This document shows positions 1 through 24,070 of a DNA stretch of 24,070 bases, piece by piece. Numbering within the stretch: position 1 is the first letter of the stretch; each line of letters begins with the position of its first letter. The stretch lies in contig JBBSJT010000023.1 in the NCBI GenBank assembly GCA_038257035.1, positions 1 through 24,070 on the forward strand, read 5' to 3'. Under the pieces are notes generated by a model that was given only the letters and a program-made list of their open reading frames with translations, made no database searches and was not told the origin of the DNA. Position numbers and translations under genes: made by a program. This DNA is from Chlamydiia bacterium. Its GTDB lineage: Bacteria; Chlamydiota; Chlamydiia; Chlamydiales; Parachlamydiaceae.

Positions 1-160
1 AGGCTGAAGGCCTGGTTTTTAATAGCCTAGGGCATCGCCCTAGGAATGATATTGTATAAAATGCAGGCTGTAGGCCTGCTTTATAATTATCCTAAAATAC
101 TTTGTTTAAGCAACTTACTCCTTAGCTTAATGCGCATGCGCATGCGCATCCGCGACTAGC
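1..160. repeat. Partial copy of the REP-containing MITE-like element also found at 23760-24022 (inverted), truncated by the window start
   Basis: Bases 1-143 are the reverse complement of 23755-23897 with one mismatch (position 55). Internal hairpins AGGC-TGAAG-GCCT and CCTAGGGC-ATC-GCCCTAGG. Ends in GCGCAT hexamers followed by CCGCGACT. Confidence 0.93.
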
Positions 161-166
161 GAAAAG

Positions 167-1258
167 TTAGAATTCGTTGGAAGATATTAACTCCCTCTTC
201 AGTATATCATGCATGCTCTTTGTAAAAGCTTCAAAACTTTCTAAACAGTTGATGTTTAATGCCACTTTATATTTATTCCTATTTTCAAAATAGGTTAATT
301 CAAACGAATTTTTAAATCGAATATTTTTTTCTATAAGAAATTTTAAAAACTTGAATCCTTGAAATTGGGAAGGGAGATAATGACCGCTTTCAAACGCAAC
401 GCTGTGAATAAGCCCATCTTCTACATTCAAAAGGCCTGCACATAAAACAGGTTTTCCAAGGCTCAAACTGTTATGCCAAACTCCCGTCGATACTGTTTCA
501 AGATACAATTGTTCTTCTAAATTTAAAATAAAAATATTTCTTGAGTTTTTAGGGGTCGTCACAAGCTCTTTTGTTTCATTGTTAATAAGGTAGCCACTTT
601 CAAATTCTATAAGGCACTTATTAAGCTGTTCTTCTGAATAATAACTGACAGCAGGTGTCGCTACTGAAATGGGCTGCTCTTCAAGCCACAAGAAAAAACT
701 TTGATAACTTTGATTTACAGGTTTCGTGTTCAACCAAAATTGATAGTAATTTGCAAGGCGCCTATGACAAGGATCTATAGACTCAAGCCAAAACGCTCCC
801 CAATTCTCTTTCATTTTAAGGGAATAAGAAAGATCGTTTCTCATGGGTATAGAAACGAATTCCCTGTTCAAGTGTGTGGAAAAATCAAGATGATACCGTT
901 CAATTTCTTGATCAGTTGGAATTTCTAACAATTTTTTGATGTATTCACTTTTACTTTGAACATGATTTTTCAAGAGGTAAATCGTACTCTTTATTTCGCT
1001 AAATTTGCCTTGTATAGATAAAGCATTTAGATAGTCGGCAATGGATTGTAAAGAAGAGATCCTTAATATTTGAGTAGCGGATGAAGACTTATCAAGCGAG
1101 TGGTAATGTTCGACAAGCTGGTTTAAATATTCGATTTCTGTTTCATGACAAGCTAAAATTTCGCGATAATCGGTTGTTGGAATATCAACAAAGCTTACAT
1201 CGGAATAAATACTACATTTGAAGAAAATCAAAAGCGTTAGCAAAAAATAATATTTCAT
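167..1258 (-). CDS. Exported protein with IQM-like core domain (paralog of 4282..5358); last gene of the operon
   Basis: Motifs FWLESIDPCHR, FFLWLE, HNSLSLGKPVLCAG and ESGHYLP match the conserved core of plant/fungal IQM proteins (WLE.IDP.HR...FFYWLD...HSS...AG...SGHY.P). Likely start is ATG 1258, 1 nt after the upstream TAA, giving a signal-peptide-like MKYYFLLTLLIFFKCSIYS. Confidence 0.8.
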   Translation of the reverse strand: MKYYFLLTLLIFFKCSIYSDVSFVDIPTTDYREILACHETEIEYLNQLVEHYHSLDKSSSATQILRISSLQSIADYLNALSIQGKFSEIKSTIYLLKNHVQSKSEYIKKLLEIPTDQEIERYHLDFSTHLNREFVSIPMRNDLSYSLKMKENWGAFWLESIDPCHRRLANYYQFWLNTKPVNQSYQSFFLWLEEQPISVATPAVSYYSEEQLNKCLIEFESGYLINNETKELVTTPKNSRNIFILNLEEQLYLETVSTGVWHNSLSLGKPVLCAGLLNVEDGLIHSVAFESGHYLPSQFQGFKFLKFLIEKNIRFKNSFELTYFENRNKYKVALNINCLESFEAFTKSMHDILKRELISSNEF

Positions 1259-1259
1259 A

Positions 1260-2051
1260 TTAAAATACCCAATTAGGGTTAAGGCCTGCATAATAGCCTA
1301 TGGATTCCATTTTTTGATTAAAACTTAAAAAATTAAATCCTGATTGTCCATCCAGATACTCAATCGATTGGTTAGAGGCATGGATTGTTATAGGATAATG
1401 AATATGTGATGCTTTAGAGCCATTGAATCGATTTGCGGGGCCGTGGGCAATAAGTTTAAACAAGTGACTAGGTTTTGTCGCATTTTTAAAAACAAGCTTT
1501 TGAAAAAAAAGATTCAAATCTTTTATTATTTCAAGTTCATTTTCAGTTAACTCACCATATTCTAAATTTACTATATTTTTCTGAATTGTTTTTTTTTGAT
1601 AAATAGCAATTAGATCAATGTCTGAAATGATGTAGTGACCATTTTCAGTACATGAAACTAAAATTTGTTCATCAGTATCAAGGATATTTTCAACAAGACA
1701 CTCTTTGCCAGATCTTATGATGCCATGGTAGTTTTTATTTCCGATCTGAAATTTTAATGGCTTTACTTGAAAATCAGGATCTTTTTCAAGAAAGCCATTA
1801 GCGATTCCTGCCCTTAGGGTTCTTTTTCTGATGCTAAAATCTTTGCTCTGTACATCATCTCGAACAAAGTGTGCAAAAGAGCTTGGGTTGATTGGATTTG
1901 ATAAAATAAAAAGATCATACTTATTGGCAATGAAGCTAAAGGCTTCATTGACCAATTCTTTGCCAATTTCTATTTGTTTCTTTTGCCAGTTTAAAAAACA
2001 CTCAAATAACATTTCATTTGAGAGTTGGTTGACTTTATCATCAAGAAGCAT
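1260..2051 (-). CDS. Compact class II nucleotidyl cyclase-like protein (anthrax EF / CyaA / ExoY catalytic core)
   Basis: [27 protein letters not shown] aligns without gaps to EF [37 protein letters not shown] matches the T-A-D-x-D-L-F-A metal motif, [15 protein letters not shown] matches CyaA GVITDFELEVRNALN, and LIAHG matches VVQHG. Likely start ATG 2051 overlaps the upstream stop (ATGCTTCTTGA); 263 aa. Confidence 0.75.
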   Translation of the reverse strand: [263 protein letters not shown]

Positions 2052-2652
2052 TCGTTGAACTTTTGTTAACAAGTATTTTACGTTCTTCCAGAAAATTATA
2101 AATGGATTCTTTATCCGTTTTTTCTTCCAAAAGAACAGCTTGATATAAGAAATGACTTCCCATTTGTGGCACACGCCCTGTTTCTGACATCAGTTCGTGT
2201 TTAACTTCCAGTATTAAATCTCGATTATTTAAATTTAATTTAGATTTTAATGATTCCATAAGGGCGCGATTCTTGTCAAAATCGGGCTTTGAAAGGCACC
2301 AAATATCTAACTTCCACATTCCACCCAAATCTTTGCAATTAAGCTTTAATCCCAAATAAATTCCTCGGGGCATTTTAGGTTTATAGTCCCCTTGAAAATT
2401 AATTATCTGAGCTTCGATAAAGCCTTCATCTTTTGCTATATGGTTGCAAAGATTGCATAAAACTTCTGTAGCATTAAACCCATCCTTTAAAACGATCTGC
2501 ATGTCAATGTCATTCCATGTCATAAGATCGAGGGCATAACTTCCCGTATAATAGAGATCTCCTGAGACCTCTATCATCGATTCAATTTTTTTAGCCTTTA
2601 AAAGCTTGGTCGCGTTGTTTCTTATTGAAAATGCGGTTTCTTGGATTGTCAT
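2041..2652 (-). CDS. Pol-beta superfamily nucleotidyltransferase
   Basis: TGSYALDLMTWNDID (GS...DxD) plus a third acidic residue in WKLDIW. ATGA overlap with the radical SAM stop codon. Confidence 0.8.
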   Translation of the reverse strand: MTIQETAFSIRNNATKLLKAKKIESMIEVSGDLYYTGSYALDLMTWNDIDMQIVLKDGFNATEVLCNLCNHIAKDEGFIEAQIINFQGDYKPKMPRGIYLGLKLNCKDLGGMWKLDIWCLSKPDFDKNRALMESLKSKLNLNNRDLILEVKHELMSETGRVPQMGSHFLYQAVLLEEKTDKESIYNFLEERKILVNKSSTNAS

Positions 2653-4301
2653 ACTTGTCCTGCCAATTGTAGCTGATTCACTTCTCGCTGATCCATTTCT
2701 GGTCGATTCATTTTCTCTTGATTCATTTCTTGAATTATTTTAAAAGCTGATGGCTTCATAAACATTAACTTATCTGTTAATCTTTTCTGTATGGCCTCAC
2801 CCGTTTGATGTTCAACCTGATCAATTGAATCGTACTGCTTTAATTCAGTATTTATATTGTAGAATTCTAAAGCTTCTTGAATTTGAGTTTGATCAAGATC
2901 ATAGTGACCTAATTTGATTAATTCAAGTAAATCCCTCCATTCAACGCTATCAAATTCTCGTTTTTTATACTGATCAATAATAGTATAAGAAGCTTCATGA
3001 TAAAGCTTCATGGCCAATTCCTTACTGCCTGAAATAATGTCTTTTAAACATTGAGGAAGCTTTTCAAATTCTTCAATTACCACTTTACCAGCTTTTAAAT
3101 AATCTTGAAGAACTCTGATTGCATAGTACAATCTGGTTTTTTCTTCTTCAAATATGACTGTGCCGGAATAGTCGCGAAGACTAATGGACTTAAGTCGCAA
3201 AACTGATCTTGGGGAAACTTCTCCAACAACTTCTTCGCGGTATTTACACCCGTTTTCAATATAAGAAAGAGTAATTGGATCTCTAAAAGTTTGGTTTAAA
3301 ACTGTAGTAAACTCATCTTCGTAAATGTTGCATTGGTTGTCATTGACTTGATTTTGCCACAAGCAAATATTGCCATTATAATTTAATGACCAGTCTAGCC
3401 CCTTATCCCCGTTGGTGTTATAAAGCACAGCTGAGTTATTGTCCTCAGATTCTTCCAAGTCTCTTTCAAAGATCTTTATTGTCTCTGTTAGATTTTGTTT
3501 TTCATGAAGATTGGGTCTTAAATCAGATCCAAAAATTTTGGAAATTCCTGTAATAAATTCATAACCTGAAGCTAATTTAACATAGATTTTTTTAGGGATA
3601 ACTTTTATGACATCTTCATCATCGGATGCTCTTTTTGAACTTGTAACATTTAACGTATGGCCTTGGAAAAACTCCATCACTTTTGGAAACATCGGATCAT
3701 TTTCAAAACCGTGAATTTGAAATTTTAAGTAAGGATGGTTTGCATATTTGCTTTCAAAAATTTGAATCAGATTAACTGCCGGATTTGTACCAAGTTTTAT
3801 AGCATGGCCTGCACTAACACTGACTCTGACTGTAACTTTACAAGGTATGTTTCTTGCCTTAATTGCATTATCAATCTCTTCTAAATAGCGTTCTGCTGCT
3901 TGTTTATTTAGTGCCCAGTTACCACTTGTCACTAAAACAATTCGATTTGTTTCCACTTCTGCAATCGTTCTAAGTACGGCACGTTTTTGAGTGAGTGGCT
4001 CACCACCCCCTGAAATTAAAATATAGCCTAAATTTGCTTGGTTGCAAAAATTTACAAATTTATCTATCCCCTCTTCACTGAACTGATCAGCAACGGTGAT
4101 TTCATTTCGGGCAGGTGCTGATTTGAAAAAACAAAATGGACATCCAACACCGCAAAATCTTGTGAAAAATACACACATAAAGGATTTGCCGGCATATTCA
4201 TTGGTATCGTAGTGAACCAAATTAAATTTAAGCATCAATCGACGGTAATAATCCGGATTACTAAAGGGATTTGCTATTAAACTATTTAGCGCTTGTTTCA
4301 T
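2649..4301 (-). CDS. Radical SAM protein with long uncharacterised C-terminal region
   Basis: CGVGCPFC (CxxxCxxC), SGGGEPL and LVTSGNWA motifs. 550 aa, with no complete Cys-rich SPASM motif. Confidence 0.9.
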   Translation of the reverse strand: MKQALNSLIANPFSNPDYYRRLMLKFNLVHYDTNEYAGKSFMCVFFTRFCGVGCPFCFFKSAPARNEITVADQFSEEGIDKFVNFCNQANLGYILISGGGEPLTQKRAVLRTIAEVETNRIVLVTSGNWALNKQAAERYLEEIDNAIKARNIPCKVTVRVSVSAGHAIKLGTNPAVNLIQIFESKYANHPYLKFQIHGFENDPMFPKVMEFFQGHTLNVTSSKRASDDEDVIKVIPKKIYVKLASGYEFITGISKIFGSDLRPNLHEKQNLTETIKIFERDLEESEDNNSAVLYNTNGDKGLDWSLNYNGNICLWQNQVNDNQCNIYEDEFTTVLNQTFRDPITLSYIENGCKYREEVVGEVSPRSVLRLKSISLRDYSGTVIFEEEKTRLYYAIRVLQDYLKAGKVVIEEFEKLPQCLKDIISGSKELAMKLYHEASYTIIDQYKKREFDSVEWRDLLELIKLGHYDLDQTQIQEALEFYNINTELKQYDSIDQVEHQTGEAIQKRLTDKLMFMKPSAFKIIQEMNQEKMNRPEMDQREVNQLQLAGQV

Positions 4302-5358
4302 GACATCCCTTATGGTTGGTTGTGCAGCTTGAATTAAGAATATTTTTAAATTGTTCTAAAGTTGGAAGATTCTTAGCGTTAATTACTGATTTATATTTGT
4401 TGCGATCAAAGAAGAAAATAATTTCAAGATCGGTAGGAAATAGTGCCCCTTTTTCTTCAAAAATTTCAAGAATTTGGTATCCTATTTCAACTGTTGGTAA
4501 ATAGTGACCGCTTTCAAGTGCAAGAGAAGTTAGAATACCTTCTTTAATTTGCACAAGTCCCGCTCCCAATACAGGTTTTCCGCATGTGAAGCTCGAATGA
4601 GAAATTCCTGACTCTTCTTCAGAAATATATATGTCACCCTTTAATGATATGGAAAATAGGTAGCGTTTAGTACAATTGTCAAAATTTGCCAAAGCCCATT
4701 CAGAATCTGATTTTTCCCAAAATAAACCGTCTTTAATGATTACTCTTTTCATTTCAAGCGCATCGTCCACTAAGTACTTCACACGTGGTATATACTTTGG
4801 AAGATGTTGATTTTCGAGCCAGAGAAAAAAATCTGGAGTTTCAGGATTGCTTTGCAATAAAATTTTCCATTGATCAAGAAAAGGTGTTAATCTTCTGTGG
4901 CAAGGGTCTAAGCTTTCATACCAAAAATCTCCCCAATATTCGCGAAGTTTCAGCGAAAAAAAACGTTGATTGTTTAAAATCACACATGTTTTTGTAGAGT
5001 CGTATAAATCGGAAATGTCATTTTGAGTGCTTGTTAAAGAAGCTTGCAAATGTAATTGATTGGAATAAATATGGAAAAGTTGGATTAAATAATTGCGTTT
5101 TTTGTTGGCTATTTCTGATATCCATATCAGATGCTTTTTCTTGTCTATAGATTCAAGGCGATTGTCGATCCAATCTTTTAAAAAATCGATTATTTTATTA
5201 AGCTTTTTAATCCGACAACTGATTGTAGGAATTTGATCTTTTGGTATTTGACTATATTTTGCAATTAGAATATTAAGTTCTTCAACATTTTCTGTTTCAT
5301 AACCTAAAACGCCTTTATAGTCATCTTCAGGCAAATCTATCCAATCTATTTCATTCAT
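4282..5358 (-). CDS. Cytoplasmic protein with IQM-like core domain; first gene of the operon
   Basis: FWYESLDPCHR, FFLWLE, VKYL, YLFSIS, HSSFTCGKPVLGAG and ESGHYLPT motifs. Alignable over the full length with 167..1258 but has no signal peptide. Overlaps the radical SAM start by 20 nt. Confidence 0.8.
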   Translation of the reverse strand: MNEIDWIDLPEDDYKGVLGYETENVEELNILIAKYSQIPKDQIPTISCRIKKLNKIIDFLKDWIDNRLESIDKKKHLIWISEIANKKRNYLIQLFHIYSNQLHLQASLTSTQNDISDLYDSTKTCVILNNQRFFSLKLREYWGDFWYESLDPCHRRLTPFLDQWKILLQSNPETPDFFLWLENQHLPKYIPRVKYLVDDALEMKRVIIKDGLFWEKSDSEWALANFDNCTKRYLFSISLKGDIYISEEESGISHSSFTCGKPVLGAGLVQIKEGILTSLALESGHYLPTVEIGYQILEIFEEKGALFPTDLEIIFFFDRNKYKSVINAKNLPTLEQFKNILNSSCTTNHKGCHETSAK

Positions 5359-5685
5359 TTTTTTATACCTTTTTTGTTAAAAACAATTGAAAACCTGTTT
5401 ACACTTAGTTTTCAGTGGTTAACGCTTAAAAATCTTTATAAAACTAGTAATATAAATATTTCGGGACAAAAACTCAAATAAAAAAAACTTATATCTAGAA
5501 AAAGTAGAACTTATATCTTATGGGTTATTCAGAGAGTGTATACAAAAGTTCTACGTCAATCTAAAAAACTTAACCTCAATAATTTATTAACAATAACTTT
5601 TATGATTGTTTTCAAAATATACACGCCACCTAGCGTCCAGCATAAACCTATAAAAAAATCAGAAAAGTAATAACAGAGGTGCTAA

Positions 5686-6852
5686 TCAAGTGTGAGAAGT
5701 TTTTAAGGTTTTAGCTTTGTGATTTAGAAGCATCACGAGGGCAAAACCAAAGGCTGCAAGGATTGAGCAGAGAGCCAATGAGAGGTCAAGGCTGGGTAAG
5801 ATGGGTGATTGAGGGTTTAATAAAATGCCCTTTTCAAGCTTTAAGGGGTTTAGAAAGAAGGTGTAAGACCAAAAAGGCCAGACGGCCGGTAAGGCCCCTA
5901 TCATAAAACCTGTCATAAGAGTGATGGTCAAATTTCGATAATGATTTAATAGAAAAAGAACAACTCTTGAAAAAATTATAGCTCCAAGGAGGATTCCAAA
6001 CCCAACATTTGCTAAAATTGAAAAAGATTCAAGGTCAAATGAGAGTTGCTTGGACGATGCAATAAAATCAGCAAGGGCGCCGATCACAAGGGAATAGCAT
6101 CCAAGAATGGTTAATAAGTAGCTGCCTGAAATTCCTGGAAGAAGTAGGGCTGTAACGGCAATTGCACCGCAAAAAATGAGCCAAAGATCGATTTTAAACC
6201 ATGCACTTTGTGATCCAATCAAATCTTCTGCCGATAGCGTGTCATTTTTAAGTGGCTGATATAAAATGGTTTCTTTTGTAATGATTTTTTTCGAAAGCAT
6301 AGCAATAACAGTACTTTGAGGCACATTCCGAAGCATTTCGGAGTCATAATTGCTCAATTGTTTGTTCGTTTCAAAAGAAACAGGAACATCAAATAGAGCC
6401 TCCTTAGAAAGTGGCTTTAGATCAATACCAGTGAGCACAAACGCTAACAACACACCTGTAAGAAGTGCTGCCACATAAGTAAACCTCCACTTCTCTATCT
6501 GACTTATGATCAACACTATAGAACCGATGATTAATCCAAAAAAACCTGAATAAAGAAAAGGACGATAAAATTCATTATTTAGGATCTGATCAAAAAGAGG
6601 CACAAGAAGAACAAATGAAAGTGCTATTCCTGCTAATAGACAGCTTAAGAACTTTAAGGAGGAAGTACAAAAATTTCCCATTTTAAAAGATGTAATGCTA
6701 AAAAGGAGTTTTTGATAAAACCCCATGATAAAAGCAATTGTACCACCTGATATTCCAGGAACTAAATCTGCTGCTCCCATGCACATGCCACAAAAAACAA
6801 CAGTGCTGCTCTTTTGCAATGGATCCTTTTGCTGTATTTCCTCTTTTGGCAC
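5686..6852 (-). CDS. DUF368 family membrane protein (putative undecaprenyl-phosphate translocase)
   Basis: MGAADLVPGISGGTIAFIMG and the second repeat ALLLPGISGSYLL, with multiple hydrophobic helices. Confidence 0.88.
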   Translation of the reverse strand: MPKEEIQQKDPLQKSSTVVFCGMCMGAADLVPGISGGTIAFIMGFYQKLLFSITSFKMGNFCTSSLKFLSCLLAGIALSFVLLVPLFDQILNNEFYRPFLYSGFFGLIIGSIVLIISQIEKWRFTYVAALLTGVLLAFVLTGIDLKPLSKEALFDVPVSFETNKQLSNYDSEMLRNVPQSTVIAMLSKKIITKETILYQPLKNDTLSAEDLIGSQSAWFKIDLWLIFCGAIAVTALLLPGISGSYLLTILGCYSLVIGALADFIASSKQLSFDLESFSILANVGFGILLGAIIFSRVVLFLLNHYRNLTITLMTGFMIGALPAVWPFWSYTFFLNPLKLEKGILLNPQSPILPSLDLSLALCSILAAFGFALVMLLNHKAKTLKTSHT

Positions 6853-6853
6853 C

Positions 6854-7276
6854 TTAGATCACCTCAAAAAACTTTGCTAAAAACCAAGCAGCCGCTAACA
6901 TGCCGATCAATAAAATCATCCACATAGCGTTAGGAAACCATTTGATACCGGCGCCGGGATTGCCTCTTGATTCTAACGTCCCAATCCCATAAGAAAATTC
7001 CTGAGCTTGAGCGCGCAAGAAAACTTCAGGATTTTCGCGGATAATTTTTTCTCCGTCAATGCCAAGAAAAATCGCGTACTGTCTTAAAAAACCATGAGCA
7101 TAAACAGGAGAGATCAATTTTTGCATTTCCCCATCTTCAATAGCTTGTAAGTATGTCATGCGAATTGAAGTTGCATTTTCAGCTTCTTTAAGCGAGATAT
7201 TCATCTCTTTTCGTCTATCTTTAAAAACTTCGCCAATGTTTTTCATTTCTTCCTTATTTTTCTCTTCTCTGACCAT
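6854..7276 (-). CDS. rodZ: RodZ-like HTH protein with C-terminal TM helix
   Basis: IGEVFKDRR...SLKEAENATSIRMTYLQAIEDG...YAHGFLRQYAIFLGID (HTH_25 type) plus a C-terminal TM segment. Divergent from rnhC, as in chlamydial genomes. Confidence 0.82.
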   Translation of the reverse strand: MVREEKNKEEMKNIGEVFKDRRKEMNISLKEAENATSIRMTYLQAIEDGEMQKLISPVYAHGFLRQYAIFLGIDGEKIIRENPEVFLRAQAQEFSYGIGTLESRGNPGAGIKWFPNAMWMILLIGMLAAAWFLAKFFEVI

Positions 7277-7363
7277 GAAGTCACCCTTTTGTAAATAGTT
7301 GAATTATATACATAAGTTAAGCATAATGCAAACAAATTACCTCGTACTAAACTTTGGCATCTC

Positions 7364-8281
7364 ATGAATCAAAATTCTAATATCTTCGTAACAACCCTGG
7401 ACTTAAAATTATCCGCCAAAATGCTAGCTGATTTAACGGAACAAAATTTTGAGATTTCCACTCCCCCTTATACTGTTTTTTCTGCCAAAAAAAAGGGAAT
7501 TTCCTGCACTTTTTATAAGTCCGGTAAACTAACCGTTCAGGGAAAGGAAATGGCTTCATTTGTAGAATTCTACTTGGAACCTGAAATTTTAGGTACCTTC
7601 ACTACAAATTATAAGCATTTGGATGTGGAAACAAACCATGATTATTTGGATCATATTGGCATTGATGAATCGGGAAAAGGTGATTTTTTTGGCCCTCTTT
7701 GCATTGCCGGTGTTTATTCAAGCGCTAAAGATATTCCAAAATTACAACTTTTAGGTGTCAAGGATTCCAAAAAGTTAACGGATAGTCAAATCATCGTGAT
7801 TGGGAAAAAAATTAAAGCAGAATTTAAACATCATATCGTAAAAATCAATCCGCAAAAATATAACGAACTTTACCAACAGTTCAAAAATTTAAATAAACTC
7901 CTTGCCTGGGGACATGCAACGACGATTGAACAACTTGTTCAATCAACTGATTGCCACAATGTAATTATTGACCAATTTGCAAGTGAAGATGTTGTGATTA
8001 CAGCACTTAAAAGAAAAAAGATGGAAATCAACTTAACACAACGGCATCGGGGTGAAGAAGATCTTGTAGTGGCTGCTGCGTCAATCTTGGCCAGAATGAC
8101 ATTCCTTGAGGGGTTGGCACTTGTTGGCAAGCCTTTTGACACGGTTTTACCAAAAGGGGCTTCAAAAATAACAATTGCGATTGGAAAAAAAATCTATGCT
8201 CATTTTGGGGTAAAAGGGTTAAATGAGACAGGAAAACTTCATTTTAAAACGTATTTTGACATTACAGGCATTGAGAGATAA
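7364..8281 (+). CDS. rnhC: Ribonuclease HIII
   Basis: N-terminal TBP-like domain (FYKSGKLTVQG) plus RNase H motifs IGIDESGKGDFFGPL, GVKDSKKL, IIDQF, VAAASILAR and KLHFKT. Confidence 0.95.
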   Translation: MNQNSNIFVTTLDLKLSAKMLADLTEQNFEISTPPYTVFSAKKKGISCTFYKSGKLTVQGKEMASFVEFYLEPEILGTFTTNYKHLDVETNHDYLDHIGIDESGKGDFFGPLCIAGVYSSAKDIPKLQLLGVKDSKKLTDSQIIVIGKKIKAEFKHHIVKINPQKYNELYQQFKNLNKLLAWGHATTIEQLVQSTDCHNVIIDQFASEDVVITALKRKKMEINLTQRHRGEEDLVVAAASILARMTFLEGLALVGKPFDTVLPKGASKITIAIGKKIYAHFGVKGLNETGKLHFKTYFDITGIER

Positions 8282-8602
8282 GTGATACATAAAGCCATCT
8301 GGTTATTAGCGACATTTATGTTAGTTTTTATGGCGTGTTTACTATTTGTTAAAATGAAACCGATTTTTTTGAAAGCACCCGACCAAAAAATTGTTGCCTT
8401 TAATGAAGTCAGGGGGGCAAGTATTGAAAAGGATAAAATTTTATATACTTTAAATTTTGAAACCCAAGAAAACCTAATCAGATTACTCAATCATTTGGAA
8501 TTAGAGGATTTTTTTGCTGAAATTGGCAAGCAAATGGATTTCGATAGGATCATCATTTATCGTTTTGATCAACCTGACCTTATTTTGAACAAGGAGTTTT
8601 GA
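8282..8602 (+). CDS. Small hypothetical protein with N-terminal membrane anchor
   Basis: GTG start immediately after the rnhC stop; hydrophobic N-terminus (IWLLATFMLVFMACLLFV). Confidence 0.6.
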   Translation: MIHKAIWLLATFMLVFMACLLFVKMKPIFLKAPDQKIVAFNEVRGASIEKDKILYTLNFETQENLIRLLNHLELEDFFAEIGKQMDFDRIIIYRFDQPDLILNKEF

Positions 8603-8611
8603 GCTTATAAA

Positions 8612-8845
8612 TACCGTTTCTGTGGATTTTTTTACCGCGAAGGACGCGAAGAAGCGCGCCGAAGCGCGGGAGAAACGCGAAGAAGCGCAGCTTACACTGC
8701 GAAGAAAAATGAAAAAAGGAAGTTCATGTTGTAATAGCCATTAACTTTCCGCGCTTTTTAAGCGCGCTCTCTTCGCGCTTCTTCCCGCAAGCTATGCTTG
8801 CGCTTCTTCGCGTTCTTCGCGGTAAAAAAATCCCCACAAACGGTA
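8612..8845. repeat. GC-rich intergenic palindromic element (REP/MITE-like)
   Basis: Left arm TACCGTTT..TGTGGATTTTTTTACCGCGAAGGACGCGAAGAAGCGC pairs with right arm GCGCTTCTTCGCGTTCTTCGCGGTAAAAAAATCC..CACAAACGGTA. Internal CGCGAAGAAGCGC repeats; a partial extra arm lies near 8874-8892. Confidence 0.85.
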
Positions 8846-8921
8846 AAAAGCCCTCATAAACTAGTTATTTAAAGTTCTTCGCAGTAAAAAAACTTTGTGG
8901 TGAAAAAAAGTAAGGAAAATT

Positions 8922-10541
8922 ATGCTTAAGCAACTTTTAATCAAAAACATCATTTTAATTGAATCGGCAACCATTTCCTTTGAAAAAGGGTTAAATGTGC
9001 TTTCAGGTGAAACAGGTTCCGGTAAATCTGCCATCATGAAAGCCTTAAGCCTTGCTTTGGGCGGAAAAGCTGACACAAAATCGATCAGGCGTGACTCTGA
9101 AAAAGGAGTTGTCGAAGTTTTTTTTGATATCGATCGCGAACCTTACATTCAACACCTTCTAGATGAAGCAGGCATCGACCATGGACAAGGTGAAGAGCTG
9201 ATTATTCGTCGCGAGATTACCTTAAATGGAAAAAGCAGATGCTTTATCAACAATCAAGCAGCTCAAATTAAGTTGCTTGCTCAAATAGGCTCACTCCTTG
9301 CACGCATTGTGGGTCAGCATGCAAACCAATGGCTTTTATCTGTGGATAAACATCGTGAGATTATCGATATTTTCGGAGAACTTGAAAAAGATGTCCGAGA
9401 ATTTGGCTTAAACTTTAGCGAGGAAACAAGGGTTGCAAGGCAGCTTGAAGAATTGATTGAAAATGAATCTAAAAGATTACGCGCAATCGATGTTTGCACC
9501 CAAGAAATAGAAGAGCTTGAAGAAGCTAACTTAAAAAATGGCGAAGATGAAGAGCTATTTTCAGAATATAGTCTTCTCATTCATGCTGAGTCCAGGGCTT
9601 CGAAAGCCACTGAAATTAGCGATGCGCTTTCCGGGGAAAGATCGTCTTTAATCGGGATGTTGAATCGGCAGAATATGAACCTAAATGAGCTTTGCCGCAT
9701 TGACGCTTCACTTAATGATACGGCAACAAGTTTTAAAAATGCCATCATCGAAATTCAAGAAGTCATTTATACAATAAACGCTTACCGCTCACATATTGAA
9801 TATAACCCTGAAAGAGTCATTCAACTTAACGATCGATTAGCACTCATTACAAAGCTTAAAAAGAAATACGGCAACAGTTTGGATGAGATTGAAAATTACA
9901 AAAAATCGGCCATGGAAAAATTAAAAGAACTTGAAAACCAGGATTTGCTTGTTGAAACATTAAAAATTGAACTTGCAGCATTGCAAGAAAAAAATAATGA
10001 GCTCGCTAATAAATTAAGTACTAAACGAAAAGCTAAAGCTAAAAAGTTTGAAAAAGCCATTATGTTGCAACTTCAAGCATTGAACATGCCAAAAGTCATC
10101 TTTGAAGTAGAATTTACAAAACAAAAAAGAAATTGTAGAGGTGATGACCTCATTGAATTTTATCTAATCCCGAACGTTGGGGAGCATAAAATTCCAATTA
10201 AAGCCTCTGCTAGTGGTGGTGAGCTTTCAAGGATACTTCTTGCCATCCAAGCATTATTAGCTGACAAAGAGCGCATACCCACCCTAATTTTTGATGAGAT
10301 CGATGCCAATATTGGCGGAGAGACAGCCTTTATCGTGGGAACCAAATTAAAAGAGATCGGCAACAACACTCAAGTACTTTGCATCACCCATTTTCCACAA
10401 GTTGCAAGTCAAGCGGATCATCACTTTCAAATATCTAAAAGAGAAGATAACGGACGCACATTCACGCACGTGATAGCTTTAAGCCAAGAAGAGCGCCTTG
10501 ATGAAATATCCAGAATGCTTGGTAAATGTAAAGAATATTGA
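8922..10541 (+). CDS. recN: DNA repair protein RecN
   Basis: Walker A SGETGSGKS, GQH Q-loop, coiled coil, signature ASGGELSR, Walker B LIFDEID, and ITHFPQVA. Confidence 0.97.
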   Translation: MLKQLLIKNIILIESATISFEKGLNVLSGETGSGKSAIMKALSLALGGKADTKSIRRDSEKGVVEVFFDIDREPYIQHLLDEAGIDHGQGEELIIRREITLNGKSRCFINNQAAQIKLLAQIGSLLARIVGQHANQWLLSVDKHREIIDIFGELEKDVREFGLNFSEETRVARQLEELIENESKRLRAIDVCTQEIEELEEANLKNGEDEELFSEYSLLIHAESRASKATEISDALSGERSSLIGMLNRQNMNLNELCRIDASLNDTATSFKNAIIEIQEVIYTINAYRSHIEYNPERVIQLNDRLALITKLKKKYGNSLDEIENYKKSAMEKLKELENQDLLVETLKIELAALQEKNNELANKLSTKRKAKAKKFEKAIMLQLQALNMPKVIFEVEFTKQKRNCRGDDLIEFYLIPNVGEHKIPIKASASGGELSRILLAIQALLADKERIPTLIFDEIDANIGGETAFIVGTKLKEIGNNTQVLCITHFPQVASQADHHFQISKREDNGRTFTHVIALSQEERLDEISRMLGKCKEY

Positions 10542-10601
10542 CAAATATAAAAAATTAAGATAAAAAAAACCTTTTCATCTAATTTTCAACGGAGTCACAT
10601 A

Positions 10602-11552
10602 ATGAAAAAATCACTTTACACCCTTTTGGCAGCCTTCAGCCTTGCTGTTACTTTTTGTCATGCCGATTACGATCAGATTGACTTTGTCGATACACAGTTG
10701 CCAAAAGATAATAGCGGTGTAAAACCTGCATTTCTTGAAGGTGGATCGGGCGCCTTTGCCATAGAAACAAATAGCGACTTCATCTCGAAAGCCAACTTCA
10801 CAAAAAATGCTCTTAAGCATCAGGGAGTTTCATTTTGTGGTTTTGACATCGATGCAAGTATGATTTTTTATTATAACGAAACATATAATGAAGCTGCAAA
10901 TATTGAAATTGGATATAACCGAACCAATATTCATTGGAAACAAAATGAATATTTTGAGCAGAACATTTTTAATACGGCAACAGTTGCAATCGCTGCACAA
11001 ACATCTCGAATGTGCGACTGGATTTGGAAGGGTAAACTTGCCCTAAATATGGACACAGACCATTTTGAATTTGACGAATATTCTACATGGGACTTATTTA
11101 TTTGGGGTCGCTACAATTATGCCGAAAATTGGGGACTTCACATGGGTATCATATCTCTTACAGGCATGAAGATCGACCACGTCTACCCTATCTTCGGCTT
11201 TGATTGGATCATTAATGAAAAGTGGAAATTAAATGCCGTTTTTCCTGTAAATATGTCTGTTGTGTATGTGATCGATGACTATTGGTATGTAGAGTTGAAA
11301 GGTCGAGCGTTTGAAACAAGAAATCGTGTTGGCAAACATGAGAATTTATCTCGGGCACTTATTCAATATTTTAATAAGGGTATTGAATTTGGCATAAACT
11401 ATGATGTGGGCAGCTGGATTGAATCTAACATCCACGCAGGTTATACTTTTGGCGGCCATTTAAAGATCGCTAACAAAAACAACAATAACTCCCATCGCTT
11501 TAAATTTGGATCATCTGCCTATGTTGGCGCAGAAGTCTTAGTGCGTTACTAA
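10602..11552 (+). CDS. Putative outer-membrane beta-barrel protein
   Basis: Signal peptide MKKSLYTLLAAFSLAVTFCHA, alternating amphipathic strands, C-terminal YVGAEVLVRY (beta-signal-like); SD GGAG upstream. Confidence 0.72.
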   Translation: MKKSLYTLLAAFSLAVTFCHADYDQIDFVDTQLPKDNSGVKPAFLEGGSGAFAIETNSDFISKANFTKNALKHQGVSFCGFDIDASMIFYYNETYNEAANIEIGYNRTNIHWKQNEYFEQNIFNTATVAIAAQTSRMCDWIWKGKLALNMDTDHFEFDEYSTWDLFIWGRYNYAENWGLHMGIISLTGMKIDHVYPIFGFDWIINEKWKLNAVFPVNMSVVYVIDDYWYVELKGRAFETRNRVGKHENLSRALIQYFNKGIEFGINYDVGSWIESNIHAGYTFGGHLKIANKNNNNSHRFKFGSSAYVGAEVLVRY

Positions 11553-11567
11553 TCCCTTTTATCTTAC

Positions 11568-11600
11568 AAATGGAAGCCAAATATCTTTGGCTTCCATTTT
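11568..11600 (+). terminator. Intrinsic terminator hairpin after the beta-barrel gene
   Basis: Perfect 14-bp stem AAATGGAAGCCAAA / TTTGGCTTCCATTT with a TATC loop, starting 16 nt after the stop codon. Confidence 0.8.
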
Positions 11601-11720
11601 CTACCCCTTTCACAAAAATACGTTAAAAACTTTTAAGGTAATAAAGCTACTTTATATACCAACTTCGATTTTTTTCATTTTAGGGTAATGTATATGGTCA
11701 ATGAGAATTTAAATAATTAG

Positions 11721-11749
11721 TTGACTTTTAATTTAATTTTTGTTAAGAT
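11721..11749 (+). promoter_or_regulatory. Sigma70/sigma66-type promoter
   Basis: TTGACT-N17-TAAGAT with an extended -10 TG; SD AGAGGT precedes ATG 11772. Confidence 0.6.
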
Positions 11750-11771
11750 TTTGATAAAAAAGAGGTGTTAT

Positions 11772-12170
11772 ATGATCCATTCAGATATTGTTAGTTACTC
11801 TAATTATCTTTTACAAAATCCTAAAGTCAATCACTTCGGTTGTGACATAGACTACATTTCCCGTCTAAAGAGATTAATTAACGTCATTAAAGATGTCGGT
11901 AACACTATTGAATATGGGACGACACTTAAAACTCCCAAATTAAATACTAACGATCAACTTTGCATTTATAACAATATTAAACCTTATTTTTACCCGACTG
12001 ATTTGCCAGCTCGGGCTCAATATAGCGATGTTTCGTTGTTGGTGAGTAGAGGTAATCCAAATTCGATCGTAAGCTTCCTTCCTCCGGAAATCGTCCATCA
12101 TATTTTAAGCTTGAAAAACCAACTCGGTTTTATGAGTTACCCAGCTCTTAGTAAACATTACAGTAAATAA
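11772..12170 (+). CDS. Hypothetical protein with C-terminal F-box-like motif
   Basis: Start moved to ATG 11772 based on SD and promoter. C-terminal FLPPEIVHHILSL resembles the L-P-x-E-I-x-x-x-I-L F-box core. Confidence 0.6.
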   Translation: MIHSDIVSYSNYLLQNPKVNHFGCDIDYISRLKRLINVIKDVGNTIEYGTTLKTPKLNTNDQLCIYNNIKPYFYPTDLPARAQYSDVSLLVSRGNPNSIVSFLPPEIVHHILSLKNQLGFMSYPALSKHYSK

Positions 12171-12185
12171 TTAAAATAATTACTA

Positions 12186-12214
12186 TTGATTTAATATCAT
12201 TTATGTGTTAAAAT
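12186..12214 (+). promoter_or_regulatory. Sigma70/sigma66-type promoter
   Basis: TTGATT-N17-TAAAAT with an extended -10 TG; AAGGT SD precedes ATG 12243. Confidence 0.55.
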
Positions 12215-12242
12215 TTATTTTAAACATCAAAAAAAGGTATTT

Positions 12243-14411
12243 ATGAATCTTGAATTTAATGATGGAAATATTATTCAGCAAATTTCAACTGCACTGAATA
12301 ATGAAAAAAAAGAGACTTCGAATAACAATCAATTTTATCATGATGTTTTATCAGTCTTATTAAGTAAACTTAATTCTGATGATGTCGCAAGCTTAGCAAT
12401 GACAAATAAGTCTTTATTAAAAAATTGCAGTACATTTTCCTTCAACTCTAATTTAAAAAAACCATCCACTCCCATCCAAATCGAGCAACACAAAAAAGGA
12501 TTTCTTAATAAACTTAAAACTAGTGCAGTCTCTTTATTCAATGAGCCTAAAAAAATGCGCCCAAGCGAGGTTTTTCCCGATTCCAGACCTTTTACTCGCT
12601 GGTGGTGGTTGAATGGACCCTTTACTAAAGTCGATATAAAAGCTCAGCTTATATGGATGAAAAAACAAGGTTTTGGTGGGGTAGAATTAGCTTGGCTATA
12701 TCCAAGTTGGGATGATCGAAAAGATTCGCTTGAATGCAAAAGAATGGATTGGTTAAGCGAAGATTTTAAGAAGACTATTACATACACAAAAAAATGTGCC
12801 GAAAAACTAGGCCTTGGCTGCGATTTCACACTTGGAAGTGCTTGGCCATTTGGAGGTTCATTTCTTGAGGCCGAAGATTGTTCTCAAACTTTTACAGGTC
12901 CATCTCTTCAGGCAATTGAGGGCTCATGGGAATCGCCAAAACATACACCCGTTCTTAATCACCTTTCAAAAAAAGCTCTTCAAAATTATGTAGATCATAT
13001 GCGGAATGCATTTGAGCCGGCTTTAAAAGGGCGACCCTCTTCTCTTTTTTGCGATTCACTCGAAATTTCAAATGATACAGTATGGAATGAAGACCTTTGG
13101 AAAAAATTTGAAGATCGCTTTGGTTATTGTTTAAGAAATCATTTAAACGAATTGGAAACCAACCCTCATATTCGTTATGATTCAAGAAAAATTTTATCAG
13201 AAGCCATTCTTAAAAATTTCTATGAACCTTTTACAGCTTTAAGTAACCAAATGGGGGCAAAATCAAGAGTTCAATGTCATGGGGCACCAACTGACCTTCT
13301 TTCAGCTTATGCTTTTGCTGATGTGCCTGAATCTGAATCTCTCCTTTTTGATCCCTGGTTTTCTAGAATACCGGCATCAGCAACTTGTCTTAGTGGCCGA
13401 TCGGTCACAAGCTGTGAAACATTCACATGTATTTATGGTTTCCGTCGAAAAACAAATGGAAAGGAACAGATTTTAGATTTAAAACTTCTCTATGATGCTG
13501 TATTAGCAAACGGGGTCAATCAGATTGTTTGGCATGGGATGCCCTATAACCCAATCAACGATCCAATTAATAAATTTTTTGCCTCTGTGCATGTCGGACC
13601 GGATGCTAATTTTGTGGATCAATTGCCTAAATTCAACCAATATATGGCAACTACATGCAATCTTATGAGATTAGGAGTTAATGCTCATCGAATGGCGGTT
13701 TATTTGCCTAATGAAGATATGATGATGCTGGGCGAGCTTCCAGATGAATATAAAAAAAGACCCGGTGCTTTATCTCATTGGGAAATGAGGTTTGTACAAC
13801 CAAAAAAAGAGACGACAGGCTATTTCCCTGTATGGCTTTCCGGTGACATGCTTTCAAAAGTTAAAATTGTCGACGGGAATCTTTGTTGTGGCGATATGAA
13901 CGTTCCCTATTTGTATATCGATGTCGAATGGTTAGATATCGATGCCGTTTCAGAACTTCTTCGGTTGGTAAAAGAAGGCGGAAAAATTATCTTAAATAAC
14001 AAGCCAAAGCAACCGGGCTTTATTCCCCACGACAATTACGAAGTTCTTCTTAAAGATCTTATGGATCACAAAAACACTTTAAAAAACTTAAAAGAAGCTG
14101 ATGTAACGCCCCTTTTACAAGGTAAAAATCTACCTAACTACTGGGCACGGGAATATAAAGGAGAATTGTACCTATTCCTTGCACATCCAAGTACAAAAGA
14201 TGTAAAATACCCTATGCGTTATTGTCAATTCCAGGAATCTAAGAATGAAAAGAGAAATATAACAATTAATCATGGTGAAAATACTATTCATTTGGATTTG
14301 GAATTTGAGGCAAATGAATCTATTATGCTAAAAATTGGTACTTGCGGAAAAGTGACTAAAATTGCACTTGATGCTGATTTTGAAGCTCATTTGTCCCAGC
14401 AAGACTCATAA
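12243..14411 (+). CDS. GH106 (alpha-L-rhamnosidase-like) glycoside hydrolase with F-box-like N-terminal extension
   Basis: SRPFTRWWWLNG, GFGGVE, LGSAWPFGG, FCDSLE, DVPESE, SCETFT and GVNQIVWHG are GH106 hallmarks. About 110 extra N-terminal residues include DVLSVLLSKLNSDDVASLAMTNKSL. No Sec signal peptide. Confidence 0.82.
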   Translation: MNLEFNDGNIIQQISTALNNEKKETSNNNQFYHDVLSVLLSKLNSDDVASLAMTNKSLLKNCSTFSFNSNLKKPSTPIQIEQHKKGFLNKLKTSAVSLFNEPKKMRPSEVFPDSRPFTRWWWLNGPFTKVDIKAQLIWMKKQGFGGVELAWLYPSWDDRKDSLECKRMDWLSEDFKKTITYTKKCAEKLGLGCDFTLGSAWPFGGSFLEAEDCSQTFTGPSLQAIEGSWESPKHTPVLNHLSKKALQNYVDHMRNAFEPALKGRPSSLFCDSLEISNDTVWNEDLWKKFEDRFGYCLRNHLNELETNPHIRYDSRKILSEAILKNFYEPFTALSNQMGAKSRVQCHGAPTDLLSAYAFADVPESESLLFDPWFSRIPASATCLSGRSVTSCETFTCIYGFRRKTNGKEQILDLKLLYDAVLANGVNQIVWHGMPYNPINDPINKFFASVHVGPDANFVDQLPKFNQYMATTCNLMRLGVNAHRMAVYLPNEDMMMLGELPDEYKKRPGALSHWEMRFVQPKKETTGYFPVWLSGDMLSKVKIVDGNLCCGDMNVPYLYIDVEWLDIDAVSELLRLVKEGGKIILNNKPKQPGFIPHDNYEVLLKDLMDHKNTLKNLKEADVTPLLQGKNLPNYWAREYKGELYLFLAHPSTKDVKYPMRYCQFQESKNEKRNITINHGENTIHLDLEFEANESIMLKIGTCGKVTKIALDADFEAHLSQQDS

Positions 14412-16311
14412 CGCTCTTTAAACTCATCCAATGTGCTGCAAAGCGCTATGCAATCGGGAAGAACGGTATATCTAGAAAGGGTTGGTGGCTCCAATCCATT
14501 AAGCTTATATAGAATGTAATGCAGCTCAAGCATGGTTTGAGAATTCCCCCTTACTGTCGGCATAAGTTGCACACCTTTCCAATAGAATTCTGCAATTTTA
14601 CCTTCAAATTCTGTAATGCTTTGAGGGTCCTGAAGATCCACTTTTGCATTAACAAGGTTTTTCCAATCCTTAGAAATTCCTATTTGATCAAACCAATGTG
14701 GATTAGACCTTTCAGCTATAGGAACATTCTTGTCAAAGATCGGTTTTGAATGATAGAATTGTAATGCGGGTTCATAATTACTAGCTGTTGATGCAATTGT
14801 AGTTAGCTTAAAGGATGAATTTTTATCAGAGGCAATGGATATATTGAATGAATTTATACTAGCCTTAGAAACATTTGGGTTTTCATATTTATTATCTAAC
14901 TTTTCAATTGCAAATTTTTTAAAAATCGCATAACGCGTTAATATGGGTGTTTGACCTATGCCCATTCTCCAAGGGTTTTCTCTGTGGAGTTGATCATTGT
15001 TAAATAGGCAGATTCCAAAGTTTTTGAGGGATCGAGTTTTAATTCTTCTATAACTTTATTAACAAGCTGAAGATGTTTTTCACCGTATCCTTGTTGTTGT
15101 TGCTCATAATTCTCATAATTTTTTCCATAAGCTTGAAACACCTCTTGTTGGTGCATTGGATTAGGAAAGCGTGAAATTAATTTACCGGCGGCAGAATTGA
15201 ATTTATTGGCTTCGTTTAATAATGTGTCGCTAATCAATCCATTACTTTTAAGTAAAAGGGTCAGCTCATTAACTTCGTTTTTATTCGAATTTAAAAAATA
15301 TTCTGTAAGTTTATTTGGCTTTAACTCTTCAGGAATATTTTTGAACTCAGATAATGCAAACTCTTTCCATTTAGGGTTTATGTTTTTCATTAAACTTAAA
15401 TTTCCTTGGGAATGGGCTTGTTTGCTAAAATCAGAAATTTGGCTCTCGGTCAATTTTTGATCCATAATAGGCAAAATATCTTCTAAAAATTTCTCTAAGT
15501 TTGCATTTACACATTTTTTTATAAGTTCGTTTTTGCCATTACGATCCGAAAATTTTACAATCAATCCCACAATGTTTAAATCTTGTTCTTCGATGGCTCG
15601 CGCCATTACTTTTTCTATATTAGGAAGCTTCCCATCATTAATTTCTATTAGCGATTCAGCTAAATCTACATTTAAAGCCGTTATTGATTTCTCAATGATA
15701 TCTTCTAGATCTTTACCCGTTGTTTTAGTTAGTTTAACCAATTTGCAAATATTCTCATGCATATCATGGGGTACATTAATAAAACTTGAGACCAAACCCA
15801 CTCCCGCTTGAAGAACAGTATTTGCTTGTTGTTCATTTAATTCATATATATTAAAGCGCGGATTACTTAATAGAGCAAGAATGGCGTTGTCATCTACTAA
15901 AAAGCGTGATAGTAAGTGTTCCATAATAAGATTTGCCATTTGGGGGTTATTATCCATAACATCCAAAACAGTATTCACATAAATTTCAATAGCAATCATC
16001 TGATCTTTCACATCTTCTTTTCCCTTATTGCTTCTATAAATATTTCTTGCAAATGTCTGTAAAGAAGCATTCACTTCATCATTGCTTCCATTCAACATCC
16101 CCTGATTTATATTCTCATGAAAAATGCCCACCTCTTTCCCTAAGTCAAAAGGTGCTGTTTTATGTATTTCTGTTTGCACAATCTGCAATCTTGTTTTTTC
16201 TTTAGGAGTAAATGAAAATTCTTTTATTGCGTTTTTAATATTATCAATTTTTTTATTGACGCTATTAAAAACATTTATTTGAAAGCTTCTGCCTACTGAT
16301 GCCGGTTCCAT
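14387..16311 (-). pseudogene. Frameshifted paralog of the AvrB-type Fido protein at 17060..18991 (ORF fragments 14956..16311 and 14387..14965)
   Basis: The two fragments align colinearly to the N- and C-terminal parts of the intact paralog (LISRFPNP, QQQQGYG; TPIL.RY, EFYWKGVQLMPT.RGNSQ, LPDCIALCSTL). The frame break is at about 15002-15004. Confidence 0.82.
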
Positions 16312-16324
16312 AAACCCTCTTTAG

Positions 16325-16924
16325 CTATTTCTTTGTTTTAAGGTAATCTAATGCAGCTATTGCCTGTTCTTTGATGGCTTCATTTTCCTTTGCAGCTTCA
16401 AGAAACTCTTCAAGTTCTACAAAATCTTGAATATTTTCATAACAGCGAATGAGCCCGATGTATGGGGTAAAATCGTCAGGGTCTGACACTTTTATGGCGG
16501 TTTTAAAACAATTAATTGCTTTATACTGATCAAGATTTTTTTCATACGCTAAACCAAGACCAATCCAGAACGCGGGAACATACGGGTTTATGGTAGTTAA
16601 GAAAAGAAAAGTAGTGATTGCTTTGTCAAGATAACAATTATGATAAAAAGATGTCGCTATTTCATAAAAAAGAAATTGAACATCCGAAGAAAAATTACCA
16701 TGAATAGAATCTGTTTTTGAAAAAAACTCCGATTCGATCTCATCTTTGATGATTTCCAACTCTTCTGAAAACTGAAAATCTTCTATAGGTATGGGTTTAA
16801 TGTTAGGATCGCTCGAATAATAGCCAACCTTTGAATTTTTAAGTATTTCTTCCGCTAGAAGAAGGTACCCTTGCTCAAAGGATTTAATATCAATTTTTTC
16901 GTTTTTAATATGCATTAAAAACAC
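16325..16924 (-). CDS. SycD/LcrH-like TPR protein (class II T3SS chaperone-like)
   Basis: FYEIATSFYHNCYLDKAITTFLFLTTINPYVPAFWIGLGLAY...AINCF...PYIGLIRCY gives the typical tandem-TPR pattern; acidic, about 199 aa. Confidence 0.75.
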   Translation of the reverse strand: MFLMHIKNEKIDIKSFEQGYLLLAEEILKNSKVGYYSSDPNIKPIPIEDFQFSEELEIIKDEIESEFFSKTDSIHGNFSSDVQFLFYEIATSFYHNCYLDKAITTFLFLTTINPYVPAFWIGLGLAYEKNLDQYKAINCFKTAIKVSDPDDFTPYIGLIRCYENIQDFVELEEFLEAAKENEAIKEQAIAALDYLKTKK

Positions 16925-17059
16925 CTAATCCGTTAATAAATCATTATAACCTAATTACACCACTGTTAAATCATTAATAACATAGTGATTTTTTTAAATA
17001 TGACATACTAAGACAAGTAACTGTTCAAACGATTGAATCCTAATTATTTTATACGAAAT

Positions 17060-24070: not shown

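What the first reader, a model, noticed from the sequence alone, without database searches (positions are those of the whole stretch)
167..5358. Undescribed five-gene operon: IQM-core / radical SAM / nucleotidyltransferase / class II nucleotidyl cyclase / exported IQM-core
Seen: five same-strand genes with junctions of 20-nt overlap, ATGA overlap, 11-nt overlap and a 1-nt gap, so they are translationally coupled. The two end genes are paralogs. Known: radical SAM enzymes can remodel nucleotides (e.g. viperins), Pol-beta NTases transfer NMP, and EF/CyaA/ExoY enzymes make cyclic NMPs. I know of no described system combining these three with IQM-core proteins. Inference: a pathway that makes a modified or cyclic nucleotide (signal or toxin) for antiviral defence or host manipulation, with the IQM-core pair as sensor, hydrolase or effector.
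Basis: partly seen in the sequence, partly recalled or inferred. Interest (0 to 1): 0.92.

Follow-up and report, generated by a model that had tools for sequence, protein, structure and literature searches.

The report
Chlamydial radical-SAM, cyclase and IQM-core gene cluster
An environmental chlamydia-like bacterium carries a conserved, undescribed gene cluster that joins a new radical SAM enzyme, a small nucleotidyltransferase, a stripped-down relative of toxin-type adenylate cyclases, two relatives of the plant IQM protein core and an exporter, most likely to make and export a modified nucleotide.

Summary
Five overlapping minus-strand genes lie at 5358..167, and the end genes are paralogs (30% identity, E 4e-53).

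- **Radical SAM:** CX3CX2C motif, with weak Pfam hits.
- **Pol-beta nucleotidyltransferase:** GS...DxD...D motif only.
- **IQM core:** the family profile hits a plant calmodulin-binding protein at E 6e-38.

The cluster is longer than reported. In relatives the order is IQMa, rSAM, NTase, cyclase, IQMb, secreted EEP hydrolase, three ABC-2 exporter genes and sometimes a secreted Ppx/GppA phosphatase. In this genome the exporter genes sit on contig C124, which probably adjoins the window.

Distribution is patchy: the rSAM occurs in 7 of 400 genomes of the phylum and in 0 of 45 others of the same family. Full-length IQM-like genes occur in 8 of those 400, seven of them beside the rSAM.

Elsewhere this rSAM family sits with NUDIX, nucleotide kinases and phosphatases. 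I read the cluster as synthesis and export of a modified nucleotide. Neither defence nor host manipulation is shown. PADLOC and the literature searches found no description.

The parts
4282..5358 (-). g1, IQMa: cytoplasmic IQM-core protein (358 aa). It has an N-terminal helical bundle (residues ~3-97), a middle region with the DPCHR and FFLWLE motifs, and a C-terminal ~120-aa core with H-S-S, GKPVLGAG and ESGHYLP.
2649..4301 (-). g2: radical SAM enzyme of an unnamed ~520-aa family (550 aa here). It has the CX3CX2C motif at C50/C54/C57 and a long conserved C-terminal part without further invariant cysteines.
   Evidence: Pfam Radical_SAM scores 28.0 bits (cut-off 29.5) and Fer4_12 scores 27.2 (cut-off 22). 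The closest solved structure is YydG at E 7e-7, over the core only.
2041..2652 (-). g3: small Pol-beta-type nucleotidyltransferase (203 aa).
   Evidence: Invariant G37-S38 ... D48-x-D50 ... D116 in 10 of 10 aligned members. Pfam NTP_transf_2 is below the cut-off: 15.3 bits against 21, weak in 6 of 10 members. No PDB sequence hit.
1260..2051 (-). g4: minimal class II (EF/CyaA/ExoY-type) nucleotidyl cyclase homologue (263 aa). It has no signal peptide and no translocation or activator-binding extension.
167..1291 (-). g5, IQMb: paralog of g1 with a signal-peptide-like N-terminus (start at 1291 or, with a 1-nt gap after g4, at 1258).
5359..5685 (-). 327-bp AT-rich upstream region between a DUF368-type gene and g1; presumed promoter region.
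   Evidence: One promoter-like site lies at 5477..5449, but such sites are no more frequent than in shuffles. No conserved small ORF. No Rfam match.
1..166 (.). Repeat-rich tail after g5, with REP-like palindromes and a terminator-like hairpin at 79..63. Bases 1-17 are identical, in reverse complement, to the first 17 bases of contig C124. C124 carries the ABC ATPase, two ABC-2 permeases and a Ppx/GppA-like gene.

Best explanation
This is a horizontally spread, tightly packed gene cluster of environmental chlamydiae. I read it as building a modified nucleotide in the cytoplasm, pumping it out, and finishing or handling it outside the cytoplasmic membrane.

Proposed roles:
- Cytoplasmic enzymes: the radical SAM enzyme g2 (radical chemistry on a nucleotide), the Pol-beta nucleotidyltransferase g3 (NMP transfer, possibly a protecting group), the compact class II cyclase g4 (NTP to cyclic NMP or a related pyrophosphate-releasing step, probably without a eukaryotic activator) and IQMa g1 (an enzyme of unknown chemistry).
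- Export: an ABC-2 exporter encoded just downstream.
- Extracytoplasmic enzymes, all with signal-like N-termini: IQMb g5, an EEP-family phosphodiesterase/phosphatase and a Ppx/GppA-family phosphatase. They would trim phosphate or nucleotidyl groups, following the prodrug logic known from antibiotic producers.

What is shown: gene order, conservation, family and fold assignments, the split into proteins with and without signal-like N-termini, and patchy distribution.

What is inferred: the substrate class, the order of steps, export of a small molecule and its target (host cell or competitors).
For: 1. Conserved order. IQMa, rSAM, NTase, cyclase, IQMb, EEP, ABC ATPase and two ABC-2 permeases appear in this order in L055/L007, L058/L010, L057 (partial) and the divergent L061. 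In G000 the ABC genes (81% identical permease) and a Ppx/GppA gene lie on C124, whose end overlaps the window's end by 17 bases. L007 also has Ppx/GppA after the permeases.
2. Tight co-occurrence. In 400 scored genomes of the phylum, the rSAM is in 7 and full-length IQM-like genes are in 8. Seven of those 8 are the rSAM genomes, always adjacent. A Bacteroidetes locus (L031) also joins rSAM, IQM-like and cyclase-like genes in another arrangement.
3. Nucleotide context of the rSAM family:
   - 33 of the 120 listed homologues are fused to a histidine phosphatase (my count).
   - Within the flanks of 48 loci, NUDIX occurs in 13, a thymidylate-kinase-like gene in 6, adenylate kinase in 4, and EEP, RmlD-like and aldo-keto reductase genes also recur.
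5. Signal-like N-termini occur on IQMb, EEP and Ppx/GppA but not on g1-g4.
6. There is no conserved small ORF for a peptide precursor.
Against: - No chemistry was measured, and no substrate is known for any of the five proteins.
- The only solved relative of the rSAM by sequence is the peptide epimerase YydG, and ABC exporters also serve peptides.
- The link between contigs C23 and C124 rests on 17 identical bases within repeats.
- A terminator-like hairpin follows g5, so the exporter may be a separate transcript in this genome.
- EEP was not found in G000, and IQMb and EEP are missing in L011. The outside steps are therefore dispensable or variable.
- Signal peptides were judged by eye.
- ABC-2 transporters can also carry lipids or glycans.
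- The IQM core occurs in giant secreted polymorphic-toxin-like proteins. That fits a protein toxin or effector role as well as a small-molecule enzyme.
Confidence: 0.45

Rival explanations
1. Anti-phage or anti-invader defence system of the viperin, Pycsar or CBASS type. The rSAM would make a chain-terminating nucleotide, or the cyclase and NTase would make a signal, and the IQM-core proteins would act as effectors.
For: - Patchy, transfer-like distribution: 7 of 400 genomes of the phylum and 0 of 45 others of the same family. A same-genus genome keeps the flanking synteny but lacks the cluster.
- Weak similarity of the rSAM to viperins: NCBIfam viperin E 1.4e-4 and PADLOC pVip E 7.7e-4.
- In other phyla the rSAM sits beside STAND NB-ARC-TPR-LuxR proteins, nucleotide kinases and serine recombinases.
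Against: - No PADLOC model matches g1, g3, g4 or g5.
- The viperin model scores 21 bits against a cut-off of 180.
- A dedicated exporter and secreted hydrolases are not features of known nucleotide-based defence systems (recalled).
- No sensor gene lies in the chlamydial cluster.
- No relatives were found in viral contigs with two pattern scans; these scans have limited sensitivity.
Confidence: 0.15
2. Set of host-directed protein effectors of an intracellular bacterium. The cyclase would be an ExoY-like toxin and the IQM proteins membrane-targeted effectors delivered to the eukaryotic host. The rSAM and NTase would be accessory or unrelated.
For: - All characterised class II cyclases are host-activated toxins (recalled).
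- The IQM core is repeated in giant proteins that carry hemagglutinin repeats, a WXG100-like domain plus glutamine deamidase, or a T9SS sorting domain.
- The core occurs in 74 of 400 chlamydial genomes.
- The lineages that carry the rSAM-IQM pair are labelled Chlamydiae, Legionellaceae and Paracaedibacteraceae.
Against: - g4 lacks about 130 residues of the EF 303-645 span and shows no secretion or translocation module.
- g1 has no signal peptide.
- Strict adjacency and overlap with a cytoplasmic Fe-S enzyme and an NTase, over 34-79% sequence divergence, argue for one pathway.
Confidence: 0.15
3. Peptide or protein modification system. The rSAM would modify a ribosomal peptide or the IQM proteins themselves, in the manner of an activase, and the ABC transporter would export the product.
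For: - The nearest solved sequence relative is the peptide epimerase YydG (E 7e-7).
- The next NCBIfam hits are the PflA and NrdG activases.
- An ABC exporter lies downstream.
- Peptidase_S51 genes lie near the rSAM in 16 of 48 loci.
- rSAM and full-length IQM-like genes are almost always adjacent.
Against: - No conserved small ORF lies upstream of IQMa. Four of 8 upstream regions have none of 15 aa or more, the rest are unrelated, and one region is only 93 bp long.
- No SPASM or auxiliary-cluster cysteines are invariant.
- Many family members lack any IQM-like neighbour: 38 of 48 loci.
- The recurrent neighbours are nucleotide enzymes.
Confidence: 0.1

Closest known systems
Class II (toxin-type) nucleotidyl cyclases: anthrax EF, Bordetella CyaA, Pseudomonas/Vibrio ExoY (Pfam PF03497)
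   Same: - Motif-level matches to the EF Lys346/Ser354 loop, the D491-x-D493 pair and His577.
   Different: - Only 263 aa, covering a span that takes 343 residues in EF.
- No Pfam hit for the window's protein; 11 of 19 relatives hit weakly, best E 0.0023.
- No secretion, translocation or activator-binding parts.
- It is encoded inside a cytoplasmic enzyme operon rather than as a toxin gene.
- The residue on EF H351 is Arg, and the residue on K353 is Arg.
Plant IQM (IQ-motif-containing, calmodulin-binding) proteins
   Same: They share the ~120-aa core with the H-S-S, G...AAG/GAG and S-G/R-H-Y-x-P motifs. The profile E-value is 6.4e-38, and hhalign probability is 98.3% over 116 columns.
   Different: - The bacterial proteins have no IQ motif: no Pfam IQ hit at E up to 1.
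- They carry a different N-terminal helical domain.
- They come as a pair, one cytoplasmic and one exported.
- Two abstracts call IQM plant-specific (PMC9853202 and PMC10887524, seen as listing abstracts).
- No biochemical activity of the core is known to me (recalled).
Viperin / prokaryotic viperins (pVip) with nucleotide kinases
   Same: A radical SAM enzyme whose family neighbours include nucleotide kinases and phosphohydrolases. This suggests an NTP substrate and an analogue product.
   Different: - It is not a viperin: NCBIfam NF038283 scores 21.1 bits against a cut-off of 180.
- It is twice the size, with an unrelated conserved C-terminal half.
- It is accompanied by a cyclase, an NTase, IQM-core proteins and an exporter.
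Pycsar and CBASS (cyclic-nucleotide defence systems)
   Same: A nucleotide cyclase and a Pol-beta-fold NTase lie next to candidate effector proteins.
   Different: - Pycsar cyclases are class III type (recalled), whereas this one is class II.
- g3 matches no PADLOC CD-NTase model.
- No known effector domain is present.
- An exporter and secreted hydrolases are present.
Four-helix-bundle membrane localisation domains of large clostridial toxins, MARTX effectors and PMT
   Different: - Sequence identity is 6-13%.
- The scores lie in the range where helical bundles can match by chance, according to the tool's note.
- No membrane-binding test was done.

Membership tests
Class II nucleotidyl cyclase (EF/CyaA/ExoY, PF03497) | Catalytic-core fold | tested here: met
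   [not shown]
Class II nucleotidyl cyclase (EF/CyaA/ExoY, PF03497) | Sequence match to the Pfam model above its cut-off (25 bits) | tested here: not met
   No hit for the window's protein. 11 of 19 family members hit weakly, best E 0.0023. A search of the window's own genome with PF03497 found nothing at E up to 10.
Class II nucleotidyl cyclase (EF/CyaA/ExoY, PF03497) | Catalytic residues: phosphate-binding Lys/Ser loop, metal-binding Asp-x-Asp, catalytic His (EF numbering recalled) | tested here: inconclusive
   hhalign (probability 69%, E 4.3e-5) puts K70/T78 on EF K346/S354, but Arg on H351 and K353. The SDIDL and ADYDL motifs are alike. The alignment of H203 on H577 is not significant (E 0.28).
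Class II nucleotidyl cyclase (EF/CyaA/ExoY, PF03497) | Activation by a eukaryotic cofactor (calmodulin or actin) and delivery as a toxin | not testable with these tools
   The protein is compact and lacks extra domains.
Radical SAM superfamily | CX3CX2C cluster motif and core domain | tested here: met
   C50, C54 and C57 are invariant in 20 sequences. Fer4_12 scores 27.2 bits, above the cut-off of 22. Radical_SAM scores 28.0, just under 29.5.
Viperin / pVip | Match to the viperin equivalog model | tested here: not met
   NF038283 scores 21.1 bits against a cut-off of 180. PADLOC pVip E 7.7e-4 over the cluster-binding region only.
Pol-beta nucleotidyltransferase superfamily | G-[GS] ... D-x-[DE] ... 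third carboxylate | tested here: met
   G37-S38, D48-x-D50 and D116 are invariant in 10 of 10 members. Pfam NTP_transf_2 is only 15.3 bits against a cut-off of 21.
CD-NTase (CBASS) | Match to CD-NTase models | tested here: not met
   g3 has no PADLOC hit at E up to 1.
Plant IQM family | Conserved C-terminal core domain | tested here: met
   Profile A2 hits P0348 (Dovyalis caffra 'Calmodulin-binding family protein') at E 6.4e-38. hhalign probability 98.3%, E 2.4e-14.
Plant IQM family | IQ calmodulin-binding motif | tested here: not met
   No Pfam IQ hit in g1 or g5 at E up to 1. The region before the core is a different helical domain.
4HBM membrane localisation domain | Four-helix bundle superposable on the toxin domains | tested here: inconclusive
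   [not shown]
RiPP radical SAM maturases (YydG-like, SPASM) | Cis-encoded precursor peptide and auxiliary Fe-S cysteines | tested here: not met
   No conserved small ORF in 8 upstream regions. The only invariant cysteines are C43, C50, C54 and C57.

The most novel reading that the evidence does not exclude
- The IQM core is an ancient bacterial enzyme domain. It is common in chlamydiae and in giant secreted polymorphic toxins, and plants later acquired it.
- Here it works, in an inside/outside pair, with the first activator-independent, non-toxin class II nucleotidyl cyclase and a new radical SAM family.
- Together they make and export a previously unknown kind of modified cyclic or conjugated nucleotide, which acts on the eukaryotic host or on competitors.
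- This would give the plant IQM family its first biochemical function and would open a new branch of nucleotide chemistry.
Probability: 0.2. Interest if true: 0.92.

Novelty: new variant of a known kind. Interest (0 to 1): 0.78.

Why it matters
- **Class II cyclases.** As far as I recall, they are known only as host-activated toxins. A compact homologue embedded in a cytoplasmic enzyme operon suggests an ancestral or alternative, non-toxin role for this fold.
- **IQM proteins.** The abstracts I saw call them plant-specific, and I know of no enzymatic function. Here their core turns out to be widespread in chlamydiae (74 of 400 genomes) and in giant bacterial toxins. It is also tied genetically to a radical SAM enzyme, which offers a tractable bacterial system in which to find its activity.
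- **The radical SAM family.** It is large, spans bacteria and archaea with reduced genomes, and has no name. Its recurrent nucleotide-enzyme partners make it a candidate producer of new nucleotide analogues.
- **Caveat.** All of this rests on sequence and predicted structure only.

Tried and rejected
**Sequence and family searches that gave nothing useful**
- PDB with g4, g1, and the profiles of g4 and g3: no relevant hit.
- tblastn of a g4 relative against plasmids: no match.
- PHROGs: nothing meaningful.
- Rfam: no match. tRNA scan: none.

**Regulatory signals**
- Promoter-like sites are no more frequent than in shuffles: 22 found against 22.6 expected.

**Fold of the IQM core**
- Not resolved. 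Foldseek against PDB gave no hit at E up to 0.001. Both VIA runs were filled by the N-terminal bundle.
- BFVD gave one borderline row: G8DGH9, E 1.6e-3, TM 0.25.

**Complex and expression**
- Complex prediction of rSAM with IQMa returned no verdict (score 0.00). I do not use it either way.
- Sequencing runs: one DNA holder and no RNA holder listed.

**Other searches**
- Viral contigs: no relative of the rSAM or of the IQM-like family with two pattern scans.
- The EEP gene was not found in G000 with one protein query.
- A DNA search of G000 with the region beyond the DUF368 gene in same-genus G002 found nothing, so the far insertion boundary is not defined.
- hhalign of the rSAM neighbour family F4 against the IQM family showed no relation. 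F4 shows only a weak AlaRS-N-like match (E 0.13).
- Earlier findings of the scan: nothing relevant.
- DefenseFinder and antiSMASH are not available here.


Full report
**1. Observation**

The window is a whole contig (G000:C23). One search lists five minus-strand ORFs:
- g1 5358..4282 (358 aa)
- g2 4301..2649 (550 aa)
- g3 2652..2041 (203 aa)
- g4 2174 or 2051..1260
- g5 1291 or 1258..167

g1 and g5 are paralogs: 30% identity over 337 residues, E 4e-53. g5 has an N-terminal hydrophobic segment that g1 lacks.

**2. What the five proteins are**

Library scans alone say little:
- Pfam gives sub-threshold Radical_SAM for g2 (28.0 bits against 29.5), Fer4_12 for g2 (27.2 against 22) and a weak NTP_transf_2 for g3. 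It gives nothing for g1, g4 and g5.
- NCBIfam gives only weak rSAM-core hits for g2, to YydG, PflA, NrdG and viperin at 21 bits against 180.
- PADLOC gives only a weak pVip hit for g2.

*g4, the cyclase.* An alignment of 19 relatives gave an AF2 model with pLDDT 87.9. Its 24 best Foldseek hits are all CyaA, ExoY or anthrax EF cyclase domains, with best E 2.8e-9 and the next fold at E 0.38. VIA-align gives the following:

For a residue-level check I fetched cya from pXO1.
- hhalign aligns g4 36-92 with EF 313-368 (probability 69%, E 4.3e-5). This puts invariant K70 and T78 on EF K346 and S354, but arginines on H351 and K353.
- The invariant S-D-I-D-L of g4 mirrors EF A-D-Y-D-L at 490-494.
- A non-significant alignment puts H203 on H577.
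- The functional roles of these EF residues are recalled, not tested here.

g4 is therefore a compact homologue of the toxin-type cyclases. It is 263 aa long, where the EF core needs about 340.

*g3, the NTase.* Ten aligned members keep G37-S38, D48-x-D50 and D116, the Pol-beta NTase signature. Pfam support is weak: 6 of 10 members hit, best E 0.0018.

*g2, the radical SAM enzyme.* It belongs to an unnamed family.
- 221 hits were scored among the candidates, and 33 of the 120 listed are fused to a histidine phosphatase.
- C43, C50, C54 and C57 are invariant, and there are no further invariant cysteines.
- The only solved relative by sequence is YydG (E 7e-7, core only).

*g1 and g5, the IQM-core proteins.*
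- A profile of 26 family members found 8056 proteins at E up to 1e-3 among 1.84 billion representatives.
- One of these, P0348, is a plant 'Calmodulin-binding family protein' (E 6.4e-38). Its sequence carries an IQ-type stretch and two IQM-like cores.
- hhalign gives probability 98.3% over 116 columns.
- The shared unit is a ~120-aa module with H-x-[SC], GKPVLxxG and SGHYxP.
- This module is repeated two to six times in giant proteins of 1.5-5.3 thousand residues. These carry hemagglutinin repeats, a WXG100-like head plus glutamine deamidase, or a T9SS sorting tail.
- The fold of the core itself found no PDB match and could not be tested alone.

**3. The cluster is conserved and longer than reported**

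- A scan of one genome per species with the rSAM alignment returned 48 loci.
- Five of them (L007-L011, labelled Chlamydiae or Verrucomicrobia MAGs) carry g1 to g4 in the same order. Four of these also carry g5.
- A metagenome scan with the cyclase alignment returned 10 loci.
- Where the contig is long enough, the order is IQMa, rSAM, NTase, cyclase, IQMb, EEP-family hydrolase, ABC ATPase, ABC-2 permease a and ABC-2 permease b.
- This order holds in L061 too, where the rSAM is 57% and the cyclase 34% identical and most junctions are 4-nt overlaps.
- L007 adds a Ppx/GppA-family gene after the permeases.
- L011 lacks IQMb and EEP.

In G000:
- The permease b homologue (81% identity) lies on contig C124, after an ABC ATPase and permease a, and is followed by a Ppx/GppA-family gene.
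- The first 17 bases of C124 equal the reverse complement of window bases 1-17. Both ends are full of palindromic repeats, so the contigs probably adjoin.
- An EEP gene was not found in G000.
- IQMb, EEP and Ppx/GppA all start with signal-like hydrophobic segments.

**4. Distribution**

- Among 400 scored genomes of the phylum (one more could not be scored), the rSAM occurs in 7. These include G000 but none of 45 other genomes of its own family.
- The IQM profile hits 74 of 400. Full-length family members occur in only 8: the same 7, always next to the rSAM, plus G093.
- A same-genus genome, G002, keeps the flanking genes (RecN, RNase HIII, RodZ-like, DUF368) but has neither the rSAM nor a full-length IQM-like gene.
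- The cluster is therefore an accessory, probably transferred, unit set next to housekeeping genes.

**5. Wider context of the rSAM family**

In the 48 loci the rSAM keeps changing partners, but most of them are nucleotide enzymes:

| Neighbour | Loci (of 48) |
|---|---|
| Peptidase_S51 | 16 |
| NUDIX | 13 |
| Unknown ~330-aa family F4 (weak AlaRS-N-like match, E 0.13) | 13 |
| Serine recombinase | 7 |
| Thymidylate-kinase-like | 6 |
| Second rSAM | 6 |
| STAND NB-ARC-TPR-LuxR | 5 |
| Adenylate kinase | 4 |

RmlD-like, EEP, aldo-keto reductase, B12-rSAM and RelA/SpoT genes also occur. IQM-like genes lie within the flanks in 10 of 48 loci. These are labelled Chlamydiae, Rhabdochlamydia, Legionellaceae, Paracaedibacteraceae and Bacteroidetes, and the Bacteroidetes locus also holds a cyclase-like gene.

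**6. Mechanism**

- I commit to a biosynthesis-and-export model (confidence 0.45).
- Four cytoplasmic enzymes build a modified nucleotide.
- The ABC-2 pump exports it.
- The signal-bearing IQMb, EEP and Ppx/GppA proteins trim or activate it outside the cytoplasm.
- Shown: order, conservation, folds and the inside/outside split.
- Inferred: substrate, step order and target.

Rivals:
- Defence system (0.15).
- Host-directed protein effectors (0.15).
- Peptide or protein modification (0.10). This is weakened by the lack of any conserved small ORF.

**7. Comparison and novelty**

- The cluster is not a viperin, CBASS or Pycsar system by the tests above, and it matches no PADLOC system.
- Six full-text searches found no description. 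From these I saw only listings and abstracts, plus two passages of PMC7159879 that concern other systems.
- Supplements were not consulted.
- I file it as a new variant of nucleotide-centred biosynthetic or conflict clusters. A bolder reading is kept open in the section on the most novel reading.

Noticed in passing
window 1-166 and L066 (G000:C124) 1-388: Both contig ends are packed with short GC-rich palindromes (REP-like). These include a hairpin at window 63-79, and the two ends share 17 identical terminal bases. The repeats probably broke the assembly and may have replaced the EEP gene that relatives have here.
   Followed up: partly
phylum sample, (e.g. G298:C1:702619-704878, G271:C19:37797-41349): The ~120-170-aa IQM core alone occurs in 74 of 400 chlamydial genomes, up to five copies per genome and sometimes in tandem or divergent clusters, inside open frames of 200-980 aa. 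The plant IQM core therefore has many chlamydial relatives, which bears on the long-discussed gene sharing between chlamydiae and plants.
   Followed up: partly
P0273, P0297, P0305, P0307, P0320-P0322, P0342, P0345, P0354, P0362, P0364, P0365, P0367: Giant proteins (1.5-5.3 thousand aa) carry 2-6 copies of the IQM core at spacings of roughly 200-900 residues, together with hemagglutinin repeats, a WXG100-like domain plus glutamine deamidase, or a T9SS tail. The invariant H-x-[S/C] motif of the core resembles self-cleavage motifs of some autoproteolytic domains. That resemblance is recalled and untested.
   Followed up: no
L016-L029, L036, L044, L047: In gut Bacilli and Clostridia, Patescibacteria and some Alphaproteobacteria, the same rSAM family is fused to a histidine phosphatase. 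It is flanked by an unknown ~330-aa protein with a weak AlaRS-catalytic-domain likeness and by a Peptidase_S51 protein, often near a serine recombinase. This looks like a separate uncharacterised cluster type.
   Followed up: partly
L013, L014, L015, L030, L048: A ~1130-aa LuxR-HTH, NB-ARC and TPR (STAND) protein sits directly upstream of the rSAM (on the opposite strand in L030). In L014 and L015, thymidylate-kinase-like and adenylate kinase genes follow downstream.
   Followed up: no
L009 6944-8020: In this relative the IQMa gene is split into two ORFs (220 and 136 aa), so it may be a frameshift or a decaying copy. The EEP gene also appears reduced to a 141-aa ORF.
   Followed up: no
window 21559-23637 (+): A 692-aa protein has AAA, AAA_16 and weak NACHT hits (a STAND-like ATPase). 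It lies near five ORFs with no Pfam match (14387-14965, 14956-16311, 16325-16924, 17060-19039 and 20178-21386), all on the minus strand.
   Followed up: no
P0348: The plant protein that anchors the IQM homology contains two IQM-like units in tandem and lacks part of the region before each core. It may be a fused or mis-predicted gene model.
   Followed up: no
BFVD entry G8DGH9: A viral protein of 351 aa gave a borderline full-length Foldseek row to the g1 model (E 1.6e-3, probability 0.98, but TM 0.25). Its name was not available.
   Followed up: no

Follow-up and report, generated by a model that had tools for sequence, protein, structure and literature searches.

Two Tox-EDA39C paralogues, relatives of the plant IQM core, in a conserved chlamydial operon

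The window analysed here, i.e. the whole 24,070-nucleotide stretch of chlamydial DNA, raises the question of what two genes that resemble the core of the plant IQM proteins are doing in a bacterial operon. The first-pass annotation had reported W.E..DP.HR, FF.WL, H.S...G..V..AG and SGHY.P motifs in both genes, had linked them to the IQM core and had proposed that the conserved residues are catalytic or bind a nucleotide. The features concerned, in order of position, are as follows.

63..79, minus strand: terminator-like hairpin, with palindromic repeats, at the contig end beyond gene B
167..1291, minus strand: gene B, a 374-aa ORF, paralogue of gene A
377-388, minus strand: SGHY codons of gene B
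761-775, minus strand: DPCHR codons of gene B
1202-1291, minus strand: signal-peptide-like leader of gene B (residues 1-30)
1260..2051, minus strand: conserved protein without a family, ~263 aa (ATG at 2051; ORF open to a GTG at 2174)
2041..2652, minus strand: Pol-beta-type nucleotidyltransferase, 203 aa (weak assignment, Pfam NTP_transf_2 E 0.026)
2649..4301, minus strand: radical SAM protein, 550 aa, overlapping gene A by 20 nt
4282..5358, minus strand: gene A, a 358-aa ORF with 101 homologues; four-helix bundle, extended Tox-EDA39C (IQM-core) domain and C-terminal helix, without a signal peptide
4369..4776, minus strand: Tox-EDA39C domain proper of gene A (residues 195-330), placed by its invariant residues and the published signature
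4501-4512, minus strand: S283-G-H285-Y286 codons of gene A
4597-4599, minus strand: H254 codon of gene A
4783..4947, minus strand: the extension of gene A (residues 138-192), with W.E..DPCHR (151-155) and FFLWLE (177-182)
5023..5343, minus strand: N-terminal helical bundle of gene A (residues 6-112), placed by VIA-align matches

The products of genes A and B align over 337 residues at 30 % identity (E 4e-53), and all four motifs are present in both, as annotated. In A they read W146.E148..D151-P152.H154-R155, F177-F178.W180-L181, H254.S256...G260..V263..A266-G267 and S283-G284-H285-Y286.P288; in B the corresponding segments are DPCHR (173-177), FFLWLE (199-204), HNSL (273-276) and SGHY (302-305). 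Across 83 relatives G143, D151, P152, R155, W180, E182, H254, G267, G274 and G284 are invariant, and for H154, S283, H285, Y286 and P288 conservation is 90 % or higher. Searches of Pfam, NCBIfam, PADLOC and PHROGs gave no family match for A or B, a Pfam scan of each of the 83 relatives gave scattered chance matches only, and a sequence search of the PDB gave no match for the family.

The proposed relationship to plant proteins was borne out by profile comparison. A plant-free profile built from 19 chlamydial-type sequences matched a Dovyalis caffra 'calmodulin-binding family protein' with a HMMER E-value of 5.5e-38, and the closest named relatives of this plant protein are annotated 'IQ domain-containing protein IQM2'. 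Alignment of 83 bacterial sequences with 18 plant IQM2 sequences using hhalign gave a probability of 99.6 % (E 3.3e-24, 161 columns), with residues 142-308 of A corresponding to residues 213-387 of IQM2; the plant side of this comparison consisted of IQM2/IQM3-type sequences, not IQM1 itself. The first-pass annotation had set a significant profile match to IQM proteins as the test on which the homology would stand or fall, and such a match was obtained. Judged by these sequence comparisons, the kinship of A and B with the conserved IQM core of plants is real. The chlamydial genes show the plant core pattern, W.E..DP.HR / FF.WL / HSSF..G....AG / SGHY.P, and share with IQM1-IQM6 a core of about 165 residues that includes the extension and all of the motif residues. 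They differ from IQM1-IQM6 in lacking an IQ motif and the plant-type N- and C-terminal regions, and in being bacterial and operon-encoded, with one copy carrying a signal peptide.

The IQ motif matters because a single such motif N-terminal to the core is the membership criterion that PMC9853202 gives in its account of the family. In line with the earlier annotation, neither a regular-expression search nor Pfam detected one in A or B, while a loose IQ pattern does find LQKVYKSFRTR in plant IQM2. A and B are therefore not calmodulin-binding IQM proteins. The extension lies just before the core proper. In the hhalign comparison it aligns with the IQM2 segment HWLEAIDPRHR...FFYWLD. An HMM of the extension alone matches 113 of 120 plant IQM proteins; of 118 hits to a profile of the C-terminal subdomain it matches only 8, seven of these being eukaryotic and one unnamed. 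Among the proteins checked, the W.E..DP.HR / FF.WL extension was detected in chlamydial and eukaryotic ones and in no bacterial protein of the toxin type.

The first-pass annotation treated the IQM link as new, but it was published in 2012. In their description of the domain, Zhang, de Souza, Anantharaman, Iyer and Aravind (2012, Biol Direct 7:18; PMC3482391) named it Tox-EDA39C after Arabidopsis EDA39, which is AT4G33050, i.e. IQM1 (PMC9795773, where it is cited with the AtIQM1 paper). That description gives an alpha+beta domain of ~120 residues, homologous to the C-terminal domain of plant EDA39-type proteins and present in bacteria (chlamydiae included), plants and fungi, with the signature "H, Sx[HS]Y", i.e. 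a histidine in the N-terminal half and Sx[HS]Y in the C-terminal half; it predicts an RNase-A-like RNase with the two conserved histidines as active site and lists EDA39C among endosymbiont effectors. Because the core had been described in this way, what is new here as regards the homology is the gene setting only; the helical bundle, the distribution of the extension, the confident core model without a solved match and the operon would go beyond the domain's treatment in PMC3482391. The signature is present in A as H254 and S283-G-H285-Y286, and in B as H273 and S302-G-H304-Y305, and the model of A is alpha+beta. The earlier suggestion that the His/Ser/His-Tyr set looks catalytic agrees with the published prediction, so far as the residues go. 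The RNase idea for EDA39C takes its basis from the two conserved histidines only.

The wider family has the features of a polymorphic toxin domain, co-occurring with delivery domains of T5SS, T6SS and T7SS. Its C-terminal subdomain occurs in two to six copies in giant proteins with TPS/Fil_haemagg, WXG100_2, a T9SS sorting tail and Gln_amidase, and other proteins that match the domain profile also carry PAAR, RHS, the eCIS domain DUF4157 or WXG100_2. H254, G260, A266-G267, G274 and S283-G284-H285 are invariant across the chlamydial, plant and toxin copies. A and B share with Tox-EDA39C the histidine of the first half and the later S-x-H-Y of the second. They differ in that no delivery module is fused to their domain, in the N-terminal helical bundle and DP.HR/FF.WL extension, and in occurring as two paralogues of a radical SAM / nucleotidyltransferase / ABC-2 operon where no immunity gene is evident. 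A literature search found no measured activity for any EDA39C or IQM protein.

The AlphaFold model of A is confident (pLDDT 95.1). When the full model was compared by VIA-align, the best five matches were all N-terminal bundles for membrane localisation, from TcdA, TcdB, TcnA and MARTX RID, with the RRSP and PMT bundles ranking lower. The best superposition, on TcdA residues 2-90 (5uqk), gave Z 10.1 and an rmsd of 2.1 A over 83 aligned residues, where the tool advises a Z of ~13 for helical bundles, and the bundle matches as a whole spanned Z 10.1-7.6 and rmsd 2.1-2.6 A. The predicted bundle, which starts with a conserved WIDLP and contains Y35, K40, R49, K87 and Y90, resembles those of TcdA/TcdB/TcnA, MARTX RID/RRSP and Pasteurella multocida toxin (4HBM) in being an N-terminal unit of ~85 residues before an enzyme domain, but differs in the domain attached and in showing no detectable sequence similarity. 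In 4HBM domains the basic-hydrophobic loops L1 and L3 bind anionic membranes. Residues L18-G19-Y20 and K72-K75 of A fall in predicted loops, and they recall the basic-hydrophobic motif described in PMC3417404.

The Foldseek comparison that the first-pass annotation had proposed returned no solved relative of the core model in the PDB, the best E being 0.21. A VIA-align search of 48,161 chains peaked at Z 3.9, for human phosphohistidine phosphatase, with nothing at Z 5 or above. We take these predicted-fold searches to mean that no solved relative was found; they do not prove that the fold is new. BFVD gave one probable homologue of the core, unnamed (G8DGH9; E 1.2e-4, 21 % identity). The ESM Atlas gave only unnamed bacterial clusters and, weakly, DUF8093 (21 % of one cluster), which Pfam did not confirm. 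PMC9853202, where it describes the IQM C-terminus, quotes a similarity to 'trichosanthin'; no ribosome-inactivating protein was among the matches listed in either fold search, and that idea was dropped.

What lies beside the two genes bears on what they might act on. The first-pass annotation had placed a cyclase and a nucleotidyltransferase there. The nucleotidyltransferase is a weak assignment; its G37-S38...D48.D50 pattern is invariant in nine orthologues. The supposed cyclase is instead a radical SAM protein (Pfam Fer4_12 27.2 bits against a cut-off of 22; Radical_SAM E 2.9e-6) whose C50-x3-C54-x2-C57 motif is invariant in seven orthologues. Its resemblance to viperin-type radical SAM enzymes is only weak (NF038283 scores 21 bits, its cut-off being 180; PADLOC pVip E 7.7e-4), and a PDB sequence search gave no match for it or for the nucleotidyltransferase. 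The protein at 1260..2051 has no Pfam, NCBIfam, PADLOC or PDB match, but an alignment of eight orthologues shows many invariant polar residues, because of which it is probably an enzyme; the same residues are too many for a simple inhibitor, and we set aside the possibility that it is an immunity protein. An Rfam scan of positions 1-7400 found no riboswitch ahead of the operon, and a promoter scan gave 22 sites against 22.1 in shuffled sequence, i.e. no excess. Relatives have further genes in this neighbourhood, which encode a dNK/dTMP-kinase-like protein, a NUDIX protein and an EEP protein. The nucleotide or nucleic-acid setting that had been proposed is thus upheld by the neighbours; a bound nucleotide ligand for the IQM core is something that we only infer.

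The full operon order is A, radical SAM, nucleotidyltransferase, the 1260..2051-type protein, B with its signal peptide, usually EEP, and a DrrA-like ABC-2 exporter. The same gene order is found at six loci with complete flanks, where identity to A falls as low as 46 % (L039 and L041; the remaining four are L022/L037, L025 and L029/L034). In this genome contig C124, which starts with the same palindromic repeats as those after gene B, carries the operon's ABC ATPase and two ABC-2 permeases. The EEP of relatives has a signal peptide and is nuclease-like, with weak best matches to exonuclease III; it was not found in this genome (95.8 % complete) with the query used. Orthologues of A lack leaders and those of B and EEP have them; the leaders of six orthologues of B were judged by eye. 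Of 300 genomes from the phylum four have the radical SAM gene, which in every case adjoins a full-length A/B-type gene. The operon is conserved and patchily distributed, and would be laterally mobile.

How, then, might A and B work? The reading we favour, tentatively and with a little less than even confidence, is that they are Tox-EDA39C phosphodiesterase-type proteins of a mobile operon, placed on opposite faces of the inner membrane. Tox-EDA39C would be a bacterial toxin/effector domain from which the core of the plant IQMs (EDA39/IQM1-6) would derive. Each protein would consist of three parts, i.e. a four-helix bundle, an extended EDA39C core with W.E..DP.HR / FF.WL before H...SGHY, and a closing C-terminal helix. 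The chemistry would be metal-independent phosphodiester cleavage with H254 and H285 as an acid/base pair as in RNase A, directed at RNA or at a phosphodiester derived from a nucleotide. The likeness to RNase A and other two-histidine metal-independent RNases is one of predicted mechanism only, as in the domain description of PMC3482391; A and B differ from them in that no relation of fold or sequence was found. On one side of the membrane A, without a signal peptide, would act with the radical SAM protein, the nucleotidyltransferase and the 1260..2051 protein with which it is encoded; on the other B, with its Sec-type leader, would be paired in most relatives with the exported nuclease-like EEP, and the DrrA-like ABC-2 exporter would follow downstream in this scheme. 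Counting against this reading are the lack of a match between the core model and any solved nuclease or other fold, and the absence of an evident immunity gene. Also counting against it are a genome with a full-length homologue and no radical SAM gene (G038), a locus that lacks both B and EEP (L028) and the EEP not found here. A bolder form is unlikely: here the core would be a two-histidine phosphodiesterase acting at both faces of the inner membrane, with A inside and B outside, on a substrate that the radical SAM, nucleotidyltransferase and 1260..2051 set makes or modifies, and plant IQMs would be calmodulin-gated enzymes and not scaffolds, descended specifically from the extended chlamydial form.

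The structural matches of A could also be taken to mean that A, and perhaps B, are host-directed effectors, with the bundle serving as a 4HBM that brings the EDA39C enzyme to host membranes on their inner side and the neighbouring genes being unrelated. All of the best five matches being toxin bundles, together with the loop residues that recall the published motif, argues for this, as do the effector listing in PMC3482391 and the ankyrin repeats in four, and SH2 domain in one, of ten other chlamydial proteins with this core. However, the bundle score lies below the advised value, no Pfam family matches the bundle in 83 members, and the leader of B is Sec-type, unlike that of a type III substrate. 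The gene order is moreover tight, with overlapping starts and stops, and is kept down to the lowest identity given above, which argues for functional coupling with the neighbours. We consider this possible but rather doubtful.

Two further explanations concern the chemistry of the core itself. Plant papers, PMC9853202 among them in its treatment of the family, present IQMs as 'plant-specific' calmodulin-binding proteins with no enzymatic function assigned, i.e. only as protein partners, and the tandem repetition seen in giant proteins is commoner among binding modules than among enzymes; the core might accordingly be a non-catalytic module that binds a nucleotide or small ligand, or a scaffold. 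Yet the invariance of the histidine, Ser-Gly-His and several glycines from chlamydiae through plants to PAAR/RHS/WXG100 toxins is the pattern of an active site, and the association with PAAR, RHS, WXG100-like or eCIS delivery domains also argues against mere binding, which makes this distinctly unlikely. The two-histidine site could alternatively cleave, at the membrane, the head-group phosphodiester of a lipid or polymer, the bundle anchoring the enzyme on either face and the ABC-2 exporter moving the substrate. Bacterial PI-specific phospholipase C has an RNase-A-like two-histidine mechanism, and the predicted membrane-type bundle on A and B, their placement on opposite sides as suggested by the leaders, and the exporter within the operon are all consistent with such a role. 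However, the neighbours are nucleotide or nucleic-acid enzymes, not lipid enzymes, and no phospholipase was among the structural matches; this would be very unlikely.

Plant papers call IQMs 'plant-specific', yet their core would be a bacterial toxin/effector domain of ancient origin in which a His...Ser-Gly-His set is invariant, and by the shared extension the plant proteins go with the chlamydial form and not with the toxin one. Candidate substrates and partners can be sought in the conserved operon, and the chlamydial A and B, which are small, look soluble and give confident models, would be convenient stand-ins for studying the activity of the superfamily, the plant IQMs included.

The four motifs that the first-pass annotation had reported in both operon-flanking genes (W.E..DP.HR, FF.WL, H.S...G..V..AG and SGHY.P) are present in the proteins of gene A and its paralogue gene B, and are the most conserved columns among 83 relatives. 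A and B were not recognised by any of the curated family libraries searched, and no solved structure was matched by sequence. A profile built from 19 chlamydial-type sequences was run against 1.84 billion representative proteins and gave 8046 matches at E ≤ 0.001, of which 3145 reached E ≤ 1e-10. Among the 150 matches listed was a Dovyalis caffra 'calmodulin-binding family protein' (P0208, E 5.5e-38), whose closest named relatives, from many plants, are called 'IQ domain-containing protein IQM2'. Profile-profile comparison of the 83 bacterial with 18 plant IQM2 sequences gave a probability of 99.6 % and E 3.3e-24 over 161 columns, with A residues 142-308 aligned to IQM2 residues 213-387, a span that contains all four motifs. 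The proposed homology to the IQM core is therefore real. The absence of an IQ motif also held for both proteins; although the core is common to A, B and plant IQM, A and B are not IQM proteins by the criterion applied in the plant literature.

Giant proteins with TPS and haemagglutinin repeats, a WXG100-like domain, a papain-fold glutamine deamidase or a T9SS sorting tail contain 2-6 copies of the core's C-terminal part (about positions 200-335 of the profile). A profile of this part matched 357 longer proteins at E ≤ 1e-5 (of 8000 candidates scored), and PAAR, RHS, eCIS DUF4157 or WXG100_2 domains were present among the matches listed. These toxin-type architectures led us to a survey of polymorphic toxins published by Zhang et al. 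in 2012 (PMC3482391), whose passages on the domain name it 'Tox-EDA39C' after the plant protein EDA39 and describe an alpha+beta domain with the signature 'H, Sx[HS]Y' (H254 and S283-G284-H285-Y286 in A). They place it in chlamydiae and many other bacterial phyla, in endosymbiont effectors and, among eukaryotes, in plants, chlorophytes, fungi, dictyostelids and stramenopiles; they also predict that its two conserved histidines form an RNase-A-like metal-independent active site, and propose bacterial endosymbionts as the source from which eukaryotes obtained it. EDA39 is AT4G33050, cited jointly with the AtIQM1 paper in the relevant passage of PMC9795773, and the soybean IQM paper terms the family plant-specific (PMC9853202). 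The central point of the first-pass annotation, a bacterial IQM core with a possibly catalytic histidine set, is a rediscovery of Tox-EDA39C. In the literature searched we found the term 'EDA39C' in PMC3482391 only, and, among the papers listed, no experimental work tying IQM to a ribonuclease or toxin.

The first two motifs form an extension preceding the EDA39C domain. An HMM of this segment, built from chlamydial-type sequences only, matched 113 of 120 plant IQM proteins; of the 118 new proteins that the subdomain search listed, it matched only 8 (7 eukaryotic, 1 unnamed). Alignments to the core HMM start at position 7-9 in plant and most chlamydial proteins, and only at position 45-55 in all 19 selected bacterial toxin-type proteins. 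A maximum-likelihood tree was made quickly from 77 rows and 199 columns (a short search that left out endosymbiont, fungal and protist sequences, with the extension columns empty in the toxin rows). The 19 toxin-type rows fell on one side (SH-aLRT 89); the plant and EukProt rows grouped as a single clade (100), which forms an unresolved polytomy together with the chlamydial lineages. This result agrees with a chlamydia-like origin of the plant genes without proving it. A 440-aa EukProt transcriptome protein (P0428/P0422) with an IQ motif (PF00612), the extension and the EDA39C domain was placed inside the plant IQM3-like group.

The model of full-length A (pLDDT 95.1, pTM 0.89) has a helical bundle at residues 6-95. 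Among 48,161 chains its best match was TcdA residues 2-90 (Z 10.1, rmsd 2.1 A, 83 residues); the five best were TcdA, TcdB, a second TcdA entry, TcnA and the MARTX RID domain, followed by RRSP, PMT and the helical domain of edema factor. Bundles of the TcdA/TcdB/TcnA/RID type are '4HBM' membrane-localisation domains (reviewed in PMC3417404). Because the Z is below the value of about 13 advised as convincing for helical bundles, and no sequence-level support for a 4HBM relationship was found, we treat the modelled resemblance as a good lead and not as membership. The core modelled alone (residues 120-358, pLDDT 94.9) had no solved counterpart, either by Z (best 3.9; 41 chains at Z ≥ 2, none at Z ≥ 5) or by Foldseek (best E 0.21). 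A 351-aa viral protein, BFVD entry G8DGH9, matched the core model (Foldseek E 1.2e-4, 21 % identity) and is probably a viral EDA39C homologue.

Positions 167-5358 of the minus strand hold five genes in one direction, mostly overlapping:

Genes of the cluster in the window
5358..4282, minus strand, gene A, 358 aa
4301..2649, minus strand, radical SAM protein, 550 aa
2652..2041, minus strand, weak Pol-beta nucleotidyltransferase (NTase), 203 aa
2051/2174..1260, minus strand, protein matching nothing, about 263-304 aa
1291..167, minus strand, gene B, 374 aa

Genes A and B are paralogous, their proteins sharing 30 % identity over 337 residues (E 4e-53), and no other family copies were found in the 2.37-Mb assembly (95.8 % complete); the G+C content of the window is ~35 %. 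The 550-aa neighbour had been taken for a cyclase; a Fer4_12 score above the cut-off and an invariant CxxxCxxC make it a radical SAM protein, with weak resemblance to viperin, YydG and PFL-activase. The 203-aa protein matches Pol-beta nucleotidyltransferases weakly and has an invariant GS...D.D pattern. For the protein of about 263-304 aa no match was found in family and structure libraries; about 40 of its residues, many of them polar, are invariant across 8 orthologues.

The gene order in relatives, with overlapping starts and stops, is A, radical SAM, NTase, the protein matching nothing, B, a nuclease-like gene (EEP), a DrrA-like ABC ATPase and two more genes, of which the last matched ABC2_membrane_6 in both loci tested and the penultimate in one of the two. 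This order is complete at loci L022/L037, L025, L029/L034, L039 and L041, and L026, L035 and L036 are consistent with it up to their contig limits. L028 has the operon without B and EEP, genome G069 has a variant with a dNK-like kinase, radical SAM, one leader-bearing copy, EEP, NUDIX and aldo-keto reductase, and genome G038 has a full-length copy and no radical SAM gene. Gene A of L025 (4944-6020) is split into ORFs of 220 and 136 aa, either a broken copy or a sequencing error. The family profile matched 49 of the 300 scored genomes of the phylum, mostly by the core alone, and the full-length form occurs in only 5; the radical SAM gene occurs in 4 of the 300, each time adjoining a full-length copy. 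Its protein is 76-78 % identical across three different families of the phylum, which suggests lateral spread. Signal-peptide-like leaders, read by eye, are present on B and EEP orthologues and on none of the A orthologues.

Palindromic repeats stand at the contig end, 166 nt past gene B (window 1-134, e.g. AGGCTGAAGGCCT and CCTAGGGC..GCCCTAGG); the same repeats open contig C124 of the source assembly (L042, G000:C124, 1-138), where the ABC ATPase and the two genes after it are found. The repeats at both contig ends are the probable cause of the assembly break that separates gene B from the ABC exporter. The EEP gene was not found in the source genome (assembly 95.8 % complete) with the query used. 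Window 1-44 (minus), truncated by the contig end, resembles Acido-Lenti-1 RNA (Rfam RF01687; 32.8 bits against a gathering score of 37, E 1.4e-4). Beyond gene A lie genes for a PopT/DUF368 polyprenyl-phosphate transporter (5686-6852, minus), a short RodZ-like HTH_25 protein (6854-7276, minus) and an RNase HIII-type protein (RNase_HII + DUF3378; 7364-8281, plus), whose adjacency to the operon is not kept in relatives. Several ORFs without a Pfam match (14387-21386, minus) lie near the gene of a 692-aa protein with an AAA/NACHT-like NTPase domain (21559-23637, plus; PF00004 E 1.1e-9, NACHT E 2.8e-5).

A and B belong to the EDA39C/IQM-core superfamily, have a three-part architecture and lie in a conserved operon, with a leader on B. 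The main rival to the reading we prefer is that A and B are host effectors targeted to membranes. In core-bearing chlamydial proteins of other genomes, ankyrin repeats follow in 4 of 10 examined and an SH2 domain in 1 of 10; such partners fit effector use in eukaryotic hosts, a use that the survey proposes for other endosymbionts (PMC3482391). One of them, a 921-aa protein (L011, G014:C23, 409-3174, minus), has a eukaryote-type SH2 domain at residues 245-307 (PF00017, E 2.7e-12) and EDA39C at residues 427-558. Three to four adjacent genes on both strands, each with an EDA39C subdomain, occur in further chlamydial genomes at G239:C19:37797-41349 and G270:C1:2597390-2600574, and look like lineage-specific expansions.

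In the reading we prefer, the two-histidine site of A and B would cleave a phosphodiester, as the survey's account of the domain predicts (PMC3482391). The NTase, kinase, NUDIX and nuclease-like neighbours suggest RNA or a nucleotide-derived compound as the substrate, and A and B may act on opposite sides of the inner membrane. Set against that account, three points look new, namely the architecture, the plant-shared extension and the radical SAM/ABC operon. The value of the locus lies in giving a tractable system in which the activity of the IQM/EDA39C core can be sought.
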